Positions 1 through 64,000 of a stretch of DNA of 64,000 nucleotides are shown here, piece after piece; within the stretch, counting starts at the first letter, position 1; every line of letters begins with the position of its first letter. The DNA comes from Octopus sinensis (taxonomy: Eukaryota). The translations under genes were made by a program, and so were the position numbers. The notes beneath the pieces are model-generated. The model saw nothing but the letters and a program-made list of their open reading frames with translations, ran no database searches and had not been told where the DNA came from. The stretch lies in the NCBI RefSeq assembly GCF_006345805.1, contig NC_043012.1, positions 9,486,001 to 9,550,000 of the forward strand, read 5' to 3'.

Positions 1-32
1 TAGTACCAATAGTACTGAAGTATTTTAAACAT

Positions 33-346
33 TCGATAAACATCGCCCTTTTCAAGCCTGGCCAGGCTCATGGGACCGGTTTCCCGGTTTCTGTGACGTA
101 TGTACTCCCCCCGGCTGGACGGGACGCCAGTCCATCGCAGCGTTACTCAAGAAACAGGAAGAGAGAGAGAAAAGTTGTGACGAATGAGTATAACAGGGGT
201 CACCACCACCCCATGCCGGAGCCTCGTGAAGCAGCTTTTAAGGGTTTTCACTCAATAAACATACACAACGCCCGGTCTGGGAATCGAAACCGCGATCCTT
301 CGACCGCGAGTCCGCTGCCCTAACCATTAGGCCATTGCACCTCCAC
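33..346 (-). mobile_element. tRNA-derived SINE (head type A, tail type X) with exact 16-bp TSD
   Basis: Minus strand begins ggaggtgcaaTGGCCTAATGGttagggcagcggactcgcggtcgaaggatcgcGGTTTCGATTCCc (Pol III A/B boxes). Flanked by direct repeat gaagtattttaaacat (17-32 and 347-362). Same head as 18775. Confidence 0.9.
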
Positions 347-389
347 GAAGTATTTTAAACATGGAATTAAATAAATGTCAAACATTTCA

Positions 390-1940
390 GCGGATACAAA
401 GTGAAGAACATCTCCATAAAAAGAGAATCATTCCAAGTAGACTTTACCCCTCCCTCTGCACATGATTTTTTTATTATCTGGCATCAATTACTTGCTTGAT
501 ATGTTAAGCAAGAATGGAGCACGCTAAGATAGATACGTGAATCTAATGAATGACCTTCACGATGAAATCAGATTTCTGCAGATGATAAAATAACTAGACA
601 TACTGCTGCATATAGTACACAGATTTACTAAAGAAAATGATATAACATTCGGATAAGAAGAGTTCCGAAGATAAATTAATGAAGAACTGTAAATTCGGAT
701 CTAACGGTGACATGTCACAATCATGACAGTATCAGGTATAATATCCTGCTCTATCTATTACGGTTTCTTAGACTTCAGTTACAAGTGAAATCAAAGTCAA
801 ATTTATAAATAGTTACTTGGTGTCGATGAATAAATTAGCAAAGTGTTGGTTTTGACTCCTATCCCTCACTTTCTTTCTCCCGCTTCGCACCATGAGACGA
901 ACTAGACATATTAAAACACACAAACGTAGGCAAGAGTTAGAAATGTTGAGATATTCTGCTCCCTTTCTGAAAAGACACTGTTAGTACTGCGACACTGGGT
1001 CTGTGGATGTTTGCTGTGCAGAATGAAGAAAGAATACTGTCGGCAGCCATGGTTACAAAAATGGACCGAAATAGTAGGAGGATTCAACTAGAAAAAGAAC
1101 AGATCAAAAGATAAAAGGGAAGGTTTACTTCATGGCCAATTCATGCAACAAACGGAGAACATTGGAAGTAAATATCAATGGGTCTGCTTGATAGAGGGGA
1201 ACTTGGAATGAGAGACAGAAACGCTAATTATAGCCGCTCAGCCCTAAGAAGAAACACAAAAATGGCAAAAAATCTCAGTCAGACAACAAATCTAGCATCT
1301 GGAGCAAACGAGATTGAAGTATCGATTACATTTTCAGTGAGTGCAATATACCACCACAAAAGGAGTATAAACGCATTGATGAATGTGTAAGCAAAAGAAA
1401 GCACTGAAAGGAGACAAGTATGTAGCTGTAAAACAACAGAAAAGTTGTATGAATATGAACCAGATCTTGTGTTATAAAATGATAATTACAAGATCTTGTG
1501 GAATTTCCCCATAAAAACCGATTATACTCTTGAAACAAGAAGACCGGATTTGATCACAGAAAACAAAATAAACAGAGACAGATCATAGCTTTTTCAATTC
1601 TATGTGATAGCTGAGTCGATACCAAAGAAATTAAACAAATGAGAAATATAACAATCTAGGCAGAGAACATTGGAGTCGGTGGAAGACCAAGACAACAATT
1701 ATTCCTGTAGCAATTGGTGCATTTGGAACATTACCCAAAATGCTACCTAAAATATTGTATGAGATTGAAACTGAAACTAGCATGGTCGACCTGCAGCAAA
1801 GTACTATATTATATTCTACAAGAATCTTACTGAAATTTGAGGAGTCTTGTTACCAGATGTCAAGATAAAATACCTGCTAATTAAATGAGCTTGTACTAGC
1901 ATAATAATGATAATAACAATACTACTACTACTAATAATAA
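390..1940 (+). mobile_element. Degenerate 3' part of an R4/Dong-type (restriction-like endonuclease) non-LTR retrotransposon
   Basis: Manual translation gives KILWNFPIKTDYTLETRRPDL (~1491-1555) and WKTKTTIIPVAIGAFGTLPKMLPKILYEI...DLQQSTILYSTRILL (~1680-1835), matching the RLE C-terminus of R4/Dong elements. Ends in an (AAT)n tail at ~1901-1940. Frameshifted, and the 5' boundary is approximate. Confidence 0.8.
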
Positions 1941-1944
1941 TTCA

Positions 1945-2100
1945 GACACAAGAGCGATAATTTTGAGGGAAGGGAATTAGTCATGTATTTGATTTTATCT
2001 ATATATTTGATTGGTACCACACGTTATCGATTTCACTGGAAAGGAAAACAAAACTGATCTCGGCGGCGGATTTCTCTGCAGAAGGTAAAGAGCTGGAATA
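1945..2100 (-). mobile_element. Degenerate copy of SINE family C
   Basis: Partial match to family C (ttggtacc...ttatcga...aaaggaaaac...ctcggcgg..attt); compare 47165-47376. Confidence 0.5.
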
Positions 2101-3237
2101 AAAACATCAAATTAATGTTCTGGATGCTATAACAATTCTACTTGAAAAATGTAATGATTCTGTTTCAACGGTTTTTAACCCAAAATTGTAAAGCAATAAC
2201 ACCAAAACAATAAAAAGGATATAAAGAAAATTGAAGTAAAATTTCAAATGGAGTCGAGATGCATGTTTAATAAGTGAATCAAAGAATTAATTTATTCAAA
2301 AAATGGAAATGAGTCTGTTAAAAGTTGATTCATCATTTTGTATGCGTGTGAGTGTGTTTCTGTGTGTCTGTGGTTGATTTTTTTGTTTTTGAAGTGATGG
2401 TCATTAAGAATGGTAAATACTCTCACTTTTAATGTCATTTTCTTCATATATTTGGCATTGAAATATTAAGTCAGTTTTTACACCAAAAGTCCAAACAACA
2501 TTTAAAAAGAGACATGGAAATTGATAAAGAAACATAGCTCAAGCGAATGCAAAATATCCAGTTTTCGGTGGCACGACGACAGTGCGGATTAGAAATATCT
2601 GTTTTAAAACTGATTTTGCACTGAGAAAGTTATTGATTATATCTTTTAACACAAAAATCAAACTAACAAAACGAAACGAAAGAAAAAAATAAGAAATAAA
2701 CAGAAAAAACAATGGAAAAAATAAAAGCAATTTAGAATTCATTCTCGAAATATATTTTTCATTTGTGATTTTTTGTTAACATTTATATTTTTCAGATTTT
2801 TTTTCATTTATTGTAACATTACTGGCTCATAATCTTCTATTTGTTGAATACAAGAATCACGTTATCACAGAGTTGATGACTTGCTGCCGAAATCCATTAA
2901 GACATCTTTTGCTCTCTATCCTTTTCTCTCTGTCTCTATCTTTTTCTCCAATGCCGAAGAACAAGCATAAAACAAAACAAATCACATTTCAAACAGGTTA
3001 ACAATTGAATGTATTAATACGATTGTTGATTTATTATATTTATTACAAGAGTTACAACTTTGAGATTCAGGACATTTTTACGAAATGTTCGTTTGATGAT
3101 CATTTGCGAGACATATATATTTGAAGACACACGCAAATATACATTTTTAGGTATATATATAAGCACATATGCATATATAAACACACGTAGAATGATATTT
3201 ATAAATACCTCTCTCTCTCTCTCTATATATATATATA

Positions 3238-3291
<54 letters not shown>

Positions 3292-3327
3292 TATATATTA
3301 TATATATATATATATATATATGTATAC

Positions 3328-3380
<53 letters not shown>

Positions 3381-3382
3381 TA

Positions 3383-3600
3383 TTAATCAATTAATCAATT
3401 TAGGGTAGCAAAAAATTCAATAGAAATTATTTTGCCACCAGCGGTCTAGTGAGAAAGAGGAAATAGTCAGAGACTATGAATAAATTCAGCAACAATCGAG
3501 GAACGGTTACAATAGGCCGTTCGACCCACCAGAAATAGCTGCTGGCTGCTATTTCTAGTGGGTCGAACGGCCTATTGTAGCCGTTCCTCAATTGTTGTTG
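3383..3600. mobile_element. (TA)n-embedded foldback element with ~53-bp inverted arms
   Basis: Arms 3487-3539 and 3548-3600 differ by 4 transitions. Unpaired head aatttagggtagc...ccagcggtctagtgagaaa. TA tracts on both sides. Confidence 0.75.
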
Positions 3601-4420
3601 TATATATATATATATATATTTATACGTACAAACATACATACAGAGAAAGTTGTGCAATGTATTGGGGAAGATTTTACTGAATATTTCTAACAAAGTCTTG
3701 ATACTCTGGACAAGAGCAATCTATTCAAAACCTCTTCACATATTTCGGAACCTCGTGTACAACAGAACGTATTTTGCAGCCATATATATATATTCCATTT
3801 GGAATGTACAGAATACTCAAAACTAACATAATTTAAAATCAAATTTCAAATTTTAAATTTCCAATCCCTATCCTTGACCATAAACCATAACCCCATATCT
3901 GGAAAGTGCAAAGAAACAAGATTTATACTGATTGATGGCATAACATATTTGGGTAATGTTTCATAATAATTAGTAAATCTCGTTGATCATGAAAGTATTA
4001 TTCTAAAGTTTAACTGATAAACAAATATCCTTGAATGTACTTACGTGGTTCTTCTCAGGAAGAACCACGCAATTAAAATGGTTATAAACGAGGGCGATAA
4101 TTAAATACGTCCCCCAGTTTACAAATCTTAACAGTACTTGGATAGTTTTAACATAATTCATGTTGCCACAAGCATTCGAACCAGCTTTATATTTGCCTCT
4201 CACAGAGATATATCATTCTTGTTACAGTTCACGCATCAACTGAGTTAATCTCCAGAGTTTGAGTAGAGTACAAAAGTCAGAGTTACTGCCGCTTGCTAAC
4301 TCACCAACTCAGATATACATACATACATGCATGCAGCATACATACATACATACATCATATATATACGTATATATATATATATATATACGTATATATATAT
4401 ATATACGTATATATATATAA

Positions 4421-4513
<93 letters not shown>

Positions 4514-4524
4514 TATACATATGT

Positions 4525-4939
4525 AGGCTCAGGAGTGGCTGTGTGGTAAGTAGCTTGCTAACCAACCACATGGTTCCGGGTTCAGTCCCACTGCGTGGCA
4601 TCTTGGGCAAGTGTCTTCTGCTATAGCCCCGGGCCGACCAATGCCTTGTGAGTGGATTTGGTAGACGGAAACAACTGAAAGAAGCCTGTCGTATATATGT
4701 ATATATATGTATATTTATGTTTGTGTGTGTGTTTGTGTCTGTGTTTGTCCCCCTAGCATTGCTTGACAACCGATGCTGGTGTGTTTACGTCCCCGTCACT
4801 TAGCGGTTCGGCAAAAGAGATCGATAGAATAAGTACTGGGCTTACAAAGAATAAGTCCCGGGGACGAGTTGCTCGACTAAAGGCGGTGCTCCAGCATGGC
4901 CGCAGTCAAATGGCTGAAACAAGTAAAAGAGTAAAAGAG

Positions 4940-4940
<1 letters not shown>
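4525..4940 (+). mobile_element. Abundant tRNA-like SINE family A (internal microsatellite, (AAGAGTAA)-type tail)
   Basis: Starts aggctcaggagTGGCTGTGTGGtaag...GGTTCAGTCCC and ends gaaacaagtaaaagagtaaaagag. Near-identical to about 10 other copies in the window. Confidence 0.92.
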
Positions 4941-4971
<31 letters not shown>

Positions 4972-5413
4972 TAAATAATAGACACACACGAACACACACA
5001 CACCCACACATATACATATATACATATATTCACTGTGTAAGATGTTATGGACCAAGAATTACTTTGAAGCAAATATATCAATGGAATTAAGTAATAAATC
5101 ATTTCTTTATAACTGTATAAGCTGTCATTGTCGACCAGACGCTTTCACACAATTAAAAGGTTTTTTTCATGATAATTATGTGTATTTGTTTCAATACGAC
5201 GGCCATATTTCTTTGAAATATCCTCTAACGACAGCTATGATTTCAGAGAAACGTGCGTGTTCGTGCGTTGCGTGTCCGTGGGTGTAAAATAGTAATTGGC
5301 GTGGATGCAGTGCGTCAGCACCACGTTAGTAAACTTATACGCATAAAATATATCATATATATATATATATATATATACGCTTAAAATATATTCATATATA
5401 TATATATATCTGC

Positions 5414-5479
<66 letters not shown>

Positions 5480-5543
5480 AATAATAAATATTAGGGAATA
5501 AATCCATTGCCTAATAGTGGTTTTGTCTCTAATTTAATATAAT
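5480..5543. mobile_element. Minimal internally deleted member of the foldback family seen at 11375 and 22453
   Basis: Only the head aataataaatattagggaataaatcca joined to the terminal taatagtggttttgtctctaatttaatataat, between TA tracts. Confidence 0.7.
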
Positions 5544-5557
5544 ATAATATATATATA

Positions 5558-5610
<53 letters not shown>

Positions 5611-5705
5611 TATATATTCATATATATATATATACACATATATATATATACAATATATATATATATAATATATATATATACATATATATATATACATATA
5701 TACAT

Positions 5706-5742
<37 letters not shown>

Positions 5743-6616
5743 GTGTGTGTAGACACACACACACAATATATATATATATGATTGCATCATCTTGGCAGAT
5801 GATAACCGTTCCATCAAAACACACTGCACTCCATCGCACTGCCCAATCCCTCCGCTGATGAACCCTCAGATGACTTTTAAGACCAGCTGCTGACTGACAA
5901 TCTTTAAAATAGTAAGTGACAGATATTCGATATTCTTCTACATCGCTGCGCTTTTGAATCTGATTCTGAAGGAATGTTCTTGTGAACTAGCATATGACTT
6001 TAAAGTCCAGATATTGTCTTACAAGTTTTGTGACATATGACACAAGTTGTAAGAGGCGGTTGAGGTTCAAGATTATTACCTACCTAGGCATTTTGATTTT
6101 CATGTGATTTCCTATGATTCACGTATCCTGCTTTTGATCACGATCACACACAATACATATGGAATTTTCACTTTTGATTTCAGTTCCAGTTGTTTCATTC
6201 CGTCGTATCTACGTTCAATTACATGTACGTATATATCTTGCAAATATACTTACATACATGCATTCGCACGTACATATGTATATACATACACACCTCACAC
6301 ACTTAAGTAAAAAAAAAGTCTTTGGTGTAATAAATATTTCAACGGGAATGTTCGAAGCCGAAAGTCTAGTTCTACACATAATCCATTATCCTAGGTTCTT
6401 CGTTGACGTTCTAAAGGTTTATGCATAAAATATTTAGAATATCGAAAACAAGCTGGATTTAATCGCAGCATTTTCCATTGGTGTAGAGAGGGAAATAGGC
6501 CCAAAGCACAAAATTATTGGTGTCTCTAACTATACAATATGTGCTACCAATGCTCAACTCGTTACCATTTAAACTGGTCATATCTGGCCAAATATTCTAC
6601 CTGTTTTACGTTCAGA

Positions 6617-6795
6617 CCATCATCATCATTGTTCGACCGTGGTCGAGACAATGGAATTTACCATGCTACGCCAGACTTCACGGTCCATCATGGCATTACG
6701 GAGGTCCTGTTGCTGGATGCCTGTATCCCTGGAGATTACATCAGGGTAGGAGAGTGTGCACCCTCTGGTATTGCGAGTAGATGGCTTCCAGACCA
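6617..6795 (-). mobile_element. 3' terminal fragment of an RTE-like LINE
   Basis: Minus translation TRNTRGCTLSYPDVISRDTGIQQQDLRNAMMDREVWRSMVNSIVSTTVEQ* carries the RTE-type ..DR..WR C-terminus, followed immediately by an (ATG)n tail. Confidence 0.7.
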
Positions 6796-8148
6796 ACTAG
6801 ATGTGGCCTCTCCTCACACCTATCATACAATGTCATTCTAAAAAATAAATGAGCACATCATTAAAGTATCAATACAATGAGATAATGCTTGACTAATTCA
6901 AAATAATGTCAGCAAGTAAGCTTTATATTTGATAGAATAATCTGAATCTTAAGGAGCTAAGTTTTGATTAAAATATACGATTAAAAGATGCTGTGAACCT
7001 CGATTGTGTGACACAAAAATATTGCACCAAACTTAATAAGTTATGTTATACATTTTCTCTTACATCAAGCTAATAGCACAAGATGCATTTGCCACGCTCT
7101 TAATGATACCGACATCTAGGATACTCGACTGCTTAAAAGGGAAAATACGTTCCGCAGATATTAAACCCTGTAAAATTCTGACATCATTTGCAAATTTCCA
7201 CAGAAACAGTGACATAGACATACTCTATCTCAGTAGTAAAGAGAAGAGAGCAGGCTTAAAGTGAATATAAACTTTGAGTGCTATATGGTAGCACTCAGAA
7301 GTCATCAGTTTAATAGCAGAAAAATTAAATACATTAATCAAATGCTCAAAATGACGTAAATAACATCTTACGAGTTTGTAGTGAACTTCTTACAATCAAT
7401 CACCTCGAATGACTACTGATAATAATCTGTAATAGCAGAATTATAATATCTCTGTAATGATCTGGAAGGGAAACACTCTGATTACCACAAGTATGTTATT
7501 ATGACTATGGTCCCCGTAAACTTGAAAACGATAATAATATTAACACGAATTATAACCTTAATACGATTCGTGACCACTATTTCATGTCACAACTCAAATT
7601 GTAATTTTTACAGTCCATCAGAAAATAATGGTCCCGAAATATCTCTTGAAGAAACGAGACAACGAAGCCACGAAGAACATAATACATGTAATCACTAGCT
7701 GCGAAAAAAATATCACGTAGACTATATTCCACTGCGACATTATGTGGTTGTTTTCTATCGAAAAGTCTACGTTAGGATTAATATAAACGATACTTCTGGT
7801 ATAGAATAATTACATTCATATCAACACAAGTATTTGTGGTGGAATATTCCGTCACAATTTCTACTAAGAACAACATAAAAGACATGACATAGTTATTTGG
7901 AACAAAAGAAAGACATGCACTTTCATAAAAGTTTGTTGCTTTGCAGATGTGAATATCTCTTCAGCAATTAGCCAGAAAGAGAATATCTGTGGACAGCTAC
8001 TTCGAAACCTGCAACTGCATCTACCTTAGTTGTTAGTAAGAGTCTAAATGACAATCTGGATAAGTTTAGCGTTTCAATCTGACAAAAAACCCTGCTAAAT
8101 CATGATTTAGAGCTACAACTTGTAAGAGGAAAATTAAAAATATGCAAT

Positions 8149-8553
8149 AGGCGCAGGAGTGGCTGTGTGGTAAGTAGCTTGCTAACCAACCGCATGGTTC
8201 TGAGTTCAGTCCCACTGCGTGGCATCTTGGGCAAGTGTCTTCTGCTATAGCCCCGGGCCGACCAATGCCTTGTGAGTGGATTTGGTATACGGAAACTGAA
8301 AGAAGCCTGTCGTATATATGTATATATATATATGTGTGTATGTGTGTGTGTTTGTCCCCCTAGCATTGCTTGACAACCGATGCTGGTGTATTTACGTCCC
8401 CGTCACTTAGCGGTTCGGCAATAGAGACCGATAGAATAAGTACTGGGCTTACAAAGAATAAGTCCTGGGGTCGATTTGCTCGACTAAAGGCGGTGCTCCA
8501 GCATGACCGCAGTCAAATGACTGAAACGAGTAAAAGATTAAAAGATAAAAGAT
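8149..8553 (+). mobile_element. SINE family A copy
   Basis: Full-length match to 4525-4940. Confidence 0.92.
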
Positions 8554-9686
8554 TAATATTTTCTTAAAGTTTCATGGGTAACAAACATTGTTATCTAAAT
8601 TCTAGTGGTTGAGCTTTATTTCTTTTGTAGAAAAAGGTTGCTTCTCGGAAAAATTCTACTAACTGATAAATATAAAAATGTGAAGACATACATATACACG
8701 CACGAAAACACAAGTATTCACTCAGAAATATGATTATATATACGTGAGTGTATGCTTGTGTGTATGTGCGTTTCTTCGTTCTATATATAATTAAAACATA
8801 ATCAGTAGATATTCTGATATATTTTGTTATATTTACTGGTCGTAATAATATTATATTATTACGTCCAAGCAATACGTCCAAGGCAAGCTGATATAACATA
8901 TGAAACTTAGAATATATTCATAAAATAAATGCACATCAGAAACCTGAGAACAAAACATAAATATAATTTATATTCACATCAACGCATCATTGTTGGAGAA
9001 AAAAGCTAATATCTGAAATGTCAAGGGTATTGTTTCCTCTCCCTGCATTTAAAACTGACTTTAACGACATCTATTTTTGTTTCTCCAAAACTATTTATAT
9101 ATAACATCTTCCAGACAATACTATCCGCTTCACTGAGTTCACATACTCATAAAAAAGCATTTATTCACAAAAATAACAACGCTGTCAATAACTTCATTAG
9201 CTTATAACAGAGTTCCGGGATGTACACCACCAATGATAAAAGCGAATAACAGAATAACAATAGTTATGCTACAATGAAATCGTTTCAGCCGAGAGTCATA
9301 TAAAAACAGATTGATCGGTGGAGGGAGACGGGGGTGTCATTTGATTACCATTGGTGTTCAGTGTAGGAGATGGAGTCATGCATTATATAACAGTAATACA
9401 TTTGTGGATAGCATATAGTCGTTCCACACACACACATACACACGCACATGTATATATATATATATATATATATATACAATTATACATATATATAAATATA
9501 TATAAGTATTTATATATACATACACATATGCATGTATATATATATATTTACATATATATATTCATGTATATATACATACACATACACACATATACATATT
9601 TATATATGTAGAAAATGGATACATACACACGCCCACGGTTATATGTATATATGTATATATATACATATACATGTATATATATTTAT

Positions 9687-9732
<46 letters not shown>

Positions 9733-9800
9733 TATATATATATATATATATTTATGGATATATATATATATATATATATAATATATATATATATATATAG

Positions 9801-9834
<34 letters not shown>

Positions 9835-10439
9835 TATATTTTTATGGATATGTATGTAAAATTAACAACGGAAATAACAAGGGAAACAAAATAACAGGAA
9901 AGACAAAGTATAATTTTTACTTTGATCCTCAAGGAAGAGAATTATGCAGAAGTGTCTTTGACGTTTCGGACTTAGGATCTTCTTCAGATATACACTCAAA
10001 AGGTTTAATTAGAATAAAAGTAAGATGATACTAATAAAGAAATAAAACGCATTTAAAGTACCATGTAATTATTAGAGCGGAATATGTGCTTCTATTCACG
10101 TTCATTGTATATATATTTTGTTATAATAACATAATTACTTTACATACTGAGGTCTAATCTTATAAATATAAATGATGGCTATTGATATTCTACATCACAG
10201 AATATTACTGTACTCACAGACCATTAACCAGTTTGCACATGTATAATATTAGTCTTTGCTGCATAATAATATTCATTTATATTATCATGAAATAAATTCA
10301 AATGAAATTTAACAATAATTTCACGTCGTTTCTGCTACTTTCTTTGGTTACTATAAAATCGAAAGCAATCAGAGATATTTACCATTTTACTCTCCACTCA
10401 GTGAAACATGGAGTTGGTAAGAGCTACTCGGATGGCACA

Positions 10440-10561
10440 CAATATCTGAAGTGAAGTGCCTCTTCCAAGGAAACCACACGCCCGCCTGTCCGGGAATGTA
10501 AACCAAAGCCTTCTATATTTGTGAGGTGAGCAATCCTAATAATAACACAATGCTCCTTCAC
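10440..10561 (-). mobile_element. Degenerate tRNA-SINE head (type B)
   Basis: Minus strand gtgaaggagc...ggtttacattcccggacaggcg...ccttggaagaggcacttcacttca resembles the head at 51297. Confidence 0.4.
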
Positions 10562-10618
10562 AATTTATGCGTTGATACACAAACATACACACAAACATAA
10601 CACATACACATGCATGTT

Positions 10619-10656
<38 letters not shown>

Positions 10657-11309
10657 CATATATACACTCGTGGGCATACACACATCTACATGCGCATGCA
10701 GTTGCATGTGTATATATACAGTAGAAACGCTCCGAGGAAGATGCAAGGTGATGCACTATCACTCAGCTCTTCATATAGCAGAAAGAGCTGTAAGCCAATG
10801 CAGTAGGTTACGTTAATCGTGTCATCTCAGTATTCCATAAACTCGTACTTCGCTTTGTATTCGTCAAACGCTTTATTGTGAAGCAAATGAAAATTGGGTT
10901 CTGACATGTTATAAGTATCGGTATGACTCAGAGATAATAATATATACATACATGAATGAATGCAGACATACATACATACACAAAAACATACAGATATATA
11001 TATGTGTGTGTGTGTGTGAGTGTGTGTGTGTGTACATATATACATACGTACACATATATGTGTGTATGCATTTACGCATATGTACACACACACATATATA
11101 TGTGTATATATAGTGAGAATTTACAAAAAAGCCCAAAAGACGAGACGGGTGTGTAAATAACAAATAGATGTATTTGTTTAATTATTGGGAAGTGAGAAAG
11201 TCTTATACCATTCGATCCTACGCTCTTCGACAGAAAGGAACACAGAAATAAACAGGGATATAAAATGAAATAAATAAAAGGGTTTGTTGCTAGCGATCTA
11301 TCATGCATG

Positions 11310-11359
<50 letters not shown>

Positions 11360-11559
11360 TACATATATATATATAATAATAAATATTAGGGAATAATCCA
11401 AATTTACAGGGAAAAATCAGATTTAGGATTGAATTCAATTTTATAGTAAAATATAATATTATATTAAATTAGAGACAAAACAACTATTATGCAAATCAAA
11501 CAAAGAAAGACTTAAGCCAATACATAAAATAATTTATATAAATTAAATTTAATTAAAAT

Positions 11560-11613
11560 AACCACTACGATCGTTTCGTGTCAGCACTTCTATGAGACAT
11601 TCTTCAGGTGGTT
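11560..11613 (-). ncRNA. Type I hammerhead ribozyme
   Basis: Minus: aaccac CTGAAGA atgtc-loop-gacac GAAA cgatcg TA gtggtt. Perfect 6-bp stem I, palindromic stem III, A-C mismatch at the base of stem II. Confidence 0.8.
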
Positions 11614-11677
11614 TCAAAACCTTCTTTGCAAGTTTTAAACTATGAACTTAGTTTAAAACTTGCAAAGAAGGTTTTGA

Positions 11678-11731
11678 AACCACCTGAAGAATGTCGCATA
11701 GAAGTGCTGACACGAAACGATCGTAGTGATT
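11678..11731 (+). ncRNA. Type I hammerhead ribozyme (mirror copy)
   Basis: aaccac CTGAAGA atgtcgcatagaagtgctgacac GAAA cgatcg TA gtgatt. One mismatch in stem I. Confidence 0.75.
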
Positions 11732-11825
11732 ATTTTAATTAAATTTAATTTATATAAATTATTTTATGTATGGCTTAAGTCTTTCTTTGTTTGATTTGCA
11801 TAATAGTGGTTTTGTCTCTAATTTA

Positions 11826-11900
<75 letters not shown>

Positions 11901-12971
11901 ATATATATCACCCACCCATTTTGAATTATATAGATAATACCAGACTAAATTCTGGTGCCTTTGACTTAAGTACCTTATTCATCTGCATCTATCTCTCTCT
12001 ATATATATGTATGTGTATTTAAATACCCACACATATATACATATGTATAAATATACATGTGTATGTGTGAGTGTGTGTTTGCTCGTGTGTGTGGGTAAAC
12101 AAATTTGACCTTCTCTTGCTGGGTCCTGACAAAGGACAGTCCCTATGGCATTGGAAGCGTAGGTAGACCCTCCTTGTCCGGTCGGATCGATAACGTTAAT
12201 GTCCCTCTTGAATCCTTCTTTCGAAGTTAAAATCTCAAGAAAAGATTCAAGCAGAGAAGGGCACCAGAGCGATGACCTTCTTGGAAGGAAGTATGCGTAG
12301 TGTTTAGCGTGGGGCCACGTTGGGGGTTTAGACACAATAAAAATAATGAGAACAGGAAGGACAAATAGTGCAGAGATGGTACAAAACTTGCCACCTCCGG
12401 AGACTAAATGCTGTTATAAGAGCGATAAAAAGAAGGTAAAAGGAGACAAGATGATTGTGTGCCAGAAGCGTGCTGACTGACTGATGAGTCGGATAGCCTT
12501 TATCTTGATATGATCTACGATGTTTGTGTAAGCAGCTGCAACACTGTACAGTGTGTGACAGCAATAATGCATTTTCGACCACACCTGATCTTTGTAGAAT
12601 GTTCACTAATTGTTGGGGCTAAAGTTATTCTGTGGTTGTGAAGAGAAAGACCAGTTGTTGGGGCGTTATTTTCTGTATTTTAAGGATATACTTTAGTGAG
12701 AACCAAAATTTGCAGGTTGGTGCTGCAGATGATTAAAATATGTCTGTTATGGCGATGTTTTCTGAGGTATGCACATACTCAACACAAATACAAACTCACA
12801 CGCACACACATAAATACATAATACACATATATAGGTGCATGTATATATGTATACACACATATACATATATACATTTATATATAAATATATATATACACTT
12901 ATTCATATACATACATATATATGTGTATATTATATATATATATGTATATATATGTGTATATATATATATAG

Positions 12972-13048
<77 letters not shown>

Positions 13049-13201
13049 CACTTGTAATTGTATCAGTCACTGATAGAAAGTGAGTTAATATATATTTAAC
13101 TCCATAAATATTTTCAATATTAAAAAAAAGAATGCGTGATATTTTTTGTTAAATATTTTTTTATCAGTGTTGTGCGCAGTAGTTATTTCTGCTTTTTCTA
13201 T

Positions 13202-13207
13202 TTTATT
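13202..13207 (-). promoter_or_regulatory. Candidate polyadenylation signal of the GPCR
   Basis: AATAAA on the minus strand ~240 nt after the stop codon. The context is AT-rich, so this is weak. Confidence 0.3.
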
Positions 13208-13443
13208 CTGAAAGAAAGATAGAATGGCTCTAAGACCACACAGATAAGCGACAAATAACATATTCAAAATTAATGGTTCACAAGTTAAAAAACACCGAAA
13301 AAAAAAACGAAATTCGCTCATTGCTCTCTCGTTTGAAACCAGTTCAGACGCCCAACATCCGCTCTTGTTTCATGAATTAATACTATGAATTTACTGAGCA
13401 TAATTAATCTACATACATGTGTTTAAAACAATGTCTGGAAAAT

Positions 13444-14562
13444 TTACACATAAGTTGTGCAGCTTTCGTTGTTGACTCTTCCATTGCCCGTCACAATGGT
13501 ATATCGACCTTGGGAGGAATTATTCAATGCTTGGAATATTTTATTTGGGAAGAAAGTCATAAATGTTTTGCGAAATTGTGGACCGGTGAGGCAATATACA
13601 AAAAAATAGCAGGAATAATGCGAGAAACAGATGCCCTCAATACATCGACGGGTTATCATGAAAGTGAAAAAGCGATTCCATTGTGGATCTGCACGTATTT
13701 CATCATCTGTCATAAAACCGTTACCAATTTCGAAGTTTGTGGCTATAACGAAGACTAATGCAACCGGCAAGGTAGTGAAAATCAAATAGAAGGAAACCGA
13801 AAGTAAAGTGATGGTTGATGCAGCGTTATTACTTCCGGACGAGGTTTGGTGGGGAAGTTGTATTGCATTTGCTTTCGTAATCTTATGTATCTCGCAAATG
13901 ACAAGGATATTGAAGATTAACACACAGATTGGAACACCACCAAATATTGACATTTCGCTCAACCAGTTCCAAACCTCTGTGAAACTGTCAGGTGTGACAT
14001 TGGTGTCCCTGTAGGTGCACACCTTGTGTGTTTCATCATAATTCCAGATATAGATTTGTGCTGAAGCCAGCGAAGAGCTCAGAAATATTAATCCACAAAC
14101 TACGTAGATTGCACGTTTCACTGTACAAAACCTCTCTTTGTGAAATGGCTTGCAGACGGCAATCCATCTTTCTACCGTAAAACCAAGAACAATTAACGGT
14201 GCCAGGTACTGCGGTATCATGTATATAAAATTGTACAGTTCGCAGATGCCAGCGTGAGCGATTGTAGATATACCCCAGGCTATTTGAAGTTCGTTGATGA
14301 AATGCAACCAAAGAAACATAAAGTCTGTTATCGATAATACTGCGAGGTATATAGCCGAAGAATTATTGCGCCGAATACGATGGTTTAGCCATATGAATGC
14401 TGAGATGGGATTTGTAAAAAGGCCAATGATGTGCCAAACTGCGTTGACATAGCGGTCTATATAGAGAGCCGATGGACAGAATTCTTTGAAAAGTCCCATT
14501 GGCCAGGAATGGCGTTCAAAGACGTTTGTAATGTTTTCTGGAAAAGTCTCATTGTCGTACAT
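13444..14562 (-). CDS. Class A (rhodopsin-like) GPCR, FMRFamide/sex-peptide-receptor-like (7TM_GPCR_Srw-like) orphan receptor, 372 aa, intronless CDS
   Basis: N-terminal sequons NET and NIT, seven hydrophobic segments, TM1 GLFTN, TM2 YLAVLSITD, Cys at the top of TM3 and in ECL2, FTVERWIAVCKPF...CTVKRA (DRY equivalent typical of this group), TM5 Pro, TM6 TTLP, TM7 YFFVYCLTGPQFR plus helix 8. A at -3 of the ATG. Confidence 0.95.
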   Translation of the reverse strand: MYDNETFPENITNVFERHSWPMGLFKEFCPSALYIDRYVNAVWHIIGLFTNPISAFIWLNHRIRRNNSSAIYLAVLSITDFMFLWLHFINELQIAWGISTIAHAGICELYNFIYMIPQYLAPLIVLGFTVERWIAVCKPFHKERFCTVKRAIYVVCGLIFLSSSLASAQIYIWNYDETHKVCTYRDTNVTPDSFTEVWNWLSEMSIFGGVPICVLIFNILVICEIHKITKANAIQLPHQTSSGSNNAASTITLLSVSFYLIFTTLPVALVFVIATNFEIGNGFMTDDEIRADPQWNRFFTFMITRRCIEGICFSHYSCYFFVYCLTGPQFRKTFMTFFPNKIFQALNNSSQGRYTIVTGNGRVNNESCTTYV

Positions 14563-14614
14563 TGTAATTTGTTGCTGCTGCCGTTATTAAAATCTCTCAA
14601 TTTTACTTGTTTAC

Positions 14615-14640
14615 CTGTGAATATAATGATAAAGAAAAAT
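14615..14640 (-). promoter_or_regulatory. 3' splice acceptor upstream of the GPCR coding exon
   Basis: Minus: tttttctttatcattatattcaCAG|G, pyrimidine-rich. The exon would start at 14614, 52 nt before the ATG. Confidence 0.6.
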
Positions 14641-15332
14641 AATCCGTTATGAAAAAGCAAAATTATTGTCAAATATATGATAATTCAGATATGATTTAAT
14701 CATAAATTATGATAAATATTTAAATATGATAATATATAAACATAATAAACAAACATAATCACAAACAATCATATATAAGCATCTATAATCATATATTATC
14801 ATATATTACCATACGTAATCGTATTTACTAATCTCAGGTACCATGCACAGTCGGGAGGATTATAATATTCCTTTCACTAAACACATAGTTGTCACGACGT
14901 TAATCTATTTGTTAATGGGATTATTATCATGTGGACGGAGATTATGCGATCTGTAAATAGTTTAAACTATTTACTCTGCGACGCAATTCTCTTTGTATAA
15001 CTACATAATAACTGTCATCCCGAGTTTTCTTCAAAACGGTATTTAACAAAGTGTATTTATGTCACAGCAAGTTGTTTCTCGTATATTTATAAATTCTACG
15101 AAGGGACTACTAATGTAAAGAAATACACTTCATAGATTTCCAATGCAGTTTTCAAGTCACAAATAAGGGTAAAATGGCAACTAGATGAATGAGCTTTTCA
15201 GGATATAAACAGTACAGTCGTATGGTAGAAATATTTACTGGAGACAAATTTGTTGATCCCTATAAATCACACAGAATTATCCGGTTATCATTTAATAATA
15301 CTTTTTGCTTCCGGTGGTCTCTATCTTCCAAT

Positions 15333-16121
15333 TTACCTATTTTCAATGATGTACTACAACATTTAATGATAATGAAGCAGCGGTCAATTAATCTATATTC
15401 CCGAAGGTTGCTGTAATGAAAGAAATTGATCCACTACTCTCTCATTCTCGTCTTCTATTTCTCTAAATCAATAAATGCCTGAACTAATAGTATCCGCGCA
15501 TTCCTTTCTATCATCTCTGACACTTTTCCGTATCGTAGTTGACTTCGTTTTTCATCTCTAACTATTAACATCGAACGGTTTAAATCAAATAAAACATTTC
15601 CAACTACCTACTTAAAGTACCACTGATATCGGTGAATCTAGTAATTGACAAAAATTCTTTGCAATAATAGAAAAAAAAACATTGCTTTCATGGTGAGTCC
15701 CATAATCCTATTGAGTATTATTTAGAAATTTCTTCAACGATTCAGTTCAGTAAGGACTAGTGATTTGACGTAGAATTTTGGTAAAATAACTCCCAAAACA
15801 AAAAAATAACTACGTGTCAAACCAGACTCTTTTTAGTAAATATTCATCATGGTTAAGTGAACTGAGATGCATTGGATTAGGGGTTTCAGTGTTATTGTGA
15901 AACTCATTATGAAGATGAACAATGTATCGAAATTATGAAACCTTTGAACTGCGAATCCAATATTCTTCATAGAGCACGCTCTATGATTTTGTGGTGCTTC
16001 TATATAAGTAATTATCTCGAAAGTTACTTATCTTCAAGGATGTAATTCAACATTTAAAGATAATGAAGCAATGATCAATTAATCGATATTACTGCAGGTG
16101 GTAAGGAGAGAAATTGATCCA
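15333..16121. repeat. Two ~100-bp diverged direct repeats (15333-15433 and 16024-16121)
   Basis: Shared caacatttaa.gataatgaagca..g.tcaattaatc.atatt...gaaattgatcca. Confidence 0.75.
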
Positions 16122-16701
16122 TATTTCGTGATTTTAGAATGGTAAATGCGCCTATTGACACTCGAGTATGTTTCTCATAAATACACTACGCTCAAAGAAG
16201 GAGAAAATATAAGTGCCTAGCACTTAATTATGTTTGTGAAAAATAAAGCTTTCAAACATGCAAAAATACGATCGAGACTAACAGCCCGTTAATTGCTAGT
16301 CTCATTCGTACGACTAATTCTACACCGAGAAAGGAACACTGCAATTAGCATAAAAAGTTTTAATAGATAAATAAGAGGAGCATACCATATTAGAAGAGAC
16401 TCATACTTCCACGTCACCGGAAAGATTCCATCGATTCATAGATTTGTGTAAATGTAGAAAACTGTTAAAACTGCCGTTAGCTGAAGCAGGGCAACGAAAC
16501 TCAATGTTCTGGATTATGTGCACTGTAGTTAGTATTCACTGATTGCCGTTGACTGCTGTTGGCCTCCGTAATAGATCTGCACCAAATTCTGGTAAAAAAA
16601 AACAATACACAAGAGATATAGATATTTCGGTCTATGAATATATTATAGATATAACTGAAAGCTAGATGTAGAATGTACATAGAAAAGGGAATAAATAAAC
16701 C

Positions 16702-16702
<1 letters not shown>

Positions 16703-16741
<39 letters not shown>

Positions 16742-16844
16742 CCACCACCACCGTCACCACCACCTCCACCACCACCACCTCCACCACAACCACCACCACC
16801 ACCACCACCACCACCACCACCACCAACACCAACACCACCACCAT

Positions 16845-16911
<67 letters not shown>

Positions 16912-16927
16912 GTCGTCGTCGTCGTCG
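16703..16927. repeat. Compound trinucleotide microsatellite (CAT)n(CAC)n(CAT)n(CGT)n
   Basis: Directly visible. Confidence 0.95.
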
Positions 16928-17552
16928 TTATCTGTTTCCAGGATGGCCACACTCCAATATCTGAAATTAATATTCATATTTGTAAATGAGGTTTAGAAGG
17001 GCCATGATCTTCGCTGTTCCTGAGTCGCATGGGTATTCTATGTTATTCCGCTTCGTGGCGAAATAGTCAGAGGCGGATGAAGGAGGTGAAAGATCAGATA
17101 TAAGGAAAGGATGAAGAGATAAATGGCGAGGTGGATGGGGGTGGATGGGGTGCGTGGTTGTATAGTCCAGAGTAGCGAAAGAAAAGATAGAGAGATAGTG
17201 TCTGTGAATCAGCGATGTAGGAAGTTGGTCAGGGAATCCCGCTCATTCAGTTGTCTGATTTCTTAGTTTTACATTATTTGTGAAAGGGTTTCGGTGATCT
17301 TTACTTCTTGCTGATGAGTTTCAAAATTATTAGGCCAATGTTTGCAGAGAAATGTGAGCAGAGATATAGAATTATGAACGATATGCATTTAAGAATAGAA
17401 ATAAAATAATAAATAAACATATCACATAACACTTGAAATAGGAGGAAATTTCAGCAAGGGCGAGATGGGTGCTGATTTAGAGGAATAATCAAAGATATGT
17501 AGATCGCATGTGTTCTAATAGTGAGTATATACATACATACACATATGTATAT

Positions 17553-17607
<55 letters not shown>

Positions 17608-17707
17608 CAGGGTGAATACTTGATAATTGTAAGCACCTGTATATGCCATTTAGTGGTGTAGGTGATAGAGTATATTTATCAAAATAGAACATGATGCAAA
17701 GGATTTA

Positions 17708-17795
17708 GCGGTACATATGTTTCTGACTTTTATTAGACGGTTTATATCAATGCATAATTGATGTAATTTGTATGTCAATAGCCTTCTTCAGCCGC
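17708..17795 (-). ncRNA. Type I hammerhead ribozyme with long loop II
   Basis: Minus: gcgg CTGAAGA aggct...agtca GAAA catatg TA ccgc. Perfect GC stem I and palindromic stem III. Lies in a TA-flanked segment (17603-17945) that starts aaattcaggg. Confidence 0.75.
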
Positions 17796-17941
17796 GCACA
17801 ATTACTACTCCAAGAACATGTATTACATTAGTTTTGGAAAAAGACGAATTACGTTGGGGATGCATATCCTCATAGTCGTGTACAACAGATCGAAGCACCA
17901 AAACAAAATCGAAGCGTCCATCCCGTTTTTCACTTGATGTA

Positions 17942-17980
<39 letters not shown>

Positions 17981-18589
17981 TATGTATGTATATGTACGTA
18001 TGCATATATATATATATATAATATATATATATATATGTATATGTCTATGTCTATGTAAAATACAATAAAAGGGGAGAAAAGAAATAAGATATTTGATGTT
18101 TAACTGTTGTCTGTGTAAATAGAAACATATATACAACCTTCGACAGAGTAACGGTTATATATACAACAGATACACATATCAGTACATAAACATATGTTTA
18201 CTTGTACATATACATATATACACACGCAGACACGGGTACACACTTACGTAAATACTTACATACATACATGCGTATATGCATGCATACAGATGTACACATA
18301 GGTATACGTACATGCATACATGCACACACACACACACATGCAGACATACATACATACATACATACATACATACATACATACATACATACATACATACATA
18401 CGTACATACATACATAAACGCATATATATCATGAACTAAGATCCAGCACGAATATTTGTCAGTGAACAAGCAGGTCGCGGTTTCAAAAGGACGAAAATAT
18501 TTTGGCACAAATTAAATTTAAATGTTGAAGTGAAACTAACGGTTTTGTGTGTTCTTAAATGGGGTATAAACATCTTGCACTCTGCAATT

Positions 18590-18629
<40 letters not shown>

Positions 18630-18774
18630 TTCTGTGAATGTGTATATAAAAATATATCAGTTGATTAAAATTAAAACATGGTCTGGTTTTTATTATGGTA
18701 TTTTAACATCAAAAAGATATTTTGTAATGTTTATAAAGTTCAATTAGTGCTTTCATACGTTCGTAGTAAACATT

Positions 18775-19152
18775 GGAAGCGAAATTGCCCAGTGGTTAGG
18801 GCAGCGGACTCGCGGTCATAGGATCGCGGTTTCGATTCCCAGACCGGGCGTTGTGAGTGTTTATTGAGCGAAAACACCTAAAGCTCCACGAGGCTCCGGC
18901 AGGGATGGTGGTGATCCCTGCTGTACTCTTTCACCACAACTTACTCTTACTTCCTGTTTCTGTTGTACCTGTATTTCAAAGGGCCGGCCTTGTCACTCTC
19001 TGTGTCACGCTGAATATCCTCGAGAACTACGTTAAGGGTGCACGTGTCTGTGGAGTGCTCAGCCACTTACACGTTAATTTCACGAGCAGGCTGTTCCGTT
19101 GATTCGGATCAACCGGAACCCTCGTCGTCGTAACCGACGGAGTGCTTCCACC
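18775..19152 (+). mobile_element. tRNA-derived SINE (head type A, tail type Y) with 10-bp TSD
   Basis: A/B boxes (tgcccagtgg, ggtttcgattcc). TSD agtaaacatt at 18765-18774 and 19153-19162. Confidence 0.9.
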
Positions 19153-19548
19153 AGTAAACATTAGATTTCAAAATGTATTTGACTGACAGTCGAGTTTTTG
19201 ACAACTGTAGTACGTCTTAGAACGCTCCAACAGGATGAGAATTTGGAATACGGTTTTGACTAATCCGCATGCACCTTAAACGATTATTACTAGGAACTTA
19301 TGAAAACGCTAACTGAACTTTATGAACATTGCAAAATATTTTTTTAATGCTAACATACCATAATAAAAAGCGTGAAAGCCAGATCATATTTTAACTTTAA
19401 TCAACTGATATATATTCCTCCCATAATGTCCTTATTTGGGCGGTTTCTGCCTCACTGACTTCTTTTGCGACTTCTTTTAGCCAATATAGCCAATCTCTTC
19501 TTCCAACATAGTAGTTTTGTGAAACGAATAGAAGTGTGATCAACATCT

Positions 19549-19680
19549 TCTCCTCATATATCAGGAAATTACATCTACATTATTATGGATACATTCATCT
19601 TCTCTGAGAATAAAATCTCTCCTCATATCTCTGGAAATTACACCTGCATTATTATGGATGGATTTACCTTTTCTGTGAAG
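19549..19680. repeat. Tandem duplication of a ~68-bp unit
   Basis: tctcctcatat.tc.ggaaattaca.ct.cattattatggat occurs twice in tandem. Confidence 0.8.
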
Positions 19681-19835
19681 CTAACAAACTTTTTTTAAAA
19701 GCCTTTTATAAAACTGTGCATCATTAGAGAACATTTGAAGTCTGCTCACCATCTAACTTTGCTTTTCATAGAACTTTCTTCGATACTTCATGAGTGTAGC
19801 CTCAGCCCCTAGGATGTTTGGAAAACTCATATGTG

Positions 19836-19926
19836 TTTTGGCTGATGAGTACGGGACACTTGTATTTGCTGCAATATTTGCAGCTTTTAATAAATCTGTT
19901 CTTCGTATGAAACAATTGTACTGAAC
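19836..19926 (+). ncRNA. Type I hammerhead ribozyme
   Basis: tttgg CTGATGA gtacg...cgtat GAAA caattg TA ctgaa. Stem I has G-U pairs, stem III is palindromic, and a TA tract follows ~30 nt later. Confidence 0.7.
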
Positions 19927-19954
19927 AACTAATCCATTCTTGTTGCTTTTTTCT

Positions 19955-20029
<75 letters not shown>

Positions 20030-20603
20030 ATATATATGTGTGTGTATATATATATATATATGTAAAGAGGTATATAAGTGGAGAAATAGATAAGGACGGA
20101 AAGAAGAGGCAAGCAGGTATTTAGTGACTGGTCATAATATGCATATTTGCATGTGGGGACAGGCGTGTAGAAATACGTATAAATACATACATATATAGAC
20201 ACACGAACGGACGCAAATAGACACGCCTGCAGATATAAACGTATTATTTTCTTGGTTATGTGCAATTTGCATAATGTTTGATCTGGATTTCAGCGCAGCT
20301 GTACGTGTATTCTTCAGAGGATAAAATGTAATAGAGAGAGATGTTAAGTTGGAAAGGGCTGTTTAGGATAAGATCATATTCTGCCTTTGTTGCCAATCTC
20401 TGATGAGGAAAGAGGGATGAGAATCTATTTGGTTAATATAGGAGGATATTTCCTTTCTACAGGTGCAACCACAAACACTCGCAAACATTCATGCCCACGC
20501 ACATACACACATATTCACATTGTAAGTAGGGATTTATCCAAATCTCTCTCTTTCTATGTATGTATGTATCTATCCATCTGTCTATCTTATATATCTATGT
20601 GTA

Positions 20604-20696
<93 letters not shown>

Positions 20697-20723
20697 GAAA
20701 TATATAATTTCCCATCGACATAC

Positions 20724-20775
<52 letters not shown>

Positions 20776-20963
20776 GGATATATACGGATACATATATACA
20801 CACACAAACACACACACGCATATATATATACAAGTATATATATGCACACACATACGTATTCAAATACAAATACCTACATGCATCTTTGTACATTCACACA
20901 CACACCTACACATATACATGCATATATATAATTTTATGTATATGTATATGTATATATTGATAT

Positions 20964-21007
<44 letters not shown>

Positions 21008-21512
21008 TATATATGGATATATATATATGGATATATATATATATGTATAACATGTATGAGTATATCTCTTTACTCATGCAACCACACGTATCTCAAGTAG
21101 GGTATATGCATAAAAAGGTTAGCTGTATGTACACATAACAATGTACACTCGCGTGCGTCCTCATAATCAGAAGTAAAATCAAAAGCAGTCGTAACAAGTT
21201 TAAGTCCAGCAAGACATTACTACACATATTTCTGCATTAATGCATACCAACAACTGTACATACATATACATGAAATTATATTGACATATTTTCGTAAGTC
21301 TACTACACAGGATATGTAGAGTGACATGTCTACGCATGTCACAACAGAATAGAAATATGGCTATGGATATTAATGTTGGCAGAAAATAGCTGTTAGATTT
21401 TTAAGTAAACATTTCTATTTTATCTTGCAAGAATTACTTCCTTCTCTGATCTCAGCAGATTATTTTGTGCGAGTGCGCATGCGAATATATGTGTGCGTAT
21501 ATATATATATAT

Positions 21513-21768
21513 ATTTAAATAATGAGGGAGATAAATTAATATTAATTTTAATATCAATTTAAAACCAGTAGTCTAGCATGAGAAATCAGAGAAATTCTAA
21601 TATATGTGTATATTGGCAGGGCAAGACTGCTAGGTAGTCGGCCGTATGCTAGAAATAGATCATCAACGATCAAACTACAAAGAAAGTCCCCTAGAGAAAA
21701 AATTCGGCGAACACCAGAACCCACTAGCATACGGCCGACTACCTAGCAGTCTTGCCCTGCCAATATAC

Positions 21769-21773
<5 letters not shown>
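21513..21773. mobile_element. (TA)n-embedded foldback element with 46-bp perfect inverted arms
   Basis: Arms 21607-21652 and 21724-21769 with a 71-nt spacer. Head aataatgagggagataaatt...ccagtagtctagcatgagaaa. Confidence 0.8.
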
Positions 21774-21801
<28 letters not shown>

Positions 21802-21857
21802 GTGTATATACATATATATACTAGGCTTATATATGATATATATACGTATGTATATAT

Positions 21858-21892
<35 letters not shown>

Positions 21893-22403
21893 TATATACA
21901 TATATAGTATAAATTGGACATGGGCGATAATTGTATACTTTCTTGTCTTGAGGTTCACAGCCAAACGGCTGGATAGATTCACATGAAAAATAGCAAAGAT
22001 GAGGAGATGGGTGCATAGATTGGAATGCAGTTTGTAGTTTTTTTTCTAGCCCCAATACTTACCGAGAAAATTGATTACAACTTTTTCTAATGTAAATCTT
22101 TCCCATAAATCAACTTTCGCAAAACTTTTCTACCATGACCTCATATTTTCTATGTATGTGTGTGTACCTTAAAAGAAGTGATTAGACAGAAGTTCAACAG
22201 AAGAGCTCTCAAAAACAAACTATGTACAAATTCTTTCTTTACAACACCTGAATCTGTTTTCTGACAAGGGGGTTGGGGTCAGGAAATTTTCATACAGCTG
22301 GAGGCTCCAATCAAAACAGGGGACGCAAAATGACAAGTTTGAAAAAAGCTGTTATAGATTATGCCTAAGTGAAAACCATCAGAGCCATATCATCCAAACA
22401 GAT

Positions 22404-22430
22404 CGGGTGAAACCGGACTTAGCTGCTAGT
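22404..22430 (+). mobile_element. Possible Helitron 3' terminus
   Basis: Short hairpin cgggtgaaaccg followed ~10 nt later by CTAG|T. Confidence 0.4.
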
Positions 22431-22452
22431 TTATATATATATATATATATAT

Positions 22453-22708
22453 AATAATAAATATTAGGGAATAATAAATATTAGGGAAAGACTTAATCAA
22501 TACATAAAATTTTAATAAAAAGTCAAAAAAACCGCCACTACAATTGTTTCTTGTCCTGATCGACAATCTTCAGTGGACTTCCAATTTTCAAGTCAGTTTC
22601 AGGACAAGAAACAATTGTAGTGGCGGTTTTTTTGACTTTTTATTAAAATTTTATGTATTGATTAAGTCTTTCCTTGTTTGTTTTGCAAAATAGTGGTTTT
22701 GTCTCTAA

Positions 22709-22716
<8 letters not shown>
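22453..22716. mobile_element. Foldback element of the 11375 family, 75-bp perfect arms, hammerhead core on minus strand
   Basis: Duplicated head aataataaatattaggg, arms 22485-22559 and 22599-22673, same terminal atagtggttttgtctctaat. Minus 22535-22576: cca CTGAAGA ttgtc gatcag gacaa GAAA caattg TA gtgg. Confidence 0.82.
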
Positions 22717-22795
<79 letters not shown>

Positions 22796-23109
22796 GGATC
22801 TATTCCATCTCAATTACAGATTTTTTAATTAACATTTTTTAACGAAACAGTTTAAAACTTCGAATAATGGTTGAATTTCTGACGTAGAAAACGGTTTACT
22901 CTGAACGTTTTACACAAATTTTCATGTTTTAGAAGTTATTTCGTTTTAAAGTTGTCGCATTTGGATGATTTCAACCAATCAACGACGTGTATTCGGTTGA
23001 AGAAAGCTATTCTGCTGTTTGCGATAGTAATCGAAGTGAAACAACTTCCGGGTTATCTCTACTAAATGTCACCGCACTGTTCCATTCGTATATATATATA
23101 TATATATAT

Positions 23110-23155
<46 letters not shown>

Positions 23156-23483
23156 TATATATATATATATGTATATTTGTTTGTGCAATTACACGCGCTC
23201 ATATTTGCACACACGCACGTACACGCACCCGCGCACGTACACACGCACGCATACACACGCTACATGTTATGAATGCATTTCCCTTTAAAAGTATACAATA
23301 CGATGAAAGAATGTGAATATTTGTTAAGAGAAATATATGAATCGCCACCGAAGGATCGCGTTTCTGCTTTATCTTGCGGCTGGCACAGACTCTATTTCAG
23401 AGTCTCTTCTCTGCACAGAAATTATGCACTTAAAGTGAGCAACGATATTCCTCTGCGAATAATTTATTTCAAACATGTATACA

Positions 23484-23889
23484 AGCGCAGGAGTGGCTGT
23501 GTGGTAAGTAGCTTGCTAACCAACCACATGGTTCCGGGTTCAGTCCCACTGCGTGGCATCTTGGGCAAGTGTCTTCTGCTATAGCCCCGGGCCGACCTTG
23601 TGAGTGGATTTGGTAGACGGAAACTGAAAGAAGCCTGTCGTATATATGTATATATATATAAGTGTGTGTGTATATATTTGTGTGTCTGTGTTTGTCCCCC
23701 TAGCATTGCTTGACAACCGATGCTGGTGTGTTTACGTCCCCGTCACTTAGCGGTTCGGCAACAGAGACCGATAGAATAAGTACTGGGCTTACAAAGAATA
23801 AGTCCCGGAGTCGATTTACTCGACTAAAGGCGGTGCTTCAGCATGGCCGCAGTCAAAGGACTGAAACAAGTAAAAGAGTAAAAGAGTAA
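23484..23889 (+). mobile_element. SINE family A copy
   Basis: Match to 4525-4940. Confidence 0.92.
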
Positions 23890-24157
23890 GGAAAAGGAAG
23901 CAAAAATATCAGCCTACCCTATATGTGAAAAAAATGATGGATTAGAAACAAATAAAGAATTAAAACTATTATAAGAGTAAAGATAAACATAAGAAATACC
24001 AAATGAGTAAACGTAAAGAAACACTCCCTTGTTTAGAAACCTAATCAGTTTATGAATAATATATAATTACTTCATTCGAATATTCACGATAGAGAAAAGA
24101 TACTTAGGGAAGTACAAAAGAAGAAATATAGAAAAGGCTTTCATTTGAGAAAGGTAT

Positions 24158-24555
24158 ACTCTCTCTCTTTTACTCTTTTACTTCTTTCAGTCATTTGGCT
24201 GCGGCCATGCTGGAGCACCGCCTTTAGTCGAGCAAATCGACCCCAGGACTTATTCTTTGTAAGCACAGTACTTATTCTATCGGTCTCTTTTGCCGAACCG
24301 CTAGGTGACGGGGACGTAAACACACCAGCATCGGTTGTCAAGCAATGCTAGGGGGATGAACACAGCACACAAATATATACACACACACTTATATATACAT
24401 ATATACGACGGGCTTCTTTCAGTTTCCGTCTACCAAATCCACTCACAAGGCATTGGTCGGCCCGGGGCTATAGCAGAAGACACTTGCCCAAGATGCCACG
24501 CAGTGGGACTGAACCCGGAACCATGTGGTTGGTTAGCAAGCTACTTACCACACAG
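24158..24555 (-). mobile_element. SINE family A copy (first ~15 nt missing)
   Basis: Reverse-complement match to 4525-4940. Confidence 0.92.
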
Positions 24556-24559
24556 ATGA

Positions 24560-24784
24560 AAAAATCTGGAAATAGAGGTAAAAGATCTGGAAAGAGAGGT
24601 AAAATGTCTGGAAATGGATGTCTAAAAACAGAAACAATTCGTATCATATTAGGCGCATCAAAATTCCTATCGTCGTAGGCGCATTAAAAAAATATTCAGA
24701 CAAATACTTACCCGAGGCACACAGGGCTGCGCTCGGTAGCGCGGTGAAAACACCTGATAAAAATGGGACTATTGAATAATAATG

Positions 24785-24817
<33 letters not shown>

Positions 24818-24835
24818 GTAATAATAATAGTAATA
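24560..24835 (+). mobile_element. Short 3' fragment of an R4/Dong-type LINE with (AAT)n tail
   Basis: Translates as KDLEREV.., LKTETIRIILGA and IPIVVGALKKYSDKY, the RLE C-terminal motifs in duplicated form. Followed by a short 3' UTR and (AAT)n. Confidence 0.6.
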
Positions 24836-24852
24836 GTTATTGTTATTATTAT

Positions 24853-25106
24853 TGAGTGAGAGAGAAGCACATGCCATCAAAGTGAGACTTGGGTACAAAT
24901 ATACGAAACAAAAAATACTCATCATGACTACTCGTCTGATAAGCATACACCAGTCACCTATCGTCAGTCACTAAGGGAACTGCTCAACTGGTCAAATCCG
25001 TAAATTTGTGGTTTATCTTTTATACCAAAAGAAAACATGTACTTGATAACACTTCCAATTAGTTAGGATCAGAACCATGAGAACCACTGACTGGTACTGC
25101 ATCAGG
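24853..25106. repeat. Probable interspersed repeat between (TTA)n tracts
   Basis: Non-AT-biased ~250-bp block bounded by TTA microsatellites. No second copy in the window. Confidence 0.3.
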
Positions 25107-25109
25107 AAA

Positions 25110-25165
<56 letters not shown>

Positions 25166-26175
25166 GTTGTTGTTGTCGTTTTTGTTGTTATTATTAACAT
25201 TATTATTACCATTTTTATTATTATCATTATAATTTCTATAATAAACACAACGCTAGAACATTGGGAGATAGGTACATTTAACTATATTTATACCAACATT
25301 TAATACTCACAATGGCGTCTATTGACATGATTGTACGCTGTTAGGCTGTTCTGATAAAAAAATGATTTAAAATAACAAATTGCATTTAAAAGATGTTGAC
25401 TGATAACTGTAGATTATTTGTGGAATGTATCGATCATGTGCTCATATAATCAATATATTACAAATGATGTTATTCCTCGGCGATTTGATACCATATGTAA
25501 ACAAAATGTCAGGACATAATTCACATCAAAACTAGATGGAATTCATTCATTTCCTACAAGTTTGACTAACGATATAAACAAAGCCTGTTACTATCCAGGT
25601 TAAGTATGATAACAATTAGGTCGATATTTGAATCCGACGTGTGAAAGAGAAAGAGTACCTGGTATTTTCAACATCACCAGAATTAAACAAACTGGTATAC
25701 GTCAAAATGGACAATAACCTTAATGATGGGCCAAACGTCTTAAATATCGCGACTGTAAAAGTAAAATTATCAATGGAGCCTGTGTTTGTTATATCATGCA
25801 TGTTTTAACACCGACACACTGATCTTAAAACCAAACAAACTGTATGTTTGTAACACAGAGATATAAACATGACGTTAGAAAACAACACACTAAATTCAAA
25901 GAGACAAATTATGGAAATCAATAAACTAGAAATAAAAGGGAAATAAAGAGAGAAAGTATGGAAAATCGAATTAGAAATCTTAACTGAAAATATATACAAC
26001 GATTTCCGATTTAGGCTCACGGTCAAGAATTGTGAATGGGTGGGGTTTATCGGTTTCTTCAACTCTAGCACTTGCCTGATATTTTATCGACCTCGAAGGG
26101 GTGAAAGGCATAGATGACCTCGGCGAAATTTGAACTCGGAATGTCACTGTAACGTTTCTACTTGAGCTTTCTTCC

Positions 26176-26358
<183 letters not shown>

Positions 26359-29300
26359 ATATATATATAAGGGTATTACCAGAAACGAATACGGAATAAA
26401 TGACAAAAGATAAAAAAAGAAAAGACCCACCGAGAAAATAATTCTCTGAGACAAACTTAACACGTGCAAACAAACATGGTACAAGACAAAAAAAAAGCGA
26501 ATCCTTGGATCATGTATAGAATATATTCACAAACATACGATAAATCAAAGCAGCATACAAAAAAAAATAATAACCACGGGGATGTGAAAAGGAGTGAAGA
26601 ACAAGGAATTCAAAGTATTTGGAATCATGAATACGATAATCTAAAGAGGAAGCCATTGCAGAAAAAAAATTCCTATGAGATCAACGAAAATATATCCGAA
26701 GGATCAACCTCAACGTTGAAATAACAATACAAAAGCAAGCATGGTTATGGCAGATATATTGGGAAAAAAGCAATTCATAAATGCATTTATAAATACGTGC
26801 ATGCACGCATATATACTCATATACGTACATACATACGCACACACACCTACACACTCACATACCATTAGGTTAATCGAAATAATACATGCAGTAACCACTG
26901 TTGTTACAAGGGAAATAGCTACTTACCAATGATTACCAAGGGGAAATAATATTGAAATATCGAAACCCAAATAAATATAGAAAATTAACAAACAAAAAAC
27001 AAAAAACGAAAATAAGAGAAAGAAGTTTCTCAATCCTTAATGAAATAAGAAAGGAAAAAAAAAACGTGACTGCAAACAAAAAAATAAACAAAACATGGGA
27101 ACTTAATGCTAAAAATGATGACAACATGACAAACAAAAGTGGAAAAATATGAAGTATTCGAATGCAAAGAACGCTTTAAACTTAATATACTCAGTTAATC
27201 GGATTAAATCCGTCCGTATGAAAGAGAAAATGATTCTCTGATTTAATCCCGAGTGATTTTATCCAGAAGTAGGCAAAAAAAAAATAGGACTAATGGTGAA
27301 AGAATTATAAATATCCTTGGGAGAATGAACAGTGAAGGAACCAACATAAAGAACACAAAATCTAAACGGTGGTGGGAAACTATAGCAGTAAAATGAATCT
27401 GTAAATAAAATTTACAAATAACGTAAGGTACTAGTCTATCATAAAACTGTAAACCCCAATATCGGCTTAAAATATTTCGTGGCGTCACATAAGATATTTT
27501 TAATAAGAAACAGTGGTAGTCGCAGGCAACCTTGACTGGATCATTGATGGACAGACCATTTTATTCAATCAATACTAAAGAAACAGCAAGCACCAGAACA
27601 TTAAATAATCCGTAATAAAGATATGTTGTGGCATTATTAGTAATAAGGCTGCAAAAGAGATAAAAGTTCATATAGGGGTACAAATCAATTACTGATTTTT
27701 ACATCTATATGAGTTATCTACTTTTACATCAAAAGAGCCATAAACGAAGCGTGTAGCAGGATAAAAATATTTACAGTTATTAACATATATGTCCATTTTA
27801 AATCAGGGTTCAAAGGATGTGGTAGATCCCACAACTATCTCCTGTAAAAAGAAACCTGGAATTTTATGATGCGAACAACAAACAATTACCAACACTATTA
27901 CAAAGTAGATATCTTTACTAGAGAAATTGCTATAATTCTTCGATATTAAACGAAAACACCAAGAAAATATTGAAGTGAAGGAAATTAAGGGCAATAATCT
28001 AATGGATATTAGATAGACAATACACAGATTTTCACGATAAAGGAATATTATAGATACATTAGATTAATTTTTAAAACGTATCAAAGTGTAAAATATAAAG
28101 TAATAGGCATTGATACTCTAGCTGTTCTGATAAAAAGTTGTAGTCGTAATATTCTTAGTCACTAGATAAAGTAGCAACAATAAAATTACAGCAAGAAGAT
28201 TAACGACAGTATTTAGAATGGAAAGACTATATTACCGAAAGATACAGAGACATAATTCATTTACTAATCTATAAAACAATGATGAAATATCTGTTACTAA
28301 CGGAAAAATGTTGTAGGTATTCATACAACTTGTTACAAAATAGCTGTAAAAAAGATATAACACGAGTACAAATGCGAACAGCAGCAAAATACGATAATGT
28401 AAAAAAAAGAAGTAGAAAAGTTCTTCTTGTTAACTACTACAAGGGAGTTAACATATATAAAACAGAATTTTATATGAAAGGTTTTTTTTTTAAAAAAAAA
28501 AGATATAAGAATGGGGAATTGGTAAAGAAATATAAACCAAATTGACGTTACATTCCGTGATGCTAAACAAAATGGTAATAGATACACAAAAATTGTAACC
28601 TTGCCACAGGCTTGAGCGAGCATTTATTGTGATAGAAATCGGAAGCTCCTTCTCCAGAAACTATGAAACGTACTTAATGAAACAGTATCTCAAGAAATTG
28701 CAGTGTGTAATAAACCTACGACCACTTTGGTTTCGTTTGCCCAATTTTGGCCAAAAAATGCAGGATCAGCAGGAATGATGGCGTGAATTCTTTGATACTT
28801 TAGCCGTTCGAACAGAAATATGAAAGGAGACAATATAACCGTAAACCATAAAAATGACACAGAAGAAAAGACGAACCATAATCTGCAGCAGGCAATCTAG
28901 CGATATATATTGAGGTCTAACGATATATACTGAGGTCAAAAACCAGAAAACCAGAATAGGAAGATCCTCTTTATCGAGGTATAGGACTCTTTTGTCACAA
29001 TGAGAAATTAATTAAGAGAATTTATCCAGATATAAAGATCTACAAATAGAGATGAGAAAAAATGTGGAAGCTGATAACAGAAACAATCAAATCCTTCAGA
29101 AGGGATTAAGGATATATAAATAAATGCATAATCAAAACCTTGGGAAATTGATAGAAAATTTTTTTTATGAGTCACTTCACATACACGACATAGAGTACAG
29201 TTAATAACAATAGGGAACACAAAACCCAGATAAAGACCTGCACGTATTCATCCATGTCTGATATACCTGCCCTTGAGAATGGCGTGGAAGTAGCTCACAA

Positions 29301-30858
29301 TAAAACAAGGACAACTGAAAAGCTTTGTCTTAGAATTAGAAACCGTTAAACCAGAAATTGCGCAGGAAATCTTTTAAACAATTTCAAATATAAAGAAATC
29401 AAAATATCTGCCGATCTTACTATTTCCCGTAAAAGTGTTTCTTTACATTCTTTTTTAAGAACTCTAACGAGGATTGCTTCGTTGTATTTTTTTTCAACAG
29501 ATTTATTCTGATTCTTTTTATTTTACATATTACACCTGCCTTTTCTTTCAATTCGTCTCTATCACTAATATTCTTTAAAAAAATAATAGAGTCTTAGGAA
29601 TGGTAAAGAAAATTTTTTTATCTACCATTCCTCTTTTTTTTCTTAATTCTGAAAAAGACGTGTACAAAAAATTGTTGAATGATATTGGTCTCACACATTG
29701 TGTTTTTTGAAAACTGTTTTCTGATTTAACGCTTCACAAATTTTGTTTTTTATTAAAAGTTCTTAAAAAAGATTAAGAATACATGATTAAACAAAAAATA
29801 CTGAATTTGGGAGAAAAAAAGAAAAGAAAAAGAAAATACGTTTCTCTTAGGAAAGTTGCGAAACTGTTTTGAAAATTTGGTGGAATTTTCTTCTTTATAT
29901 GTTGTTTTTCTTCTTTATATAACATTTTCCGAATGGATGGCGGAGATGAGATTTTGTTGAGGAATGTAAATATTCTCTTGACATTATGATCATCATCAAC
30001 ATCACCACCTCTATCCTCCTCCTCCTCCGCCTCCCCACTCCCCTCCTCCTCCTCCTCCTCCTCATAATCATCATCATCATCATTCCAATTCGATGTAGCA
30101 GAAGCACAATTAGTAGCCTCATTATTGTGGACAAAATAGAGAAATAAATTGAAACGAATCGACTTAATTAATTTATACGAATTTCATGAAAAATTCACTC
30201 AATTGTTCATCAAAACTTAAATCACGTGCCCGAGAGATAAAGTTGGTAGGTTGATGATTAATAGGCGAAGACGTTCGTGTCTATACAGAGGTCGAAAACG
30301 ATAGGTGATATTTGTTGTTCAGTGCAATAGTTTCTGTGTACTTAATTCGGCTTCGTACTGATATTTTCTCCACCTTAAACTCATCTAAATTGTTGTATAT
30401 CAACGAGTGGAAGGATTAGCTTCGATTGCCTGCGATTAGCTTCGAAATATTGTAGTTACTGAAATCGATTTATTGAAGAAATTAGTTACGGATATCAGTG
30501 CATTACGAATTAATTCTTTGCATGAGACGTAATCAAATATGTGGATAAACTTGGATTTCATGGTTTGAAATGCATGTCTTCACAACTATATCTTTCCGGT
30601 GTTTACCACTTAATCTCTCCTCTTAACTGATTTCAGATAAGAAGTACGCTTTCCAGTTGCTCAAAGACATGGAACTTTACCGTTATTGCCTGGAGCAACA
30701 TTAGAGTATTACTCACCAGGCACAGTGTTGATTGATTCATATTTAACCACGAAAACCCAAACTGCTAAGTTTGTGTAATTTGAAAGCCTGGAAGCCTGGC
30801 AAAATTGTTGCAAGAGAAAAGCGAACGTCAGCAATAAACGAAAGAGTATGGCATGTTA

Positions 30859-31076
30859 ACTCTTTACTCTCATTTTACTCTTTTACTCGTTTCAGTCATT
30901 TGACTGCGGCCATGCTGGAGCACCGCCTTTAGCCGAGCAAATCGACCCCCAAGACTTATTCTTTGTAAGCCTAGTACTTATTCTATCGGTTCTTTTGCCG
31001 AACCGCTAAGAACGGGGACAGACACACCAGTATCGGTTGTCAAGCTATGTTGGGGGGGGGGCACAAACAGAGACGC

Positions 31077-31121
<45 letters not shown>

Positions 31122-31294
31122 CATATATACGACGGGCTTCTTTTCAGTTTCCGTCTACCAAATCCAATGACGAGTCTTTGGTCGACCCGAGGCTATAGTA
31201 GAAGACACCTGCCCAAGATCCCACGTAGTGGGACTGAACCCGGAACCATGTGGTTGGTAAGCAAGCTATTTACCATACACCCACTCATGACACT
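30859..31294 (-). mobile_element. SINE family A copy
   Basis: Reverse-complement match to 4525-4940. Confidence 0.9.
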
Positions 31295-31529
31295 TGTGTG
31301 AAAAACTTTAAGAACTATAGACATATTGGATCTTGATATCGCCAAAACTTTAGCGTAGATTAAAATTGTTCTCTCGACTCTACCCTTACTCAGAATCCCG
31401 ACATATATAATGCATAATGATTTCAACAAAAATGTTCGACACGTCTCACAGTGTGCTGTATATGCAAATGGAAAACCTACTTTGAGAGAATCTGGGTGTT
31501 AAACGTTGTCCTGTAGACTCACTATGTTA

Positions 31530-31931
31530 CCTTTTATCCCTTACTTGTTCCAGTTATTATACTGCGGTCGAGCTTGGCCACCGCCTTTAGTCAAATGAAT
31601 CGACCCCAGTGCTTATGTTCTAAAGCCTGGTACTCATTCTATCGGTCGCTTTTACCGAATAGCCATGTTGCAGAGACGTATATACAGTAGCACTCGTTGT
31701 CAAACGGTGGTAGGAGACAAACACAGACACACACAGGCACACACACACTCACATACACACAAATATATACGACGGGTTTTTTCAGTTTCTGTCTACTAAA
31801 TCCAGTCTCAAGTTTTTGGTCGGCCCGAGGCTACAGTAGTAGACATTTGACTAAGATGCCATAGAGTGGGGTTGAAACCTGAACCATGTGGTTGGGAAGA
31901 CAACTTCTTACCACACACTCACATCTTCGCC
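31530..31931 (-). mobile_element. Older, diverged SINE family A copy
   Basis: Colinear but more substituted match to family A. Confidence 0.8.
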
Positions 31932-32989
31932 GTTATTGAATATGAAATCTCCATGTTCGTTTGCCGATGTAGCATTCAACGGAATCGGAATTGGCCAACT
32001 ATAAAGTGAGATTTTTCAAATTCTAATTTTTAGAACGTCTTTAATTTTTTGCCCGTCGTTTGTTTGCCGTAATTAAAAGACAAACACAATCCATTTAATT
32101 GGACTACTTTAATGAAGAGTGTTGATTTAAATTTATTGAATTTCTCTAACTTCTCGATAAGATAAATTGTTCACATCAGAAATTTACTGCATTTATCATG
32201 AGATTGTTTTATATGCATGCCTCCTCAATCAATATATGCTTACTCGATTAATATAAAAGTCTAGACTGAAAGGAAACACGGAATAGAAGAAAAATACTAT
32301 CTTATTGAAATTCTCAACTAATTAGATAAAGACAATCACAACGAAAGTGACTTTTCATATAATTAATAGAATGTTTCTCTCTTAAGTCTACTTATATCCC
32401 GTATTTCATCACAGCTGTGGTTTGTTGCGACTTTATACAAGAGACAGAAACTATTATATAAAATTAAATGTTTACAAAATACCGCGGCGTCGATATACTA
32501 TAGAGTTAACTGGGTGTAGTTATCAATGGAAGCCATAGCACTGTTGGCTATCAAATATAATCGACACTCGAATATATCTAGTGGTAAGCAATTATAACTA
32601 GAAATTGTCCATCATTAGAGACTGCCAAATTGCTGTTTCGAATATCGTCTATCACATTTAACAAAGTATTATCTAAATTCACTAAAGACTATCACATATA
32701 ATTAACGACTGTTTATAGCTAAAGACAAATTTCTTTTAGTAGATTGATGATATCTCAGACCGTTAAGTATTTCACTAGATGTCTCTTTTAACACAGGAAG
32801 CAATATGAAGATCCACAGAAAGATAATGAGGTATGCATATATTCGATAGCGAAAGTGAAAATGGAATAATGAAATAAATCATATCGAACAAGAGCATCGG
32901 AATGAAATCCCGCCCATGTGATTTGCTGACCTTAGGGGAGGGTGATAAAATGGTATGATTTTAAGTATTCATTAAGGGTTATTTGATGG

Positions 32990-33210
32990 GAATTGACTTA
33001 GTGGTTAGGTTGCTGCACTTACGACATTGTGCTTTTGAGCAAAAAACTTCATCTCACGTTGTGCTGCGATCATTTCAACACATGACGCGCGGCGCACCGA
33101 GCACCGGTTCGAGCAACGTCGATTTGATGGACAGAGTAAGCTAATGTACAACACGAACATTCAGCAAAAGCTAAACGCTCATACGTCGTCTTTGACAGGA
33201 GAGTCCATCA
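32990..33210 (+). mobile_element. Degenerate tRNA-SINE (head type B, different tail)
   Basis: gacttagtggttagg...ttgagcaaaaaacttcatctcacgttg is shared with 51297. Confidence 0.55.
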
Positions 33211-33507
33211 TAGGGTATTTATCTCGAGTTTAGAATATGTATGCTGTAAATATGAATACATACATATACACACTAAAACAGAAATGTACCTTTTAACAAG
33301 CGGGTAACAATCAACGTCTTCTATACAAGTTGTTTATAACCCAATCCTTATACACTATTAGTCATAGCTTTGCCTGCTTCGAGGTCTACCTTTACTAGAT
33401 AGAATTCTTTAGCGTTCTATCGAAGTTTATAAAATCTCATGAGGTCAACGATAATAATAATAATAATAATAATAATATAATAATAATAATATATATATAT
33501 ATATATC

Positions 33508-33570
<63 letters not shown>

Positions 33571-34551
33571 TATACTACATACATATATATGTATATACAC
33601 ATACCAACAAACACAATCACACTTACACAGACACTGCATACTCTTAAATGTGTGTATCCGTGCGTGTACGTGTATATACATGGTTGTATATATATATATA
33701 TATTAATAAATTGTATACATATGTACATATGCATATTCATATCTATATATGTGTGTGTATGTAGACATACGCAAATGGACGTATCATACCTAAACCATCA
33801 CATATGCTGCTCTCATATAGAGGAGAGTGCTTGTATATATACCACGCATTTAGAAGTACAGTATGTTTACATGTATACACACAATTCTACTATTGCAGTA
33901 ATCATATATTGATACAGACATTCATATAAGTATGAGTATGGTTTTAACAACAGCTCTATACTCATACGGAAAAACATAGTCAAATATACTAATCTTCTTA
34001 TATTTATATATGTGTGTATACTCCGTGCATGTATATATCCATAAATGTATATATATATACACTTAGTTCAGCCACAAAAAACATATACACACACCTTCGT
34101 GTATGAACACATAAATATATTGACAGATGTATACCGCCATATATATATGTACATAAAAACACACACATACACATACACATACACACACGCTCAGACACGC
34201 AATCTTATGTATAAACAAGAGGATGAGTAAGTATTTGTATTTTCGAAAATACTTGTTTTTCAAAGCAAAAACGTATAACTGAAAATAGAAATAAATCACG
34301 TGTGTATATATGGTTCTATTATATATATAAAGTGAAGGAGAAAAAAGGAGTAGATTGTTCAGCAAATACTATAACAGAGAAAAAAATTATTGAGTATTCA
34401 CCTTTATGAAAATATTGATTATGCGCATATATCTGTATACATTTATATGTATATGTATGTATATACGCACACACATATTTACATACGTACATACACACAT
34501 ACGCGCGCGCGCACACACACACAAACGCACACAGATATATACATACATAAA

Positions 34552-34625
<74 letters not shown>

Positions 34626-34647
34626 ATATATATTATATATATATATA

Positions 34648-34860
34648 ATTTTGAATAATGAGGGTGATAAATTGAATATCAATTTCTAAGACATGAAAAT
34701 AACGCCAATGTAATCGGTAGAACTATACACACATATAATTTTATAAGGACACCTAGTGTATAGTTCTACAAATTATATTGAATGGGAACGATCGTACTGA
34801 AGAGTCCATAGACGATGATTACTTAAGTAAAATCGTTGATGACGAAACCGGTCTGCGATT
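34648..34860 (+). mobile_element. TA-adjacent element with family head, short foldback and hammerhead
   Basis: Head aataatgagggtgataaatt..aatatcaattt (as at 21513). Inverted repeat gtagaactatacac/gtgtatagttctac (34717-34730, 34756-34769). Confidence 0.65.
34791..34859 (+). ncRNA. Type I hammerhead ribozyme, canonical core
   Basis: atcgta CTGAAGA gtc...gac GAAA ccgg TC tgcgat. G-C closing pair in stem II, palindromic stem III, GUC cleavage site predicted after 34853. Confidence 0.85.
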
Positions 34861-35071
34861 AATTCTGTATTTTGTATATTTTCATCTGTCTTACCCACTT
34901 ATGTTCTGGTATTTGCTGAATTTCTCTAGAGAACATTCTTTTCTTTGTAGTTAGATCGTAGGTGATCTTCTTCTAGCATATTGCATGTCCACATAGTGGC
35001 CATCCCTATTATACGTATTCTGCACACATTTTTTTCTCTCCTTGTTTCTCTCCGTGTTTCTTTTCTGTGTA

Positions 35072-35109
35072 TCTTTCTGTTGAAGAGCGTAGGCTCGAAA
35101 CGTAAAAGA
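35072..35109 (+). ncRNA. Minimal hammerhead-like motif with CUGUUGA core variant
   Basis: tcttt CTGTTGA a gagc gtag gctc GAAA cg TA aaaga. Stems I and II are perfect. A related degenerate copy lies at ~11200-11239 (-). Confidence 0.6.
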
Positions 35110-35217
35110 CTTGTTTTATTTATATTCCTGAGCGCCATACTAATACAATTGTTTGTTTGTATTCCACCTGCCTTCGTCTTTTGTTTATTTTCATAAAGCT
35201 TCCCGTTTGATATATAT

Positions 35218-35315
<98 letters not shown>

Positions 35316-36539
35316 GTATATGCATGTTACACTTATTTGTAAGTTCTATAAATTTGTTTCCATGATCTTTTTTATCATTCCTAATGCACCTATTACCATA
35401 TGCCGAGTTCGAGTTCTCTGCACCCGATGAGCGGAGAATATCTATTTCCAAGTCTTATATTTAGATAATGTCTCTATCTCAAAAGGATCGATGTTATCAT
35501 ATAACCTCTCCTTTACAATCACTGATTTTGTATCTAAATTAGAGACATTATTTCCTGTTGACTACGTTTATTTCAATAAATTGCCATATCTTTCCTTAGA
35601 AAGCAATAACTTATTTAATGTCCTAATTTTTTAATTAATTATACGAAAGAACAGGTTAATGTGCTTTAATTTAATTTAATTTTATTTTGTTAACCAACTT
35701 GAAGAATATAAAACAAAAACTATATTCAACGTCATGTTTGATTGTCATCGTCAGATGTTTCTGTTCTGGAAAAGGCAAGAAATAATAAATGATGAAATAT
35801 ATAATACATTAAAATATGCATTGAAATATAAGCAAATAAAATTTTGTCATTAATTTTATGTGATAATTTAATTCGCTTCGATTAATGAGACGTAGCTTTA
35901 ATTAGGTTATTCTTATCTCTTGCAAATATAATTTGTTAGAACCAATCGGGAAGCCAATTTAAACATATATGGTAACAAAGGAACAATGTCGGTGTATTTA
36001 CTGAAATAATATACGTACATATACCATTGATACCTTGGAGATTGTGACTAGTTGAACGTAAATTGATGTTAATACTAATACAAAGGTGTTGATTAGATTG
36101 AGAACAAATTGATGTATATTTGCAGTGTGTAAATATTTACTGAAAGACACACAGCTGGCGTTTCCAGATGTGTCTCAAATTATACATTTTAATAGATGTT
36201 CACAAACCGTAAACATTTTCTGAGATCAACTTGCTATACCAATAGACATTAATTAGTAACGATTAAGAACAACTTGTATGAAATATTTTCAGAGTAGTCA
36301 ATGGCGTGAATAAATACGACAATGAGAAATAAATGTCTAGGTGTTTCTGAAATTCTGCAAATTTTCGGGCCACGCATTTCAATCAAATAATTTGCCACTC
36401 AAATCACACCGAAAACGAACGGAATCTAAACTAGCGTAACTATAACCTCTTTAAACAAACGTCCTTCAACCATACCCAAAAGAAAATATTAGCAAATATC
36501 ACTATCGTTTAAATTTGTACGTGAGAATTCGGTTAGGCT

Positions 36540-36690
36540 TTGGCACAATGCCAGCAATTTCGTGATCAACTGGTACTTATTTTATCGACCTCGGAAAGAT
36601 GAAAGGCAAAGTCGACCTCGGTGGGATGTGAACTCAGACCGTAAAGACGGCCGAAACGATGTGCTAACGATTTTGCCAGCTCATCGATTT
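36540..36690 (-). mobile_element. Degenerate SINE family C copy
   Basis: aactggtacttattttatcgacc...gatgaaaggcaaagtcgacctcgg. Confidence 0.75.
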
Positions 36691-36826
36691 AAACATGAAT
36701 CTACTAATAAAAAATAAATTTACCGAATAGGTTGCTTAATGAAGTATAATAAATAAAAAATAAATAAAACAAATAAATCATATAAAATATAGACTAATAT
36801 AATATGACATAAAGTTCCAAATTATA

Positions 36827-37075
36827 GCATATGGCGTAGTGGTTAAGGGCGCAGGCTACTAACACCAAGATTCCGAGTTCGATTCCAGGCAGTGACCTGA
36901 ATAATAATAATAATAATAATAACAACAACAACATCGAAAAATACCTTAGGAATGAGAACCCAGGTTCGAAATTTCCCCAAGATACCAGATGAAGGCTGGA
37001 GGGTATATCAGCCGAAACGTTGTGTTTACAACAAACAAAATGAAGACAAATATCCGTCAATTGTAAATAATATAA
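36827..37075 (+). mobile_element. tRNA-derived SINE-like element with (AAT)n spacer and 3' hammerhead-like motif
   Basis: A box TGGCGTAGTGG (36832-36842), B box GTTCGATTCC (36877-36886). At 36981-37026: gatac CAGATGA a ggctg..cagcc GAAA cg TT gtgtt. Confidence 0.7.
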
Positions 37076-38024
37076 ATAAGGTATTTAACAAATTACTAAC
37101 ATAAATATAACGACCAAAGTGCAAAGGAACTGAACAAGTTTCCATCTAACCATGCGGTATTAAATGCATACAATTTGGGAACATTTCAAACTAAACGTAT
37201 AAGTATTGAATAAACAGAATTACAGAATATTTAAGCTAATATTTTTACCTAAAATGTATAATATTTAAAGACAAAAGAAGACAAAAAAGTGGTTGAAAGA
37301 AGCAAATAGTATCGAAATTATTCCTAAACTCCATATGCTGCAAAGAAGTAAACGAAATCACACGTTTATCTCTTAATCTCTACGCTTTTAGAAAAAGAAA
37401 TTACGAAAAATCATTTGGCGGAAGTCCATATCAATTTTCTAACGGAAATGACGTTGTGTATAATAATATATGACTACTAATTTACTCCTAAACTTCAAAA
37501 TAGTTACTTAAACTTCACATGTCATTAAAACTCCTTAGGAATCTGATCAATTGCAAGATGGAGATCATTGCATATTTTCTCAAAATTTTATCATATTATC
37601 CTGATCAAAAGTTAAAACATTTAACTAACGTAACAGGTATCAATAGTTTTTAATTTTATCACAAAACATGTCAAACAACTCTATCATATCTAATAACATG
37701 GCTGGAAAACACGTTATAGGCTATCCTAAGAGGGATCCCATTTTGAATGCAGGGTAATGATACAATGATTAAAATCAAAATTAAAATCAAAGACAGCGCA
37801 CAGAGTGAAAAGTTAAAGCATATTCCATTAGCTTAATGCTTAAAAGGATACACACACACACACACACACATTATTGTTGTGTCTTGAAATATAAATATAT
37901 GTAACTGTACGTATATATGTGTGTGTCTATATATATATAAATACATACATATTTTTATGTGCACACACACAGACACAAGCACACACACATATATATAAGT
38001 ACAAATACATACGTACATATAATA

Positions 38025-38056
<32 letters not shown>

Positions 38057-39361
38057 CATATATTATGCATCTATGATTGGGTGTGCATTTGTTTACTCAT
38101 TTGTTTACTTAAATTTTTCACTGAGAGTAAATAAAATAATTCTTTCATAAGTAGTCTAATAATGTTGCAAAGGTTAGACCGATGAATTTTAGAAATGAAT
38201 TTAGATAAGAAAAATTGGAGATTAACTTTAATAAAAGGTTAAACAAATAACCTATGCTTAACTTTAAAATAATTTTAAAACGAAATTATGTACTACGGAA
38301 ATTGTATTTATTTCATTTGGTTTCAAATCGAAGTTTATTCTCGAACAAGTCAGACAATGGCTTTATTCTATAATTCCCACTCTAAAGTAAGTACTACTTA
38401 AAATTCCTTAGCATTAGTTGGTTCAGAATTGTCCTTAATTATTTACACTTGTATTTGCATATTCTGTTGTATGTGTAAATTTTTAGTGTTGATGCACAGA
38501 TCTGCTGTTTTGACGGGTTTGAGCGTGTTGCGTGTTTATGAAATTCCGTGTATGAATGCACTCTCAAGATTTACACTCATACCTACGGATAATCAATATT
38601 TTATGAAACGCAGAACGACTTGTGTGTTTCTTTGAGTGTACCAATGAATGTCTCTGTGTGTTTGTATCGACGACATTTATGTAGAAGTCCAGAAAGTGAA
38701 GAATCGGTATTTCACAGACAAGGAAACACTTGTGAAATGTTTCTTAGCTGATTTGCAAATCAAACATTTCTCGTACCAATAGATATTTATTTTACGAGTG
38801 GTTAGCTCGATGGGAATCTATAACGCATTGATGACCAAAATCATGTTGTAAACTAAATAGAAAATATAAGAATCGAATGCCGAAGAATGACAAAGAAGCA
38901 GAAAGATTTCCAGTTGAATAATATATTCGTACGTATTTACATAAAACATGATAACGTCCTCTCTTAACACAACCAGACAAAACTTAGCGTTGTATGCGTA
39001 CATAATCGACAATCTGCCTTTGTATTAAGGATAATATCTAGACCCTTCAAAACTTAGAACAAGCAGCGAAATCTCCCTGAAATTACACTATCCAAAATCT
39101 TAGAGTAAGGCGAATTCTGAAGAATGAACGACTGGGAAAACTTGATATTCGTAGTCTCAAGAAAGATTCAAACGGGGCATTAAACAAGGGCAGCCGTATA
39201 TGTACATACATATATTTCTACACACACACATATGCGTGCAATCACACACATTCAGACGCGCGCGCCACACACACACACACACATGAAGGCACGTGATCTA
39301 TTCGTTAGCCTGTTGCACTGATGTTTTTTTAAAATTATATATAGTTTTAAAAGATTTATGC

Positions 39362-39445
<84 letters not shown>

Positions 39446-40032
39446 TTGTGTGTGTTTGTAATCTAGTATATATATTTAGAGTTTCGTGAGGCTATCATAG
39501 AAAGCTCCTCTCGCTGAGTCGGCTAACAGAGCACATAGCAATCCCATACAAGATTGTATAGAGTAGAGTGTCCGTGCGGCTGAAATCGAGGAAAACTGAT
39601 CGATGAAATTATTTTATGAGGTGTATAAAACACAAAACATCATTACATATGATAGGCAAAGACGTTCAACCAACCGTTTGCATCCTCAGAATTACAACCC
39701 TTTCGCAACTTTCTTCGTATGGTATTGATATGAAAGTCGTAGAAATTATGTTTATACGTATGCATTGATATTTATACTACGCACTAAAAAACTGCATATT
39801 GATAACTCATTATAGTAAATGGAAATGAGCTCATCAACGATTCAACTCTGTGTCAATGTATAAACATAATTTATAATACACTGAACTTACTATTATATGG
39901 AAAACGATGCGAAACAGTTCTAGTCCTATGGGTGACATGTGGTTCAATAACTTCTCATCTCTTCACTTTTTATGGTGGATATATATACACACATATGTAT
40001 ATCTATCTGTCTTCCGTTCTGTCTTTTTATCA

Positions 40033-40090
<58 letters not shown>

Positions 40091-40091
<1 letters not shown>

Positions 40092-41163
40092 ACAACCAAA
40101 GCATTCTATAGGGGATTAGTGGAGGGGAGGTACGACGACGAGCTCGGGGCGAACCTGGACGTCGACGAGGAATACCTGACCCGCCTGTTCGGGACGACAT
40201 TTCGGGCCAGGGCCCATGGACAACTTCCAGAGATCCCTGGCCTGGAAGTGCTACCGAGAAGCGCTATCCGTTCGGGACAAGCTCTACAGACACGGCTCGA
40301 GAAACACGGTGCCGACCTGCCCGAGATGCGGTCAGAGCGACGAAACCATTCTGCACGCACTCGTGCAGTGTCCAACAATTTCTGAGCTGTGGGCTTATGC
40401 CGAACAACTGCTGTCACGTGTGGGACGAGTCGGTTTATCAGCTGAGTCTATCGTCAATATTGTCACGCCTCCTTCTTTCAAACGGGAAGGAAGAGCTATT
40501 TTCATCATCCTTTTGGCTATGGCGAAAGAATGTATCTGGTGGACATGTATGAAAGGATTGGAGACAAACCCTTTCCTCTCTGGTCAATCTCTCATCGACT
40601 TCTTCAAGTACCACTTGAAAAGGAAAGTGAGAGTAGAGAGGCAAGTTTTGTCTAGCGAATGTTTTAAAAAAAGGATGGGTGAATGTAGCAAGGATGGCAC
40701 GTATGAACGACGAAGTCACCTTGAGCATAATCCTATGAACCCAGAAATTGAAAACAGAGAGTTACCCACTTGCAAACAAATGTGGTAACATATAACAATA
40801 TTGACCGAGGTTACCGTGGTCTTTTTCGTAGGCTTTTCTTCCCACGGATAAACCTTATCTGCTTCCCCCTTTACACCGTACATCATGACACTGGGATACA
40901 CGATTCCTATTGATTGTTTTTTTTCCTCTTCCCCTTTTTTCCTTTTTTTCTTCTTTTTTCCTTTTCTTCTCTTTTGTTTCTTTTCCTTTTTTTCTTTTTC
41001 TTTTTCTTTTTCCCTTTTACGATCCCTTTTGATCGAAAACCTACGCCACATTTTTTTTGTTTCTTCTGTTTCTTGTTTTTTGTTTTTTTCATCCCCCAAA
41101 AGAAAAGCTCTACATTGTAATTTGTCCCATCTGTGTGCAGCCCTGTGTGGCCAATAAAGAAAC
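40091..41163 (+). mobile_element. 5'-truncated L1/Tx1-like LINE (zf-RVT C-terminus plus 3' UTR)
   Basis: ORF ..SLAWKCYREALSVRDKL..CPRCGQSDETILHALVQCP...W is the zf-RVT CCHC motif. Frameshifts present. U-rich 3' UTR ends AATAAAgaaac. (TATC)n on both sides. Confidence 0.88.
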
Positions 41164-41229
<66 letters not shown>

Positions 41230-41724
41230 GTCAGTCTGTCTGTCTGTCTGTCTAAATATATATATATATGTATGTATGTATCTATCTATCTATTTAACTG
41301 TCATTCCCTATGTATGTTTGCATGTAAATTATGTATGTATGTGTATGTTTACATATGCATAGACATTCATACGCACACACACGTGCACATACACACACAC
41401 ACTCACACAAACAAACAAACAAACAAACACACGCATATATATTAAAGTGATTCAGTAAAAGAAACAGAATTTGCCTGACTCAGCTTTGAATGAAAATACT
41501 TCGTTCGTTGAGAGCGATACGTACCATATTTTAAACATCTTAAACTATTCTATTTAGTTTGAATTCTATGCATTACTCCCCTTATTTTCTATTATCACAA
41601 CGGAAAAGTAAATTTACAGAAAAAATAAGTCTCATAACTATAAATCAATAATCTTTTCGTTCTTTGCAGAACCTCACGTGCTTATCCTTTCAAATAGAAG
41701 AATAAAGCACCCAAAAAAGGCGTC

Positions 41725-41852
<128 letters not shown>

Positions 41853-42035
41853 ATATATATGTATATTTAAAAATTCAATTTGCACTTTATACCCGAAGAT
41901 AAACACTTTGATGGGGAAGAAATGCAAATGAGATTTATCATATATCTATATATTTATATCGATATGTATATATGTATGTATATATGTATGTTTGTATGTA
42001 TGTAGCTATCTATCTATCTATCAATCTTTCTTTCC

Positions 42036-42109
<74 letters not shown>

Positions 42110-42233
42110 CATCCATCTATCCATCTATCCATGTATGTATGTATGTATGTATGTATGTATGTATGTATGTATGTATGTATGTATGTATGTATGTATGTAT
42201 GTATGTATGTATGTATGTATGTATGTATGTATG

Positions 42234-42275
<42 letters not shown>

Positions 42276-42463
42276 ATCTATCTATCTGTCTGTCTGTCTG
42301 TCTGTCTACCGATATTTGCTATGCGTGCATGTGTGTATGTATATGCCAATGAGAGTAGAGGTTCTATATCTGGATTATAATAATTCTACGTCGATTGAAT
42401 TCATACAAAATAATATACATGCACACATGCTCCACCCACAGAAACACCACACACATATACATG

Positions 42464-42497
<34 letters not shown>

Positions 42498-42863
42498 ATA
42501 TATACACATATATATACACACATTTACATATATACATATATACACACCTATATACACATGTACATTGATACAAACATACGTATGTTTACGCGCGTGTGTT
42601 CGTTTAGGTTTGTGCATTTCATGCTTCTGCATAACACTGCAACCATATATTCATTAGAAAAAGATTCCTGAGTGAGAGAAAGGGATGACATTTTTTGGCG
42701 AACACTAAACGTTAAATACAAACACGTTCAGACACACATACACACACACATATTCTCACACACATACACACATATATACATGTATATTTTCACTTGTAAG
42801 CATACGTGCACATTCTTACATATATATAATTAATAACTCTACATACGCACATGTACACGTACC

Positions 42864-42966
<103 letters not shown>

Positions 42967-43066
42967 GTCTATCTATCTATCTATCTATCTGTCTATCTAT
43001 CTGTAGATAGATAGATATGCAGGTAGGTATATAGATCGACCAGTAGATAGCTAGATGATAGATAGA

Positions 43067-43128
<62 letters not shown>

Positions 43129-43151
43129 AATATATATATAGAAAGCTAGAC

Positions 43152-43184
<33 letters not shown>

Positions 43185-43185
43185 T

Positions 43186-44275
43186 GTTTCTTTATTAGCC
43201 ACACAGGGCTGCACACAGATAGAACAAATTACAAGGTAGAGCTTTTCTTTTGAAGGTTTAAAAAAAAAAAAAAAAGGAAGGGGGAGTTTCGATCAAAAGG
43301 GATCGTAAAAGGAGAGAAAGAGGACAAAAAAAGGGGGGTTAAAAAAAAAGGGGGAGAGGAAAAAAAAAAAATTGATCAATAGGGATCGTTATCACAGAAA
43401 TGTCAATATGAAGTGTAAAGGGGAGGACAGGTGAGGTTTACCCGTGGAAAGAAAAGCCTACGGAAAAGACCACGGTAACCTCGGTCAATGAAGTCACATT
43501 TTATATTTCTTTTTTTTTTTTTTTTTTGCAAATAAGCAACTCTCGATTTCTGGGTTCATAGGACTATGCTCAAGGTGGCTTCGTCATTCATACGTGCCAT
43601 TCTTGCTACATTCACCCATCTTTTTTTAAAACATTCGCTAGACAAAACTTGCCTCTCTACTCTCACCTTCCTTTTCAAGTGGTACTTGAAGAAGTTGATG
43701 AGAGATTGACCAGAGAGGAAAGTGTTTGTCTCCAATCCTTTCAGACGCGTCCACCAGATACATTCTTTCGCCATAGCCACAAGGATGATGAAAATAGCTC
43801 TTCCTTCCCGTTTGAAGGAGGAGGCGTGACAATATTGACGATAGACTCAGCTGATAAACCGACTCGTCCCACACGTGACAGCAGTTGTTCGACATAAGCC
43901 CACAGGTCGGAAATTGTTGGACACTGAACGAGTGCGTGCAGAACGGTTTCGTCGCTCTGACCGCATCTCGGGCAGGTCGGCCCCGTGTTTCTCGAGCCGT
44001 GTCTGTAGAGCTTATCCCGAACGGGTAGCGCTTCTCGGTAGCACTGCCAGGCCAGGGATCTCTGGAAGTTGTCCATAGGCCCTGGCCCGAAAGTCGTCCT
44101 GAACAGGCGGGTCAGGTACTCCTCGTCGACGTCCAGGTTCGCCCCGAGCTCGTCGTCGTACCTCCCCTCCACTAAACCCCTATAGAATGCTTTGGTTGTG
44201 TTGAAGTCACTTAAGGTCGACCCAGGACGGCAGAGTTGCTTGAGAGCAACGCGACACTCGCGGTGCCATTCGCCG
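43186..44275 (-). mobile_element. Second 5'-truncated copy of the same L1/Tx1-like LINE
   Basis: ORFs 43741-44358 and 43556-43780 are nearly identical to the 40091 copy (frameshift at a different place). (TATC)n follows the 3' end. Confidence 0.88.
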
Positions 44276-45090
44276 ACAGACAGAGAGGTAATGGTTCGAA
44301 TCACGCAGTTTTTAAAATATATCCTATAAAGAAAATCTGATGGTGGAAGTGTGCACATTTGATTTGAATATATAATTGTTACGTAATATACGTGTGTGTG
44401 TGTGTCAATGACAGCCCCTGTACACTAGGAGTAACCGTCGCAGCTGTTGCAATTAAAGTAATAGCAACAGCTACAACTACTACTACTACTATTGTGATGA
44501 TGATGAACGTGAGGAAGGAAAGAAGACAGCCAAATTGAATTGCATGAATGCTAAAACGTAAGATATTTAACAGAGGACAAAGCATTGGTGGTGTTTTAGA
44601 ATAATGCTAAATATAATTGTTATATAATTGCATTAAACCATGCAATGCAAGTTTTTTTCAAATAACATTAATTTTCTGAAAAGAAAAAATGATAATCTGA
44701 AATGCTATATATAGAAACCAAGAAATATTGCCTTTCTCTGCTTATTGTCCATACGTTTAGAATGAAAAGAAAAGATTTTTTTAGAAAATAATATTTTGTT
44801 TTCGCTTAATTAATTTTATATAAATTCTGTAAACTGTATTTTCCCAAGAAATGACGATTTTGTTTCTTTTTCTTTTTGCTGATATTTATTCCTTGAGCTA
44901 AGAGTACAATATACGTGGATCAGCTTATTACTTATTCTGGCCTTTATTTTTTTTTATCTTTAATTTTCATCTCGAAATCCTAAGACTTGTACGCCTGGTA
45001 ACCTGTACTAATTTATCACGTAAGAAACGTAAGAAATTAACCAAACACTAAATATTTCAGCATTTTTTCTTCGCTTAATTTCCTACGTGA

Positions 45091-45514
45091 TACTCTTTAC
45101 TCTTGACTCTTTTACTTGTTTCAGTCATTTGACTGCGGCCATGCTGGAGCACCGCCTTTAGTCGAGCAAATTGACCCCGGGACTTATTCTTTGTAAGCCC
45201 AGTACTTATTCTATCGGTCTCTTTTGCCGAACCGCTAAGTGACGGGGACGTAAACACACCAGCATCGGTTGTCAAGCAATGCTAGGGAGACAAACACAAA
45301 CTCACAAACACATACACACACATACATACATATAATATTTATACATATATACGACAGGCTTCTTTCAGTATCCGTCTACCAAATCCACTCACAAGGCATT
45401 GGTCGGACGGGGCTATAGCAGAAGACACTTGCCCAAGATGCCACGCAGTGGGACTGAACCCGGAACCATGTGGTTGGTTAGCAAGCTACCTACCACACAG
45501 CCACTCCTGCGCCT
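45091..45514 (-). mobile_element. SINE family A copy
   Basis: Reverse-complement match to 4525-4940. Confidence 0.92.
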
Positions 45515-46203
45515 ATGATATGCATTAATATTTATTTTTTTTCTATCACTTTGGTTACTTTTATGGTTTCCGGGTTTGATATTTCTTGTGAAAGTGAAGG
45601 ATTCGTTTTAGATGTTCTTGAACTTCCGTTTTCTCCTTGTGCTTCAATATTTATTTAAATGTTGTTGTAGGTTGCAGTCTAACAATTTGGGCCCAGTCAG
45701 AATTATCACGTTCCATGCAAAGAAAAACGTTGGAATCTCATGTGCAAGTCAGATCCCGTGAATGTTTAAGTAATAAACCAGTTTCGTTCGCAACTTTGTT
45801 CGACCTAAACGTGACAAAATCTTCTCATGATGGGATTTATAGCATGAAGGAACTGAATACTGTGTGGTTGCAAGGAAACCTCAAAACAACACAATTCTGA
45901 CTTCAGCGTGGACATTAATATCAAGAGTTGATTGCTGGAGTGTGGAGGAGTCAAGAAAAATGTATGTTTTATCTTAAATCAGGGTAATCATATCTTGAAC
46001 CGTTCTCTGGCATTTTGAAAGGAATAAAATAAATAAGAGAAAATTCTTGAAGGAAATATTTTCAAATGTGTACGTTCTAGTCCCTCGGTTAAAAAACAAA
46101 ACAAAGCCAAAAAACATTGCGATGTAGAAAGAGCAACCAAATCTACCTCAACTTGATGCATATTTTTTTTCTGTATTTTTCTTTTTTAAGATATCTCACA
46201 ACT

Positions 46204-46425
46204 CGTAGGAGTGGCTGTGTGGTAAGTAGCTTGCTTACGAACCACATGGTACCGGGTTCAGTCTCACTGCGTGGCACCTTGGGCAAGTATATTCTACTCT
46301 AGCCTCGGGCCAACCAAAGCCTTGTAAGTGGATTTGGTAGAGGGAAACTGAAAGAAGCCCGTCGTATATATGTATATGTATGTGTTTGTATAAGTTTGTG
46401 TGTAAGTGGTTGCCCTTTAACATCT
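46204..46425 (+). mobile_element. SINE family A, 5' half
   Basis: Head to internal microsatellite only. Confidence 0.85.
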
Positions 46426-46756
46426 TTTGACATTCAAGTTATTTTTCAAACACTGTAGAAGTTTAATTTTAAATTTTAGGTATTACATGTTGGTGTCTGG
46501 ATAAATACTGTTTACTTCCGAAGGACGTTATCTTCGAAGTTTATGATAATCCTATAGCTGGGATATTTCTAAGATATCGTATAAAAGATATCGTATATAT
46601 ATCGTATAACAGAAATGCGCGTAATAAAAATTTGAAATAAAATTATTTTAGCAAACGTCTAGACAATATCAGAGATAACTTTCGAAACTTAATTAAAGAA
46701 ATAATAATGAATATTCAACAGCAAATTTAATCAAATTTTATATGATAAACTAACCA

Positions 46757-47376
46757 TCGGTTTCAAATTTTGGCACAAGGCCAGTAATTATGAGGGAGAG
46801 GGGAAAATCGATCACATCTATCCCCGAAAGAGATGACGGGCAGAGTAGACCTTGGTGAAATTTGAACTCGGGACGTAATGCCGTTGAGTACTTTGCCTGG
46901 CATGTTAACGATTCAGCTAACTCACCGCCTTAACTAAGGGTAACATTGATTTAAAATTTTAGCCTTGTGCCAGCAATTTTGGGGGAAGGGTAAGTCGATT
47001 ACATCAATCCCAGTGATACTTATTATATTGACCCCGAAAGGATAAAAAGGTACAGTTGGCCTTGGCGGAATTTGAAGTCAGAACTTAAAGACGAACGAAA
47101 TGCCGCTAAGCATTTTTCCCCAGCATGCTAACGATTGTGCCAGCTCGCCGCTTTAATAACGGTAATATTGGTTTTAAATTTTGGTACAAGGCCAACAAAT
47201 TCAGAGGAGGGGATATGTCGATTACATCGACCCCAGTATTTGACTGGTACTTGCGTTATCGAACCGAAAGGATGAAAAGTAATGTGGCCGACACGGCCGG
47301 ATTTGAACGTAAAGACAGACGAAATGGCTGTGAGTATTTCGCCCGGAGTGTTTACGATTCTGTCAGTTCGCCACCT
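46757..47376 (-). mobile_element. Three head-to-tail diverged copies of SINE family C (second tail variant)
   Basis: Units at about 46757-46931, 46945-47153 and 47165-47376. Each starts ..aaattttgg.acaaggcca and ends ..gctcgccgcct on the + strand. Confidence 0.82.
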
Positions 47377-47786
47377 AAAAATAACGTTAACATTATTTTT
47401 GATACGTTAAGGTAATAAATAACAAATATTTTTGTGTCATCGATTATAAGATTATATTGCAAACGTTAACAATTTATTGAAGGACAAAAATAATTTTATA
47501 AATATACCTTTGATTTAAAAAGTTAAACTAAATATACTATTTGAAACAATAAAAGCACAAACATGATTCCATTATTTATTTCCGATCAAAAGATAATTTG
47601 CTCCGGTACGTACCTATAAAAATGTATAAAAAAACACAAACAAAGCATCCATATCCGATTTATACTAACTTAAGACCACTAAGAATGGTAAAAGATTAGA
47701 CTACATATCGAAACAGTGAGATACAGTATCAGGCTTTTCTAAGAGTTTCTAGATATGCTAAGAATCTACAAAATCAGAAATATATT

Positions 47787-48010
47787 TATTTCTTTATTGG
47801 CCACAGGGGGCTAAACATAGAGGAGACAAACAAGGGGACTAAGTCGTTTACATCGACCCCAGTGCGTAACTGGTACTTATTTAATCGACCCCGAAAGGAT
47901 GAAAGGCAAAGTCGACCTCAGCGGAATTTGAACTCAGAACGTAACGGCAGACGAAATACCGCTAGGCATTTCGCCCGGCGTGCTTAACGTTTTTGCCAGC
48001 TCGCCGCCTT
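47787..48010 (-). mobile_element. Full-length SINE family C with 17-bp TSD
   Basis: Minus: aaggcggcgagctggc...gagttcaaattcc...gtcgactttgcctttcatcctttcggggtcgat...gccccctgtggccaataaagaaata. TSD aaaa(t/a)cagaaatatatt. Confidence 0.9.
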
Positions 48011-48702
48011 AAAAACAGAAATATATTGGCAATGTCTACATGTCACTTGGAGAGCGTATTTTTGCGGATGTTGCAGAATCAGAAGCAATAAGAAAGTATT
48101 TTAAAGAATGTAAACGAACATACAAAAATAGAATCTCCAAGGATTGCAACTAACATCTCGCAGATATTTGTGTATTGTGTAACAGAAATACAATTTCGCT
48201 GTTCCCGAGGCAAGTTGTTTTCTTTACTTTTAGCAAGAAGATGGAGTAGTTATAGATTCTCCTCTTTGACTGCAATGAAATGACTGAAATCAATAAAACG
48301 TTAAAAGAAGCCTGATGTAAGGTCAAAAATTTTGGAGTTTGGTACACTATATTACTATGCAACCTGAAACAGTGGAAGAGAATGTGAACACCCTAGGTAT
48401 TTGGATATAAGATTTTATATGCCTTAAGTGTTAAATTGTCAGCAACTACCAAAATATAAACTATGGAACGATAAAATATTTACCAATATTACATGAAACT
48501 CTGGCGTCAATAGTCTACAAAATCATCCGATGACATATGAAAATAATATTTCGCTATTGAGAAACAAGAAGGATATTGACGTATGGTAAGAAAAAAGCAG
48601 ACAAGCTATTGGTAACTAATTATACAAATTACTGAAAATAGTAAAAAGAGTAGAAAAAATGATGAATTGCTGTGGGGGATATATATATATTATATATATA
48701 TA

Positions 48703-48751
<49 letters not shown>

Positions 48752-48754
<3 letters not shown>

Positions 48755-49161
48755 TTTTACTCTTTTACTTGTTTTCAGTCATTTGACTGCAGACATGTTG
48801 GAGCACCGCCTTTAGTCGAGCAAATCGATCCCGGGACTTAATCTTTGTAAGCCCAGTACTTATTCTATCGGTCCCTTTTGCCGAACCGCTAAGAACGGGG
48901 ACAGAAACACACCAGTATCGGTTGTCAAGCAATGCTAGGGGGACAAACACAGACACACAAACATATACACACACACTTATATATATATACATATATACAA
49001 CAGGCTTCTTTCAGTTTCCGTCTACCAAATCCACTCACAAGGCATTGGTCGGCCCGGGGCTATAGCAGAAGTCGCTTGCCCAAGATGCCACGCAGTGGGA
49101 CTGAACCCGGAACTATGTGGTTGGTTAGCAAGCTACTTACCACACAGCCACTCCTGCGCCT
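48752..49161 (-). mobile_element. SINE family A copy
   Basis: Reverse-complement match to 4525-4940. Confidence 0.92.
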
Positions 49162-49424
49162 ATATATATACATAAAAAGGTTTCCGGCTAATTGTGTCCA
49201 TTGGTTGTCGCCAGTGGTTGACACTCATCAGCTAAAAATAACAGTAACTCGCTCCAGCTGGTAATAAATAAAAAAACAAGCGACAATCCATATGAACATG
49301 GCAATAAAGGTTATTCGTCAGTGGAGTTACTATTTTCATCTCTTGTAGAGATTTTCTAACTTGCTAGTTTGCTTGTTGCAAGTTAAGTAACTGATTGTGG
49401 CTTGCTTTTCTATATATTGAGGGC

Positions 49425-49552
49425 TGGAGGTCGACTTTGCCTTTCATCCTTTCGGGGTCGATAAATTAAGTACCAGTTGCGTATTGAGATCGATCTAATC
49501 GACTGCCCCCTCTCCCCAGAACATTTCGGGCCTTGTGCCTTGAGCAGAAAAT
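49425..49552 (+). mobile_element. 5'-truncated SINE family C
   Basis: gaggtcgactttgcctttcatcctttcggggtcgataaattaagtaccag...ggccttgtgcct. Confidence 0.82.
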
Positions 49553-49881
49553 TACATATTGCGAGCTGGAACGAATTACCGCTATCTGTAGCGGATGGGT
49601 GCTCACCAGTGGGGAAGGGCACAAATAGCCCGAAACCTTATGGTCTGGTGATCTCGTCGTCTGCTAGAAAACCGTAGGAGTTCGCTCCCCTGCTTGTAAT
49701 ATATATCGGGTGCAGATTGCATCGATAACCAACTGGAGGCAGCTTCTTTTGGTCTTATAAATCGGTAGTAATGTCAATTACCATGGAACAGCCATATTGA
49801 TGTGGCGTTAACATTACTTACACACATACATACACAGCCACACACAGACACACAGACACATATATATGCATGTATATATAT

Positions 49882-49940
<59 letters not shown>

Positions 49941-51038
49941 GTAAATGTGTATGTATGTATGTAAAGTGTGTATGTGTGTATGTGTGTGTAAACAGCCTCA
50001 TTATCAAGGTAATATACGAAGGGGGTGGAGTCAAAGTTAAAAAAATAAAGCATCGATCCGATTACCACCTACAGACAATAATAAACAAAATATCTCCCAT
50101 TCTCGAAAAGGATATTGGAGGTTAGTAATGTTTTATGACTTAGTGAAGTGGTGCTGTGTGTAACCATAATCTCCAGAAACGTTCCAAGAGTTGTGAGACT
50201 GATACGGTTTTTGTTCAGTTTGAATGTCTGTTCTGTAATACGTGGTCAGTGTTCAATATGGAGTTTCACAGTGTTGGGGATGCCGGGAAGAGGAGGAAGC
50301 GGAGGAGACCCTATGTATCGTGTGGAACTCAGTGCAAACGGTACAAAACAAATCAATTCAGAGAAGTGGTTGCTGTAGATGTAATAGTAATGTAAAAGAA
50401 GACAGTGACATCGTAGATCAGATGCTTGTAATGTGCAAGTGAGTATTTACCAATGAATGCTTTATATTTGGTGTGATTTGAGGATGTATGTGTGTGTGTA
50501 GGAATTGCAACGCACTGATCACAAATGAGTCCATTATGTTTATTTGGTTCTTACTTGAACTTTACTATAGATAAATATTTCTAAGTAAGAAGATTTCTTG
50601 GAAAGAATGTTCTGCACATAACGTTAAGTGGATTAAATTTAAATCCCGTACTTGGTAGATCTGGGAACAAGCGAAAGTAATGCAGTCCTGCAGAAGTAAA
50701 ATGAAGGTCCGCATGACCCTATTTAATTCCAAAGTGCTGCCGCTGATTAGTGCTAATAAATATCTTGTCTGCACTGCATACTTAGAAACAGGGTACATGA
50801 TTAGTGATTGTTAAATGTTAAGGGTATAAGCACAATATACAAAGAGGGATAGGAAAGATTTAAGTCTAGTTTTCAATTACATTTTTTCCATTGTTGGAAC
50901 AAAAATTATTTCAATCTGTCGATTTTTCATATTTATTGCACAAAAATATTTTCCAAAATAATAATTGATTTACTCTCGACATCTTGGGAAGCCAGAAATA
51001 CAATATTTATTACTCCACTTTCTTACAGAATATGAGAC

Positions 51039-51196
51039 AGGCGTAGCTGTATGGGTAGAAGTGTTCTTCCAAACTACATGGTGCCGGGTTCAGATTCTCT
51101 GCGTTCTACCTTAGCCAAGTGTTTTATAGTTTAGCCACGGGCTGACCAAAGCTTTGTGAGTGGATTGGTAGATGGAAACGGAAAAAATCCTGTCGT
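51039..51196 (+). mobile_element. Diverged SINE family A, 5' half (putative 3' half at 52365-52505)
   Basis: aggcgtagctgtatgggtag...gagtggattggtagatggaaac..cctgtcgtata. Confidence 0.75.
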
Positions 51197-51199
51197 ATA

Positions 51200-51264
<65 letters not shown>

Positions 51265-51296
51265 ATATGTGTGTGTGTGTGTATGGGTGTGTGTGT

Positions 51297-51545
51297 GGAG
51301 GTGCGTGGCTTAGTGGTTAGGGTGTCAGCATCATGATCGTAAGATTGTGGTTTCGATTCCTGGACCAGGCGACGCGTTGAGTTCTTGAGTAAAACACTTC
51401 ATTTCACGTTGATCCAGTTTACTCTGATGACAAAAATGAGTAACGCTGCGATGGACTGGCGTCCCATCCAGCTGGGGAACACATACGCCATTGAAACCGG
51501 GAAACCAGGCCCATGAGCCTGGCTAGGCTTTAAAAGGGTGCATTT
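51297..51545 (+). mobile_element. tRNA-derived SINE (head type B, tail type X)
   Basis: TGGCTTAGTGG and GGTTTCGATTCC boxes. Tail gagtaacgctgcgatggactggcgtccc...gaaaccgggaaacc..cccatgagcctgg is shared with 33-150 (-). Confidence 0.88.
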
Positions 51546-51572
51546 ATATATATATATATAATATATATATAT

Positions 51573-52326
51573 AAAATAGTAAAAAGTGAAAAAACTACAG
51601 AAGGCTTGTTTTAAAAGGTTAAAACAAATATATTTGAGTCATTATGTCTGAAGAATGTTATAAATTTTTTTCATACAATGACATAGTTTTTGAAGAAATG
51701 ACCGGTTTCGCGTTCAACTTTTCAAATTTCTTACATCGTTATGTTTACGTTGAGAAGTGTGAAGAAAGAGTTCCAGATAAGGGGAGGCAATAAATGATTT
51801 CTTCCGATGTAAGGGAGATAATCGCTCAATATTTTTTGCCTTTTTGGGGAGTGAGTTTCTCTGTATAAGAATGTTGGAATGGTTAAGTTTGGGCTTGTAT
51901 TTTTCAATGAAGAATGTTTCCTTGTTTAGTCTAATTTGTGTTGGTGTTTCGATAGCACATTGGTAAAACGGAAAGATTAAAAATTGTGGTAGTAGTTGCT
52001 TTGCGCATTTCTCAATGTCCTCACTAAAGGGTATCATTCTGTATCCTGGGAATGCAATCTGTTGTCGATGCAGTATGCATCTACGTCTGAGTGATAGTCC
52101 CGTGGACCCCACGTAGTTTTGGTGGCAGCCCGAGCATTTTATGACATAAATTATGTTTTCAGAGGCACAAGTAAAATTAGATTTGATCTTGAATTTCTGT
52201 CCCTCTTCAGACATAATGACTCAAATATATTTTTTTTACCTTTTAAAACAGGCCTTCTGTAGTTTTTCACTTTTTACTATTTTCTATATATTCGACCACG
52301 TGCTTTCACACACCAACTTTCTCACC
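51573..52326 (-). mobile_element. Penelope-like element fragment: GIY-YIG endonuclease C-terminus between inverted ~80-bp pLTR arms
   Basis: ORF 51714-52214: FTCASENIIYVIKCSGCHQNYVGSTGLSLRRR..H...R..KE.FFI..Y.P.LN, typical PLE GIY-YIG. Arms 51573-51654 and 52204-52283. Unpaired extension 52284-52326. Degenerate HHR at 51694-51731 (-). TA tracts on both sides. Confidence 0.88.
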
Positions 52327-52364
52327 TATATATATATATATATATATATATAATGTTCTGTAAT

Positions 52365-52505
52365 CTAGCGGTTCGGCAAAATAGACCGGTTCAATAAGTA
52401 CTAAGCTTAAAAAAGATACAGGCATTAGGGTCGATATTCATTCAACTAAAAGTTCTTCAAGGCAGTGCCCCAGTATGGCCATAGCTAAATGGTAGAAGCA
52501 AGTTA
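52365..52505 (+). mobile_element. Diverged SINE family A, 3' half
   Basis: tagcggttcggcaaaatagaccg...ataagtact...aaggcagtgccccagtatggcc. Confidence 0.7.
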
Positions 52506-53639
52506 GATAGAAATACGGTGCAAGAAATTTCATTCGGAGTGAAAGCAAATATTGCTTTCATGATATTTACTCAGTGTCTACCTTTAAAAGTATAAAACAT
52601 TCTTTGAGGAACTATTATTCACTTTAAAGGTTTCCGTATTTTAGTTCGGTTATGCTCTGCTAAATGCTACAACATTTATTCCAACAGAAAGAGAATTCAC
52701 ACAGTTTCTGAAGCGTTAAGACAGCTTCTGAATATAATACAATTAAAGGTGCATAAACGTCAATATTTTCCACTACAACGCCTCAAATCTGAACTGTCAT
52801 ATCTCTTAGGGTAAACAATATTGCAAACTGTGCCTACTCTCGTCCATATCGTTTGTGGAAGGCATGAGAGTTTGTGTATTCAATAAGACTTTCTTAAGTT
52901 TCCCAGTTCGTGCTTATGCATCAAACATCCTTTGAAATGTTAACATGACTAACATTTCACCTGTCATTGTGATTGTCAATTAATATTGGGTGCCGTTGTT
53001 CGATTACTGAAGCTACATTGCATTTTACATCAAACGGCTCTGTTCTCAGATTCACTATGAATTTCTTCAGTCAAAAAAAAAAAAAAAGAAAGAAAAAGAA
53101 AAGCCTAATAACTGCAAGACATTACAAAATATCAGCATCTTGGAACGTCAAGCTGCAAAGTTATTCAACACTTTTCTTTCTTCGCTGCTTTCTTTATTCG
53201 ATATCTGCAACTGATATCATCAATCACACACACAACTCGTGATTCTATGCTACCTGCAAGTATAATGTAGTTATTTTTCATCAGGTAAATTTGTCTTCCT
53301 CTGCTTTCAGAATGTACTGTTATGATTTCCTTAACCGAAAGTAAAGAGAAAATTAATAAAACGTGTAACATAATAAATGACATACCACGGATTAGCAATG
53401 CTTTGCATTAGATGCAATGATAGACTTTATTTTTTAATTCTTTTTAGCAACTGTTAAATACCAGGTAAGTCAGTTCAAAGACCAGATCAGGAAAGGACTT
53501 TATAATCTAGCGTCATCGAAGAAAATAAGGAAAAACAAAATTTAAAAACTGTTCAGTTGGTTCATGTGTAAATATGAGAGATTCAGATGAAACAGCGAGT
53601 ATACTCATGAATTATAGTTGCTTGTTTTCGGATCAATAA

Positions 53640-54382
53640 GGAGAAAAAGGAGGTTATGCATTATTTCTTTGAGAACACTCATCGACCTAGTGTATGCATT
53701 CCTTACTGTGTCACTTGAAAGATCTTTGAACGTCTCTTTGATTTCAGCCACCAGTTCGGCCTTGCTGTTACAGCTGTCTTCCTCAGCTACACCCCACGCA
53801 TAGCAGCTTATGTGATTACAAACGGTGGGATTTGGAGGCCAGAAACTGAGGTGGGGGTGTGAAGTCGTAGAAATTCTTCGACAACCACTTCCGACTCCTT
53901 TCGGTGGTATGGCACGGAGCTGAATCCTGGTGCCACACATGTGACCTTCTAGTGCCAACGCTTTCGAGCCACGGTTTGGCCGTAGTCTAAAAATAGCCGT
54001 CTGAATTCAAATAAAAATATCTAGGGATTAACTGCGACGTGCGAACGCGACCACAACTTTCAGTTCGTGCCTTCCGGTTTGCCACAACTTCGCTGTCTCC
54101 GTTCCAATCGTCCATGACTATTCTTACAGGCTTTACAGTATTCACAAAACATTGGGCATCAGTCGTGATGTTGGCATTTTGATACAGCAACAAACCATCA
54201 TGATACAGGTGACTCTTTTCCAATATTCAGATGGCTTCCAGTCCCCCATGTCAGTTAGCTTTATTCTCGAGTATGATTTTAATAATTTGACTCTCCAATG
54301 CTTTTGACCTTTCTCCAATACGTCAAACTGTTCTTTAAGAATGAGGCATAAAAACCGTAAAATTTAGTTCGAACATCCCGTA
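53640..54382 (-). mobile_element. Degenerate Tc1/mariner-superfamily transposon remnant
   Basis: Minus translation KPWLESVGTRRSHVWHQDSAPCHT..RSRKWLSKNFYDF, then (frameshift) FWPPNPTVCNHISCYAWGVAE..NSKAELVAEIK, i.e. decayed QDxAPxH and WPPNSPDxNP motifs. TIR-like TACGGGATG at 54382. Confidence 0.8.
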
Positions 54383-54427
54383 CATGTCACCAATCTATGT
54401 GCGATCGTAGATTATATCTCACGCTTA

Positions 54428-54630
54428 AACGCGGCGAAATGCGTAGCCGTATTTCGTCTGCCGTTACGTTCTGAGTTCAAATTCCGCCGAGGTCGACTTT
54501 GCCTTTCATCCTCTCGGGATCGATAAATAAAGTACCAGTTTCGCATTGGGTCGATGTAATCGACTTAATCCCTTTGTCAGTCCTTGTTTGTCCCCTCTAT
54601 GTTTAGCCCCTTGTGGGTAGTAAAGAAATA
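54428..54630 (+). mobile_element. 5'-truncated SINE family C with exact 15-bp TSD
   Basis: TSD tatatctcacgctta at 54413-54427 and 54631-54645. Confidence 0.9.
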
Positions 54631-55028
54631 TATATCTCACGCTTAGCAACACTCACACACACTCGCACACAGACATATTCGTCTTTTAGTGAATGAGGGA
54701 GGTTAATATTGGTACCTCGTTTAATTTCCTTTCAGTTCAAAATACAACATACTTTGGTATGAGTATTTCAGTATCTGTTATGTCAGCGGTCAGATGCGTT
54801 TCTGTCGGTACCATGCATATTGTTTGATTACACGCAATTAAGTCTCTGAGGTAGGGGTTTTTGTGTTGATGGGATGTTACAAGACCTCCGGCATTCAGCA
54901 CTTGTGTTGGTGTTGCTTATGGAGTATATTCTATTTTTCTTCTTGTAAAACCCATTGTAGAAAAAGCATATGAAAATGCGTATGAAAATGCTACTGTCAT
55001 GTGAAAATACCTGGATGACGATATTATT

Positions 55029-55240
55029 CTTTTCTACTCTAGGCACGCGGCCCGAAATTTGGGAGGAGGGGGCCAGTCGATTAGATCGTCCCCAGTACAC
55101 AACTGGTAATTAATTTATCGACCCCGAAAGGATGAAAGGCAAAATCGACCTCGGCAGAATTTGAACACAACGTAAAGACAGATGAAATACCGCTAAGCAT
55201 TTCGCCCGGCCTGCTAATGCTTCTGCCGGCTCGCAGCCTT
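55029..55240 (-). mobile_element. SINE family C (second tail variant) with 16-bp TSD
   Basis: TSD ggat(g/t)acgatattatt at 55013-55028 and 55241-55256. Confidence 0.88.
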
Positions 55241-56071
55241 GGATTACGATATTATTGACAGTGAGCTGATTTGAAGAGTGATCACACTGGACATGTTGAT
55301 ATTTTACTGTTTATTTTAAAGGAAAATCATGAAAAAAACCTAATAACCAAGTATAATTTCATTTTCTCGCTGGAGCATTAATCGTCACACGGCTAAGGAT
55401 TTTAACACATGCGCTATTTGTGTGAGATTCTAATTCCCTATCATAAGAACGATTCACGATTTTGACACATATTATTACGCATCGTTATTTTCATAGCATA
55501 AGGCAGCGTTTAGCGGAATCATTAGAGCGTCAGAAAATTCCTTCTTATAATTTCTTCTTTCTCTCGATGTCAATCTCTCCGTTTCCGTTTTCCTCTGCGC
55601 TCGATCAAATAAAGCATCAACCAATGTTTTGGTACCTAAATTTTTAAACCATAATCCTCATATTATGCTACCAATTATAACAAATCGACAGTTATGACCT
55701 GAGTCCAATTTGCTCTCCCGAATTATACGCAATTTATTTTAGTTAACCCAGCGTTCACTCGTTTTATCTTTTTGTATTTAATCACCATTCAAATGAAGTA
55801 ACAGCTGTAGCATATGATTTATGATTTATCATTGCGTTTCCATTCATGGGCGGAAAAGAGCGATGCTATTAACCGACGTGAATTATTTCAATCTATCTAA
55901 TAACAAGATTGTTACGAGTCATATGATGGTTAACACTACTATGTATGTATGTATGTATGTATGTATGTATGTATGTATGTATGTATGTATGTATGTTTGT
56001 ATGTATGTTTGTATGTATGTATGTATGTATGTATGTATGTATGCTTCTATGTATGCACGTATGTATGTATG

Positions 56072-56102
<31 letters not shown>

Positions 56103-56443
56103 GTATGTATGTGTGAACGTATGTATGCATGTGTGACTACAAAATTCCGTAAATCCTGTATTCTTTTTTACACACTCGGCAACCCTGGTCGCCTGCTCAT
56201 GGTTCTACAATAAAGAAAAAAATCCGCAACATTCCGTCTCAGTAAACCACTATTGTTCCTGAAAGTTGTTTTTCTTTATATATTTGCTACGGATTACTCG
56301 ACGCTGATAAAAAGTTTTCATTTTTTCATTTCGTTCCAGTCGGATTTTATCCCTAATTTTGTGGTTATAGAACCTAGCTGTTCTTTCTAGCGTGTTGAAT
56401 CATACGAGTGGATTCCTTATGTGTTGAATGCACACTGTATTTT

Positions 56444-56538
<95 letters not shown>

Positions 56539-56577
56539 AATATATATATATATTATATATAATATATATATATATAT

Positions 56578-56610
<33 letters not shown>

Positions 56611-57260
56611 ATGCATAACTATATATAAAGGATACGAGGACTTTCCATCAGTATGACGACTATGTATAAGATTTCATTATATAACTAAATTAATTATCTT
56701 TGTTAGATCACGCAGAAACGTTTGCCTTTTCATTTCTGTTCTAATCTCTCTCTCCTTTTCTTCTTCTCTCTCCCTCTCTTTCTCTCACTCATTCTCTCTT
56801 TGTGTCTGTCTGTCTCTATATTATATATATTTGCATGTGTGTGTGTGTGTGTGTGTGTTTGTGTGCATACTTGAGCTGTACTCTTCACGTGACGGTAAAC
56901 TATGGAAGCGTGTGCTTTTGATACCATGGGTAATATCAGGGAATTCGACATACAACATACACAGAATAATAATTTAACTTTTATCAAAATTTCTTCGTGC
57001 TAATGCAAAATGATAAAATGAATACTAATTTTCAAAAGAATATCAATTATCTTAAAATTAATGTGTGTGTGTGTGCGTCTATTTGCAATTGTGTATATAC
57101 GTATATCGGTGTGAATGTTCTGTATGCGTATATGTATTTGTGTATGGCTATAGATGTTTGTATATTAGTGCATATCCATATTTACACCCCAGCACACTCA
57201 CACCTACGTTTCTGAGTGTCTCCCATTTATTTCCATCTGAAGTACTACGAACATATTTCC

Positions 57261-57571
57261 CTCTTTTACACTTTTACTGTTTTATTTGTTTCAGTTATTT
57301 GACTGCGGCCATGCTGGAGCACCGCCTTTAGTCGAAACAAATCGACCCCCCAGGACTTAGTCTTCGTAAGCCTAGTACTTATTTTATCGACCCCTTTTGC
57401 CGAACCGCTAAATTTCGGGGACGTAAACACACCATAATCGGTTGTCAAACGATGGTGGGGATGGACAAACAAAGAGACACACACATACAAACACACATAT
57501 ATGCATATATATATATATACGAAGGGCTTTTTCAGTTTCGGTCTACCATATCCACCCACGAGGCTTTGGTC
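57261..57571 (-). mobile_element. 5'-truncated SINE family A
   Basis: Reverse-complement match to the 3' three quarters of family A. Confidence 0.85.
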
Positions 57572-58038
57572 TTTTCACAAAACATTATTTCATTTATGAT
57601 TATTCGTCCTTAAATTACTTTGTTTTATACAGGCGAATATAAGATTGTTCATCTTCCTTATATCACTTTTATTTTCATTGTTTTTCAAATAACTTTTCAT
57701 ATACAATATGCTTTAATTTCTTCGATATCTTTACAATTGACTGTCTCCCCTTAAGTGTCATATCCCTAACATTTGGTTCTCTCCTCTCTACCTATAACCT
57801 GTTAGCTCTAAACTCTGTCTCTCCTCTACCTATCATATTTTCTCCAGCCACATTCCCTCTAACACCTCTAATTTATTCACCCTTCTTTCTTGTCCCTATG
57901 CATCTTTCTTTCTCAGTGCGTGTACCGCTTTTTTCTTCTTATTTGGCCTTTCAGAAGCCAAAGATGTGTTTACACATTGCGCTTCTTAAATTAACTCTCT
58001 ATTTGTCTGTTTTTCTTTATTTCTTTGTTTGCGTGCAA

Positions 58039-58084
<46 letters not shown>

Positions 58085-59587
58085 ATTTCTCCCCCCTCTC
58101 TCTATGATGTAAACGTGACTGGAGAAATCAAATAATCAAATATTCAAAATATATATCGTTTATGATATTATGTAAAGATTGTTTCTCTTGTTACATTTTC
58201 TTGTTTGCTCCAGAAGAAGGGTTCATCAGAGTGGTCAAAACATTAGTTTTTTTTTCTGCTCGCAAGGATAAGTTTATAAATCATATGATACAGCAGTTAC
58301 TTCATTGTTGACTAAGTTTCAATGTTGACTAAGTAGAAAAAGACGAGACAAAACAAAACTCGGTAAGTTAAAGTTAAAAGTATGACACTTGAATACATCG
58401 TCTAGTAGACTTGTGAACTGATAAAGATATGAATACCATAGTTTGAAATCTAGAAAATGAAAATTTTTATTTTGAGGAGAGAGTCTTGTTGATATTCTGG
58501 ACTGCAGTACTCGAGAGCTGCTTTATTGAAACCGGAGGAAAACGGGAAAATTTGTACCGACTGCAATAGAGCGTAAAATATCAAAATCCGGAAGAAATAT
58601 ATCAAGGAATTTTTGACGGTCTAAAGATTCTGCCAACCCACTGCACTGCTCTGAAATTACAAGAATACTTTATTTCATATAGCAGAATCAGGCAATGTCA
58701 AAGTTGCGTAATAAGGAAATGGAATCTTCTGCTACTGGGGTTATTTCATTTCAATGCTAATGAAAATTTACAGTAAACTATTTGAAAGCGAACTGACGAA
58801 GAAATTATAAATTATTACACTTTGGCAAACTACAACAATAATGAAGATTAATAGAATTATAATGAAAGGATCATGGGAATTATTATCGCGATATACGCTA
58901 TACATTTATCAAATATTCTAGCATAATTTAAAAGTGTGATCTAGCTAAGTTTACTGTAAGTTGTGAATCAATTCTGATGTAATCTTAATTCTAATTTCGA
59001 AGAAATTCATGAAAAGACTGAATATTTAATGACATGATTCCTTCATAAATTATACATACATATATACATACATGAGTATATATTAGTGTATACATATGTA
59101 TAAACACACATATAAATAAATAAATATATATATATATAATATATATATATATACACACACACACCACACATATATATATATAATATATATATATATACAC
59201 ATATATATATAGAAATATAAATATATATATATATATATAAACATATGCATACATATATATAATATACATGTATATTTCTATATACATATATATATACATA
59301 TACATATATATATATGTACATATATATATATGTGTGTGTGTGTACATATATATATATATATAATATCATAGAAACAGCTGTAAGACCCTCTATCTAAAAT
59401 GCTCTAATATCTACATAGCCTTGGTTTTTATCTTATTACGCAAAAATTCTTTTATATATATATATATATATATAATAATATATATATGCATATATATATA
59501 TATATATATAATATATACATATATGTGTATATATATATATACATATATGTATATATGTATATATATATGTATATGGTCGGTGTCACG

Positions 59588-59670
<83 letters not shown>

Positions 59671-60909
59671 TAATCTATCAATCTATCTATATCTCTCTCT
59701 ATATATGTAAAAGTATGTGTGTATGCATATATCTATGTATTAATGCATGTATGTGTTTCTGAGTGTGTGTGCTTGCGTTTTCTTTTTGCGTATCTATACT
59801 CACATATACATGTGCACTCTAACACACACATAAATGCATATATGAATGAATATGTATATACACATAGATACATACATACATTTATACATGCATTCTTAGA
59901 AACATACGCACGTATATATATATATGTTTTTAATAGATGTGTATTTATGTGGAATGACACAATTGTGGAACACTTGCACCTGAGTCTCCAAGTTCTTGAA
60001 CAACAATTCAAAACTGGTTGTGCATTCGTCGACTTTTGCAAGTTTACTGCATGCTTAATACGTGAGTAAACACCGTCTTGCGCTTTTGACATAAACTTTT
60101 TGGTGATTGTAGATGTTAGCAACATACAACATGAGTTTCATTGGGAGAGAAAAATCATTTGTAAAATGTTAACGTAAGTAATGAGAGTTATTGGTTAAAA
60201 GAAAGACCTGTCCCCTGAAAAATGTCAATAAATTTAAAATAAGCGGGAAAATATATTTAACACTAACCACAAATAAAACACAAAATATTACACTAGCCCA
60301 GAATGGACATAGCATCTATTAGATCAGAATTACTTCATAACTGAGCTGATATTACAACAATATGAAATGGCTTAATATTAAATAATAAACAGCCATCCAT
60401 CATAGTTAGTGTATATAACGATGAATTATCTTGAGCATAAAATGCTACAATTGCATTTGTTGGCTGCTACATTGCTTAACCGTAGTTGAAGTCTGACAGT
60501 TGCAGTTCTATATTGCTGCAAGCACGGTGCTACAAGTATATTTACATGTCTCAAAATCTGTTCATTGAATTTACATTGTTTAAAATTTCTTAAAATTCTC
60601 CGCAAATCTTCTCAGTACATGTACAATTGTTAAGAGGAGCTGTTCTCTGTATTTATAAATTCGTTAAAGCTTTATGGCTTTATGCTCGCTATAAGTTAAT
60701 ACATTAATATTAAGTAGGTTTGCAACTCGCCAAAGATGTTCATATTGTTCTTGCTCCTAATATCCTTATTATTAACACCGCTTTCCGTTTGCAATTGTTG
60801 TGGGTTTTACTGTTTCTATTAACGGCTGCTTTAGCGCACAATAATCTACCAACCTCAAAAACTAAAGATAATTTTACGTTCTTATGCTTTTTAAAAACCG
60901 TTTTTAGTG

Positions 60910-61122
60910 GTGTTGCGTGCCTTGGTGGTTAAGGGGTTTGGATAATGACCGTAAGTTTCAATTCCTAGATCGAGCGACGCGTTATGTTCTTCAGCAAAAC
61001 ATTTCGTTTCACGTTGCTCCAGTCCTTTCGGCTAGGAGAAATGAGTAATTCTGCGACTAAGGTGCGTCCTGTCCTGGTGGGGAGAATATACTTTATAGAA
61101 ACCGGGAAACCGTCCCTATGAG
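60910..61122 (+). mobile_element. Degenerate SINE (head B, tail X)
   Basis: Colinear with 51297-51545 (cgacgcgtt.tgttctt.agcaaaaca.ttc.tttcacgttgctccag...gaaaccgggaaacc). Confidence 0.75.
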
Positions 61123-61700
61123 TGTATAAAACTCGGGAAAGAAGTTTACATTTTAGAACTGTTTTTGAATCGAAAACGAAGAGTGGGGTAGGGGTGGGAG
61201 TGGATATTTGCTTCGATATATATTTTATGTGCGATATTATAATTAACAGTGGTTCTCCTGGATCAGAGATGCGAGGGACAAGAGGGTGTCTAAGTCTCTT
61301 TGCGACTACATAGACACCTAAAACAACTAGCAGTATTATGGTCATACTTGTTTGCGAGTGGCGGCTAAAGTTTTGATGGACATAGAAGTCCCTTTAATGA
61401 ATTTAATCTGGGTGCCACAAAGAAATCCTTATTCATATTTGTATGGAATGTGTTAGAATTGTTGAATAGATAATGTTAAGTTGCAATATGATTAAGAAAA
61501 TTATGCTGATGTTGATGACGATGGCGTTGGTGATAGTGCTATTAATTATGATGATGATGATGAGGAGGAGGACGACGATGATGATGATGATGATGACGAT
61601 GATTAAGATTGGATTTATGAAAATAATGATAATGAACATTATGATTACGGTGACGACGTGGGTATCAACGATGATGAGGCTAATGATGATAAAGAAGTAG

Positions 61701-61740
<40 letters not shown>

Positions 61741-62095
61741 TGGTGATGATGATGATGACATCGTTGGTGTTCTGCCTGAACCCTAGGCCAGCTCCGCTGT
61801 AGTCGACCTGTAGTCATAAACGTTCAAGCAATGACAGTCTTGTTGCTCTCTCGGTCAAAGTGTATTTAAGACTACATTATTGAACGTGTCTCTACTTTCT
61901 TAAAATGTCAAGGTGGAATTTAAGGGAGATTTAGGTACCATTTTTTACTAGGCTAAGTCTTCATTGTCTATCTGCACTCGTTGATCATTTGTTGGGTTTT
62001 CCCCTATTTTTATTTTATCATAGTCTTGTCGACAAGAATGCTCTTGTTTTTGCTGTTGTTGTTGATATTATTATACTTTCTGCTGAAACAATTCT

Positions 62096-62511
62096 TATTT
62101 CTTTAGTGCCCGCAAGGCGCTACACACACAGGGGACAAACAAGGACAGACAAACGGATTAAGCCGATTATATCGACCCCAGTGCGTAACTGGTACTTATT
62201 TAATCGACCCCGAAAGGATGAAAGGCAAAGTCGACCTCGGCGGAATTTGAACTCAGAATGTAGCGGCAGACGAAATACCCATTTCTTTACTACTCACAAG
62301 GGGCTAAACACAGAGGTGACAAACAAGGACAGACAAACGGATTAAGTCGATTATATCCACCCCAGTGCGTAACTGGTACTTATTTAATCGACCCCGAAAG
62401 GATGAAAGGCAGAGTCGACCTCGGCGGAATTTGAACTCAGAACGTAGTGGCACACGAAATACCGCAAAGCATTTCGCCCGGCGTGCTAACGTTTCTGCCA
62501 ACTCGCCGCCT
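62096..62511 (-). mobile_element. Tandem pair of SINE family C (full copy 62281-62511 plus 5'-truncated copy 62096-62279)
   Basis: Two consecutive near-identical units. Confidence 0.88.
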
Positions 62512-63519
62512 TGTTTTGCAATTATTACCTTCTGTCAATAAATTTGTGCTGAAATAATTCTATCAACAAGTATTCCTCACCAAATGTTTGGTGGTCATTT
62601 TCGCAGTAGTTCACAAAATTTTGTCTTCTTTCACCTACGTCCCAAATATACACATAAATCATTACCATAGCACGTCAAAATACGACTTCGCAAATCTCTA
62701 CCAAAGACTCTCATTCAAGAAGCTAATATCTATATCTATTTTATTAAACATTATCATTCTCCAAACTGCTTTCTTACGACGGCAGAAGATGATTTGCAGG
62801 AATTTGTCTGCTACAAAACAGACAGAGTGACCGCACTTATTAGATTATTACTATTGATGTTGTTTTTCTTGTTTCTTTTCGTTTTTATTTTTGTATCGAC
62901 CGATGTTGATATGAATACTAATATTGTTATTGTTGTTGTCGTTGCTGTTGCTGTTGTTTTGCGATTATTTCCTTCTGTCAATAAATATTCGCCAAAAATA
63001 TTTTCAACGTATACAACTTTCATGAATACAGTTCACAAACAAAGAATATTCTTGGCGTCTTTCTCTTAGATCACTACTACACATATAAATCTATTTATCA
63101 TTATCTACCAGATACGGCTTCATACACCCGTCTCTGAGATCTTCTTCGCAATTTTTTTCCCTATGTATTTTATTAACTATCATTCTCAGAAAAAGTCATT
63201 TCGGAAGATACTCATATAAAATTCTATCCACTTATTAAATTCTTTCCTCTTTCCCAAATTAATGTTGAATTCTATACTTGCCTATGTATGCCTACATACA
63301 TACATAAATACATTCATGTATACATATATACACATTTACATACACCTTCCACCCACATATATTTACATGTGTGTGCTTATATGTATATATGTAAATATAT
63401 GTATATACATACATACACACACACATATATATATATGTATGTATATACATACATACACACACACACACACTTATATATATACATACATACACACACACAC
63501 ATATATATGTATATACATA

Positions 63520-63577
<58 letters not shown>

Positions 63578-64000
63578 CATATATACATATATGTAAATAT
63601 ATATGAGTGTAAATATACATACATACTTATATGTATGTGTGTGCCTGAATTCCTGCATTCAAAAGAAAAAATATATTTGGCTTTCTTAGTAAACGTTTGT
63701 TTTTTATTTTTCTTCTTTGGGGATATTTAGTACCCAGTCGTTTATTTATTATATTTCTATGTTGTTGCTTGCTGCTCCTTTTGCTGCAGTTATTGTTGCG
63801 ATTGCTATTGATGTTATCGCTGCATTAGTTGCTGCTGTTGCTGTTCTCTGTTAGTGCAGTGAACAGTTTCTGTTATGGCCGATGATGATGACGATGATTG
63901 TGAAGAGGATGATGATGAGTGTGAGGAGTAGGAGGAGGAAGGTACTGCAGAATATATTATTGTTTTTAATGTTACTACTGCTGCTGTTGCTGATGATGAC

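What the first reader, a model, noticed from the sequence alone, without database searches (positions are those of the whole stretch)
51573..52326. Penelope GIY-YIG fragment supplies the blueprint for the TA-embedded foldbacks
Seen, reading the minus strand: (TA)n, a ~40-nt unpaired head (..cacgtggtcga, compare ccagcggtcta at ~3438 and ccagtagtcta at ~21565), an arm, the GIY-YIG C-terminus, a degenerate HHR (agaaat TTGAAAA..GAAA ccgg TC atttct), the inverted arm, (TA)n. This is the same layout as 3383, 11375, 21513 and 22453 but with a coding spacer. Established: PLE insertions often have an inverted truncated pLTR with a short extension and favour AT-rich simple repeats. Inference: one mechanism generates a length series of hairpin/ribozyme cassettes in microsatellites. 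The ORF's ATG comes from the inverted arm, so the 166-aa ORF is a junction product.
Basis: partly seen in the sequence, partly recalled or inferred. Interest (0 to 1): 0.72.

Follow-up and report, generated by a model that had tools for sequence, protein, structure and literature searches.

The report
Twin-primed Penelope stub in TA repeat
This hairpin is a broken piece of a common Penelope-type jumping gene, with a second, flipped copy of its end in front of it (a layout already in print), and because such mirror-image inserts nearly always pair one long end with one short end, the enzyme likely starts copying from both cut ends of the TA repeat.

Summary
The layout is real: (TA)n, 35-nt head, 88-nt inverted arm, GIY-YIG stub, hammerhead, arm, (TA)n. 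It is a 5'-truncated Neptune-type Penelope-like element (PLE). The head is the family's optional 3' tail, read backwards. The 166-aa ORF takes its ATG from the inverted arm.

- The hammerhead is the family's U3-A8 variant (29 of 29 parsed copies), not a decayed one.
- The head resemblance to 3438/21565 rests partly on a private base.
- The four other foldbacks share no sequence with it: two are Hydra-type PLE ends, two are non-coding tandem hammerhead repeats cut short of their ribozyme.
- MITE is refuted.

Beyond the known layout, 87 of 93 foldbacks from five families carry the tail on exactly one arm. In this family both ends lie on TATATAT tracts and are equally common genome-wide (383 vs 386), while a third tract is barely used (2). 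Best reading, inferred: both target ends prime cDNA, one at each site. This scan has noted the one-tail rule, the retrozyme link and the parent's slippery site before, on other DNA. Verdict: new member of a known kind.

The parts
52327..52352 (.). (TA)n target, outer flank of the inverted arm
   Evidence: TRF
52292..52326 (+). 35-nt 'head' = the family's optional 3' tail on the inverted copy. In long tandem copies the tail runs on through a TATATAT tract into the first ORF's start about 25 nt later
   Evidence: Sense tail at the 3' end of 12 of 30 loci; run-on in 8 of 25 long loci
52204..52291 (+). Inverted, 5'-truncated copy of the element's 3' end (88 nt); supplies the ATG at 52214 on the minus strand
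52204..52207 (-). 4-nt microhomology (AAGA) at the inversion junction
   Evidence: the native sequence upstream is LFKEGQKF
51826..52207 (-). 5'-truncated GIY-YIG endonuclease coding stub. The linker zinc finger is lost and the second CCHH histidine reads Asp in this copy. The commonest family stop lies near 51826
51714..52214 (-). 166-aa junction ORF: foreign ATG at the front, read-through past an A/C run into the 3' region, stop inside the hammerhead
51693..51732 (-). Minimal type I hammerhead, U3-A8 core, 2-bp stem II, palindromic ACCGGT stem III (dimer type); cleavage not tested
   Evidence: the variant is described in PMC4209133
51565..51654 (-). Sense 3' end of the element, ending tail-less at the first TATATAT tract
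51545..51573 (.). (TA)n target, outer flank of the sense arm
3384..3600 (.). Cassette A: separate family. Foldback of a non-coding monomer of about 485 nt that runs on into its own start and carries a canonical hammerhead; this copy stops short of the ribozyme; tail about 100 nt
11375..11830 (.). Cassette B: foldback of a hammerhead-bearing 3' end, one hammerhead per arm, tail about 80 nt. A 91% identical end lies directly behind a Hydra-type GIY-YIG ORF in L162, so the link to a coding parent is inferred
21513..21765 (.). Cassette C: foldback of a non-coding 546-nt tandem monomer with a canonical hammerhead (three units in a row in L219); this copy stops short of the ribozyme
22453..22712 (.). 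Cassette D: relative of B (81%). The same ends frame a 6.1-kb insert with an RT-thumb-like frame and a Hydra-type GIY-YIG in L148; the window copy has a deletion through head and left arm

Best explanation
The stretch is a dead, 5'-truncated copy of a Neptune-type Penelope-like retrotransposon joined head to head with a shorter copy of its own 3' end, and it was likely made when both cut ends of a (TA)n repeat primed reverse transcription, one at each of two fixed sites that bracket the 35-nt tail.

From the literature: a purified PLE protein cuts and extends both strands and starts at two sites that bracket the tail.

Inferred: each target end pairs with one tract, the two cDNAs are cut short at random and joined end to end, and the same kind of enzyme made the four other foldbacks from other RNAs, two of them non-coding hammerhead repeats. 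The 166-aa ORF is likely an accident with no function.
For: Family: 2790 first-look candidates, 40 scored, 94-97% identical over 633 nt. RT frames lie upstream in longer copies. A near-full-length pLTR-tail-ORF1-RT-EN-3' end copy is L275. 120 listed relatives of 685-806 aa; 119 of 120 with DKG, 112 of 120 with the CX2-5CxxC linker plus the CxxC inside GIY-YIG.

One-tail rule: 87 of 93 foldbacks in fetched loci (2 both, 3 neither, 1 unclassified), and 57 of 62 from queries without the tail. 16 of 18 divergent end pairs on C1-C3 and part of C4 are mixed, P 6e-4. End counts are 383, 386 and 2.

The tail sits on the short arm in L001, L002, L011, L025 and L026, so it cannot have been copied from a tail-less long arm. 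Microhomology of 3 nt or more occurs in 6 of 11 junctions against 5.8% by chance. Literature: PMC8557442 Fig. 2 legend, PMC11167929.
Against: No intermediate or in vitro product was seen; the mechanism rests on genomic end products. 19 of 30 top copies show no inverted arm at all, so either the second cDNA is often lost or many inserts are primed once; the top hits were chosen for long 3' matches. In PMC11167929 the start sites of a Poseidon element are not homologous to the target, and the third tract here is unused, so base pairing alone does not set the site. Cassette A's ends have only weak AT tracts, and its junctions mostly lack microhomology (1 of 13 with 3 nt or more). One RNA or two is open: arms share rare alleles in 5 of 10 foldbacks but differ at segregating sites in 4 of 10. 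Two pairs of rows and one pair are duplicates of one insertion. The three patterns differ in length, so 383:386 is approximate.
Confidence: 0.62

Rival explanations
1. The same PLE stub, but the inversion comes from self-priming or snap-back: one cDNA (or an antisense template, as proposed in PMC3846280) folds back and copies itself.
For: Proposed in print for head-to-head PLE repeats. Arms share rare alleles in 5 of 10 foldbacks. Many B and D copies are near-perfect palindromes with little spacer (those queries favoured such copies).
Against: In the window copy and four others the short arm holds the tail that the long arm lacks, which a copy of the long arm cannot supply. Arms differ at three segregating sites in L025. 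An antisense template from a tandem source is not excluded.
Confidence: 0.2
2. Two independent, singly primed insertions or a later repair event happen to land head to head in the same TA repeat; the two ends are chosen independently.
For: TA repeats here are crowded with stacked inserts (L162, L236, L254). 19 of 30 copies have no inverted arm.
Against: Independence allows at most half mixed pairs; 57 of 62 and 16 of 18 were seen. No TA run lies between paired arms.
Confidence: 0.08
3. The foldbacks are MITEs with terminal inverted repeats and TA target duplications, and this one captured a GIY-YIG piece.
For: Inverted ends and TA flanks.
Against: The arm is the continuous 3' end of an RT-GIY-YIG element. 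The ends are asymmetric, arm lengths run from 19 to over 500 nt, and junctions differ in every copy. Arms of B, D and the parents of A and C hold hammerheads.
Confidence: 0.02
4. The inverted copy is an assembly artefact of long reads (fold-back chimera).
For: Homopolymer length differences between copies suggest read errors.
Against: The arms differ at 5 of 90 sites, one carries a tail absent from the other, both end exactly at family end points, and the same layout recurs with different junctions on many contigs.
Confidence: 0.03
5. The junction ORF, or the hairpin, has been put to use by the host (a stand-alone nuclease or a source of double-stranded RNA).
For: An open 166-aa frame with an ATG and 88-bp arms that would pair if transcribed.
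Against: Linker zinc finger lost, second CCHH His replaced (26 of 27 parsed copies keep it), C-terminus is read-through, and the copy is about 4% diverged like its siblings.
Confidence: 0.03

Closest known systems
C-terminal-endonuclease Penelope-like elements, Neptune type (Craig et al. 2021, PMC8557442; Arkhipova et al. 2013, PMC3846280)
   Same: RT with GxKF and DKG motifs, CX4CX2C linker, CCHH GIY-YIG, partial tandems, inverted 5'-truncated copy, 35-nt tail on one end, AT-rich target.
   Different: The parent has a separate upstream ORF of about 450 aa overlapping the RT frame at T TTT TTA (23 of 24 distinct loci). Both ends lie on TATATAT tracts. The papers give the one-sided tail in words, not as counts.
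Poseidon_Ac in vitro system (Frangieh et al. 2024, PMC11167929)
   Same: Two RT start sites bracket the tail; both strands of AT-rich DNA are cut and extended; a dimer is predicted.
   Different: There the start sites are not homologous to the target, and the main text does not tie one strand to one site; here both ends match the (TA)n target and pair one of each.
Minimal type I hammerheads of PLE pLTRs, incl. the U3-A8 variant of Cercyon (Cervera and de la Pena 2014, PMC4209133)
   Same: U3-A8 core, palindromic helix III, opposite-strand pairs 100-700 bp apart ascribed to truncated PLEs.
   Different: Helix II is only 2 bp here (7-8 bp in Schistosoma), helix I is 7 bp, and no extra base follows the core.
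Hydra clade of PLEs (PMC8557442, section 11), for cassettes B and D
   Same: CxCX5C linker, CxxC and CxH beside the conserved E and N, canonical hammerhead, (TA)n target.
   Different: Tail about 80 nt. The D parent has about 4 kb between ORF and end (published elements are mostly under 3 kb). The DKT motif was not seen, because the copy is truncated.
Animal non-LTR retrozymes (PMC7229834; bioRxiv 10.64898/2026.07.22.740005), for cassettes A and C
   Same: Non-coding head-to-tail units with a type I hammerhead.
   Different: Units of about 485 and 546 nt (170-400 nt in PMC7229834), dispersed as truncated inserts with PLE-type inversion, a one-sided tail of about 100 nt and (TA)n targets. The words 'tail' and 'target site' were not found in the preprint's main text.
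L1 twin priming (recalled; search listing only)
   Same: Both target ends prime; products join by microhomology to give an inversion.
   Different: In L1 the inverted part is upstream sequence; here both arms repeat the same 3' end.

Membership tests
EN+ Penelope-like element | RT followed by C-terminal GIY-YIG endonuclease in the parent | tested here: met
   in each fetched copy the frame is broken by a stop or frameshift at a different place
EN+ Penelope-like element | Partial tandem forming a pLTR ahead of the ORF | tested here: met
   8 of 25 long loci
EN+ Penelope-like element | Inverted 5'-truncated copy at the 5' side | tested here: met
   window copy and 10 more of 30 loci
EN+ Penelope-like element | Optional 30-40 nt tail at one end | tested here: met
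   35 nt; 12 of 30 sense ends carry it
EN+ Penelope-like element | Minimal hammerhead motif in the pLTR | tested here: met
   U3-A8 core in 29 of 29 parsed copies of 30
EN+ Penelope-like element | Hammerhead self-cleaves | not testable with these tools
   The monomer does not fold as a hammerhead by energy alone (z 0.49), as expected for a dimer type
Neptune clade | CX2-5CxxC linker upstream of GIY-YIG | tested here: met
   KCGRPNCATC in parents; cut off in the window copy
Neptune clade | CCHH motif in the endonuclease; DKG and GxKF in RT | tested here: met
   the window copy has Asp for the second His
Neptune clade | RT tree placement with named Neptune versus Nematis references | not tested
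   No named reference sequences were fetched; clade called from motifs only
MITE / TIR DNA transposon | Matching terminal inverted repeats at both ends and a fixed length | tested here: not met
MITE / TIR DNA transposon | Ends derived from a transposase element | tested here: not met
   The arm is the 3' end of the RT-GIY-YIG element
MITE / TIR DNA transposon | TA target-site duplication | tested here: inconclusive
   cannot be seen inside (TA)n
Hydra clade (cassettes B, D) | CxCX5C linker, CxxC and CxH around E and N, no CCHH, (TA)n target | tested here: met
   read by eye from the L148 and L162 frames against section 11; Pfam gave no GIY-YIG hit for them; B is linked only through a 91% relative
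Hydra clade (cassettes B, D) | DKT and RWK motifs in RT | not tested
   L148 is truncated before them
Non-LTR retrozyme (cassettes A, C) | Two or more consecutive non-coding units, each with a type I hammerhead | tested here: inconclusive
   Met for C (three units). For A the unit runs on into its own start, but two hammerheads in a row were not shown. No coding continuation seen upstream in 30 + 30 loci
Non-LTR retrozyme (cassettes A, C) | Expressed as circular RNA | not testable with these tools
   no raw RNA reads available

The most novel reading that the evidence does not exclude
TA-targeting Penelope-like elements integrate by paired twin priming: the two ends of a cut (TA)n each start cDNA at a different one of two set sites that bracket the tail, in this family two UA tracts that can pair with the target. 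That makes the tail and the head-to-head inversion two faces of one reaction. Non-coding hammerhead repeats (retrozymes) carry the same signature because they are inserted in trans by these enzymes.
Probability: 0.4. Interest if true: 0.62.

Novelty: new member of a known kind. Interest (0 to 1): 0.33.

Why it matters
The locus itself is an ordinary dead stub. Its family, though, gives countable end products for an open question that PMC8557442 names: how PLEs make tandem/inverted repeats, tails and microsatellite bias. A near-strict one-tail-per-foldback rule, a 1:1 use of two ends and an unused third TA tract predict the outcome of a simple in vitro test. The same signature on non-coding hammerhead repeats would be insertion-level evidence that PLE enzymes move retrozymes, which the papers read here argue from shared hammerheads, co-occurrence and pLTR similarity. 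In practice, repeat finders should not file these TA-flanked foldbacks as MITEs or microRNA hairpins.

Tried and rejected
Rfam scan of the window: the 150 of 202 matches listed were all microRNA models below their gathering scores, on simple repeats or hairpins; no hammerhead among them.

Public runs: no RNA holder listed. Contigs of five runs laid on the locus: none of the listed pieces bridged the 52204-52207 junction by 31 letters a side. Contigs break in this repeat, so this says nothing either way.

Microhomology for families C and D: not usable, because the reference copies lacked or differed in the needed stretch; A was usable and mostly negative.

A shared RNA structure at the ends: A and C fold better than shuffles (6 and 0 of 200), this family and B do not (91 and 198 of 200); no common fold is claimed. 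A versus C kinship is marginal (score 44, null maximum 43 of 200).

One-RNA versus two-RNA test: mixed result. Pfam found nothing relevant for the Hydra-type frames or for ORF1, and the Atlas search gave no usable hit for ORF1. No coding partner was found for A or C. Structure prediction was not run: the domain identity was clear from motifs and relatives.

Full report
Observation. On the minus strand the window reads (TA)n (52327-52352), a 35-nt unpaired head (52292-52326), an arm (52204-52291), a coding stub, a hammerhead-shaped motif (51693-51732), the inverted arm (51565-51654) and (TA)n (51545-51573). The arms match at 85 of 90 positions. The frame from ATG 52214 to TGA 51714 is 166 aa and scores weakly for GIY-YIG (E 0.0044, under the curated cut-off). 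So the layout is as described.

What it is. A search of the own genome G000 (2.72 Gb; likely an octopus, inferred from hit names) gave 2790 candidates; 40 were scored, and copies match positions 120-752 of the query at 94-97%. The first 123 nt match those copies only in reverse, over their 3' ends. The head is therefore the family's optional 3' tail: 12 of 30 fetched loci carry it in sense orientation, and 18 end without it. Upstream of the junction the family reads LFKEGQKF, so the window's M-S-E comes from the inverted arm. Arm and body overlap by 4 nt. Longer copies carry RT with GxKF, DKG and FLDD, then KCGRPNCATC, then the GIY-YIG. L275 holds pLTR, tail, an upstream ORF, RT, endonuclease and 3' end in order. 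The 120 listed protein relatives are single frames of 685-806 aa; 119 have DKG and 112 have the CX2-5CxxC linker with the internal CxxC. By the motifs in PMC8557442 this is Neptune type; no tree with named references was built.

The ORF is a junction product at both ends. It lacks the linker zinc finger, and its second CCHH histidine is Asp (His in 26 of 27 parsed copies). It also reads through an A/C run: 14 of 27 parsed copies stop 37 residues earlier, and 6 share the window's stop. Those run lengths may include read errors. Contigs of four public runs show the family bases at both private positions, 52019 and 51717.

The hammerhead is not decayed. All 29 parsed copies (of 30) have the core TTGAAAA, a U3-A8 swap of the usual C3-G8 pair, with a 7-bp stem I, a 2-bp stem II and a palindromic ACCGGT stem III. 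The window's private base makes a U-G pair in stem II. PMC4209133 describes this covariation in Cercyon PLEs, and also opposite-strand hammerhead pairs from truncated PLEs. Cleavage was not tested.

The other four cassettes are not copies of this element. Its 3' end scores within the shuffle range against all four, and the base behind the head resemblance is an A in 11 of 11 other tails parsed. B (11375) and D (22453) are 81% alike. D's ends frame a 6.1-kb insert in L148 with no TA array inside, holding an RT-thumb-like frame and a GIY-YIG with CxCX5C, the Hydra signature. An end 91% like B lies directly behind a related GIY-YIG frame in L162. A (3384) and C (21515) come from non-coding units of about 485 and 546 nt that run on into their own start and carry canonical CTGATGA hammerheads; C stands as three units in a row in L219. 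No coding continuation was seen upstream in 30 + 30 loci. The window copies of A and C stop before the ribozyme. Tails are about 80 nt (B, D) and about 100 nt (A, C), longer than the 30-40 nt in print.

What they share is the insertion signature. Among 93 foldbacks in the fetched loci, 87 have the tail on exactly one arm, 2 on both, 3 on neither and 1 was unclassified; by family: 6 of 6, A 12 of 13, C 13 of 15, B 33 of 35, D 23 of 24. From queries that did not contain the tail the count is 57 of 62. Two pairs of rows are duplicates, and foldbacks whose arm missed the probe, such as window D, were not counted. An independent count from exact end patterns on C1-C3 and part of C4 (188 ends) gave 16 mixed pairs of 18, with spans of 75-1968 nt (one pair is a duplicate). 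Independent choice allows at most half.

Where the ends lie. In 8 of 25 long loci the pLTR and tail run on into the first ORF, and both end points turn out to sit on TATATAT tracts 42 nt apart. Genome-wide exact patterns give 383 tail-less ends and 386 tailed ends, but only 2 ends at a third ATATATAT tract 62 nt upstream (the patterns differ in length). So a match to the target goes with both sites but is not enough. Junction microhomology of 3 nt or more occurs in 6 of 11 junctions of this family against 5.8% by chance; in A it is 1 of 13, and C and D could not be scored.

How it likely works. PMC11167929 shows a Poseidon protein cutting and extending both strands of AT-rich DNA, with two RT start sites that bracket the tail and a predicted dimer. 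I infer that here each end of the cut (TA)n primes at one of the two sites, that both cDNAs are cut short, and that they are joined head to head. Snap-back of one cDNA cannot explain copies, this one included, whose short arm holds a tail the long arm lacks. Against a strict model: 19 of 30 copies show no inverted arm; arms share rare alleles in 5 of 10 foldbacks but differ at segregating sites in 4 of 10; and PMC3846280 proposes self-priming on an antisense template, which I cannot exclude for tandem sources.

Comparison with print. [quoted passage not shown] I found no paper giving counts of the pairing, tying it to priming from both strands, or reporting the signature on retrozymes (searches), but the library lacks most subscription papers, and I did not read Arkhipova 2006. 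What I saw: PMC8557442 passages, section 11 and supplement rows; PMC11167929 parts 1-2 of 4; PMC4209133 parts 1-2 of 4; PMC7229834, PMC3846280 and PMC13282606 passages; the retrozyme preprint part 1 of 5 and passages, not its supplements, which may list such inserts. Earlier notes of this scan report the one-tail rule, the retrozyme link and the U3-A8 core on other DNA; my first counts came before those look-ups, and the notes are not independent support.

Verdict. The finding is a real, ordinary PLE stub whose architecture is known. The family-level counts make one mechanistic question testable, which sets the interest at 0.33.

Noticed in passing
L275:374-3624, L248-L271, L039:2900-3350: The parent has an upstream ORF of about 450 aa that overlaps the RT frame by -1 at T TTT TTA, in frame as Phe-Leu. 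The heptamer is in 23 of 24 distinct loci and at the same place in a 66%-identical sister family; the RT frame has no ATG before its conserved start. Likely a programmed -1 frameshift. PMC8557442 Fig. 1 legend mentions a frameshifted ORF1 without naming the clade in the text I saw; two paper searches found nothing; earlier scan notes report it elsewhere.
   Followed up: partly
window 34650-35200: A sixth TA-bounded compound insert: a 46-nt inverted head 87% like C's tail, a stretch 72% like the C monomer with a canonical hammerhead at 34792, then a different PLE-like 3' end.
   Followed up: no
L148:1614-7757: A D-family foldback of 6.1 kb with about 4 kb between the endonuclease stop and the hammerhead, including an internal 1-kb duplication and an asparagine-rich linker.
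   Followed up: partly
L162:436-2050: Three related B/D-type hammerhead ends stacked in one TA region, the first directly behind a Hydra-type GIY-YIG frame.
   Followed up: partly
window 3384-3530 and 21515-21640: A and C share CTATTTCTAG before the first end and CTAGAC-N3-TGG in the tail; both regions fold better than shuffles (6 and 0 of 200).
   Followed up: partly
window 23497-24555: Two oppositely oriented copies of a common interspersed repeat, with 101 nt at 100% and 201 nt at 94% complementarity.
   Followed up: no
L025: The two arms differ at three sites where both alleles segregate in the family, which hints at two different source RNAs in one insert.
   Followed up: partly
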